From Octopus vulgaris (taxonomy: Eukaryota), in NCBI GenBank assembly GCA_951406725.2, contig OX597825.1, forward strand, positions 15,500,001 to 15,564,000: a stretch of 64,000 nucleotides of DNA, written 5' to 3'. Each line of letters opens with the position of its first letter. Positions within the stretch are counted from its first letter, which is position 1. Both the position numbers and the translations under genes were made by a program. Positions 1 to 64,000 of the stretch are shown here, piece by piece. The notes under the pieces are model-generated. The model was not told the origin of the DNA and ran no database searches. It saw only the letters and a list, made by a program, of their open reading frames with translations.

Positions 1-63
1 TAATAACTGATGAGATGCCGGAGCAGACTTCAGCCCCAGTATTCGAAACTCTGAGTTTTATTA
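1..63 (+). ncRNA. Type I hammerhead ribozyme motif (family A, Penelope pLTR-like)
   Basis: Stem I TAATAA (1-6) pairs with TTATTA (58-63); core CTGATGA 7-13; stem II region 14-44; GAAA 45-48; short near-palindromic stem III AC-TCTGA-GT; GUU cleavage triplet 55-57. Stem I may extend beyond the window edge. Confidence 0.7.
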
Positions 64-155
64 TGACAACCAACTAATTGTTACATATTATATTTATAGA
101 TAAATTCTTCTATTTTACAAAATATCGAGGTTCCATTCATTCTTTTGTTGTCATG
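1..155 (+). mobile_element. Short hammerhead-bearing repeat (family A), probable Penelope-like element terminal fragment
   Basis: Downstream tail (ttacatattatatttatagataaattcttctattttacaaaatatcgagg...ttcttttgttg) matches the tail at 30310-30380; ends near a (TA)n tract. Confidence 0.6.
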
Positions 156-176
156 TTATTATTATTAATACATACA

Positions 177-213
<37 letters not shown>

Positions 214-235
214 TTTATTTAAAGCATAGAAAATT

Positions 236-291
236 CAACAAAATCTGTTACTCTGAGTTTCTCGTTGCCGTTCATCAGACAGTTTTTGCTA
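236..291 (-). ncRNA. Minimal type I hammerhead ribozyme (family B), antisense twin
   Basis: Exact reverse complement of the 304-359 motif. Confidence 0.75.
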
Positions 292-303
292 GATTCTAGA
301 TTG

Positions 304-359
304 TAGCAAAAACTGTCTGATGAACGGCAACGAGAAACTCAGAGTAACAGATTTTGTTG
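304..359 (+). ncRNA. Minimal type I hammerhead ribozyme (family B)
   Basis: Stem I tagcaaaaactgt (304-316) pairs with acagattttgttg (347-359), one mismatch plus GU pairs; CTGATGA 317-323; stem II CG-GCAA-CG (GNRA loop); GAAA 334-337; stem III AC-TCAGA-GT; GUA triplet 344-346. Confidence 0.75.
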
Positions 360-454
360 AATTTTCTGCTGCTTTAAATAAAGCGTATTACTCCACCACT
401 GGTATTTGAGTACTCTTTTTTTCCACCTTGTTTCACATTTATGTGTTTACTCCG

Positions 455-514
<60 letters not shown>

Positions 515-516
<2 letters not shown>

Positions 517-588
517 CGGGAAGCTTTATGAAAATAGACAAAAGACGAAGGCAGGTGGAAAACAAACGAACAATTGTATTAGTATTAT
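515..588 (-). repeat. Fragment of family C (TA)n-embedded repeat
   Basis: caaaagacgaaggcaggtggaaaacaaacgaacaattgtattagt resembles 30457-30502 and the reverse complement of 28215-28260. Confidence 0.55.
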
Positions 589-1399
589 ATTATATAAATA
601 TATATATGTATGTATGTATGTATGTATAGTGTATATATATATATTATGTGTTGCAAATGTGTGTGGGTGGGATGTATATTTATAGTTGTAGAGTTCGTAG
701 TTATATAGAGACGCGCATTTATGTGTATGCAAGAAAATATAGTCTGAAGATGGGTGGGTATATATATATAAATTGAAACACTGTATGCCTAGATAAAGAT
801 ACAAAACAAGAGGTTTATAGTCTGGAAAACCAACACAACTCTAGACAATTTTGAATATTTATGTTTCCGAAGTTTAATCATTTAAATTCATCAATCTATA
901 TTTGTTTACACCCTATAGATATTTTTAGGAAGAATTAATTGGAAATGATGCAATGAAATTAAATCTGATCTATTACAAATACAGAGAAAAACAAAAAAGT
1001 ATTAATTGAAAAAGTATGAAGTTGTAAAGAATGCGAATTTATAAATTAATATTTATAAAAAGTATTGAAAAAAAATTGAACCGTTTAGTTTGATATTTTG
1101 ATTTGCAATTATATTAATATATTCAGATCACTTCTGAAATTTGATAAAGGAACATTTAAACAGATTCAGAAACCACGGTATTGTCTGCTATTTCTCTCTC
1201 CTCTCACTCAATTTTGTGATTGAAAAAAAATGTAAAAGAAAAATTACGATGCAGACACGAGTAGACTACTAATGATGTTCTGTAGTATATTTTTTTGTAC
1301 GTTACTATTCTGAGTTCAAAACATGTGAATGTGTTTATTTAGTTTTCATTCCACGTTCGGTACATTTTAGCCTTAAAATAGTTTTTTTTTCTCTTTCTA

Positions 1400-1603
1400 T
1401 TATAGGCAACCGTCCTGAAAATCTGGCGAACAGGAGGCTAGTCCATTCAATGTACTGGACTAGCCTCAACTGGTACTCAAACTATTCACCCCGAAATGAT
1501 AAAAAGCAAAATCGTCTTTGACAGAATTTGAACTCAGAACGTAATCCCGGACGAAATAGCAATAAGAGTTTTTGCCCTGCTTGTTAACCATCCTGCTGGC
1601 TCC
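1400..1603 (-). mobile_element. Diverged tRNA-derived SINE (family 2)
   Basis: ctggtactc...ccccgaaatgataaaaagcaaaatcg...gaatttgaactcagaacgtaa resembles family 2 copies. Confidence 0.65.
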
Positions 1604-1773
1604 CTGTTTCGTTGTTTTTTTTTAGGGAGCATTCATTATTGTGCAACCTGAAATTAGTTAGTAGTTGTACACGTCTAATATAATTCCACCCCACGTGCCT
1701 ATGATATCAGGGATTCTCAATTTTTAGTAGCATAATAGGCCTTGTTTCTATTTGGGTCCCCACTATCATTATT

Positions 1774-2880
1774 ATAAGGTCATCCCGGAAGTAATCTCCG
1801 GATCTTAAATAAGGAAAAGTGATCAAATCTTACATTTTAATGAAACTTAAGTTTCGATATAGTTTCCATGATTATCTATGACATCCTTCCATCTACTTGC
1901 AACCTTTTTAATTTCATTAGTGAAAAACTCGATTTCGAAAAAAACTCTGAATGTTCACTTTCGACTTCCTTAGTTGTTTCGAGAGTTAAGCCAGCGAAAT
2001 GATTTTGTAAACTACGGTACTCGAAGGTAGCAAGGTTTGGGAAATAATACGGTTGAGCAATTTTCATCTAGCTAAGTTCCTCGATATTCTGGGACGAGGT
2101 CTTTGCAGTATGTGGTATTGCATTGTCCTGATGAAATGATACTCCCTCTCGATTCATTAAAACAGGTCTTTTGTTTCAAAAAGAGAGAAACGTCTTCCAT
2201 TTTCGGTTGTGGTTGTGCCTTTTCCCCTTCACCAAGCCAATGTGAACGACGCTTAAAGTTTTGTTAGGAGAGCCGGTTTCCAGTCTGTCCGAAAAGGTCG
2301 AGATGTGTTCACGAGAACGAAGAGAAGAGCCGATATCCACTCGGGATTTGCAGTTCGCTTCAGACAAATTCATTTAGCGAGGTTTCGGGTCTTTCTCAGA
2401 TGTCAAAAATGGCAGTGAACTGTTGTATGACTTAAACGAAGCTTGCTTGCCAATTATTCAACTCAAACTGCGTGATCATTTTCAAGTTCTCCCAAAATGA
2501 GCTTGTCATCAAACTCAATTAGACGTCCAGTTCGGGCCTCTTCTTCAAATATGAAATCTCCAATTCTGAATTTTACAAAACATATTCCGCATCTTCTTTC
2601 ATTCAGGCACTCTTGTCCATAAGCTGAGTGAATAGTTCGAGTCGATTCAGCTGCAGAGTTCCTTTCGTAAACTCATAATGCATTATGTGCCTCAAATGCT
2701 CTTTAAACTCTTCCATGTTTGAAGAGCGCTAATTAGTGAAATTTCAGAAATTTAATTGGTTGAAACATGTTCAAATACCTATAAATATTACTTGACATCA
2801 TTAGACATTCTAAAGTAGTGTTAAAGCGTTTAGAAATTGATAATAATAAGCCATGATATTAGTTATGGAATGACCTGCTA
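1774..2880 (-). mobile_element. Decayed mariner (Tc1/mariner) DNA transposon with transposase pseudogene
   Basis: Imperfect TIRs aaggtcatcccggaagtaat / attagttatggaatgacct. Minus-strand fragments MEEFKEHLRHIMHYEF..NSAAESTRTIHSAYGQECLNERRC..FVKFRIGDF..EARTGRLIEFDD (HTH region) and FHQDNAIPHTAKT (second catalytic Asp). Frameshifts and stops present. Confidence 0.85.
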
Positions 2881-4694
2881 TAACCCATTCACGTCCTTAA
2901 TCAGCTTCTCCGGTTTGAAATATCTGTCATTCTTTTCTGAAGCACACACGGTACTAACTACGGGGCTTTGGATCTCAACATAGAGACTGGCTTCATACGG
3001 TTTAACTGTGGCACACTTGGTAGCACAGGAATATATATGGTAGAGTATAAGCACTAAAAGAAAAAAAAAGAAACTCATACATTATTGTTCGACTCTATTC
3101 ACTAAAGTAAACATATTTTCTCCTTCCGACGAAAAGCACGAGAAGTAAATTTTGTCTATAAATGCACGACGACAGATAAATCGAAATGTAAGGTAACAGC
3201 CCACGGACATACACTATTTGGTATGAGAAAACCTTATTGCTTTTTATAACGATAAACCCTTTTATATCAGATATTTCTTTTTTAGTCAGCACACAACTGA
3301 TACTTTTTGTAAATTAACACAATATATATTATCTCTTACGTAGCAACAACCAATTTACTAAGCTCCTCCGTATATACAATCGCTACATTTTTTTATTAGC
3401 AAAATGAGCAGTCATAGTAATGTCCAAGAATGATAAATGGTTATGAAATATACAAAAGTTGTTTATTTTCTTTTTTTTTTTAACAGATCTATTTTCTTAT
3501 TATGTAGACAAATAAGGCAGCTGCTCTGTGAAGGTATGTCTGTAATACCAATTTTTTTCTTGCTTTACGTTGATAATATATTAACAGTTCATATTTGTAG
3601 TAGCAAATACGTTTTAAATGGCACAAGATATGAAACTCTCTGACTCTAGAACAAATTGTGAAATGGTTAATTTAGGTGATTCCCTTTTGAGATTGCACAG
3701 AAGGAATATATTTACAAGATAAATGGCATAAAACCAAACGAGATTATAAACTTGGGAATGAATTGAATTTCAAAGACTTATATTGTAATAAATTGTACTT
3801 TATGGAAACATTTGTAAAACACATATTGATCAATGCATTCTTAATGCATCTGATAGTCACTATTTATTATTGTGATAAATGTCAGTATTACAGTGGGGGA
3901 TAGAATGTGATCCAGTCTCTTTAATAATTTCACTTTACAATGCCAGCAACATTACCCATGATACATAGTTGAAAGCTTTGCTTTAGCAATTAGTAGAAGA
4001 TTATTAAAAGCAGCTTTGGCCTAAATGGGAGTATTATTAAGCTGATGGCTATCTCTGTGTCAATTACTAAGTTTATAATATTTGTGATGATGGTGGGTCA
4101 TAATGATAATATCATAAAAGATACACACATAACGATGTACAAAGACTACGAAATGGGATGGGAATTAGCATAAATCTTGTAATTGATACATTAGAGAGGT
4201 GGTGGATTAGCGAAATCGTTAGAACATAAAACAAATGCTACGTGGTATTTAGTTAGATACCTTTACGTTCTAAGTTCAAGTACCGTTATCGCCAACTTCC
4301 TTTTTACATTTCAGGGCTCGATGAATTGAAGAAGCATTATGAGAGATGGAACGTAACGTTTAACTAATATTCTGGTCATAATATTAAGAAATTAATATTT
4401 TAGAAATAAGCAACATTTAAACTATTCATACCCATTTCGCAATTATTCTACATTTACTTGATAAATACGGCATTGAGAAACAAATCACGTAGACCTATTT
4501 TACATATAAAATCTATTTTTAAACAGACACCAACACCCACATATGGATAGGTGGATAGCGCGTAATCTTAATTATTACAAAGTACAATTCACAGAAATTC
4601 TGGAGTTATTTAAATGTACCTAGCATTACTGCATAAATTATATGGTAAAAGTATACTTACAGGATTTCTGGTTATATTTAAAATTTCTATTTCT

Positions 4695-4927
4695 ATTTCT
4701 TTACTACCCACAAGGGGTTAAACACAGAGGGGACGAACAAGGACAGACAAATGGATTAAGTTGATTATATCGACCCCAGTGCGTAACTGGTACTTATTTA
4801 ATCGACCCCGAAAGGGTGAAAGGCAAAGTCGACCTCGGCGGAATTTGAACTCAGAACGTAGCGGCAGACGAAATACGGCTACGCATTTCGCCCGGCGTGC
4901 TAACGTTTCTGCCAGCTCGCCGCCCTA
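4695..4927 (-). mobile_element. tRNA-derived SINE family 2, full length with TSD
   Basis: Head ggcggcgagctggcagaaacgttagc (A box) and gagttcaaattcc (B box); central gcctttcaccctttcggggtcgattaaataagtaccag; flanking direct repeat ttatatttaaaatttctatttct (4672-4694 / 4928-4950). Confidence 0.9.
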
Positions 4928-7639
4928 TTATATTTAAAATTTCTATTTCTTTGAGTAACGTAACTCTTTATTGCAGCTCTATGGGATCAATAACTGTTGA
5001 AAAGGAAAATATTCTTATCGCCTTAACAGCATTATCGACTGTGATGAATACAAAGACAAGAGCAACATCATCAACATAACAAAAACGATAACAGCAAGAA
5101 CCAAATTTACGATAGCTCTAACATAAATAACTACAGTGAAATGCTTGAATAGGACTACAATAGGGAATAATTCATTCTCGGAATATAAAGGGACAGATTT
5201 CGGTAACAGCCTCCAATCTTTTAAAACGTGCAATGCGATTTTACGGACGTCCTCTCTGTTATTGCGTTTACAATACAGTTCTTCAAAATTTAACGTTTTA
5301 TTAAAATTTATCTAAGAATTCCAAGTTACAAATCATTATTCGTGGTGCAATCAGTCAGAAAACCAATACGCCTTAAGAATTTAGTACAAGAAAGAGATCG
5401 TGTTTTAGACAACAAATAGATAATTTTGTTGAAAGCCAAACGTTATAATGAAAAAACTGAATGAAACACCAAAAGACCAGATTAAATGTTCAAATTAGGG
5501 TTTTAATTCGCATATTTTGTAAGTACGACATGCCTATGGATAAAATACACTTTTAGATACACAATCAAATATCAGCATATATATACATTTGTGTGTATGT
5601 ATATATGTATATATATTTTTATATATTTTATATATATATAGTTTTTTTATGTATTATATATATATATATCTATATATACATACATACATATATCTATATA
5701 TATGTATTTATGTATGTATGTATGTATGTATCTATCTATCTATCTATCTATCTATGTATATTGATATTGATATTGACACACGTATATATGGTTGATTCTC
5801 TATCACTGCTGCTATATATGAATACTCCCGTAATTAAACAATGGTTCACGTTTAGTTCGAACACTCATGTACCATTAGATGCAGATATTTCAGGTAAGAT
5901 AACTTCAAAGAAAAACGTAATGTTATTCGGTAAAATGTAACAATATGATAAAGCTGTAAGAAACCTCGATTTGAAGATAGCTTGGCATTAAGTCACGTTA
6001 ATGAGATCATATAATCTCATTTAGTTGCGCACATTTTATATAATACTAAGTATGTTTAGATGAGGTAATGGCTTGTACAGCGTAATGAATAATTATAAAG
6101 TTAGTAAGATGGTTATGGCGAGATCTATTGCATTCTTTGACTACAGGTCAGGCGTTACAACCAAGGCTGTAATTATGAACCGAATAAACTCTGATATATA
6201 GACAGGTTTTACTTAGTTTCCTCCTACAAATTATATTACTGTGGGCTGATACTATCTTTTTTTAACAAATGTTAAACGTAGTGGCATGGAAACAAAGCAC
6301 TGCGTACGAAAATCTTTTGTGCGTTGTAATTCGATTTCGAGTTAATATTTACTCATAATTCGGTAGACTCTATGTTACAATAATTCTTTGATGAAGAAAT
6401 ACATTGTTTGAAATCTATGGTAAGTGTTATTCAATAAATAGTAATTATAAACTTTTTTTTGTTCAGAAAATCTCGTTCGTTCAAAATGAGTCACTCTGAT
6501 ATCGTGTGTGGACATGGTAATTCAATATTTGAAGTTATTATATGCCATAGATCTAAAAAAAAAACTTAAAAGTTTGTCATAAAATCTAGGACTAATAAGT
6601 AATTTTATGATATGGGTAACGATGTTTATTATGATTTTCTGTAAATAATCTTTGTGTCAAAACGTATGTTAATTCAATAAACGAGGCGTTGGTTATTTAG
6701 TTGAACATCGTCATGTTTCTCATTCGAAAGCATAAAAAGTCTGAGTTGGATAAAGTGAAATGCAAATCTGCTTATAATTTCATACATTAGGTCTCCATCA
6801 CATCCCCACTTATTTATAATACTTACATTATCGCGCTGTTCGCTAACCTCGTTGACGTACTTAGCTATGCATACAAACATATACGATTTGAAATGCCAGA
6901 GCACGTACTTAATTTATAAATTAAAGTCCTTGAACAAATAAGTAATGCGTGAGACATAGTACAATAAACATAATATCCCTACAAAGCCTTATTCGTTGAC
7001 GAACATGCATGTTGAAACCTTTTCTAATGTTTGCTGATAGCCTGTGGACAAGACATTATAAATCATTACAGTAATTCACGATGCAAGAAAATTTTAGCCA
7101 TGCACAATGTCGATTTTTTAAAGATCCTTTTACAGATATCTCGCTTGAATTGCAGTTTTCTAAACGCATTGCGGCTTATGATATTCACATCATCATTTCA
7201 GTCGTAAGCAGTGCGTTTAGGATTTAACTTATTCAGTTAGACGCTTTACTAGCTGCATGGGTAGTCGACAGTGAATTTATGAAGTTACACTCAATTAACT
7301 ACCTCGAAAAACAAGATTTTAAACTTAGAAATTGATGTTTAGTTGCATTTATTCAAATTATTATAGTTATATTATGTTAGCAAGAAAGTAATTTCGTTTT
7401 TTGCAAATAGAGTCACAATCTTTTTCAATGGCATTTGTCAATGTTATGGTTTTTTCCTTTTGACATTTGATAGCCATTACTTTTAGCTTACTTTAGAACT
7501 ACTAGAAGTTCGATGAGTGCCATGAAAGATGAAGTTGCCAGAAAGATGGCAAAAGGTCATCGAACACAATGGAAAATATATAATTGATTAAAGTTCATTT
7601 TTGTATGAAAATAATGACTTTTATTTCACACTAAAATCA

Positions 7640-8860
7640 GCCACGTGGTAGACATGAGACCAAGGTGGATAAGGATGGGCTAGAAACTGTAGTGGGCGCG
7701 GATACATCTCAAACTACGCGTGAGGCAGCAGCAAGGTTTGATGTCTCAATTCCAACTGCATTGAATCATCTGAAACAGATCGGCAAGGTAAAGAAACTGG
7801 ACAAGTGGATACCACACGAACTGAACGTGCATCAAATTACACATCGTCTTGAAACTTGCTGTTCTTTGCTGTCACAGCATAAAAGCGAACAATTTTAGCA
7901 TCGTATTCTTGCGTGTGATGAAAACTGGATATTCTTCAACAATAGCAAGCGTTCAGCACTGTGAGTGGACAGAAAGAACTGCCAAACACAATCCCAAAAA
8001 GAATATTCTCCAAAACCAGTTGAAAGGGCAAGCGCTGGTGCCATCCACTACAGCTTCATAAGAGCTGGTAAGTCAATTACAGCGGATATATATATATATA
8101 CATATCAGCCGTTTGGATGAAATGATGAATGAACTTGCAAATAAACAACAGATATTGGTCAATTTTCATGAAAGAAAATACTCGGCCACAGGAACTGAAC
8201 TTGGAAGTACTCTGTCACCAGACCTTGCATCAACTGACTATCACGTTTCCCAAGTATTACTCTTTTACTCTTACTTGTTTCAGTCATGTGACTGTTGCCA
8301 TGCAGGAGCACCGCCTTTAGTCGGGAAAATCGACCCCAGGACTTATTCTTTGTAAGCCTAGTACTTATTCTATCGGTCTCTTTTGCCGAACCGCTAAGTT
8401 ACAGGGACTAAACACACCAGCATTGATTGTCAAGCGATGTTGGGGGGACAAACACAGACACACAAACACACACAGACACACATATACGACGGGCTTCATT
8501 CAGTTTCCGTCTACCAAATCCACTCACAAGGTTTGGTCGGCCCAAGGCTATAGTAGAAGACACTTGCCCAAAGTCGCACGCAGTGGGACTGAACCCAGAA
8601 CCATGTGGTTGGTAAGCAAGCTACTTAACACACAGCCACTCCCGCATCTAGACAATAGTTTGCAAAGAAAAAAACTTCAAATCTGAAGAAGATGCAAAAA
8701 CAGCATTTCCTGATTTCATCACCCCTCTTTTACCAGAATTCTTCGCTGCCGGCATGAATAGGCTTCCGATAAAATGGCAAAATGTTATTGATAATTTTGC
8801 TGCATGCTTTAACTGCATTGCTTTCAGTTCAAAATCGGACATTTCATTCTTAAGGATCTG
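7640..8860 (+). pseudogene. Mariner transposase remnant (Mos1/Hsmar1-like), interrupted by a SINE
   Basis: ORF 7665-7898 SQTTREAAARFDVSIPTALNHLKQIGKVKKLDKWIPHEL (WVPHEL motif); CDENWIF; SPDLASTDYH (YSPDL motif); after the SINE, LDNSLQ..EEDAKTAF..EFFAAGMNRLPIKWQNVID. Confidence 0.9.
8258..8645 (-). mobile_element. tRNA-derived SINE family 1 (CORE-like central domain), full length
   Basis: Minus-strand head ggagtggctgtgtg..aagtagcttgc..gggttcagtccc, CORE-like ttgggcaagtgtcttctactatagcc, internal CA/TA repeat, tail gactgaaacaagtaagagtaaaagag. Confidence 0.9.
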
Positions 8861-9119
8861 ATGTATTTGTGTCGTTTATGATTTGCATATTTATTAATTG
8901 TTGGTAGGGACACCACATTTCGTTTATCAGCTATAATATACCACCTACTTAGTAGCTATTTTAGTAATGTATTCGAAGATATTCAATTGGTTGGCTGTGA
9001 GACTGAAAGAGGGCAATAAATCTTGAAATACGCACATACATCCATTACCTAGTTTTCTATCTTCGATTGCATTACATAGACATATTCATATTTCCATAGT
9101 AATTTTTATATACGAATCG

Positions 9120-9555
9120 GGATCTTTTCGGTTTGAACGGCAGTTTTTAACATAATTTCTAGGTAATTAAAAAATTTTAAACTTCGTATACTGGTAGAAT
9201 GTGTTTATAAAACATCTTTTTCTCTTGGTTTTATTGAGAAAATTCTATAGTTTGTAAGATATTTATTGTTTTTTTTTTCTTAAATTTCTGCAATTTCAAC
9301 CAATCAAATACGTCTATTGAGGAAAAAAAACATTCTGTGCCGTACGAATATGTCCCCCGTTTAAGAAACAGATTGGGTTTATTTACATTTGTGAAGAAAA
9401 ACAGATACCCTTTCCCATACCCCTAACCCTAACCCTAACTAACCCTAACCGTAAAACAGATTGAAATGCAATAGATCGATGCTAGGGTCATAATTATGGG
9501 TGACAATTTCATATGACGCCGTTAGAAAAAACTGCCGTTCAAACCGAAAAGATCC
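9120..9555. mobile_element. Non-autonomous TIR DNA transposon (MITE) with 8-bp TSD and internal telomere-type repeats
   Basis: TIR ggatcttttcggtttgaacggcagttttt / aaaaactgccgttcaaaccgaaaagatcc; flanks acgaatcg (9112-9119) and acgaaacg (9556-9563); (CCCTAA)n at 9421-9450. Confidence 0.85.
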
Positions 9556-10202
9556 ACGAAACGTTATAACTTTTAGTATTGGCTCTAAATTCCACAGAAA
9601 ATCTGTAGAGATATACTTAAAAATAAATACATATATATATATATACATCCACGCATACATATAAATGTGTATGTGTACGTGTGCGTACGTGCGTCAGTTG
9701 TAATTGTGTGATTTATGCACGTATTAGTGTTTGTGTTACTGTTTCTATTTATCTACAACAGAAACAATAGTCGCCCGCAGCGTGTGAAGACAGAACTATG
9801 AAAAGCGTATACAAATTAAAACAAAGAATACTAAATCTTTCTGTAACTGTTAAGACGTTTTTAGACATTTGTAGTCTGTGCATATGGCTACAAGGAATGT
9901 CAGGCATTGCTATCTCATCACAATAATAAACATAGCTGGGATGTTAGCAGCTGCCTTGAACATTTTAATCTCACTTCAAAGTTTTCCTATTTTGATAAAG
10001 TCTATAAAACAACGTAAGCGGCGTTTTCTCATCAGATAAATGTTTAGGTAATTTCTCCCGTAGAAGTTTCCTATTGTTGACCTACATCTTCGAATAGCGT
10101 TTCTATATTTCTAAACTATTTCAGTTATAGCAAACGATTCTGATATCTTTATCAAAATTATATGAATGTAAGATTCTACATATGCGTTTATATACGTGTG
10201 CT

Positions 10203-10237
<35 letters not shown>

Positions 10238-10296
10238 AGGCATACAAATATACATGGCTACGTTGTCCTGTATGTGTGAGTATATACATTTTATAT

Positions 10297-10690
10297 ACTC
10301 TTTTTTACTCTTTACTCGTTTCAGTCATTTGACTGCGGCCATGCTGGAGCACCGCCTTTAGTCGACCAAATCGACCCCAGGACTTATTCTTTGTAAGCCT
10401 AGTATTTATTCTATCGGTCTCTTTTGCCGAACCGCTAAGTTACGGGGACGTAAACACACCAGTATCGGTTGTCAAGCGATGCTGGGGGAACAAACACAGA
10501 CACACGAGCATATATATATATATGTATGACGGGCTTCTTTCAGTTTCCGTCTACCAAATCTACTTAAAAGGCTTCGGTCGGGCCGAGGCTATAGTAGAAG
10601 ACACTTGCCCAAGATGCCACACAGTGGCATTGAACCCGGAACCATGTGGTTGGTAAGCAAACTACGTACCACACAGCCACTCCTACGCCT
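10297..10690 (-). mobile_element. SINE family 1, full length
   Basis: Closely similar to 8258-8645 along its length. Confidence 0.9.
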
Positions 10691-10794
10691 ATATGTACAT
10701 GTTTTGATATGTATTTATGTGTTGTGTGGGTGTGTTTGTGTTTTTCTGTTTGTAGACCACATCTCGTATTATGGCTCTTGGGAGTAATATTTAT

Positions 10795-11120
10795 TTTATC
10801 TTTATTTTCTATTTTACTTGTTTTAGTCATTACACAATGGCCACGCTGGGGCACCACCTACAAGGGTTCAGTCTGACAAATCGACCCCAGAATTCTCTTC
10901 TAAGTCCGGTTCTTATTCTAAAATGCTCGAGAATTTAGGTGAAATCCTTAGTGATATTTCGTCTGCCACTACGTTTTCATTTCAAATTCCACAGAGGTGG
11001 ACTTTGCCTTTCATCATTACGAGTTCTGTACAATAATTACGAGTTGACCACTGGGGTCGATGTAATCGACCATTTCCCTATCTAAAATTCCAGGCATTGT
11101 GCCTAATGTAGGAAAGATTA
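10795..11120. mobile_element. Diverged SINE fragments (family 1 tail on minus strand, then family 2 body on plus strand)
   Basis: tacttgttttagtcatt...aaatcgacccca, followed by tatttcgtctgcc...actttgcctttcatc...ctggggtcgatgtaatcgac. Confidence 0.65.
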
Positions 11121-12055
11121 TTTAAAGCTTTATCAACTTCGAGTCGGACCGTTAGAACACTTTCAAAAATATTTCCTTATCTTTTGGATTTCTTGTTTGC
11201 TTTACTACTTTGATTCCTTGAGGTCATCTCAGGCGTCTTCAGTTCCTTGACAATGTTTTCTATCAACTTACTAGCGTAGTTGTAAACGGCTGACTTTTAT
11301 ATTTATCTACAAATAAACTAGTAGTATACTAGATGCAGTGCACGTTCTGATAAATTAATATTTCTGAACCGAAATCACAATTACAAGAAATACACGAATG
11401 AGAAACATATAACATGTTTTCTTATTGAAATAAACATTGTTACCAAAACATTACTTCTTCAGTGAATGATCTTCATCTAAATCATTTATCATTTATTCAA
11501 ACATCATATTATCTTATGATTCTTTTGTTTGTATTGGCGGAGGAAATCGTGTCGAGTCAAATCTTGGCTGTCGCACCTATTCACGTAGACAACATATTCG
11601 GTAAATATATTTTGAGGAAATTTTCTGTTGCTGCATATTTTTCTCATTGGATATTACATAATGCTTTTGCTACAACGTTTATATATCAATTTTATAGATT
11701 TTACCTACTTATATATCAATTACAAGCATTAAAATTAAAGAATAACATTCTGACTAATAGTTTTGTGAGAGATAGCTGTCTATTATGGATTTAGAACAAT
11801 CTAGACAAAAGTATTGGTGCCAAAATCTAACTTGGACAAACAACCTCATTTCTAAAATAAACATGTCTCAAGTATTAACTGTGATATATTGTCAACATAA
11901 CTAGCAGAAAGCTGGAATCATTTTGTACATTATTCATGTTAACAAGGATGTGTATATATGTGAGCACGTACGTATATATATTTTTGTATGCATATATTAT
12001 GTGTGTGTGTGTACATATAAATGTAAATATATGTATGTAAGTAATTTCTATTTAC

Positions 12056-12089
<34 letters not shown>

Positions 12090-12680
12090 TTAAAGTCTAA
12101 GTTTGTACTAGTTGAAGCAGTAAGATTTCTACAAGATATAGAGAAAGACTTTCTGCGTAGAACAACAAAGTTGGTTGATTCTAGTATTGAGATCTTCGAA
12201 TTCACTAAAATAACTAAGAATAAGCAACGTGTTAAAAGCAAGGAGTACCTGATTGTTTGAAGTATAGGGATTTATTTTTTTTATTTTCGGGGTGAAAGAA
12301 ACGCAAAATTGGAATCTACTCAATTTATTGACAGATAAAATATTGATTTGCCCAGTCAGCTTCTAACTTAATAACACCACCTGATAGGATCTATTAAGTC
12401 ATTTTTAAGTGAAGTTTTGTGATAACACGACCCATTTAAGTAGGGAGTTGTTGTTGACTGAAATGTATTCAGATATAGGTGGCTTATCCGTTATTCCCTA
12501 AAGCATTTGTCCAGTTTCGTATAAGGGCCATTAGATCTTTTCTTCTTCGATTCGTTTTGGAATAGGCTTAAAAAGAGCCGGACCTGGTAAGGAAAAGAAA
12601 TTGTATTGCAGTGAACTCATGTGTTGTAATCCAGAACTGTGCAGAATGCATGTGGCACATGTACATACATGCTTGTGTGT

Positions 12681-12718
<38 letters not shown>

Positions 12719-13000
12719 GATATTTTTACTAGAAGACAGTAACTTCGAATGTTTGGCTTGCTAGGCTTTAATCTGTCCAACGAAGGCTATCTATCTGGGA
12801 CACTAAAGTCACTGTTTCTCCGCTTCTTCTAAATGTTTGATAAACATGTACCCTAATAAATGTGTTTTATTGTGTTTGTGGAGAGGGTAAGCATTTGTGT
12901 AAATCCAGTTTATATTCAATATATTTCAAGATCTGTTAAGCTCCACAGAATGTTCCCTTCCTCCGTTCATGTGGATATGTTTATAGTGTTTCTCTTTCCC

Positions 13001-13063
<63 letters not shown>

Positions 13064-13068
<5 letters not shown>

Positions 13069-13246
13069 ATCCAAACATGAAAACACAAAAGAGAAAACAC
13101 AACAATGCGAGGACGTGGAACAAATATTGGACGCTCAGTAGAGAAGGAAAGGAGGGCCTAACGTTTCGATCGGAGCTCTTCGTCTGAAACATAGAAAAAG
13201 GAAAGGTCCAAGGAAGGGAAGACGGAGGAAAAAATCGCCAACGGTA

Positions 13247-13247
<1 letters not shown>
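13064..13247 (-). mobile_element. Family D (TA)n-embedded short repeat with degenerate hammerhead motif
   Basis: Minus strand reads gtttCAGACGAa-gagctccgatc-GAAACGTTaggc; flanked on both sides by pure (TA)n; related copy at 26676-26840. Confidence 0.55.
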
Positions 13248-13292
<45 letters not shown>

Positions 13293-13913
13293 TTTTCTCT
13301 CCCCCCTCTCTCTCCCCTTCCCTATTTCCGTATATGTGTATGTCATCCGTAAGAGCCAATCTACTCGAGGCAAACGCCACAATTACCAACATAATTTTAT
13401 CATCGAAACAACTGTGACAAAAGCCTGCAGATGCACCTAAATCTAGTCATATTACTCACATATTACTCACAAAACAGGATGCACTGTGGATAATGCGATC
13501 ACCGAAACACTACATCTGAAAGAGAAAAAGTAGTGGGATTGTCATAGCTACAATTCCTCCAGGTCTCAGTACCTCCGTTTGTCTAATCTGAGCCATCGTG
13601 TATTTATTGCAAGAGCTTCTAGTCGGCTAAATTTTATAGCTACATAATAGTATTTACTCTCACCTTATCTCCAAATGTGGGGTATCACCTTTAGACTATT
13701 TTATTACAATTCTTTTATTTGGAAACTATAATACGTCTACGTTTTACTATAAATAAATTATTGTGGGAAAATTGAAATTAAGCCTTCTTTGCAACAATCG
13801 TATCAGTTTAGCAGAGCCTAAAAAAACTCATAAGTGATATTGTTGTTTAATATTTAAATAAAAGAGAACAGTATAATGTATATATTTATATATGTGTATA
13901 TTTATATATGTAA

Positions 13914-13948
<35 letters not shown>

Positions 13949-14404
13949 TATATCTTTACATATATATATATTTACTTATATGCATATATATATATACATA
14001 TATATACATATGTTTACACACAAAGATGTGTGTATATATATATACATACACAAACATATATATATATGCACCCATACACACACACATATATATATATAAA
14101 GAGAGAGAGAGGGGGGCGATAGAGATAGACGTGTGTATACGTCCACATGTACATATTTATATATGTAAATATAAGTATGTATGTATACATATGTGTATAT
14201 ATATATGTGTGTGTGTGTGCGTGTGTATATATTATATATATGTGTGTATATATAATATATATATATATATGTGTGTGTGGGTGTATATTTTTTTCTCTCT
14301 AGTTTAAGCTCAGAGCTGTGGCCGTGCTAATGCAACGCCGTTTTGCTACAATGTTATTACTAAGAACCTCCTCTTGGTGAAGAATGGAGTTTGATAGAGC
14401 TACA

Positions 14405-14476
<72 letters not shown>

Positions 14477-15159
14477 TATATACATATAAAGAGCTGAATA
14501 ATATAGGAGTTGCTGGTCTTGTTTGAGGAACCGACAAAACGTTGGGGAAATTATAGGATAGCAAGCCAGTGAATCAGCGCGAAATATATACTACACAGAC
14601 ACACACACACACACACATGCATGTAGGTACATATTCATGTGTATGTGCGTATGTACATATGAATCTGTCGTTCAAATAGAATCATCAATTCCTTTACGTA
14701 TGTTTATGCATGTTCATACCTACGCACGTATTTCCATCTTTATACGTTGATGGTTAGTTCAACGCTGCTACCGAATTACCAAACATTCTCAAGCATCGAC
14801 CAATATTCTTAGTCTTCATAGATCCAATTGAATTTTGTTTCTTATATATTTTCTGAAATTACTGACATTATAAAGCCTGGGGATAAGCTATAGAATTCCG
14901 AAACTATAACTGTTGCGGCATAGTCTTCTCATTGCAAGTAAATATAAAGAAAAAGGGAGAAGAGGAAGAAGTAGAAGTAAGTAACCAGAACTGAAAAAGA
15001 ACAATCTCATTCATCTTGGGACATTTCAGGTGAAATTGCTTTCACAGTAGAGTGACAAATGAAATTTCACTATGAAAGGATGCTAATATTTGGAATAATA
15101 TTCTTTCAGACAACCTGTTGTTGTTATTTTTGATTGCTATTTTGCAGTCGTTATTGCAA

Positions 15160-15181
15160 TTATTATTATTATTATTATTAT

Positions 15182-15234
<53 letters not shown>

Positions 15235-15252
15235 TCATTATTATTATTATTT

Positions 15253-15340
<88 letters not shown>

Positions 15341-15440
15341 TATTATTATTATTATTATTATTATTTTTTTTTTTATTTTTATTATTATTATTATTATTGC
15401 TATTACCATCATTATTGTTATTATTTATTATTATTATTAT

Positions 15441-15471
<31 letters not shown>

Positions 15472-15496
15472 GTTATTATTATTATTATTATTATCA

Positions 15497-15530
<34 letters not shown>

Positions 15531-15610
15531 CATCATCACCACCATCATCATTGTCGTTGTTGTTATTATTGTTTGTCATTATTACTATTGCTGTTGTTGT
15601 TGTTATTGTG
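15160..15610. repeat. Compound trinucleotide microsatellite (TTA/TAG/TCA/TTG)
   Basis: Direct inspection. Confidence 0.95.
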
Positions 15611-16171
15611 TTCTTTTTTTCCTTTTCTAATCATAGTTTATGAACTCCTGTCTCCATTATAATCTTCCCCAATGCTTACTATTCTTTCTTTCCGACATTA
15701 TTCCAGTATTCCAAAAACAAACAAAAAAAAAACAGAACAAATGTGGTCAGTGAAATGATTTTTTTTTATATATGTCAAGGTAAATTGCAGCTGAATCTCT
15801 CCCTCCGTTTTTCTATCTTTCACTTTCCATCTATCCTTATCTCTTTCTCTCTATCTCTTACACATACACACACTCATACGCACACACACACGTAGGTAAA
15901 CGTGAAGACATGTTATAGACACAAACATATAACAGAGGACAAAGCTAAGATAGGAAATTGTATAGCTTCCGTACTGTTTACATACGATACAATATGATGG
16001 AAGGCCAAACTATATACAACACTGAGCTAAATTATTTTCCTAGTTCTATATCGTTAACAAATTTAATGAGAATGTGTGAATGGAAAAAAAGCAGCTGGTA
16101 TTCATAAAAATTACTGTTTGGCTAAAATTATAGTTTGATGCATCTGTTTACTTAATACCAATACGCGTGTG

Positions 16172-16211
<40 letters not shown>

Positions 16212-16213
<2 letters not shown>

Positions 16214-16507
16214 TCTTTTACCCTTTTACTTGTTTCAGTCATTTGACTGTGGCCATGCTGGAGCACCGCCTTTAATCGAGCAACTCGATTAGACAGACAC
16301 ACAAACACACACACGCATATATATATATATACATACATATATACGACGGGCTTCTTTCAGTTTCCGTCTACCAAATCCACTCACAAGGCTTTGGTCGGCC
16401 CGTGGCTATAGTAGAAGACACTTGCCCAAGGTGCCACGCAGTGGGACTGAACCCGGAACCATGTGGTTGGTAAACAAGCTACTTACCACATAGCCACTCC
16501 TGCGCCT
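16212..16507 (-). mobile_element. SINE family 1 with internal deletion, within (TA)n
   Basis: Head and tail match family 1; the segment between gagcaa..cga and cagacacacaaac is missing. Confidence 0.88.
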
Positions 16508-16646
16508 TATTTATTTATATATATATATATATATATTTAAATTATACATATATATAAATCATATGGATAATACCATACTTAATTCTGGTGCATTCAACTT
16601 AAGTACCATATTCATCTGAATCTAAATTTTACTGAACTTATATATG

Positions 16647-16703
<57 letters not shown>

Positions 16704-16959
16704 CAAATAGACAGACAGAGACAGGGGCTGAGAGAAAGAGTGAGGCGTGGGAGAAATCAGAATGATGTTAACTTAAGCTCCACCCTCTTTGACCAGAGCT
16801 AGCACCTCGACATGGAAACTTTGCCATAAGAGCAATCCTTTATTGAATTATTATTGAGGACGTGACATAGCTACACACAGTCAGACTTAAGATATATATT
16901 TGCTAACAACACAAACTACACATCATAAAATAAAAGGGAAAATATATATATATATATTA

Positions 16960-17352
16960 CTAGCAGTATCGCCCGGCGTTGCTCGGGTTTGTAAGGGAAA
17001 TAACTATATAAGCATTTTTAGAGATGTAAAGTATAATAGCCATCTCAATATGGCTAACCACAAATGGGGGTGTTACTGTAGCTTTTTACGTTCTGAGATT
17101 TAATAATAAATGTTTAGAGAGTTACTTCCCTTATATATGCCAAAAATGCATTAAAAATGGGAGAAATTGATGGTAAATTATTTTTAAAATCGTAGACTCA
17201 TCGTAGACGCGTGCTAATACCCAGAAGGGCTCGATATGAATCACCACTATAAGATACCCGGTTTTGGTTAAACTGCACCGCAAAATGTGGGAGTAGTTAG
17301 GAATCTAAATCGTAGGAGACAGACAGCAGACAACCTCACTTTTATATATATA
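16960..17352 (-). mobile_element. Non-autonomous Helitron
   Basis: Minus-strand 3' end has the GC hairpin cccgagcaacgccggg followed by cgatactgCTAG|t; 5' part tatataaaagtgaggttgtctgctgtctgtc; inserted in TA-rich DNA with no TSD. Confidence 0.8.
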
Positions 17353-17884
17353 TTATTATCTCCACAGCTGTTGCAATTCCGTCTGGAAACAGTTCTCAAG
17401 ATAAGACTTTACATAATTTCTTCTTTATTTTATTTTATTACATCTATTTTGTGCACCATTTACAGATATGTCCCAAACCTTACTACCTTTTACGTAGACA
17501 TATATTTAACACATACACACACAAACACACACACACACGCACACAGATGTGAGTGTGTGTGTTTGTGTTTGTGTGCATGGATTTATGTACATATGTGTGT
17601 GTATGTGTGTGTATTAATTGAAGTTTTCACAAATTAATTTGTGGCCAGGCTGGAACAAGGCTTTAAATCATTTTTAGTTGAATGAATTGACCCCCATCAA
17701 GCAGAATCTTTTTTGAAGCTTCTTACTTATTTTATCGGCTTCTTTTGCCGAACTGCTATGATATGGTTTCGTAAACACAACAGCTTTTGTGAAACAATGG
17801 TGAAGAGCAAACCCAAACAAAAGCACACACACATATAATATATACAGTGGGTGGTTATATAGACATGCATGTATATTGATAAAT

Positions 17885-18110
17885 AGATATGTATGTGTGT
17901 ATGTATGTATGTTTTTATGCATGTGTGTGTAAATATATGTTCTTATGCATGTATTCATTATGTATGTATGTATGTATGTATGTATGTATGTATGTATGCA
18001 TGCATGCATGCATGTATGTATGTATGTATGTATGTATGTATGTATGTATGTATGCATGTATGTATGTATGTATGTATGTATGTATGTATGTATGTATGCA
18101 TGTATGTATG

Positions 18111-18141
<31 letters not shown>

Positions 18142-18221
18142 GTATGTAAGTATGTATGTTTTTATGCATGTGTGTGTAAATGTATGTTCTTATGCATGTA
18201 TTCATTATGTATGTATATATG

Positions 18222-18255
<34 letters not shown>

Positions 18256-18270
18256 CGTATGTGTGTGTGT
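17885..18270. repeat. (TATG)n microsatellite with a duplicated ~55-bp unit
   Basis: tttttatgcatgtgtgtgtaaat.tatgttcttatgcatgtattcatta occurs near 17912 and near 18159. Confidence 0.9.
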
Positions 18271-18457
18271 ATGTAAGTCAGGATTGGTAACTAAAGAAAA
18301 TGAGATGGAAAACGTTTAGTTTCACTTAAGAAATGGTGGTTGCATATATTTGATGCTTGGATATACTTGATGCTTGTATATATTTGATGCTTCGTCTAAG
18401 CCCGTAGAATATTATAATCATTTCTTCCACCTAGTGTATTTAGCCATTGAAAGATGT

Positions 18458-18540
18458 ACCGTATTTGATGGCATATAAGAGGTACTATTTCTTCCAAAGC
18501 ATACCTCTTAAAAATTAACCATGCGTCCTATGCGTGAAGC
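18458..18540 (+). mobile_element. Possible degraded pogo/Tc2-type TIR end
   Basis: TA-ccgtatttgatggcatataagaggtac...gcgtcctatgc resembles CCGTATTT..TATAAGACGCAC..GCGTCTTAT termini; no partner TIR found. Confidence 0.35.
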
Positions 18541-19540
18541 TCTTCACATAAGCTCTAACATAACAAAAACTTTCTCACGTGGAATATGCGCCGCTGCAAT
18601 TTCGATGCTCTTCAATTGTTCGTGTGTCTTTTATACATACATTAATCGTACTATCAAACCATAAAACATTGATTCTTAAGTATATGTTTCTGTTTCCATA
18701 TCATTTAAATTCTCCAGATATTTTGATGATGTCAGTTTACCATATTTATAAATAGAGAGAACAAACTAGCTGTATAAAAAAAAAATGTTTTAAAATCTGA
18801 ACTCGCTACGCTACTATAACTAACTTTTCTATTCCTCTCTTCAACGACCGTTAGCTTTAACAGCATTAAAGAGAACTGCTGGAAAAATGCCTACAAAATT
18901 GTTAGGATAATGGAAATAATTCCCTCTGACATATCGGAGATATGTTCCATAATGCAAGTCAATATTTTCTTAAAGCTTTCCTTATGTCGATGCTGGCAAA
19001 AGGAAACGCAATACTTGATTCTTTACGTGGCTTTAAATTCTCTTTAGAATTTTATATTTCCATAGCAGCAATACTTAAGGCTTCAAGTCAAACATTAATG
19101 CCCATTAATAATGTCTGTGGCATCAAGGAATTTATATTAATATCTTTTATGATGCCATAAGTGAAGAGCTATTGCTCATAAATCTGTGAATATCTGGCCA
19201 AATATTATTAGCAAGTCCCTATGCATTACATGATAACTGCCAGCAATAATAAAGTTTACAACTAGCTTTATCTGCCAACATTTGTTACAATGGCAAAGCT
19301 GTTGGCTACAACATATATTTGAGTCTCCAGGGGCGGTTTGAATTCGAAATATGACACTATTCAACATATCTTTTCTGTTCTCTTAAATATATTATAACTC
19401 GGCAATTAAATAACAGTTAGTTTAAATTATTATTAGCATTAATAAGGAAAAAACACTTTTAAGCTTTAAAGAAACAATTATATTAATAATAATGAAAGCC
19501 TTCTAAAAATGAAAATAACTATTGTTTTTGTTATTATTAA

Positions 19541-19597
<57 letters not shown>

Positions 19598-20111
19598 TGA
19601 TGCTGTTTTTGTTGCCGGTGTTGCTTTGTTGCAGCTATTATTTCGATTGTCTTATATCGATAGTTATTGTTGCAGGCCTATAGCATATAATATTATTGCC
19701 TGATCGGGTCCACGCGTGAAGTTTTTTGTTGAGAGTGTCCAAGCTTAAGTCAATAAAAATTTCAATATTTGAATATTCGAAGTGAACATCGCTAATACAA
19801 AAAAAAAAAAGCTTATAGCTTTACATATCGCTAACACCATTCCTTGCATTAATGGGTTCAAATCTCACCGATGCTAAAGATCAATGTGGGATTGTAATCA
19901 TAAATAACATTTAGTATGATAGGTCTAGTCTTGGTTGATAGGTGCCGGCATGACCGTCTGGTTAAAACGCTTGCTTTTGCAACTGCGTGGTTTTGGGTTC
20001 GGTTCCAAGACAAGGAGTTACGACCTCTTGTGTGCTTTTTGGCTACCCTGGTAATTATTTATCTATTATTACTGTGTCAATTGTTAAAAGGGAAAAATAC
20101 ATTAATCTATT

Positions 20112-20116
<5 letters not shown>

Positions 20117-20173
<57 letters not shown>

Positions 20174-20343
20174 TGTATGTATGTATGTATGTATGTATGT
20201 ATGTATGTATGTATGTATGTATGTATGTATGTATGTATGTATGTATGTATGTATGTATGTATGTATGTATGAATGTATGTATGTATGCATGTATGTATGC
20301 ATGTATGTGTGTATGTATGTATGTATGTATGTATGTATGTATG
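20117..20343. repeat. (TA)n then (TATG)n microsatellite
   Basis: Direct inspection. Confidence 0.95.
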
Positions 20344-20662
20344 ATTGTATATATCAGGAAAGAAAACGGCATTTGCGGAATGGGTTAAAAGCAAAACTAC
20401 TTGCCTTCTTATTTAAACTACAGATGTGTTCAAAACCCAACACATTTATTGGAATTCTTCAACGTAGCCCAAGTTTCTGACTTCTCAATACTTCATAAAT
20501 TGTGCATAATGATTTTAGAGTGCCCTTGTCGTCACAATAATAACCCATATATGATCTCTTACTACCCTTAGGCAGTTCAATTCAATTTATATATGTGTGT
20601 CCGTATACATATATATATATACACATATACTACATATATAACGTGACTATGATTGTGTATAC

Positions 20663-20716
<54 letters not shown>

Positions 20717-22366
20717 TTTGTGTGTTTGGTTGAGTGTATGTGTAAACATTTTTGTTGTACTAAAGTATAAAACTAAATGTGTTCACTTAAGTGTTTATTT
20801 CCTTCTGTCTTGCAAAGGACAAAACTCCACCGGAGGCAAATGATTAGATCACTCCACAGTAAAGTAATTACTGGAGTAAGGTATTTTAAAAGTTGAACAA
20901 AAGAAAAGACATACATTATCACGTGTAGTGTTATTGATAGTTGGTTCAATCTACAAATTCAAATTTTGCTTTTCAATTCTCGTAACCTACGTTTCTTAAA
21001 CTGACTTATTTCTACCGCTACTAATTCCCATCGCCATTTTTCTCTACATCATGATTATAATCACCATCACCGTCGTCATGAATATCTTTAATATCAACCA
21101 TGCCTGAAGAACTGAAAGGGGAAGCCATTGTGCTGTAGCTCTACCTTTGGGAACTATCTACATGTCAAAACGGAGCGTGGAACCAATAGGGAAAACACAC
21201 TCCCTTGCATACAGAGAGACTGGATGGTCATGGTCGGAACGTTGATGCCTTTCACCTTATACATGGGTTGAAATAAGTCCATAGTAACAGATTCCGTGGG
21301 GGTCGACTTTGCCTTTTACCTTTTCGGTGAAGGAGCAGGATAATTTCTGACATTTTCGGGGTTGACGTAATTTGCTTAACCCAACCCCTGAAATAGCTGG
21401 CCTTGTGCCAACATTCGAAACAGAACTCCTTTTGATTAGATGCAATAAACACCTTGTCCACCCACAAACTGTATAGAGAAGTATGATTAGGTCAATAGCA
21501 AAATATGCCTGGTGAAGAAGCAGCATAATTTCTAACATTCACAAACCATTTGAGATGGCCGTACATGCATGTGTATTGAACTACATACTAATGAAGCCTT
21601 TACTTATAAAGAAACTTTAATGCTCACATGCTCATGTGGTTAATATCAAGCAACTAAAAGACAAGTTTGTGTAACTGAGCATAATATTTGATATAACGAT
21701 ATTTGTGCGTCAGCATATCAGCGCTGAATGTGTTTGAAATGTAATGGGAAATAGGCCAATTCCAAAACATTGTTATCCAGGTCACAAAGGCAAAGTTTGA
21801 TGGGAATAATAGTCATTTTCTTTCTAGATAGAAGCACATAGGAAATAACACTTTCTGACGAAAGACAAGAGAATAATATCAATTTTGTTACAGTGTTATA
21901 GATTCTCAGCTGAGGGCTAGAAGTTATCGGAAGACGTAGATTACTTCGTTAGCTCATATAAATTTTACTAAAATAGAGAATACAGACTAGTGTCTGAAAC
22001 GACTGAAGGAAGACTATTTCTACATTTGCAGTAATGAGGCATCAATATACCGAACAGTATTTTATGACAGCGGGTTGTAAAAGTGTTGAGTTGAACACAA
22101 TTAATATTAAACAGAAAATTGTTTGGAAAATTGATTATAAAATGTGTAGCACTTTTTTTATTGGAAGAGAAAAGTGATACCCCGAATAAAGTGTATATTG
22201 ATATCTTGAACTATATATTTAAATAGGCAAACAATGACATTTCTGACATATATGTTTATATTTTTTGTGCCTGCGTATATGTATGTGTATATGTGTGTCT
22301 GTACGTGTGAGGAATTGTGTCCACGGAGAGATAGTTACATACATACACGTTTATGAACGTGTATAC

Positions 22367-23390
<1,024 letters not shown>

Positions 23391-23714
23391 ATTTTTACGG
23401 TAAGAGATAGAGAGAAAGAGAGGGAGCGAGAGAGTGGGACGAAAGGTACATTTTTTTGTAATAAGACGAATAGAAATATGTGGGTATTAATTTGTACATA
23501 TAAGTGTTATTATATGCATCTGTCTGTGTATTCGTCTATCTGATTGTGTACGAGTTCAGACGTGTGTTTCTTCAATGTATATGAATTTATTCGATATATC
23601 TTTCTTGAATGCATTTAGAACGAACACTGACAGTTATAGCTTCGTGGAGGCAAGGTAGTCATTGAGAGGGAAACAATTGATGTCGTTGAAAAAAAAATAG
23701 GTGTGAATTGAGAA

Positions 23715-24150
<436 letters not shown>

Positions 24151-25082
24151 GTATGTATATATATCACGTATATATAAAACACAGTTAAAAATGTCATACT
24201 CTCTGAAATAGTTTACCGACGCAATGTAACAAAACACAGTCATAAACAATAAACAATATAATATAAAAAATTAAAAAATATGACCAGAAAATGTGAGAAA
24301 AATTTATTTAAAAATATATGCTAACGGAAAAAAAAAGACTTTAAAAGTAAATAAAAAAACACCACAAAAAAACATGTTTTGATAGAATAAAAACATTCAA
24401 TAAATAAAAAAAAAACGTATGTTGACTGAATTATTGTGCAACTAAACTGTGTATAATGTGCATTAATTTATTTTAGATTTTCTAGCTTTGCTTTTGAAAA
24501 AAAATATATATATTTTCCTCATTTCTAAATTGTAATTCTGTCTTATTGTGAAGATTATTTTATTTATATAAAAGGAAAATATTGATTTTTTTTTTCTACT
24601 GATGAAAGACTCCCAGAATTATTTGGAAGAGTAAGAAACTAAGTTGAGTAGTTCTATGTCTGTGTCGTTTCTGGAAGACACTTAATGGAAGAGACGGTAC
24701 ATTACGAAGACTGAGACTTGTAATTGTGGTAAATAATTTTGTTTGCCATAAAATACGCAGCAGTGTCTGTCATTGGCATTATACAACCGTACATCCTGCT
24801 GGTTCTTTCGTATTTTGGCGCAAGGACAAAGCTAGCCTTTCATTGGGGATAGGAAGGGCAATCACATCGAGTTTAATGATCACCTGATACTTATTTTCTG
24901 AGTACTGAGGGAATGAAAAGTCAAAGTCGACCTTCATGGAATCTGCATTCAGTAAAGCTGGGAAAAAATACGCTGTGCTGAAGATTCTAACGTGCCGCTT
25001 AACAGTTCTATATTTAAGAGATGATGAATAATGTACATTATGTACATCATGAAGAATTATGTAAATATACCCAAGGGCATAT

Positions 25083-25425
25083 GACTGTGACCATGCTGGA
25101 GCACCGCCTTTAGTCGAGTAAATCGACCCCAGGACTTATTCTTTGTAAGCCTGGTACTTATTTTATCGGTCTGTTTACACACCAACATCGGTTGTCAAGC
25201 GATGTTGGGAGGACAAACACAGACACACAAACACGTATACACACATACACATATACATATATATATATACATATATATATATACATATATACATATATAC
25301 GGCGGGCTTCTTTCAGTTTTCGTCTACCAAATCCACTCACAAGGCTTTGGTTGACCCGAGGAATCAAAACCACAATCTTGCGATCATGATGCTGACACCC
25401 TAACCACCAAGCCACGCGCCTCCAC
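25083..25425 (-). mobile_element. Chimeric SINE: family 3-like tRNA head joined to family 1 body and tail
   Basis: Minus strand begins gtggaggcgcgtggcttggtggttagggtgtcagc..gatcgcaagattgtggttttgattcc, then switches to tcgggtcaaccaaagccttgtgagtggatttggtagacg (family 1). Confidence 0.7.
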
Positions 25426-26526
25426 TTGGGAGAAATACTAATTCTTTGAGCCATTCCTTCTTTGAAGGAAAGACAAAAGTTGCTCACAATAGAATTTATC
25501 CAAATTTGCGAACTTGAATTTAAATTTGCTGACAAACATGGTTTCTAGTATTCGCAGAATCCTCTTACAAGCAATTACGCAAAAGCATTAGTGAACCATT
25601 TGATGCGAATTTAATTCTTATATGTACAGCATATAACAATTCAAATGCTAGTATGTTTATGGAATGTGTGCAGTATATCAATGTATACTTTTATATAAAC
25701 CATAGTTTCTAAAGAATTGCATTCACTGGTTTCTCTGTAAATTCAATTAGAAATATCAGACCAATTAAATATTATCATTTTATAATATATTCTTAATATT
25801 GTTTTCTTCGCACGAAATTAATTAAAAACTTGGAACTTTAATTTTTAGTTTTCAAATTAAATGAATTCTCGACCGAGCGATTGCTTTTCTCAAATGCATT
25901 TAAGTCATATGACAACTGAACGAGTACTTTAATGGATGTGTGTTAAATAGAGTGAACAGAAATCAAATAGCAAATGAAATAATTTAATATTTAAAATAAT
26001 AAATTTCATACAAATTTAAGAATAATGTCTTACTTGACTAAATTTCTGAGATGAGTTATTGCTATAATAATTGAAATTTTCTAGATTATTAACTTTCTCT
26101 TCCGTTCTTTGCTCTGCGTCTGAATGAGTTCAGACACAATTTGTCATCAGAAATCCGGTTCGTTTACACGTTTACACCTACGTTTCCTGTATGTGTTAAG
26201 TATAAAGTTTCTAGGATCAAACTACAGGCGGAAAATATAAACATATATGAAAAGAATTCCTGCAATCCATTTTTGTATTTTTCCAACCAATGTTTTCTAA
26301 ATTTTTTCGTTTCCTTCTCGTTTAGTCTGCACAGAAACAGCAGCATCATGTCTATCCACTGTCACTTAGCAACTGATATCAGCTTCCTTTGACAGTAGTT
26401 GGCTATAAAACATAGATGTCCTTAATCTGTTCAGAGCAAACAAGAAGAGTCAGAAGAAAAATTGAAATTAAAACTTGTCAAAAGTCAAGAATATCAATAG
26501 ACAGATAAATAGACCGTATATATATA

Positions 26527-26561
<35 letters not shown>

Positions 26562-26599
26562 TCAGCAGCAGTAGCAGCAGCAACATTAGCAGCAGCAGC

Positions 26600-26644
<45 letters not shown>

Positions 26645-26674
26645 TGTACTAGTAGTAGTAGTAGTAGTAGTAGT
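26527..26674. repeat. (TAG)n/(CAG)n microsatellite
   Basis: Direct inspection. Confidence 0.95.
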
Positions 26675-26675
26675 A

Positions 26676-26840
26676 TAAAAAACTGAGAAAAACAAAGCGA
26701 GGACGTAGCACATAAGACGCTCAGAGAAGGAAAGGAGTGGTTAATTTACATTTCGAGCATAGGTTGCCTTCGGAATCAGGAAACATAGGAAAGTCCAAAG
26801 GAAAACAATGAAGGAGGAAATAAAATCGCCAACAGCCCAC
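26676..26840 (-). mobile_element. Family D repeat, diverged copy
   Basis: gcgaggacgt..gacgctcagagaaggaaagga..catttcgagc..aaacataggaaagtcca..aaaatcgccaac shared with 13064-13247. Confidence 0.6.
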
Positions 26841-26925
26841 GTATAGTTACATTTATATATACATGCGTACATACAAACATGCTCGCACACACGAACGCGC
26901 TTACGCAAATATATATATATATATA

Positions 26926-27139
26926 AAGGCGGCGAGCTGGTAGAAACGTTAGCACGCCGGGCGAAATTCGTCTGTCGTTACGTTCCGTGTTCAAATTCCG
27001 CCGAGGTCGATTTGCCTTTCATCCTTTCGGGGTCGATAAATTAAGTACCAGTTACGCACTGGGGTCGATGTAGTCGACGTAATCCCTTTGTCTGTCCTTG
27101 TTTGTCCCCTCTGTGTTTAGCCCCTTGTGGGTAGTAAAG

Positions 27140-27143
<4 letters not shown>
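26926..27143 (+). mobile_element. SINE family 2 in (TA)n
   Basis: aaggcggcgagctggtagaaacgttagc...gggtagtaaagaaata. Confidence 0.9.
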
Positions 27144-27200
<57 letters not shown>

Positions 27201-27202
27201 TG

Positions 27203-27256
<54 letters not shown>

Positions 27257-27262
27257 GCTATG

Positions 27263-27308
<46 letters not shown>

Positions 27309-27877
27309 AGGATGAAATAATGAAATGCCCTATTTTCTTATGCATCATGTTTGAAAGTCGTTAACTCTAATGTTTTATTCTGACATTTCTTTGTTTTACG
27401 ACATTGTAAAGTTACATTATCCCTTGTAGACGGAGTACGGTTGGACATGTATTTGCAAATTAATGCCCAACCGTACTCCTTGTTGACTCCAACTTATTCA
27501 GTTATATATATATATATATTATCCAAGAATCTAGATGTAGAAAAAAGTTACTTGAAGCAATCCGTATAAGGTATAGAAAACGTCTGTCAAAGATAATACT
27601 GGATTAATGAAACGGAATGTTTGTGGAATTTTTTTGTATCGATCTACAATAAATTGAAAAACGTTCTCTTCGAAATTTCACCGTAGGCGACCAGGCTTGC
27701 CGAATAAGCGAATAAGAACAAACGAGTTAAGAAATGGAATATATAAGATCCGGGCTATATATGTTTCATAGCGACCTGACCGCGGGCTACTCGTTAGGTG
27801 AGGTTATGTTAATTGAATGCAAGTTGATATTGAAAGTCTACATTTTCATTGAATGAAAGTTTACATAAACACACACA

Positions 27878-27915
<38 letters not shown>

Positions 27916-27924
27916 TGCACACAC

Positions 27925-28022
27925 ACAATAAACACTCACAACGCCCGGTCTGGGAATGAGAAACCGCGATCCTACAATTGCGAGTACGCTGTCCTAAACA
28001 CTGGGCCATTGCGTCTTCACCA
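27925..28022 (-). mobile_element. SINE family 3 tRNA-like head fragment
   Basis: Matches the heads at 38560-38646 and 48940-49040. Confidence 0.65.
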
Positions 28023-28077
28023 TATATATATATATATGTGTGTGTGTTTGTGTATAAATATATATGTATATACAGTC

Positions 28078-28274
28078 GCCATGATAGATCGTTAGCCACT
28101 ACACACATTTTTTTCTCTCCTTGTTTCTCTCCTTGTTTTTTTTTCTGTGTCCCTTTCTGTGGAAGAGCGTAGGCTCGAAACGTGAAATACTTTTTCTATT
28201 CCTGAGCATTATACTAATACATCTGTTTGTTTTGTACACCACCTGTCTTCGTCTTTTGTTTTTTCATAAATTCT

Positions 28275-28313
<39 letters not shown>

Positions 28314-28445
28314 CATACACAAACTTACATATATATGCATATTTGTACCTATAAACAATGTATGCATTATTCCTGAGCATTATACTAATACATCTGTTTG
28401 TTTTGTACACCACCTGTCTTCGTCTTTTTTTTTTTCGTAAATTCT

Positions 28446-28486
<41 letters not shown>

Positions 28487-28540
28487 CACAAACTTACATA
28501 TATATGCATATTTGTACCTATAAACATATATGTATGCATG
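28078..28540 (+). mobile_element. Family C repeat with variant hammerhead motif; 3' part tandemly duplicated
   Basis: cttt CTGTGGA a GAGC-gtag-GCTC GAAACGT at 28153-28183; unit tattcctgagcattatactaatac...tttgtacctataaaca present twice (about 28197-28367 and 28368-28540). Confidence 0.65.
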
Positions 28541-29728
28541 TATGTATTTAGATATGTCTAGCCGATGTAGATTAAAGTCAAATATTTCAAAAGAATTGCT
28601 ACAGGGAATTACCTAAGTCAACAATGTTTTACTGTTAGTATACTTTTTCTGTTTCAGTGACAAATTAATTGTTATTCACGAATGCCAAATGTTTTTACTA
28701 TTAAAAATGCCACGTTTTTTGTATTATCTGAATGCTGTACCATATTTTATGAAGAATTATTCACTTATTGGAAACTATGAAATATTTTCTGTTTAAAAAT
28801 CAATCGTCCTCTTCGATAGTGCTATTTTTAATGTTCTATGGTCAGAAGCATTCAAGCGATTATTGCTTCTCTTCCAAAACTTTTGGTTATTTTTTCTCTT
28901 TTTCAGAAACTAAAAGAGACTTCTATCCAACAGGGACATTTTCACTTTTTCCTCAAATCCAATTAAAATAAACATGATTTAATATTTATTTTTTTCATAA
29001 AATGCAAAGCAAGGAATCGCACATCATTAAATTATAGAACACTAAGCACCCCAACTACTAAATAAAAGAGAAAGCATTAAAATTTAAAAATCAATAATTA
29101 ACTAATGTTGCTGGAAATATGAAGGACCTAAATGGTCCATTGAAGTTGTATGAAAGCTCATAGGAAAGCCATCGGAATCGTCCAATAGAAACTGCATGAA
29201 TTTTATGTGAGGTGTTCATGAAAATGTTCTACATTATGATTTTTCAATTACAGGAAGGATTTTATGGATCAAGGCATCAATAAAAGCATTTTAAACAGGT
29301 TTTAGTGGAATCTGAATTGAATAATACACCCAAAGGAAGGCTTCAATGACTCATTGCAATGAAATCGTCAAATTCTATTTCCAATATGAATTAAAAATTG
29401 TTTAAGAGAGCTTTGATTAACGCATTCCTATGATGCTATTACCATTGTAACAGAAGACTAACCATAGCGGCAAACAGACGCAGGTAATGCTTACCTGATT
29501 ATATAGAATTCGCAATTACTATTATGGTTAATATCAACTTTATTATTAATGGCTTAGGAAATACATGAGTTCCCATCTTTAAAAGTATAATTAGATACCT
29601 CTTGAATAAAATTATTCACAGTTAACACGGGGTTTATGTTTCGAAACAAAAACATTCAGGCTTAACGAATATCATTAAGGTTAACAAGTTCTTTGCGAAT
29701 ATTTCTTGACAATATTTAACAGACCCTT

Positions 29729-29801
29729 AGGCGGTGAGCTGGCAGAAACGTTAGCACGCCGGGCGAAACGCTTCGCGATATTTCGTCTGCCGTTACGTTC
29801 T
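29729..29801 (+). mobile_element. SINE family 2 head, truncated where the family A element begins
   Basis: aggcggtgagctggcagaaacgttagcacgccgggcgaaa...gttacgttct, then abrupt end. Confidence 0.85.
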
Positions 29802-29809
29802 TCGATAAC

Positions 29810-30088
29810 GTACATAATATCGAAGTCTCTTCGATATTATGTAAATAGATGAATTTATCTGTAACTGTAATAAGTGGCACTTATTCGGTAGCCATGATAA
29901 AACTCCGAGTTTCGGATGTCTGGGTGGAAATCCACGCCGCCATCTCTTCAGTTATCCGGCCATCGCAAAAATTGCATTTTTTCAGATGGCCGGATAAGTG
30001 AAGAGATGGCAGCGTGGATTTCAATCTAGGCATCCGAAACTCGGGGTTTTATCATAGCTACCGAATAATTGTGACATATTACATTTAC

Positions 30089-30092
<4 letters not shown>
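29810..30092. mobile_element. Family A fold-back element with hammerhead motif in each arm
   Basis: Arms about 29856-29964 and 29985-30092 are reverse complements with several mismatches; ends in (TA)n. Confidence 0.85.
29891..29960 (-). ncRNA. Type I hammerhead ribozyme (family A), intact core
   Basis: Minus strand: gccggataa CTGAAGA gatg..gtggatttccac..catcc GAAA c tcgga GTT ttatcatggc; stem I gataa/ttatc plus gcc/ggc. The plus-strand twin (29989-30058) has GTGAAGA (C3G). Confidence 0.7.
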
Positions 30093-30134
<42 letters not shown>

Positions 30135-30141
<7 letters not shown>

Positions 30142-30393
30142 AATATGTTATTACTCGATAGTCAAGATAAAATCTGAGTTTCAGATGCCGAAGTGGGAAT
30201 CCACGACATCTCTTCGGTATCTGGCTATTTTCCAGATAACCGAAGACATGTCGTGGATTCCCACTTCGCATCTAAAACTCAGAGTTTTATCTTGACTATC
30301 GAGTAATGTAACATATTATTGTATAGATAAATTTCCTCTATTTACATAATATTGAGGTCTCTTTCTTTCTTTTGTTATTTTACCGTTTTACCA
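30135..30393. mobile_element. Second family A fold-back element with degenerate hammerheads
   Basis: Arms 30135-30224 and 30232-30325; both carry CCGAAGA cores; right arm has AAAActcagagTT-ttatc; tail matches 80-155. Confidence 0.8.
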
Positions 30394-30426
<33 letters not shown>

Positions 30427-30431
30427 TATGG

Positions 30432-30606
30432 TGGGGGAGAGTTCACAAAATAAAAACAAAAGACGAAGACAGGTGGTGTAGACAACAAACAGATGTATTA
30501 GTTTAACGCTCAGGAAGTGGAAAAGTCTTCTACATTTCGAGCCTACGCTCTTCCACAGAAAGAAACAAGGAGAGAAAATAAAGAATGTGTAGTGGCTAGC
30601 GATTTA
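30432..30606 (-). mobile_element. Family C repeat with variant hammerhead motif
   Basis: Minus strand tcttt CTGTGGA a GAGC-gtag-GCTC GAAATGTA gaaga; homologous to 28078-28280. Confidence 0.65.
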
Positions 30607-30916
30607 TTTATGTATATATATATGAATGTGTGTGTGTGTGAGTGGCATTTATATGTGTTTATATGAGCGCGCGTGCGACCCCCTGCGTCTGTGTGTATTT
30701 ATTTTCGTTTCGTGCAGTTGCGATAAAAAAAAACAGATTTTACATTACTCTGAAGGATTAGTCCATATTTTTGTGGAGTACAATCTTATTATTCTTTAAC
30801 AAGACAGTAGCTTCAACGTTTCAGCCAGTTAGGCATCAATGGACAGTCTGATGATGGCTACACTGACCGAAATGTCGAAGACACGGTCAGTATTTTTCTC
30901 CTTAAAGACCAACACA

Positions 30917-30952
<36 letters not shown>

Positions 30953-30989
30953 TTGTTTATAGTTATCAAATGTATGCACTGTACATAAG

Positions 30990-31180
30990 CTCATTCTCTC
31001 CTTCAAATCGACATTGCCTGAACTGACGCATGGCGTACCATGCGTCTGGAGTGGAAAGGATCGCAGGACATCGTGAGATGAAGTGTTTTGCTCAAAAATA
31101 CTACGCACCATCGGTCTACGAATTGAAACCACGATCTCCCGATCATCAGGACAACATCTTAACCAAAAGGCCATACGTTT
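30990..31180 (-). mobile_element. Diverged tRNA-headed SINE fragment (family 3-like)
   Basis: gtgttttgctcaaaaatactacgcacc..ggtct..gaattgaaaccacgatc..cttaacca..ggccat. Confidence 0.5.
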
Positions 31181-31769
31181 TCACTATATAACATCTCTGT
31201 GTGTGCGTATGTTTGTATCTCTTTACGTATATGTGCGTATGCATGTATCTCTTTACTTATATGTGTATCGATGATTGTGTCTTTGTATTTATGTACATTG
31301 CCTCTGGTTGGAAGATAACCAAGACACAATGAATTCCATTCATTGTTTCTTAACTATATTCTTATATTCTGCGACTGTGTACTCGCGTCAGTATAAGACT
31401 TTTGCGGTTGCTATGGTAAGGATTTGCATTTATACATCTGTAAAAAAATCTATTAAGACGCATCTGTGATATATTCGCTTTTCAATTAGTGCAAAATTAC
31501 GTTCTTAATCCGCTTCTGTGCATTCAAGTTTGTTTTCAGGTGTTTTTCGCTGTTGTGGAAGTGAGATTCTTTAGATTAGACCTGGCACAGTAACCTTCAA
31601 TAGTCAAGCATTCAAATACGAAGGTCTACTTCTTCCACATACTTTGTTCGCTCGGCGTGTACTAGAAAGTTAAAATACTAGAAGTGTCATTGAATTAAAC
31701 GTTTCATGGGCAATAGCATCTGTATTGATAGGGGCTCGAATACAGTACTTGATATTCAAACATCACGCA

Positions 31770-32300
31770 GAGCGAAATGATTAGCCGTATTTCGTCTGCC
31801 GTTACGTTCCGAGTTCAAAATACGCCGAGGTCGACTTTGACTTTCATTCTTTCGGGGTCGATAAATTAAGTACCAGAGATGTACTGGGGTCGATGTAATC
31901 GACTTAATCCGTTTGTCTGTCCTTGTTTGGCCTCTCTGTGTTTAGCCCCATGTGGGTAGTATTTCGTCTGCCGATACGTTCTGATTTCAAATACCTCCGA
32001 CGTCGACTTTGCCTTTCATCCTTTCGGGGTCGATTAAATAAGTACCAGTTATACACTGGTGTCGGTATAATCGACTTAATCCATTTGTCTGTCCTTGTTT
32101 GTCCCCTCTGTGTGTAGTCCCTTGTGGTTAGTAAAGAAATAGCTGTTTCGTCTGTCTTTGTGTTCTGAGTTCAAATTCCTCCGAGGTCGACTTTGCCTTT
32201 CATCCTTTCGAGGTTGATAAATAAAGTACCAGTTGCGTACTGGGTCGATCTAATCGACTGCCCCACTCCCCAAAAATTTCGGGTCTTGTGCCTAGAGTTC
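31770..32300 (+). mobile_element. SINE family 2 tandem trimer
   Basis: Three successive bodies, each starting near tatttcgtctg..gttc.gagttcaaa..gtcgactttg (about 31788, 31960, 32145). Confidence 0.88.
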
Positions 32301-33075
32301 AAACATATCAAACGAAAGTTGTTTCGAGATTTTGACCCCGATGAAGTCGAAAACACTGGACAAAATCTCCGAACTTATTGAAGCAACCAAAGGAGCACAA
32401 GTCCAGATGTTTGGCGAAGGAAGAAAACGTAAATGTCACATATACGTGAGCATCTGACATTTAAAACTTATTTGCGTTCAATGATACAAAATTGGTATAT
32501 CACTGACGCTTCCAGCATAGAGAAGCTTTCAGACCGGTTACAACATCTGAGTAAATGATTTTTCGCCAAAATTCAGGGAAGGTTTAAGCGTAAGCCAATC
32601 TGCTTAAGCTCTTACTGACTGGTTGGTTTGCCAATGGTATTGCTTACGAAGCACTGTAGAAGAGAAAGCGACATTGCTGCCTCTAGATACAAGCTCCTCT
32701 GCATCAACGTTCACCCTATCCCAACCTGCCAGCGTATTAGCTGGAACCTTTCCTCTCACCGCCCGCGTGTTTAAAGTTGACAGAACTGACATGAAGTAGA
32801 AATCGTTGATATAAAGTTTGGCAAATCAATTTTTATTTCTTCAGTGATTTAATTAATCTCATTAGTGGGATTTATTAAATTAATCAGAGTGAATGGAATT
32901 GTCATTAAATAGAAGAGATAAGTCATAATTCAGTCCTCAAATCGTTCACCTGAGACTGTTTGACAGCTGCTTCTCCAATAAATCCTTATCAATCAATGGA
33001 TATTACAACCAGGAGAATACCGCTGGCACGTTTATCCGGTTAAGCATTTAAATCTAATTATCAATGATCTAAAGT

Positions 33076-33552
33076 ATGCATCGTCGTCGTCACCAACCTC
33101 ATCAACATCATCACCACCAAAAACATCCCATCATCATCGTCACCATCATAATCATCGTAGTCGTCGTCGTCATCGTAATTCTCTTTACAGCCATTATTAT
33201 CCTGAATATGAATATCCACAACATCATCATCATCATCATTGCCGTAGTCGACTTTATCATCGCCCCATAATCATCATCATCATCATCATCATAAAAACTA
33301 TGTTTTCTTGCTTCTATGGCGTCCATCATCTTTGTTGATGCTGCTGCTGGAATAGCTTCAAACAATTTCTCTAACAAAATTCGTATCATCCGGCGTCAAC
33401 ATCATCACTAACATCACCACCACCACCATCATGATTATCACTACCACCACCACCATCATCATCGTCGTAATCATCAACATCACCATCATTTTCATTATCA
33501 ACATTTCCTTGTTATTGTAATCGTCGTTGTCATCAACATCACCATCATGATC
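33076..33552. repeat. Degenerate (CAT/CAC/CGT)n trinucleotide tract
   Basis: Direct inspection. Confidence 0.9.
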
Positions 33553-33984
33553 ATTAAAACAGTCACCTATACATTTCGCTATATACACCGTTTTCGCACT
33601 AGGACCATGAACGCCAGAAAGATACAGCCTGTTGTATAATAAACTGCGTGAGATCAAGGCAACCTAAGCTGGAAACATAGTACAAAGGAGAAAAATACAA
33701 TGAGATTAATAATATGAATTTAATTTAGAGCGCAGTACATACGTTAGGCAAGTTACTTCTCGGGTAACGATATATGGCGAGAATAGTCGGTGTTTGGTGT
33801 AAAGAAAAAACCTGTGTCCACAGTGGCACAACGAAAGCAATCAAGGAACAAATGTGGAAAGATCGAGCCGACGGATATTGTGTTTCACGGATGAGGTTAG
33901 GCTGGATTGAAAGGGTGTACTGCAGGATCTGTCTAAGCATTTTCAATATTGCTAGACAGGTGTTGAAGCGACGACGACTGCGTT

Positions 33985-34401
33985 GATAATGATGATGATG
34001 ACGACGACGATGACGACAAGGATGATAGAAGAGGAGGAAGATGACGATGATGATTATCATCATTATCATGTTCATAATCATCATCATCATCATAATCATC
34101 AGAACCATGAGGATGATGATGATTATGATGATCATGATCATGATGACGGCGACTACAACGACGACAACGATAATGACAAGAATGACGGCGGTGACCTTAA
34201 TGATGATGACAATGACGATGATGATTATGACTATCACGGTGATGAGAAGAGTGATAAATGATGAAGATGAAGATGACGTTGACGATGCTAACGACGACAA
34301 TAAGAATGAATGGCAATGGTGATGACGACGGCAACGATGGTGATGAGTTGGATAGCAATGATGAGGAGGAGAGGAAGGATGATGGCGATGATGATAATGA
34401 C

Positions 34402-34440
<39 letters not shown>

Positions 34441-34492
34441 GATGGCGATGATAGTGATGGTGATGGTGATGACGATGATGATGACGATGATG

Positions 34493-34542
<50 letters not shown>

Positions 34543-34570
34543 GATCATGATGATGATGATGATGATGGCG
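33985..34570. repeat. Degenerate (GAT/GAC)n plus (TAT)n trinucleotide tract
   Basis: Direct inspection. Confidence 0.9.
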
Positions 34571-35407
34571 GCGAGTGCATATAACCAAAATTCCTAGGTT
34601 TCTTGACAAAGCAGTAATGACAGAAATATTTTATATATATAACGTTTTTCTGTTTTGGTTTAATGCTAGTAACGTCGTTCACGCACCGATGCAGTCGCTC
34701 TTAACAATACTTCCATTCTTTTATACTTGATAACCGTAATGTTAAACAGACTGGCCTCTGAGAGAGAGAGAGAGAGACAGGAAAAGAATATTGATTTCAA
34801 CGAATATATCCACAATTTTAGATGGATCAATGACGAAATAATTCCAGTTGACAGAAAATAGACTACAGGAAGTTTTCTATTTTCTTAACATGTCAGCATT
34901 TGTAATTCCAAAACGACTTCAGCTGTGTGGACAGTGGAAACAGAAAATAAATAAAAAAAAAAATTAATGTCAAATCTAAACAACAACCGAGTATTTCTTT
35001 CATTTCGTATTTCTAAACTTTATTAGGGGATGATTAAATAAAGATAGAAGCCTTGACAGTAAGAATGTAACATCAACAAGCAATATGACATGTAGTAGAC
35101 GTATTTATTATGCGGGAGCAATGCAGAGAATGGTGGGTAAGTATATTCTTAAACGAAAACACAAATGACATTGTATATTGGAGACCTGAAAATATTACTC
35201 TTTTACAACTTTCTTTATTGTTATCTGCTCCCCCACCATACACTTCATTTGAAACAGGCTTAAACCTTCTATGCCAACTCTTCTGTGGATGCATTTGGTA
35301 CATTAATAGAAAAAAATAAAGGATATAAGTTAGACTATTGAATATGTAAACGAAAATCTTCAATGGTAATTTCACTGGAAAAATGTCTGCTATAAATACT
35401 GGCTTAA

Positions 35408-35908
35408 AAGGCGGCGAGCTGGCAGAATCGTTAGCACGCCGGGCGAAATGCGTAGCCGTATTTCGTCTGCCGTTACTTGTTCTGAGTTCAAATTCCGCCG
35501 AGGTTGACTTTGCCTTTCATCCTTCCGGGGTCGATAAATTAAGTACCAGTTATGCACTGGGCTCGATGTAATCAACTTAATCCGTGTTTAGCCCGTTGTG
35601 GGTAGTTAAGAAATACGTATTTCGTCTGCCTTTCGGGGTCGATAAATTAAGTACCAGTTACGCACTGGGGTCGATGTAATCAACTTAATCCGTGTTTAAC
35701 CCGTTGTAGGTAGTAAAGAAATACGTATTTCGTCTGCCGTTACGTGTTCTGGGTTCAAATTCTGCCGAGGTCGACTTTGCCTTTCATCCTTCTGGGGTCG
35801 ATAAATTAAGTACCAGTTACGCACTGGGGTCTATGTAATCGACTTAATCCCTTTGTCTGTCCTTGTTTATCCCCTCTGTGTTTAGCCCCTTGTGGGTAGT
35901 AAAGAAAT
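35408..35908 (+). mobile_element. SINE family 2 multimer inside one TSD
   Basis: One head, three body units (two shortened); flanks tataaatactggcttaa / tataaatactagcttaa. Confidence 0.9.
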
Positions 35909-37271
35909 ATATAAATACTAGCTTAATACATAATAGTTTTTTTTTTGTAATTTTGGCACAATGTTAGCAATTGTCAGAGAGTAAAAATCGATCACATCGA
36001 CAACCCAATGCACCACTGGTATTTATTTTATTTATGTTATTGACTCTGAAAGGATGCAATGTTGATCTCAGCAACATTTGAACTCAAAAGACAAAGAAAC
36101 GACGCAAAGCATTTTGTGCAAAATTTAGCGATTCTATCATCTCGCTTTCGCTTAATACATCAATGCGTATTTTTGGATTATTTAATGTTTTCCTATTCAT
36201 CCATCACACTCAAAATGTCATTAACTCCATCTTCCATACGAACATTTGTAGTCTTTTCTTGCTTAAATTTTCTTTAGAGATTGTTTGTCGTACAATATAT
36301 TTCTCAATCCCGATTACAATTCTTCAGGCACCATCTTCAGCAATTTATTTTATGTTCTGACATATAAATAGACTTCAAAGAAAAATTCTTCAAAATTTTC
36401 CACTGACAGTTCACATATGAAAGCAATATTTTAATGTAAATGTTTTCTTCAAACCATCTATTAATATTGTATCATTGATATATATTTTTATATTCACTGC
36501 TTCCGTCTATTTTTGTCAGTTGACTCGGATGGCAACACGCACTTACATTGACATTTTTGTATTTCATTAGAAACAAAAGTTTTACAAATTGGAAACCTTG
36601 GAAACCAAATATAGTTAGATGAATGGTGTATCTGTTCTACTTAAGAACTTATGTGACCTTCCACCGGATGGAAGTCATTTTAATGATTTAGATGCACGTC
36701 CATATTTGCAAGAATAAGATAGTTATATTTTTCGTTTCGTTATTGGGAATTTTTTTTTTCTATTTCGGTTAGATACCCTTAATAACATGTACTACCCAAA
36801 TGCGAAACACAAGAAGTACATATCGATTGTATGATAAAAACAAACTTACGAAAGTGTGAGAGAGTAGACAAATGGAAGAAAAGCGTTCTACCATGTATAG
36901 TGTACCTTCGACTAGATCCAATGGGCCATTATCTTAAAATTGTTGTAAGTAACTTCAGCGAAATGCTGCAGCTATTTTTAGTAGCTAGAGATATTTCGTA
37001 CATATAAGAGGTAACGAAATGTTGTAAGGTTCGTGTGTTTCAGTGACTGTGAAATTTTTAATCATACATACAGTTTCGTTTTATAAGTAAGTGTATGAAT
37101 GACTGTGTAGCTAAGACATTTGCTTCACTAGAACTTCTCTGTGGATTCGATCCTAATGTGCTGTACATCGGATATGTAGCATTTACCATAGCCGTTCCGT
37201 GAGTGTAAGTATGTAGGTGGGGGTTGTATTTTCTGATTCCATCTTTGTATATTGCAGAAAGGTATACATCT

Positions 37272-37690
37272 ATATTTCTTTACTGCCCACAGGGGGCTAA
37301 AGATAGAGGAGACAAACAAGGACAGACAAAGGGATTAAGTCGATTACATCAACCCCTAGTGCGAACTGGTACTTTATTTATCCACCCCGAAAGGATGAAA
37401 GGCAAAATCGACCTCGGCGGAATTTGAACTCAGAACGTAAACACAGACGAAATACCTATTTCTTTATTACCCACAAGGGGCTAAAGACAGAGGGGACAAA
37501 CAAGGACAGACATAGGTATTAAGTCGATTACATCGACCTCCAGTGCGTAACTGGTACTTAATTTATCGACCCTGAAAGGATGAAAGGCAAAGTCGACCTC
37601 GGCGGAATTTGAACTCAGAACGTAACGACAGACGAAATACCGCTAAGCATTTCGCCCGGCGTACTAACGTTTCTACCAGCTCAACGACTT
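37272..37690 (-). mobile_element. SINE family 2 dimer inside one TSD
   Basis: Two bodies and one head; flanks cagaaaggtataca on both sides. Confidence 0.9.
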
Positions 37691-38348
37691 TTTTCAGAAA
37701 GGTATACACATAAGTGAGACACAGAATAAACTGAAAACATCCTTCGTCAGAAGCATTACAGTGAAACTGTGAGCGGCACGTTGGTATTGTATAACCACAT
37801 TGTTATTCTTCAAAATCTACGATATAAATAACATAAAATATGAGATAATTATTGCTTTAATTTTAGATTTTCTAATGGTCTCAATAGTTATGTTTAACTT
37901 AAGGTCATATGGGCCAAGGAAATGACTGCCTGGCGTTACGTTCCCGTCATTTTGTCTCTTAGGAAGGAAAAGTTTATATGGATATACTTCCCTGGCGTAC
38001 ATTCATCATATATGATACACATTCCCAATTTTTTTTTCAGCCACCAAATGAAATTGCGACTTGCGGAATGAAAGGCTTGTATTAAACAGAACATGTGAAA
38101 GAGGGGATCACTAAAAGTCCGAAATGAAGCGTGAGCAATTTAGAAAACCTTATGCTTTGGACAGGAAAATGAAGATGGTTGGGTGTGAAGTGATTGAAAT
38201 TTGGTTGTTATTTCTCGAAGGTGGTTTGACCATATGGAGACACGGATTTGCTAATGTAGAAACAAGCACGGGGGAGTACGTGTTTTATTTTATGACAGTA
38301 TCCTTGAATGGTTTTCTATTTGCGATCGTGATGTTCACCATGGTGGAT

Positions 38349-38646
38349 CCTCTCTTCTCGAGCCACGCCTGGCTCATTATGGCCGGTTTCCTGGTTTCCT
38401 TGGCGTATAGGTTCCCCACCTGGGTGGGACGCTGGTCCGTCGCAGGTGAGCTACAAGATGCAGGAGGAAAGAGTGAGAGAAAGTTGTGGCGAAAGAGTCA
38501 ACAGAAGTTCACCATTATCTTCTGCTGGTGCCGCGTGGAGCTTAAGTGTTTCGCTCATAAACACACACATCGCCCGGTCTAAGATTCGAACACGCGATCC
38601 CACGACCGCGAGTCTGCTGCTCTAACCACTAGGCCATGTGCCTCCA
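38349..38646 (-). mobile_element. tRNA-derived SINE family 3, full length with 13-bp TSD
   Basis: Minus head ggaggcacatggcctagtggttagagcagcagactcgcggtc..gttcgaatc (A/B boxes); TSD caccatggtggat at 38336-38348 and 38647-38659. Confidence 0.9.
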
Positions 38647-39571
38647 CACCATGGTGGATAGTACCACAGTAACCAGCGGTGGCACTATAATAACACCGAC
38701 AAGCGTTCCCTTGATTCGTAGCCTAAAATTAAATTCCATTTAAACATTGGAGTACCCAGTGACTTTGCAATGATTGAAGAGGAATAATTAACTAATCACT
38801 GCTAATTAACGATAATCTACAGCAAATCTATTGAACGGATTCTGCATCTGCACACCGAGAGAGCTTAAGCTTAAAATCTTTACAGGAAGTAGGTATATAT
38901 AGTAGAATTTTATGTGCATAGAGGATAAATTCTTTATTTTTAGGACGCTAACGGATGAGGAGATGGAGATTGTGAAGTATCCTGATTCGTTTCTTATGCA
39001 TGGAGAAATTGTCGCATGTATACATATCAAAATAATGTACATACGCACATAACGTACTAATGCAAAGATAGTACTATAAATACGTCGTATAAATATGGAC
39101 GGAAATATGTATCAATACGCACAACTGTCAGTGTTATGTCAAGTCTAATGATTTTCATGGATTTCAGAAGTTGAAGCCAGCAACTCTGATGTATCATGGT
39201 CATTTTCCTGACAATTTAATCCTGCCAAACAATGACAGAGTTTCACATTGATCTGTCAGCGGTTGATATTTACAGCTACAACGCCAGTCGCAATTCTCGA
39301 GAGAGATTAAGCAGTACTATTTTTGCGAAGAATATATGTAACTTCTTTTTTTTTTTCACCACAAACGTCAGCATTCAATTTAAATGATAAAACCGATATA
39401 CTTATAGAGCAGAATGGATGGCACCATTGATTTTTTTTTCTCCCTTTCTGTCATTGAAAATTCGATTTCTGTATACTACTCAATCTAGTCACCCACTCTC
39501 CGCCTTTTCCCCTCCCATTGCACACATGATATATACATATATGTGTGCGTGTGTGTGTGTGTGTGTGTGTA

Positions 39572-39745
39572 TACTTTATTCTTTTACCTGTTTCAGTCAT
39601 TTGACTGCGGCCATGCAGGAGCATCGCCTTTAGTCGAAGGACTTATTCTCTGTAAGCCTAGTATTTATTTTATCAGCTTCTTTGGCCGAACCACTAGGTT
39701 ACGGGGTCGTAAACACACTACCATCGATTGTGTCACAGACACATA
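39572..39745 (-). mobile_element. SINE family 1 3' fragment
   Basis: tgtttcagtcatttgactgcggccatgc..ggacttattct.tgtaagcctagt. Confidence 0.8.
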
Positions 39746-39771
39746 AACATTTACACTCGCACACACACACT

Positions 39772-39849
<78 letters not shown>

Positions 39850-39940
39850 TAATAAGGGTAGAATTTGATATTAATCAATTAAAACCAACGGCATTGCATA
39901 TTTTTAAAAATCCGAAGATTAAACATTTTTACATTTTGGT

Positions 39941-39971
<31 letters not shown>

Positions 39972-40020
39972 TACATATGCATATATATAAACATACATAT
40001 GCATATATAAATACTTGCAT

Positions 40021-40158
40021 ACTTTGCCTTTCATCCTTTCGGGGTCGATTAAATAAGTACCAGTTGCGCACTGGTGTCGATGTAATCGACTTAATCCGTT
40101 TGTCTGTCCTTGTTTGTCCCCTCTGTGTTTAGCCCCTTGTGGGTAGTACAGAAATAGA
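40021..40158 (+). mobile_element. SINE family 2 3' fragment
   Basis: actttgcctttcatcctttcggggtcga...gggtagtacagaaatag. Confidence 0.85.
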
Positions 40159-40839
40159 TAGTGGACAGGGAATGAAAACAGAACGCTGGACTATGCAACG
40201 AACAGAAATTCAACTAAACCAACAGAAAATATTTGTCGAAAACGATACGACTTTTAATATTGAAGCATTTCACAAATAATCATAAATATTGTTTATAGAA
40301 ATAGAAACAAAATGGACAGTGTTGCAAACTTTAACATTTTCAGTAAATAAATCCTTCGATGAGAATTAAGGTTAAAAATAAAAATTTGACATTTTGGAAA
40401 ATATTACAAATTTACCAATTTTAGACATGTGAAAGGAACCATATTTACTATATTTTACTGGAGTTGCTACGCAACAAATAATTCGATGTGCAAGACGATG
40501 ATTTGTAATGTAACAACTAGAATCTGATTTATGTAAGTGGGAAGTAAAAATAATGTTATACAAGCGGACAATAAAATGTTGAAACAATGAGATAAAAGCG
40601 ATGAGAAAGATCTGGGAATTGCAGTGACAGAAAATATCGAGAAATATTTCGCTTCTTTGAAATTTTTTTCTCTGATGAAACATATGTGAGTTCCTCGATG
40701 TGGCATATAAATAGATATAGATAGCTAGATACATAGATACTTACATATATAGGCGCATATGTGTGTGTGTGTCTCTATGTGTGTAAAAATATATATACAT
40801 ATTTATATGAATATTTTGCACACAGACATAAGCGTATAT

Positions 40840-41262
40840 ACTCTTTTAATCTTTTACTTGTTTCAGCCATTTGACTGTGGCCATGTTGGAGCACCGCCTT
40901 TAGTTGAGCAAATCGACCCCGTGACATTCTTTGCAAGCCTAGTACTTATTCTATCGGTGTCTTTTGATGAACCGCTAAGTTACGGGGACGTAAACGACGG
41001 GGACGTAAACACACCAGCATCGGTTGTCAAGCGATATTAGGGGGACATACACAGACACACAAATATATACACACACGTATATATATATACATATATGTGT
41101 ATGACGGGCTTCTTTCAGTTTCCGTCAACTAAATCCACTCACAAAGCTTTAGTCAGCCTGATGCTATAGTAGAAGACTCTTACTCAAGGTACCACGAAGT
41201 GGGACTGACACTGGAACCATGTGGTTGGTAAGCAAGCTACTTACCACACAGCCACTCCTACG

Positions 41263-41265
<3 letters not shown>
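40840..41265 (-). mobile_element. SINE family 1, full length
   Basis: Matches 8258-8645; small internal duplication of acggggacgtaaac. Confidence 0.9.
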
Positions 41266-41310
<45 letters not shown>

Positions 41311-41397
41311 AATTCATTTCTATCTAATTAAAATAAGTATATATATATATATATATATATCAGTATATATATAAAGGATAATTATATATAATTATAT

Positions 41398-41455
<58 letters not shown>

Positions 41456-41500
41456 GTATTAATTTATTTCTATGTAATTAAAAGCCTAAATATATATATA

Positions 41501-41884
41501 TCTCTCTCTATATAAACGGCAGTTTGTCTGTGCGTGTTTCTGTGTGTCTGTTTGCTTGTACCCTCACTCTGACCACGGCTTTCAACCGATTCTGATGAAA
41601 CTTGACACACACATAGCCCAATGTCATAATTCAAAACTAACGCAGCGAAAATTTTGAAAAGTTCCCCTAGTTCAGAAAAAGATCGATAAATTCGACATGG
41701 GGTCGACAATCAGAAACACAAACCGCAGATGGTGTAGGGGACGCAACTCGGCCTTTTTAACTATCAAAAAAAATTTACCATCATTTTTTTCCCTTTTTTT
41801 TGCTATTTTTTGGCTATAACTCTCTAAAAGTGCTTTATAGTTATTTCCCTTACAAACCCGAGCAACGCCGGGCGATACTGCTAG
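41501..41884 (+). mobile_element. Non-autonomous Helitron
   Basis: 5' a|TCtctctctatataaacggcagtttgtctg; internal ccgattctgatgaaac; 3' hairpin cccgagcaacgccggg followed by cgatactgCTAG|t; in (TA)n. Confidence 0.85.
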
Positions 41885-41931
41885 TATATATATATATGTA
41901 TATCAGTATAGATATAAAGCCTAATTATGTA

Positions 41932-41968
<37 letters not shown>

Positions 41969-42261
41969 TAGTCAGGGCAGTAACGTGTAGGGCCACGTGC
42001 TGGATATAGACGCCAAATGGCGCAGAGAACTACAGTTATTTGCTCGTTTTGCACGGATTGAAAGCGGGGAAAGAGACTAAATAGGATTTATAAAAAAAAG
42101 GTTTAACGCATATCGATTTCGAGTTTAGACTTGTAAAATCTTCCGACCCACTTCAGTTTGGTGCGACTATTTCCACATAAAAATAAACATTTTCACATAC
42201 AAGTACGAATACCACGTATCCATAGTCATATCAACAAATGTCTAACGACTAACGATACCGT

Positions 42262-43610
42262 CGGGGGACGTTATGAGGCAGATAGAAGAGACAGAATATA
42301 AGTACTCGGTGATATTGGAAATAGATAAATTGATGGAGAAGCAATGACAGAAAAATTTAAGGGGGAGTACTTGCGCAGACTGAGACTGATCCTTCAGTCA
42401 AAATTAAACGGACGGAATAAGATCGAAACTATCAACACCTGGGTGGTTTCAATCCTTAGATACGGAGCAGGGTTAATCACATGGGCAGTAGACGAACTAA
42501 ACAGCTTAGACAGAAAGACAAGTAAGTTGCTAACAAGATATGGATCACTCCATCCAAAAAGTGACACAGGATGAAGAGGACTTATTGGATGCGAACACAG
42601 CATTAGAGCAGAAGAAAACAACATAGCATGGTATGTAAAAAATGCCACAGAACCGCTATTACGAGAAGTAAGGAGGTCAGGCTTGTGTAAGATGGAAGAT
42701 TGCAAAGATAAAGGATTATACGAGAATTTGAAAACGATTGAAACTGAAAAGAGGTGGGTAAAGATAAGAATGCATGGTCAATTTCATAGGGATGATGAAG
42801 ATAAAACAGACAGAGAAAAAGATGGTTGTGGATGACTAAAAGTAATTTAAAACCGGAAACGGAGGCTCTAATCTGTGCTGCCGAAGAGCAAACACTAAGA
42901 ACAAACTACATAAAATACAACATAGACAACACAAGAGAAATTGATAAATGCAGAATCTGTGGACAAAACGGTGAAACCGTATGGCATAGTAACAGCCAAT
43001 GTATGCCACTAGCACAGAAGGAATGTGAAAGACGCCACGACAATATAGCCAGGCTTGTCCATTGGACACTTTGCAGTAAGTATGAACTTAACAGAGCAAA
43101 GAATTGGTACGAACACAAACCTGAAGGCATCGTCGAAAATAGAAATGCAAAGATCTGATGGGATTTTATGATTCAGTGCGAGCATGAGATAGAGAATAGT
43201 AAGTCAGACATAGTCTTAATTGAGAAAGAAAACAAACTATGCTGGATCATAGAGATAGCATGCCCGGCTGACAACAAGGCATGCGATAAAGAAGAAAGAA
43301 AAGTCGAGAGATATGACAGGTTAGCTTGGGAAGTTAAGCAGTTGTGGTCGATAAAAAAGGTAGCAGTAGTACCAATAATTGTCGGAGCCCTGGAGACAGT
43401 GAGCAAAAATCTCGAGAAGTAGGTGTAACAAATAGGGGTTGCAATAAGAGTGGAGCACTTGCAGAAAACAGCACTGCTTGGAACTGCTTGAATACTCCAG
43501 AAGGTTCTCGAAAAAAAAAGGGGCGTTACCTTAGTTCACTGGTAATGAACGGCTAACAGTGTAGTACATCTCCAGCGTTAGAACCGTTTGCTTTAGTGAA
43601 ATGCAATAGA
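42262..43610 (+). pseudogene. 5'-truncated R4/Dong-type non-LTR retrotransposon (RT thumb, CCHC knuckle, restriction-like endonuclease)
   Basis: Fragments YKY..I; EYLRRLRLILQSKLNGRNKIETINTW..LRYGAG..LDRKT..LHPKSD; MHGQF; LKPETEALICAAEEQTLRTNY..KCRICGQNGETVWH..C..RRHDNIARLVHW; KSDIV..IIEIACP..VPIIVGAL. Frameshifts and stops present. Confidence 0.88.
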
Positions 43611-44005
43611 ATGACTATGAAATACCTAAGTTTTTTGAACTATGAAATACCTATGTTTTTACTGAATGTAATGGCCCTTCCTGAAAATGAATGTCATGAA
43701 ATATATATCATGAAATATTGTTCATATTACTTGGTCAAAAATCCGTGAGGTAAGGTTACTCACATTAAAGGTTCGTTAACCATTATGAGCTTGCTAATGC
43801 CCAAAAAATATAGCTATAAACGGTAGTTTGTATATGTATGTGCGTGGGTGTATTTATATGCATATTGGTTACCCGCGCATATCAAGATCATCACATACAG
43901 ACGAACAACACACAAACACACATATATAGAAACATATTATATATAAAAACAGATAGTGCCGAAAGAGAGAATGAGTCCTCTCTTTCTCTCTCTCTGAAAA
44001 TAAGA

Positions 44006-44042
<37 letters not shown>

Positions 44043-44387
44043 GCTATTTATCAGTAATTTTCTATTGACTTTCCCTCACATGAAACATTATATATGTCTT
44101 CATAGAACGCTAATAAAATTCATCTATTTGCTCTTTGCTATTATCTTTCGTCTCAACTCCCTGTTTTCCTTCCGTTTATAACTCTCCCCTTTACCACCTC
44201 ACATAAAATAGGTGGTTTATAAATATGCTTATAACACTATTTGATCATAGAATATCCTGTTGCACAAAAAAAATAACACATTGTGTTGCTTAGTTGTTTG
44301 TTTCGTTATGTATGTATAAATTACATTTAAAAGAGCTTTAACATCAATACTGCTTCTCTTTCAAAATGTATAGTGTGTTTGATTTTC

Positions 44388-44431
<44 letters not shown>

Positions 44432-44739
44432 CATCATATATCAATTGGAAAGACCAGATTTCGCATTATTGCCTGTACAGATCATCACAGAGTGTTTTTC
44501 AATAGTATTTAATGCATCACACACAACCCATTGTATTTATGATAATATAGTATCCAGATCTGAAACCGAACGATATGGGCTACTGACGGGATAAGTTTTA
44601 TGAATGGATCATACTTTCCAAATATCCGTCAGACGAATTTATTGTAGGAAGTAAAAGAATAACATAAAATAAAATACCAAAATCGAACACAATTTTATTA
44701 TTGTTATTCAACACCATTTTACGTGTTTTTTTCTTTATT

Positions 44740-44742
<3 letters not shown>

Positions 44743-44828
<86 letters not shown>
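44743..44828. repeat. (TG)n microsatellite
   Basis: Direct inspection. Confidence 0.95.
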
Positions 44829-44837
<9 letters not shown>

Positions 44838-45722
44838 TGTGTGCATTATGAGCTGCGAGGTAATTCAAAGACACATTTGTATGGTTGTCCCTTAAATATA
44901 TATCATTAAAAACGCCTCTGCTTTTGTTGAAAACGTCACTTATCAATATACAAAAATACATTGAAATTATTTGGCCATATTTTTAAATAAATTTTAAATT
45001 GTCATCGTTGTTTGTTGTACGAATTCTTTTCAATGAAGTCTACTCACAGATTCGCCAAATTGAAGTGAATATCAATGATCACAATATAATACAATGATGG
45101 CTTGCATTGTTAACGAATTGTAATAATTGTATTGTCCATGTATTGTGTAATATTAATTCATCATAATATATAATTATTGTTGTAAATATATATATATATA
45201 TAATCTATTTTTCAATTCAGACCGACACTCATTCACCTGTGAATGTTCTTATATCTATGATAACTGCAGTTTTCTTCTTTTTATATATATGTTGAAATTG
45301 TACTGGCTTCTAAAATTCTATTCATTATTGTGTGTTTTACCGTTGTTTCATCTATATTAATCTGCTAAATAAGGAGATAGCATTGTTCTCATTTTATATA
45401 AATAACTTTTATCTTTTTGTTGATAAGAGATGTTGGTCATAAGTTCAAACCTTACTGCTACAAACAATATCTGTAACAATAAGGTTTGAAAATACAAACA
45501 ATGATGTTCTCCTCTATAACAACCCGAAGCCTGCTTGCTTAAAATTCTCAACAACCTAATAGGTTGTATTTATAAATGAGCGAATATAGTAAACAATTGT
45601 AATAAAGGCATCATTGATTTTAATAGATATATATATATATTGCGTTTAGGGAAACCTAATTGAACGATATTCAAATATCAGATAATCTTACCCATGACAA
45701 GTAATAATGGAATAAGAACGCA

Positions 45723-46300
45723 GGGCGGCGAGCTGGCAGAATGGTTAGCACGCCAGGCGAAATGCGTAGCGGTATTTCATCTGCCGCTACGTTCTGACTT
45801 CAAATTCCGCCGAGGTCCACTTTTGCCTTTCATCCTTTCGGGGTCGATAAATTAAGTACCAGTTGTGTACTGGTGTCGATGTAATCGACTTAATCCGTGT
45901 ATCTGTCCTTGTTTGTCCTCTCTGTGTTTAGCCCCTTGTGGGTAATAAAGAAATAGGTATTTCGTCTGCCGCTACGTTCTGATTTCAAATTCCGCCGAGG
46001 TCGACTTTGCCTTTCATCCTTTCGGGGTCGATTAAATATGTACCAGTTACTCACTGAGGTCGATAATCGACTTAATCCGTTTGTCTGTCCTTGTTTATCC
46101 TTTCTGTATTTAGCCCTTTGTGGGTAGTAAAGAAATGGGTATTTCGTTCCCTCGTCACGTACTGAGTTCAAATTCCGGCAAAGTCGACTTTTCATCCTTA
46201 AACGGACGATAAAATAAGTACCAGTTGATCACTGGGGTCGATGTAATCGACTTACTTACCACCTCCCCCGCTATTTCTGGCTTTGTGCCAAAATTTGAAA
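45723..46300 (+). mobile_element. SINE family 2 trimer (last unit with alternative tail)
   Basis: Head at 45723; bodies restart near 45957 and 46140 after aaagaaat.ggtatttcg; ends cccccgctatttctggctttgtgccaaaatttgaaa. Confidence 0.9.
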
Positions 46301-46626
46301 GCGATAAAGTAGGAATGTCCTTTTACTTTCTTTTAGCATTTACTCTAAGGAGAGAGCTGGTGGATGGAACATTCGAATAGATCCTTTCAGTATTTAGCAA
46401 CATTCAGTAACTGCATGTTTACGTTCTCAGTTTACATACCCTTAACAGAAACTCACAAGCTATGTTTTATTGTCGTCAATTCTGAGGTCCATAAAATAAG
46501 TACAATGAAAAATGGTGGATATTCAAATCCAAGATGGTGAGGCAAATTTAGGAATAATTTGTCAGTCGTCAGAGAAGAACGAGAGACGTTCTTGTACCAT
46601 TTTGTATTTTATTTATATATATATAA

Positions 46627-46999
46627 ATTAAATAATGAGGGTAAAAATTGATATCAATCAATTAACATCAATTTAAACCAGTAGTCTAGCATATTCAGAA
46701 AAAAATGCGAAGAATTAAAAATTTATATTACAATTAATAAGAGGAATGACCACTAAAGAGGATTCCTATACGCTAGAGGTAGACGTCAGATCGCCTTATC
46801 ACAAACAGTTTGTTCTAAAAAAAATACCCAGCAAACGCCAAAATGTAAAGAAAATAACCAAGATAAATGGAAATTTGCAAAATAAAATGATTACCTAGAT
46901 TTCTTGAGAACACACTCTTTGTGGTAAGGCGATTTGACGTCTATCTCTAGCGTATAGGAATCCACTTTAGTGGTCATTCCTCTTATTAATTGTAATATA
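46627..46999. repeat. (TA)n-embedded fold-back element, arms about 46724-46816 and 46907-46999
   Basis: tatattacaattaataagaggaatgaccactaaag.ggattcctatacgctagag.tagacgtca.atcgcctta.cacaaa is mirrored on the other strand; 46627-46730 resembles 39844-39935. Confidence 0.85.
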
Positions 47000-47546
47000 T
47001 ATATAATGGAATATCGTGTTTTTTAATCTACAACACAGAAATCCGATAGCGTTTTTTAGACATCTCCACCTTCCTGCCTCCTGCAACCTCTTCCTGTTAA
47101 ATTCTACCAGTATTCTATGAGTGCGTGTGATGGACAGGAAAATTTCTAAATATTGGTTGGCAGCTTGGAGAGATAGGCATCAAATGGCTACAATATTAAA
47201 CTGTTTGGTCATCGCCGGCTGGAATAGAAAGAGAGGGACAGAGAGTGTAAAAGTGAAACGGATAGAATTAAATATGTCTGGTCAAAGCACAGCCAAAGAT
47301 TTTACTTGTATTCTTTCCGATGTTCACCAGTCATAAATTAAATAAGTAGTAACTTTGTAATTAATATTGCAGTTGTGTAATTAGTTTATTGTGTTCACAG
47401 AAAGAAGTAAAACCTCAATAGTGATAATTTCCGCAACATCTAACAAATAGCGATCGACGACAACCTGGCACTAAAATTCATAATATAATAAACAACGTCC
47501 ATCACAAATTATAACATCTAGAAAATTCTAAACTACACCTGCCTCC

Positions 47547-47547
<1 letters not shown>

Positions 47548-47617
<70 letters not shown>
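47548..47617. repeat. (CT)n microsatellite
   Basis: Direct inspection. Confidence 0.95.
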
Positions 47618-47619
<2 letters not shown>

Positions 47620-47870
47620 TCTCCCCTTTCCTTTTCTCTATCGCTCTCTCACTCACTCTTTCTTATCTATCGAAAGTTTAATATTAATAATAGTGCTCTT
47701 GTAGTTATACAAACGATTGTACTTTTGAGTGACCTGGTATCTCCTTACAATCGCATTATACCAGCATAAAACACACGTAAGACATTAAAGGAAATCCTAG
47801 ATACATTATGTCTGAAAGTTTTGGAATGTCTTCAGACACGTCAATAACACCGACGATAAACGTACAATCG

Positions 47871-47916
<46 letters not shown>

Positions 47917-47921
47917 CGTAC

Positions 47922-47960
<39 letters not shown>

Positions 47961-48106
47961 GGATAAAATCTTTATAAGAAATTATCAAGTATTTGCGTAA
48001 AAAACTCCCAAGGGAAAATTTAATTATTCCCTTTAAATATGTTTATTTATATTAAGGGTATTACTATACATTACACACGCTAGGAGGGACTCCTTAGTAA
48101 TGCCTT

Positions 48107-48153
<47 letters not shown>

Positions 48154-48188
48154 TATATATATAAATATATATATATATATACACACAC

Positions 48189-48274
<86 letters not shown>

Positions 48275-48663
48275 GTGTGTCATGGGTAATAAGAAATATT
48301 AGAAAATTCTACTACCATTGGCCTAGCGTGTAAAAATTTAGTCAATAGACTATATATTATGCATATAAATACAGAGTACAATATATATAGTGAGAGGGCC
48401 AATGTTTCAGTCTTTGAAACAGTAATTCTTACCGCTTTGCAGTACACGGTAATGAACCTGATCACTGCGTGCTACTAGGCCGTATCGTCTGCATATATCA
48501 GCTTACCGATCTTGCACCAACCGATTGAGTTAATACTTGTTATTGTTATTTTAAGTGCACTTAAAGGTACGTTTTGTCAACTCTTTCCTTCCATACTCTC
48601 GCTTGAACGAGTTTTTCAAGTAAGTAAATAACATATATTACTTACTATAATATATATATATAA

Positions 48664-48896
48664 AGGCGTAAGGCGGCGAGCTGGCAGAAACGTTAGCACG
48701 GCGGGCGAAATGCTTAGCCGTATTTCGTCTGTCGTTACGTTCCGAGTTCAAATTCCGTTGAAGTCGTCTTTACCTTCCATCCTTTCGGGGTCGATAAATT
48801 AAGTACCAGTTACGCACTGGCGTCGATATAATCGACTTAATCCCTATGTCTGTCCTTGTTTTTTCCTCTCTGTGTTTAGCCCCTTGTGGGTAGTAG

Positions 48897-48898
<2 letters not shown>
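48664..48898 (+). mobile_element. SINE family 2
   Basis: aaggcggcgagctggcagaaacg...ccccttgtgggtagtag. Confidence 0.9.
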
Positions 48899-48933
<35 letters not shown>

Positions 48934-48939
48934 AAGAAA

Positions 48940-49242
48940 GAGGCGCAATAGCCCAGTTGTTAGGGCAGTGGACTCGCGATTGGAGGATCGCGGTTTCGAT
49001 TCCCAGACCGAGCTTTGTGTGTGTTTATTGAGCAAAAACACCTAAAGCCTCAAGAGGCTCCGGCAGGGGATGGTGGCGACCCCTGTTGTACTCTTTCGCC
49101 CCAAATTTTTCTTTCTTTCTTCCTGTTTCTTGAGTAACGCTGTGATGGACTGGCGTTCCGTACAGCTGGGGTGGGGATCACATACGCCATAGAAACCGGA
49201 AAACTGGGCCCTTGAGCCTAGCTAGACTTGAAAAGAGCGCAT
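48940..49242 (+). mobile_element. SINE family 3
   Basis: gaggcgcaatagcccagttgttagggcag.ggactcgcg..ggtttcgattcccagaccg..gagcaaaaacacctaaagc..agaaaccggaaaactgggccc; homologous to 38349-38646. Confidence 0.8.
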
Positions 49243-49824
49243 CAGTAAATAAATAGTATATATATTATTACTGTATCACATACAAAAGAACCTAACTGAC
49301 ATGTGCATGTTTTATGCTTCAACACATATGTGTACTAAGCTTTTTGCAGATAAGTGTATTTCGTATGAATAGTGTATTTCACACTCTCGCACACACGCGC
49401 ATATCCAAACAAGCATATACAAACATATAACCCTACATACTAACCTGCACAAATGCTTCTAACTGCGTAGGTAGTCATTGATAAATGTGTTTCTTGCGCA
49501 CATATATGATCATGAAATTCCTGTATGTATGCCAGTAGTGTCACAATGTCCGTATACCACTTTGTGTGTGAGTATCAGGCAGCTGTGCAGTTGCATTGAT
49601 CTCAGCTGCGCTGTTGGTACTGCATGTATGGATGGATGTCAACTTATCGGATTTTTCTAGCCGGCTATATAGATAGCTGTTTACCTGTTTTCCGTATCGA
49701 TTTCTAATATACATAGTCAAATGCCACACATTTTTGCGGATGGGAACAATCGATTCGGAACAACACGAATACTTGACTGGTACTTATTTATTGACTTGAA
49801 AAGAATGAAAGACAAACAGAACAT

Positions 49825-50244
<420 letters not shown>

Positions 50245-50812
50245 AGAACGTTGCTAAAAACTGCAAGGTATTTTTATCTGACACACTACAGAATCTGCTG
50301 TCAACTGCTGATTTCAATGTTAGTAGTACCATTTTGTTAGTCTTTCTGGCATGATACGAATTGCGTGTAAAAAAACAAAAAAAAACAAAAACAAAACAAA
50401 AAAAAGGCAACATAAATGGAAAAATTCATTGATGTTTGAATAAGAGAATATTATTGCAGGTGTCGAATTCATGAACTGTTGAGAAATATCCTAGACATAC
50501 GTAGATAGCTACAAGCTTTGGAAAATTCAATTATATACATGGAATTGTTTTCCTTTTACTTTCTTAACTGTTTATTTTGGTTGTAATCTTCATTTTTATT
50601 AAAGTCTACAGAATTCATTACCTCATGAGTTTCTTGAAATATTTTTGTTTTTGTTAATACCTCTTGTATTTGTTTCAGTGTATTTTCTTCTCATTTGTAG
50701 CATGATATTTGTCATGCCAGATTCTTAAAGTCTTTCTAATTAACTTTTTTTTGTTGAATTTGTTGTTGTTTCTTTACTTTCTATGTGTATATTTTCGTTT
50801 ATATGTATATAC

Positions 50813-51274
<462 letters not shown>

Positions 51275-51634
51275 GCATAAAATTTGTGAAAGTATAATTA
51301 ATTTTAAAAAATTCTAAAAATTACTATTTATTCTTTGGAACAGTAGAATTTAATGAATGTGCTTCAAAATATTGTGTGACAGAAGTAGGATAGTCAAGGT
51401 AGACAACTAATAATGGACTTGTAAATTCTTTCTTATTCCAACATTTTCCCCTATTTATGAACGATTATTAACTAATATTTAAGAATTGTATTGTCTAAAT
51501 TACGAAAATATTTTACCGACTCTGTTCCAATATCCAGAACATGAATCTTGACTCTCGATCATTAACAAATTCCCTTTTAGGGCGCTGTAGACAGATTCCA
51601 AACTCAGTATAGCAATATATTTTCTCGGGAATTA

Positions 51635-51845
51635 AGGCTGCGAACCGGAAGGATCGTAACCATGCCGGGCAAAGCGCTTAATAGCATTTCGACCGTTGTC
51701 ACGTTCTGAGTCAAAATTCTGCCCAGATCGGCTTTGCCTTTAATCTTCACGGGGTCGATTAAATAAGTACCAGTTGAACACTGGAGTCGATGAAGTCGAC
51801 TTACGCCTCTCCTAAAATTGCTGGCCTTGTGCCAAAATTTGTACC
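51635..51845 (+). mobile_element. Diverged SINE family 2
   Basis: aaggctgcgaac..gccgggcaaa..cgttctgagtcaaaattc..ggggtcgattaaataagtaccag. Confidence 0.75.
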
Positions 51846-51930
51846 CAATATGCCAATATATTGTTTCGAGAAATCTGATTGAAATTTTTGTTTTGCATAG
51901 AGACGTAAAGGGGGGAAAAGTATACAAAAT

Positions 51931-52338
51931 ATGGCTGTGTGGTAAGTAGCTTGCTTACCAACCACATGGTTCCGGGTTCAGTCCCACTGCGCGGCACCTT
52001 GGGCAAGTGTCTTCTGCTATAGCCTCGGGCCGACTAATGCCTTGTGAGTGGATTTGGTAGACGGAAACTGAAAGAAGCCTGTCGTATATATATGTATATA
52101 TATATATATGTATGTGTGTGTATATGTCTGTGTGTCTGTGTTTGTCCACCCAGCATTGCTTGACAACCGATGCTGGTGTGTTTACGTCCCCGTCAATTAG
52201 CGGTTCGGCAAAGTAGACCGATAGAATCAGTACTGGGCTTACAAAAGAATAAGTTCCAGGATTGAGTTGCTCGACTAAAGGCGGTGCTCCAGCATGGCCG
52301 CAGTCAAATGACTGAAACAAGTAATAGAGTAATAGAGT
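51931..52338 (+). mobile_element. SINE family 1, full length
   Basis: tggctgtgtggtaagtagcttgcttaccaaccacatggttccgggttcagtccc...gactgaaacaagtaatagagtaatagag. Confidence 0.9.
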
Positions 52339-53399
52339 ATTATTGGTATGCAATACAGAAATACCATCTGCAGGCGTAGGTGTGGAGATAAGTTTGTTTC
52401 CTTGGGCGGTGGTGGCTGGAGAGTTTACACCCACTCACCACAAGAAACTAAAATAGATGGAATACAATATGTTACAGTCAATTATTCTGAAAATATAATT
52501 TCAATGCTACTTGTACAATTAAGCACGATCACAAACGATAAAAGAAAATTTGCAAGGACATAATAACGTAAATGCTTTAATTGAAGATAAAAATATATAT
52601 TTCTTTCTAATTACGATGTCTAAAATTATAATAATCTGATGGAAATTCCACCTCCTTCGTATACATTGATTTTTCTCACCAATAATTACTTTATACTATT
52701 TAACTGTAAAATAGTTTCTAGTCGAAACTAGTTGTGACAAGATGAGATGATAAATGTTACCAACGGTCATATTTGCAGCTTCTCTCTCTTCTTATAATTT
52801 CTGTTGACAAACTAACACTGTTCATATTTTTAAGTAATCAGCAATTATGAAGACAGCTATTAATGAATAACAAATATTTGTGCTAATTTCTGTTGCTAGA
52901 ATAAATATAATATGGTCTGATATCCTTGTGAATTGCCATTCAACAAGAGACGAAACAAATATTTTAAGTTAACTAACGCATTTTAACGTATTTTATTAAC
53001 ACACGAACTTTTTTTTTTTTTAGAGTATCACACTTTCGTAAGCCTTCATAAATATATTGAGGTTTGATACAGAGAGAACAATGTTAATCTGAATAATTTC
53101 TATTCAATTCACTCGTTACTTTGTGGGGCGAAGATCGATTGCATCTTACGCGGTGCTATTAAAACGTTCTCGGACTAGTGTTGTAGTGCGCCAATAAATG
53201 GCGGCTAAGAGAGCTAGCAGTGACCTTCATGAAGCAGTGTTCCGTGTGACATCACTGTGTTTACTTCGCAAATTTTCAAATTTGTGTTTTGGGGATCACG
53301 TGTATGCAGTAGTCCACGATTTTTGTCATGGACATGAAGCTGGAACAAAGAGCCAAATTGAAGTTTTGCGTTGAAATTCCGACATATGCTACAGATATA

Positions 53400-54671
53400 C
53401 GAGGGGCGTTCAATAAGTAATGCCCCTGACCCACTTCCCATAGCAGTAGAGCAACGAAACTTGGCACAGGTATTAGTCTTTTTCTACATAGGAACAACCC
53501 AGAGGTACGCATTTCTCCCATCGTTTGATGCAGTTCTGGAGACCGTTTTCGTAGAAGACCCAGCTTGGTCCCCCAACCACGACGTGACTTCAGAAATCAA
53601 GGCTGCATCATCTGGGAAACGCTTTCCTTTCAAAAACAACTTCATGGCTGGGAAGAGGTGAAAATCAGAGGGTGCAAGGTCAGGAAAGTAGGGGGGATGC
53701 GGAGGAGTTCATAGCCATACGCCTGTGCTTCTGATCTGGCGACACGCGAGTTGTGGACCGGAGCGTTGTCCTGCAGGAGGAGGATGCCTTTGCTGATCTT
53801 GCCCCGCCTCTTGGTTTCGATAGCTTCTCTTAATTTCCTCAAAAGTGAAACATGATAGGTTCCTGTAATTGTGGTACCCTTTGCCAGGAAATCTGTCATC
53901 ACTACTCCGTCCTGGTCCCAGAAGACTGTGAGCATGACCTTGCCAGCGGAGGGCTGCACCCTTGCCTTCTTTGGAGGAGGTGAGTCATTGTGCTTCCACT
54001 GCATTGACTGGGCTTTGGTCTCTGGATCATAGTGATAGACCCAGGTCTCATCCTGTGTAATCGGTCTTTTGAAAAATTTTGACTCATCTTATTGGCACAT
54101 CCCTAAATTCTTGCTTCTGGAATTCTTGCGTTCTTGCTTCTGGAAAAGTGTGAGCAACCTGGAAATCCATCTGGCAGACACCTTTTGCATATGCAAATGG
54201 TTATGAATGATAGTTGCCACAGACCTGGTTCTAATCTTGACCTCATGGCTATTTGGCGAATAGTTATGCGTCGATCTTCCAAAATGGCAGCCTCAACTTG
54301 ACGGACAGATGCCTCATCAATGGCAGAAGGGGTGCGACCAGATCTGGGAGCTGTTTCCACAGAGTTCCGACCATGTTTGAATTCACGATGCCAGCGTTTT
54401 ACAAGGTCATATGATGGGGCATCATCACCATAAGTTACTTTCATTTCATTAAAAGTCTCCTGTGGTGTGCGTCATTTCAAATACAAAAACCGGATCACTG
54501 CTCGATTCAACATGACTCATTTCAAACACCTGTAAATCAGAAACCACAATTAGTTCGGAGCTGTAATTTGCCACTTAATCTATAGAGATATCAATGATTG
54601 CACATGCAAAATTTCAGCTAGATCAAACAAAGGCAAAGTGGTCAGAGGCATTACTTATTGAACGCCCCTCG
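53400..54671 (-). mobile_element. Full-length (~1.27 kb) mariner transposon with TA TSD
   Basis: TA-cgaggggcgttcaataagtaatgcccctgacc ... ggtcagaggcattacttattgaacgcccctcg-TA. Confidence 0.95.
53472..54520 (-). pseudogene. Mariner DD34D transposase, frameshifted
   Basis: ORFs 54103-54444 (YGDDAPSYDLVKRWHREFKHGR..APRSGR..DRRIT) and 53642-54004 (SAGKVMLTVFWD..LLQDNAPVH); also TQDETWVYHYDPETK and PDLAPSDFHLFP; several frameshifts. Confidence 0.92.
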
Positions 54672-55948
54672 TATTTGAGCATACTTCAGCAAGCTAACAG
54701 TGACAAGGCAATATTTCGAGTGGCACGTTTGCTTCAAAACCGCCCAAAACAACATGGTATCGCTATGCACCCGCCCTATTTGCCAACTTTATTTCTAGCG
54801 GACTTTCCTCTTTTACCCCAGACGAAAATACAGTTCAAATGTCGCCTTTTTCACTCCGTTATCAAGATAGACCAAAAGTGAATCGCAGAAGGTCCTCGAC
54901 ACGCTTTCGGCAAACGACTTGCAAGTCGGCTTCCAAAAATGGCAGGAACACTGGGACCGACAAATTCCTGCACAAGGTGTCTATATCAAAGAAGATGTTA
55001 ATACTTAGGTAAAGAACTAATTTTTGTTAAACACAGCTAATCCGTGGACATTTAGATCAACTACCCTCTCATGTTTCAGTGGCTTTAAAATACCAACGTT
55101 TTCATTCAGATCAAATTTAGAAGATTGCTGCTGGAACCTCTAACGCTGTGTGGTAGCGTGTGGAATATATAATTTAGGTTTATTTTAATTTATAAATCAG
55201 TTCCTTTACTTATTTCCATAAACATGTATTGCTAAGCTGTGTTGTTGTTGTTGTTGCTGATGCTGCAGTTGTTATTGTAGTTGTTGTTGTTGTTGTGATT
55301 ATTGTTCTATAACTAATGTCAGTTCTGCTTCAGAAGATTAATGGTACAACAGCTGATTTAATAAAATATTTAATCAATATTTCTAGCCATAGCGATTTTA
55401 TCTTTATTGTGCAACACTGTGTCGTTAAATTTATAAAATACACGAGATTCGCATTTGATGATGGTTTGAAAAATTTGGGCTGAAGATTGGCCTGCTTTGA
55501 TGAAAAGATTATGTAACTCTATGAAATATTCCCTTTAGGCTTGCTGAAAATATTTTAATTTCATAAAATCACTGATGTTAAATGAACAAAAAATTGTTTC
55601 GAAATATGAAAATAAGGAAGTGCATCAAGGGGTAATCAATGTCCAAAATTACATGTAACGATGTCTTAAATGACTCAATCAAGCAATAAAATTCACACCT
55701 CTGTGTGAATCACGCGCCAACAACGCAAGTCTTAGCTTGAAATCCTTTGATGTAGAAAAAACACAAACGTAGTCGAAGATAGCCAGTTAGCGAACGAGCT
55801 ACAGAGCGGTGGAATGTGGATTACTGCCGAGGTGAGGCTGTTGAAAAAAAATCCCAGTTTCTCCATGACTTGTACTAAGAAGAGTTTCTTATAGACTTGC
55901 GAACAGCTTGCTTGTACATGTGCTGTCTATCGGAAGCTACATATACCG

Positions 55949-56184
55949 ATTTCTTTACTACCCACAAGAGGCTAAACACAGAGTGGACAAACAATGACAG
56001 ACAAACGGATTACGTCGATTATATTGACCCCAGTGCGTAACTGGTACTTAATTTATCGACCTCGAAAGGATGAAAGGCAAACTCGACCTCGGCGGAATTT
56101 GAACTCAGAACGTAACGGCAGACGAAATACGGCTACGCATGTCGCCCAGCATGCTAACGATTCTACCAGCTCGCCGCCTTAAAA
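55949..56184 (-). mobile_element. SINE family 2 with 15-bp TSD
   Basis: TSD aagctacatataccg at 55934-55948 and 56185-56199. Confidence 0.92.
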
Positions 56185-56571
56185 AAGCTACATATACCGG
56201 CGGTCGGGAGTTATCAGGAGAGCATACACACCATTTCGGAACCTTTCTCTCGACAGCTGTACAGTGCACTGCCCACACTATTACCACCACTGATGCACGG
56301 CCCCGCCTATCGGATCGGCTGGCTAGTATTCGATCTCAAACTCATTTGTTCTTAGTCAGGACATTTCAGTTCACTAGATTTGAGATACATCGGTGGGGTG
56401 GGGCTTGCTATCCTTTAAACTGGAAGGTATTGTGCGAATGGCATAGGTAAGCCTTCAGAGATTGGTAAATTGATGGAGGCGATGTGATTCTCATGAGTAA
56501 CGGTAATTCGGTGACTGTAGGAAAAAAGACGTCGATGAGGGGGGAAGAATTAATTTTTTTTTTTTACATTC

Positions 56572-56851
56572 TCTAGCCATAAGGGCCGGTTTCCCGGTTT
56601 CTTGGTGTATAGGTTCCCCACCTGGACTGGACGCCGGTCAGTTGCAGGTAAGCTGCAAGATGCAGGAGGAAAGAGCGAGAGAAATTTGTGGCGAAAGCGT
56701 CAGCAGAAGTTTGCCATTACCTTCTGCCGAAGCCGCGTGGAGCTTAGGTGTTTTCGCTCATAAACATACACATCGCCCGGTCTGAGATTCGAACCCGCGA
56801 TCCCTCGACCGCGAGTCCGCTGCTCTAACCACTAAGCCATGTGCTCCCACT
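56572..56851 (-). mobile_element. SINE family 3
   Basis: Highly similar to 38349-38646. Confidence 0.9.
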
Positions 56852-57904
56852 AGAATTTTAAACGACCGGGAAGAAACGATTGGTCTAAGTGGTCAGTGTT
56901 CGACGTGACGGCTCGCTACGATATGACTGGTGAGGGGTAAAGAGATGAGTTAAACAAGGGAGTAAAATCAAGGTCGTCAAAATTTTAAATCAGAAGAAAA
57001 TACGGCCTAACTTATGTCGAACGTCTTACACTATACTAAAGGAAACAATAGGGGAGGTTCACATATGGCACGCCTAGGGTCATATGTCTGCTGAAACACC
57101 TTTGCAACATCAATAATAAGTATTCCAGCATTACTATGACCTGAAAGCATTTCCTTCATTCACTTCATTCCCGATTCCACAACAAGACCATCACCACCGA
57201 TATCGTTTCTTAGAAGCTATGCCAAAGTCAACCTATTGCTGCGAGAACTGGCTGAGCAATGCTGGCAAAACAACCAGAAAAGTACACCAATAATAAATAA
57301 CAAAAAGAGCAAAGAACAATACCAAAATAGCGCAAGACAAACGTTTGCCAAAACCAAATATGTCTGGGGACACAAGTAGCAATAGAATGTTTGATTAAAG
57401 TCTTTGGACTTCGTCGTCATCATCATCATCATGAACCGCATTACAGATTATGCTGTTGTTGTTGTTGTTGTTGTCGTTGTTATTGCTGTCACCATTTTCG
57501 TTTGTTATCGCCTTCATCGTCCGCGTCGTCTCTTGGAAATAAACTCGTATTAATGTTAGTGACTTTGGCAGTGTTTGACTAATGGATTTCATGATTGCCT
57601 ACAGACATTCGTATTTATATTATTTATATTATTTCTATTTTTTTATTTTTTGCGCGCGAGACCGAACATTTTTTTCCTATTTTTGTTTTGATTTCTTCAG
57701 ATTTTCGTTTCTTTGTTGCTGTTTTTTTATAATTTTTCTTTTCTGTTATACATTTTTTCACCTTTATATTTTTGTTGCCAAATTTCTATAAATGGATATA
57801 ATCAACAAAATATTGTATATAGGAACACATATGCTTTACTCTCATACTGTTCTTCTTGTTATTGTGGTCGACTAAAGACGACATTCCTTATACATATGCA
57901 CAAA

Positions 57905-58345
57905 CATGGACATGTGGTTAAAAAATCTCGCATTGTATCCACCTGGTTGCTAGTTCGGACCCACTGCACCGCACCCAGGGCAACGGGCCAATGCCTTCTG
58001 AGTGCATCCATAAACAAAATTTGTGTGGAAGACTCTCGTTTATAAGTGTATGTGTGTGTGTGCATGTGTGTGGGTGTGTGAATAATCCAGATGAGAAGGT
58101 AACGAAATACCTTATGGGTGGGAGACTGTGTGATTGCCACTGGCACCCAAGGCTCGATAACCTTTTTTTGTTTACGGCTCGATAACCTTTTTTTGTTAAT
58201 AGTGGCACAGCAAAAGTGGCCAGGACCGAAACAAAAACAAAACAATATGTACTGGAATCAATTTGCTTCACTAAACCCTTCAAAGCAATGCCCCAGCATG
58301 ACCGCAGTCCAGTGACTGAAGCAAGCAAAAGAATAAGATAAAAGA
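57905..58345 (+). mobile_element. Old diverged SINE family 1-related copy
   Basis: tgtggttaa..gttcggacccactgca..gccttctgagtg..ggaagactctcgt..(TG)..cagcatgaccgcagtcca.tgactgaagcaag.aaaagaataagataaaag. Confidence 0.65.
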
Positions 58346-58666
58346 TACATGATTAATAATTTGATTTAAAGGTAATGAAAAATAGTTGCTATTAGGTACA
58401 AGACCCAGTTAGAGTATTGTGTTATCTTTATCGAGAGTAGAGAAGTTAATTGTGATTTGCATGGTTTTCGGCTGTTGGCATTTTTTTCCATTTAGCTCTA
58501 GGTTAGACGTGAACAAGCAAACAGAGATGAAATCATTTCAATTACGACTACATATCGGTTATTTTTTTTAATAGTGCATCTATGTCTATGTTATTCTTAG
58601 TACAAAAAGCATTTCAATATCTTGCATAAAGACCCCTCCGCCCTCTCAAATATAACCCCCACCCAC

Positions 58667-58898
58667 CTATTTCTTTACTACTCACAAGGGGCTAAACATA
58701 GAGGGGACAAGCAAGGACAGACAAAGGGATTAAGTCGATTACATCGACCCCAGTGCGTAACTTGTACTTAATTTATCGACCCTGAAAGGATGAAAGGCAA
58801 AGTCAACCTCGGCGGAATTTGAACTCACAACGTAACGCAGACGAAATGCCGCGAAGCATTTCGCCCGGCGTGCTAAGATTTCGGCCAGTTCGCCGCCT
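58667..58898 (-). mobile_element. SINE family 2
   Basis: ctatttctttactac..gttcgccgcct. Confidence 0.9.
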
Positions 58899-58989
58899 AC
58901 CAATTAGTCACGCGAGATTTTTTCCCTTTCCTGTTCCTTTTCCTCTGATCATTTCTGACAAGTTATTTGGCAACACCACCCTATTCGGT

Positions 58990-59172
58990 GGCATAAAAAA
59001 AGGCACCAAGTATACACTGTAAATTTGTTCGTGTTAGGTAAGGTGCCCAACCACGGAGACCATACCAAAACAGGCGCTGGTACGCGGTGCAGCTCTCTGA
59101 ATCATCAAATCCGCTCAAACCGTCCAACCCATAACGACAGGAAAATTGGACATTAATGATGATGGTGATGAT
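58990..59172 (+). mobile_element. Diverged retroposon 3' tail ending in (GAT)n
   Basis: gttaggtaaggtgcccaacc..accataccaaa..tcaaaccgtccaacccat..ggaaaa.tggacattaatgatgatg, in the style of an RTE-type tail. Confidence 0.45.
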
Positions 59173-59464
59173 AACAGACAAAGAAATTCAACCGGTTAAT
59201 GTTCCTGATAATCTTGTTCTTGTTAAACCCAAAATCCCTCTTATTAATGCTGCCCTTTGATTAAATGCGTAATTTGATTTTTTTCGACAAGTTAGGGTTT
59301 GATTTAAGCAAAATTTGATTGACTGACCGTATAGAGGTTTTACTGTTCAGCTCAAATGATTGGTGATGGTGGCAGCAGCGGCGGTGATGGCATGGTGGTG
59401 GTGACTGTGGTAGCAGGCGTTTCGTAAATTGATTTATTATATACCTGATCATGTACCAATGATT

Positions 59465-59650
59465 CCAAATTTTAGCACAATGCCAGCAATTTCGGAAGAG
59501 GAGTAAGTCAATTACATCGATCCAGTACTCAAATAGTACTTATTTTTATCGATCTCAAAAGTAGGCTGACCTCGGAGGAATTTGAACTCAGAAAGAAAAG
59601 ACAGATGAAATACCTATTTCTTTACTACCCACAAGCGGCTAAACACAGGG
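59465..59650 (-). mobile_element. SINE family 2 truncated multimer fragment
   Basis: Contains the tail-to-body junction gaaatacctatttctttactacccaca. Confidence 0.75.
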
Positions 59651-59652
59651 TT

Positions 59653-59746
<94 letters not shown>

Positions 59747-59747
59747 G

Positions 59748-60166
59748 AAGGCGGCGAGCTGGCCGAAGCGTTAGCACGCCGGGCGAAATGCGTAGCCGTA
59801 TTTTGTCTGCCGTTACGTTCTGAGTTCCAATTCCGCCGAGGTCGACTTTGCCTTTCATCCTTTCGGGGTCGATTAAATAAGTACCATTACGCACTGGAGT
59901 TGATGAAATCGACTTAATTCGTGTGTGCCTGTCCTTGTTTGTCCCCTCTGTGTTTAGACCCTTGTGGGCAATAAAGAAATAAGTATTTTGTCTGCCGTTA
60001 CGTCTTGAGTTCAAATTCCGTCGAGATCGACTTTGCTTTTCATCCTTTCGGGGTCAATAAATAATGTACCAGTTACGAACTGGAATCAATGTAATCGCCT
60101 TAATCCCTTTGTCTGTCCTTGTTTGTCCCCTCTATGTTTAGCCACTTGTGGGCAATAAAGAAATAA
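59748..60166 (+). mobile_element. SINE family 2 dimer inserted in (GATA)n
   Basis: One head and two bodies; (GATA)n at 59653-59746 and 60167-60194. Confidence 0.9.
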
Positions 60167-60195
60167 GATAGATAGATAGATAGATAGATAGATAA

Positions 60196-60226
<31 letters not shown>

Positions 60227-60804
60227 TGATAGCTATCATTGTACTATGCAAGTTTAATGTATATATACAGCTGATAGACCAGTTAAGGTGGGATATATCC
60301 TGCGATAACATCTTTCTTATCAAAGGTAGATGATATATATCACCAACAGCGATTAGTGGGGTCTTGAAATGCATTTCAGGCCTTATGGCCCACCACGAAG
60401 ATAAGTCGAAGCAACCAACGGCATACTTGAACAAGGATTCTTCGCTTCTAATTACGAAACAGTGAATAGAATCCGCTGATGTTACGAATACATTTCTTCT
60501 TGAAGAGAGGCACCAGTTATACGAAATACAGGCAATATGAAATTAAGATACTATCTCCCTCCGATATTTATCGTTTTTAGCGAAACAACCCCATAAGAGA
60601 TTTTATCTCAAGACATATAGAATCGGTAATTCTCTGTAGAACACATATGTTCTACATATATGATCATAGAATATTCTAGGCGGCAAAAACGACTAACTAT
60701 TGAAACTACACACACAGCATTGCATTTTTTTCATAATGAAATATATTTATTATAAATTGCATATGATGGTGAAAAGCTACATACACAAACACACAAACAC
60801 ACAC

Positions 60805-60852
<48 letters not shown>

Positions 60853-61059
60853 CATATGCAATATATGCTTTATATATGTGAACATAGCTTGATATAGATT
60901 AATGTATAGAGTCGTAGATGTAGTTAACTACATCGCCAAACACATTTTTAAAATTAATTTTTCGCAATGAAAAATCAGAAGGAAATTAAAAAAAAAATAT
61001 ATCCATTCTCATATATTATAGTTTGTAACTGCTTTATAAACTATTATTTCTACTGCATA

Positions 61060-61086
61060 TCATAGATAGATAGATAAATATATACT

Positions 61087-61155
<69 letters not shown>

Positions 61156-61361
61156 ATACATATGAATAGATATATATTTAAACATATATATATGTGTGTA
61201 TGTAGATATATATATATATATATATACATATATATACATAAAAATATTTGTATATATATGTGTGTGTGTGTGTATGTAGATATATATATATTTACATATA
61301 TATATATATATTTATATATATACATATATGTATATATATACTTATATATGTATACATATAC

Positions 61362-61420
<59 letters not shown>

Positions 61421-61930
61421 AATGCATCTATATGTACATATATATATACATACATATATAGAAACGTACGCGTACACCCGCTTATATCTATGCCCCCCCA
61501 CACACACACCCTATATATGTGTGTGTATATGTGTGCGTATGTATAATGTCGTGTATGTTTGTGAATACAGTGAAATATTTAAGCCATGCACTTGTTAATA
61601 CATATTTGTATATATCACTTCACATACGCACACACGCAAACAGATGTATATTATTACATATATAGGCGTGTGTATAATTTAAAAAATGTATAAGTGAGTC
61701 TATTTTTCCATCTATCTACCTATCTAAATATTTATCTATCTATCTATCTATATATCTATATATATATATATATATACATACATTTTATGTATATTTATAT
61801 ATATATACATACATTTTATGTATATTTATATATATATACATACATTTTATGTATATTTATATATATATATATATACATACGTATAAACATACATACATAT
61901 ACGTGCATATATACAACACACATATACATA
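61060..61930. repeat. TA/TG-rich low-complexity region, including 3 copies of tacatacattttatgtatattta
   Basis: Direct inspection. Confidence 0.9.
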
Positions 61931-62275
61931 TTTTAACGCATATTCATATTCTTCATTTTTCTACTGATTTTTTTTTTTTGCCTATGTAGATTGAATATAC
62001 AAAATCATTTTCTTATTTGTTATATAAAAAGAGAGAAAATGATGAAAAAAAAACCTGCTGCTTTTATAGATTTTTATTTAATTCCTTTCATTGCAAAAAC
62101 CAAGACTGTTGTTTTGCTATAATTTTTTTTTTTAGTTTTTCTTTTCTTTTATTTTTTTGCTATAAAGTAATATTTCAGATTTTGTTTGGAAAATTTTTAG
62201 GCATGAAATATCTGGAAACACTTCAAATGGAATATAAAATATTAATATACATACATATATACACACATATGAATA

Positions 62276-62340
<65 letters not shown>

Positions 62341-62352
62341 ATGTATATATAT

Positions 62353-62389
<37 letters not shown>

Positions 62390-63094
62390 GCGTGTGTATA
62401 CATGTGTGTGTGTATGAATTTATATACAAATATTATGATGGTGATAATTAAAAATGGAAAAGTACGAATATGTGGAAAGTAAGGTATCATACACTTTCTC
62501 TAAATTAATATGCTGTTGAAAATTTTCTTTTTTATTCAATGGGACAATTTCTGAATTTATTTTGATATATATATATGCCAATCTTTTGGCTTCACAGAAT
62601 TGACGTAAAAGCGAACGTGTACAGCAATATTGTAAATATCCAGCGCCTTAATTTTGCCACTATTCTCCCTCAAATATTTGATGTACTCTGAAATTTAATG
62701 ATATTAGAAAGCATCAATAGGGTTTGTAAACTTGTTTCGTCTTGTGGACAGCTTCAACATTTGTAAACGAGATAAATACTGATGAAGACACCGAGAGAGA
62801 GAGTGGGGACAAACATACAGAGAGATACACAGGCAGACATCCTGACAGATTGACAGAGAGGCAGATAGAGAGATAGACACACATGCAGACGAATAGGCAG
62901 ATAGAAAAAGTGACGGACTGAGAGAGAGATGTTGAAAAGATAAACGGTAGAGATGGGAAAAGGGAAATGGTGTTCAGGCAAAATTTAACGGTTTTTCGTG
63001 TCTCATTTATTGGGCTTTTGTTTTTGGATCAGCTTGATGCATCGAAATTCAACGGCGTTGGAGAGCATGAAGATTAAAGTTGATAGAAGAAAAA

Positions 63095-63660
63095 TTAGCT
63101 CACAAGAGAAAGTCATCTGAAAACTGCTCTGAAAACACTCTAAAGGTTATGAAATGTCTCAAAGACAGTTGTAATGGGGACTACGTAGCCGTGGCCAACA
63201 AGAAGGGACACAGATGGCGTTCTGACTGCGTCGGCATACCAGTATTCATCCACTCATCCTTGAATAGGGTCTTAGGTTCAATTCAGACGGCTACGTGAAG
63301 CTGCTGGAGACTGTAACTAATCCCTGGCTGAAGAATGTTGCTGCTGGAAGGCCATATCTGTGACAGAAGGACTAGGTTTCTTAACATATCCACCGGAAAG
63401 AACTACAAGTGTTTGTTGGAGAATATCTATGACTTCACCCACCCAAATTTCTGACCTTCTATAGCTCCCGGTTGTATAACTGTGGGGCGCGGTTGAGAAA
63501 CACACCAACCGCTTTGCCTGCAATGCCAAGGTCAAATTGATGGCCAAGATCACGGAAGTGTTCGATCTTCTCTGGGACACAGTGAAGAACGCATGCAACA
63601 GGTTCCGGATCCCTGCTAAGCTCGTGGTAGAATCTGAGGGCATCTACTTTGAGAAAATTA
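63095..63660 (+). pseudogene. Decayed Tc1/mariner-superfamily (maT/DD37D-like) transposase remnant
   Basis: Fragments PWLKNVAAGRPYL*QKD, ENIYDFTHPNF*PS, WGAVEKHTN..ACNAKVKLMAKITEVF..DTVKNACNRFR..LVVESEGIYFE. Confidence 0.7.
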
Positions 63661-63702
63661 TCTCCCTGCCATAATCTTTTTTATTTTTTATTTTTCTCTT
63701 TT

Positions 63703-64000
63703 AATTGGTTTCAGTCATTTGACTGCGGCCACGTTGATGCACCGCCTTTAGTCGAATAAAATGACACCAGAATTTATTCTTTGTAAGCCTATTACTTATT
63801 CTATCATTCCCTTTTGCCGAACCGCTAATGTACAGGGACATATACACACCAGCATCCGTTGTCAAGCTGTGGTGGGGACAAACACAGACAAACAAACATA
63901 TATACATATATACATGTATATATACAAGAGAGGCTTCTTTCGGGTTCTGTCAACCAAATTCACTCACAAGGCTTTGGTCGGCCCGAGGCTGTAGTAGAAG
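63703..64000 (-). mobile_element. SINE family 1, cut by the window end
   Basis: tttcagtcatttgactgcggcc..tgtaagcct..ttttgccgaaccgctaa..cactcacaaggctttggtcggcccgaggct. Confidence 0.88.

Follow-up and report, generated by a model that had tools for sequence, protein, structure and literature searches.

The locus consists of two inverted arms enclosed by two AT microsatellites, in a window (the whole stretch of octopus DNA that was analyzed) of 64 kb. Between 228-291 and 304-367, the arms pair perfectly over 64 bp around a loop of 12 nt (292-303). When 213-460 was shuffled 200 times, the longest perfect arm arising by chance was 13 (mean 6.9), and the predicted folding energy of the fold-back hairpin (−131.9 kcal/mol, z −27.4) was equaled by none of 200 shuffles. 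The exact inverted arms that a sequence-only reading of this DNA had pointed out were thereby confirmed. Its statement that there are zero mismatches between them is true for the inner 64 bp and not for the full arms, which extend as far as 213 and 383 and contain a single mismatch plus a gap of 1 nt, located at 226-227. The extent given there (to 383) was too small, as the unit runs to 457 on one side.

The whole unit can be read as (TA)n, inverted arm, direct arm, one-sided tail, and (TA)n. Its left flank is a CA + (TA)16 tract (179-212, no strand assigned), to judge from its sequence the likely target site. It is followed by an inverted, 5′-truncated copy of an element end (213-293, minus strand), which is the short arm, has no tail, and holds a hammerhead motif on the minus strand with its A17 at 249. 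In the head-to-head junction (290-303, again without strand), the joint that is commonest in the repeat family described below is duplicated in tandem, as two 7-nt units (290-296/297-303) with one mismatch. The direct, 5′-truncated copy of the element end (304-383, plus strand), delimited by arm pairing and contig comparison, begins with a type I hammerhead motif (304-359, plus strand) recognized by sequence scan and folding. It continues into a tail of 74 nt present on this side only (384-457, plus strand), which is part of the repeat family according to contig depth and ends against the right flank, a second CA + (TA)n tract (458-515, no strand, from the sequence). With both flanks being CA + (TA)n, a target duplication is not readable inside the microsatellite. 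No second copy of the fold-back unit was found in the 64-kb window and no tandem direct repeat at the locus itself.

The conserved core nucleotides of the hammerhead and an NUH site are present on the plus strand (C3-A9 at 317-323, G12-A15.1 at 334-337, U16.1 at 345, and A17, the base at the cleavage site, at 346), and are mirrored on the minus strand. Helix I (304-316/347-359) comprises 12 pairs and one A·A mismatch (312/351), and helix III is a palindrome of 9 nt (337-345). Helix II has only 2 bp (325-326/331-332; stem II length 0 in the scan) with a GNRA loop (327-330), and between it and the core lies A324·A333 in place of the expected 10.1-11.1 pair. High conservation of a G10.1-C11.1 pair in hammerheads is stressed in the accessible text of Cervera and de la Pena (PMC4209133); a literature search for data on helix II mismatches in hammerheads found none. 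A scan for the core combined with helix I and helix III yielded four matches in the window, compared with a mean of 0.07 and a maximum of 1 in 200 shuffles, in which base pairs were permuted blockwise and dinucleotide content was preserved only approximately. Hence, the “complete minimal type I hammerhead” claimed earlier is borne out for core, cleavage site, and helix III, and not for the closing pair at 10.1/11.1, which is A·A. The search with hammerhead models that had been suggested on that occasion gave no match to the Rfam hammerhead families in the window at gathering score; on 1-600, with E up to 10, none of 51 Rfam matches was to a hammerhead. Matches to miRNA models in the same region stayed below gathering score throughout and are due to the hairpin as such. 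A second hammerhead family present in the window was likewise missed by the Rfam models.

Folding predictions disfavor the monomeric ribozyme: 304-359 alone is predicted to misfold (−11.2 versus −6.5 kcal/mol for the hammerhead form). For two copies of 304-359, the cofold minimum is a double hammerhead (−24.6 versus 2 × −11.2 kcal/mol), in which the duplex of the palindromic helix III is predicted at −7.4 kcal/mol. This agrees with the palindrome and dimer formation put forward earlier, as a prediction; since the helix III pairs in trans have a predicted probability of about 0.3, it is a marginal one. The U333 variant restores the 10.1-11.1 pair, yet its predicted dimer minimum is no hammerhead. 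PLE (Penelope-like element) hammerheads cleave slowly and as dimers, as far as the accessible parts of two reports go (PMC4209133; PMC6765202). For the entire fold-back, prediction favors the hairpin over the ribozyme fold by 91 kcal/mol; as read from the sequence, the antisense arm is transcribed first on either strand. Thus, the ribozyme would be silent in read-through RNA, and masking by the long hairpin, another earlier proposal, is upheld by the predicted energies. The same does not apply to the idea of a special or selected self-masking switch, because very many such stubs exist and their joints vary. Masking more likely arises incidentally, from the geometry of insertion, than as a selected switch.

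The repeat family is very abundant. In the public run X7, classed as DNA-type, 1,179 contigs matched 298-460, and 9,347 (X1), 5,112 (X2), and 2,981 (X3) contigs matched 1-620, the latter numbers including the second hammerhead family; the family data consist of short assembled contigs with summed depths, which are no copy numbers and are biased toward the reference. Depth continued through the tail (384-457) in all four runs compared with 298-460. Family contigs stop at mirror position 383 against (TA)n, others run on beyond 293. Loose ends of (TA)n were seen behind 383 in four of four runs on 1-620 and in two of four on 298-460, and behind 457 in four of four runs on 298-460. Upstream of the ribozyme, other copies continue with non-hairpin sequence (four of four runs on 1-620), and one contig of 815 nt (run X19) has 739 nt of it; a 14-letter motif of this upstream part, with up to two mismatches allowed, had no copy in the window. 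DNA pattern scans gave no match in metagenome contigs or prokaryote genomes. Seven viral matches to a 16-letter pattern were discarded as chance, being protein-coding phage DNA without the hammerhead core.

In contrast to the two ends at 383 and 457, the joints vary. Altogether 69 were found and, among the 15 displayed, 14 link the arms at different truncation points. The commonest omits 7 letters at 297 and accounts for 63%, 57%, and 64% of the depth there in X1, X2, and X3, respectively, and for 0% in X5. It lies on the 5′ border of helix I, and it is this joint that is duplicated in tandem in the loop of the studied copy. Every other displayed joint had a depth below 240, versus 4,850 for the commonest, in run X1.

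The family also varies within the hammerhead. Position 351 differs from the studied copy in 49-67% of family depth; with regard to covariation in the helices, this commonest variant of helix I falls at the mismatch. At position 333, the share of U in depth is 9-33% and that of G 3-41%; hammerhead position 4 frequently carries C (17-64% of depth). One variant copy, with loose ends at 308, keeps a 3-bp helix II and the GNRA loop through a one-sided change. As a side observation, C at position 4 also occurs in two copies of the second hammerhead family, and the canonical core of the studied copy is two CpG-to-TpG steps apart from the loose-end variant (317-323). Both arms of the studied copy carry the same letter at the family-variable positions 318/277, 333/262, and 351, which suggests that one RNA variant was copied twice. 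Gene conversion, offered earlier beside a recent origin for the identity of the arms, is thus not needed.

From all this, the locus is likely an inert stub left by the insertion of a Penelope-like retroelement, copied twice head to head; we assign this reading a probability of about 0.8. According to it, the enzyme of the element would nick both strands of a TA tract, the same RNA end would serve as template for both copies, which would start at sites separated by 74 nt, and these short copies would be joined head to head at their truncated ends. Two fixed ends combined with variable joints fit two cDNAs primed from both strands of one cut; as an insertion route, two-sided priming is proposed from geometry, which is what was compared with the data. 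Because both arms run through A17, the template was presumably uncut at this position or re-ligated. The hammerhead would be inherited from the pLTR of the element, and for two free copies, a double-hammerhead fold is predicted. If read-through RNA were made, the hairpin would be expected to win, leaving the ribozyme silent and the transcript an ordinary repeat dsRNA open to ADAR.

The parentage of the family is probably Penelope, to judge from the architecture of the unit. The PLE insertion unit, as described in the accessible text of PMC8557442, has an inverted 5′-truncated copy, a tail at one end, a hammerhead in the pLTR, and a bias toward microsatellites, and the corresponding part of PMC3846280 depicts an inverted pLTR, a 31-bp tail, and head-to-head junctions for Pen2a of Adineta. 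Three features of the EN+ PLE insertion unit were found here, that is, an inverted 5′-truncated copy joined head to head, a tail at one end only (384-457), and a hammerhead motif in the repeat end. Opposite-strand hammerhead pairs, 100-700 bp apart, occur in Schistosoma (PMC4209133, accessible part). The inverted-pLTR origin from Penelope suggested earlier is thus in agreement with both the unit and the published insertion units. Evidence against it is that, among 211 ORFs of the window (62 aa or more, low-complexity ones dropped), none matched a Pfam family of RT or GIY-YIG, and that the tail is longer than in the published units. As an alternative route to the junctions, Arkhipova and colleagues, in what could be accessed of their 2013 paper (PMC3846280), explain them by self-priming on an antisense template.

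The window contains further elements of related form. At 1-152 (plus strand) lies a second type I hammerhead with an intact core (C3 at 7, H17 at 57), a long helix II, and a similar helix III palindrome; it is likely the tailed arm of another fold-back cut by the edge of the window, and its TA tract houses the studied locus. The second family, moreover, forms two head-to-head pairs, at 29,834-30,090 (arm identity 85%) and 30,138-30,395 (also delimited as 30,138-30,332; 89.5%); in both, the short arm runs into the same (TA)n tract and the other arm is longer. One core of these pairs is intact (minus strand, H17 at 29,901), the other three are altered. Head-to-head pairs ending in (TA)n in a second family count toward the Penelope-type reading of the stub. 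A third family is represented by a 96-bp inverted pair (46,721-46,816/46,907-47,002; 93%), which ends in a brief run of TA; no hammerhead core was detected in 46,600-47,100 by a scan with relaxed settings. A further short repeat family was observed at 525-588, 28,208-28,270, 28,379-28,441, and 30,456-30,502, two copies of which adjoin a TA tract that closes a hammerhead fold-back. Apart from two weak matches below cut-off, the Pfam search of the ORFs returned pieces of mariner transposase, corresponding to mariner-type remnants (HTH_48, Transposase_1) at about 1,850-2,700 and 53,640-54,470, both on the minus strand. An ORF piece at 42,805-43,158 (plus strand), without a Pfam match, presumably resembles the C-terminal part of a non-LTR retrotransposon of the restriction-endonuclease type.

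Whether such hairpins are edited was assessed from family-wide signals in runs whose RNA-type label is predicted, none being recorded as RNA, against unmatched DNA. At the cleavage-site base, A346G amounted to 19.5% of depth (16 contigs) in the RNA-type run X5, versus 0.021%, 0.004%, and 0% in X1, X2, and X3. In three of three further RNA-type runs, taken from three other studies, this change had no entry at the 2% threshold, whereas the neighboring positions 343, 347, and 349 had; the same table for 298-460 may be incomplete, as it also omits the frequent variants at 318 and 333, probably because they lie near the start of the compared stretch. A-to-G changes of about 2% were seen at 336, 343, and 349, in one RNA-type run each, compared with less than 0.1% in the DNA-type run X7. 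The share of A-to-T at 347 equals that of the change at 343 in X19, which indicates a variant copy. These small excesses, together with the editing of palindromic repeats and the heavy hyper-editing of octopus described in the accessible part of PMC5625713, argue weakly for the hairpin as an ADAR substrate in general, as had been surmised. For scattered editing of the family there is thus a weak hint, and for a general A17 switch no support. Site-selective editing of A17 was set aside in view of the three further runs.

The same data bear on a hairpin used by the host, that is, a self-masking ribozyme that Dicer would process or that ADAR would control, turning it off by editing A17. The 19.5% in X5 and the 2% excesses would suit it, as would the hyper-editing of octopus and the finding, in the accessible text of PMC3923133, that inosine at the cleavage-site position slowed an engineered hammerhead about 30-fold. 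This explanation is nevertheless very improbable: 346 was silent at 2% in the three runs from other studies, the RNA label is guessed and the signals are those of the family, the Pfam search of 211 window ORFs revealed no host gene near the locus, and the ribozyme is already predicted to be off in the perfect hairpin, so that an edit would add nothing. A related conjecture, improbable but somewhat less so, is that the palindrome of helix III serves as a dimerization signal that brings two uncut RNAs to both TA nicks, and that ADAR edits A17 in some tissues, thereby holding the ribozyme uncut. If true, it would explain the frequency of fold-back stubs, the intact A17 in both arms, and the position of the turn, on the 5′ border of helix I.

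Two explanations concern the element itself. If the stub derived from a non-coding repeat of the retrozyme type, with tandem hammerhead units and circular RNA, that borrowed a Penelope enzyme, both the missing ORF and the uncut A17 in both arms would be accounted for, the latter by a ligated circle, and non-LTR retrozymes are known in molluscs (PMC7229834, accessible part). The lack of a tandem direct repeat at the locus, the minimal form of the hammerhead with its very short helix II, and the at least 739 nt found upstream in one contig, which exceed the 220-390 bp of the mollusc and coral monomers given in the accessible text of the same source, make this origin unlikely. It overlaps with the Penelope reading anyway, as the insertion mechanism would be identical. 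Alternatively, the fold-back could be a non-autonomous mobile unit, a master hairpin amplified whole, by the RT of Penelope in trans or in the manner of a MITE. The dominance of a single joint (57-64% of loop depth in three runs) would also fit a ready-made hairpin that was re-mobilized, and RNA-type contigs from X5, X12, and X20 cross fold-back joints, all of other family copies and none assigned to the studied locus. A joining hot spot on the 5′ border of helix I accounts for that joint equally well, and the at least 14 other joints, the asymmetric ends with their one-sided tail, and the longer non-hairpin copies render a mobile unit rather improbable. For the same reasons (one-sided tail, variable joints, longer non-hairpin copies), a MITE was rejected, as its fixed symmetric ends and constant interior are absent. 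Finally, among the contigs listed, none spans the whole locus, as would be the case for a fold-back chimera created by assembly; with arms that differ at 226-227, an asymmetric loop, and the same type of joint in several independent runs, such an artefact can practically be dismissed.

As one stub among very many, the single locus matters little. For the Penelope-type insertion, the value lies in the family, whose spread of joints and two fixed ends record how Penelope-like elements insert, a question still unsettled. Furthermore, the long dsRNA that underlies heavy A-to-I editing in such genomes likely comes in part from perfect hairpins of 64-80 bp, dispersed in high copy number. What PLE hammerheads do is an open question according to the accessible text of PMC8557442; editing of A17 or dimerization of the template, if true, would give them a function. 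A literature search, outside subscription journals, repeat libraries, and the supplements of PMC4209133 and PMC8557442, returned no published description of the octopus family; these supplements list families and may include it.

Among known systems, the palindromic repeats edited by ADAR in Xenopus (Harbinger) and lizard (Penelope), as presented in the accessible part of PMC5625713, share with the octopus locus that they fold on themselves into long dsRNA without a partner; unlike the Harbinger of Xenopus, the locus is a retroelement stub and no DNA transposon, and its editing is only hinted at. With the non-LTR retrozymes of metazoans, it has in common a non-coding nature, a type I hammerhead, high copy number, AT-richness, and occurrence in molluscs, yet those are tandem direct repeats with canonical hammerheads, whereas an inverted stub with a minimal hammerhead is found here (PMC7229834, accessible text). 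Closer in sequence are the minimal hammerheads of metazoan PLEs (Cervera and de la Pena 2014, PMC4209133), which, in the accessible part of that study, are likewise type I with a full core and a palindromic helix III, and which also share the predicted dimer fold, the variability within a family, and the pairs on opposite strands. They differ in having a long helix II with G10.1-C11.1, as opposed to 2 bp behind A·A, and a helix I of 4-5 bp, as opposed to the long one of 12 bp (same source and extent); the C at position 4 that is common in the octopus family sets it apart from them, too. Closest in architecture is the EN+ PLE unit (Adineta vaga Pen2a, PMC3846280; Craig et al, 2021, PMC8557442). 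In contrast to this unit, the locus has no ORF between or beside its arms, which are about 80 nt long, its tail measures 74 nt instead of the 30-40 bp in the accessible published descriptions, and its target duplication is unreadable. The (TA)n target resembles that of Naiads and the microsatellite bias that of Neptune (PMC8557442, accessible part). As far as these two sources could be accessed, the head-to-head inverted copy, the one-sided tail, the variable 5′ truncation, and the hammerhead in the repeat end are the same. This architecture has thus already been published in other animals, and the octopus locus adds a further member.
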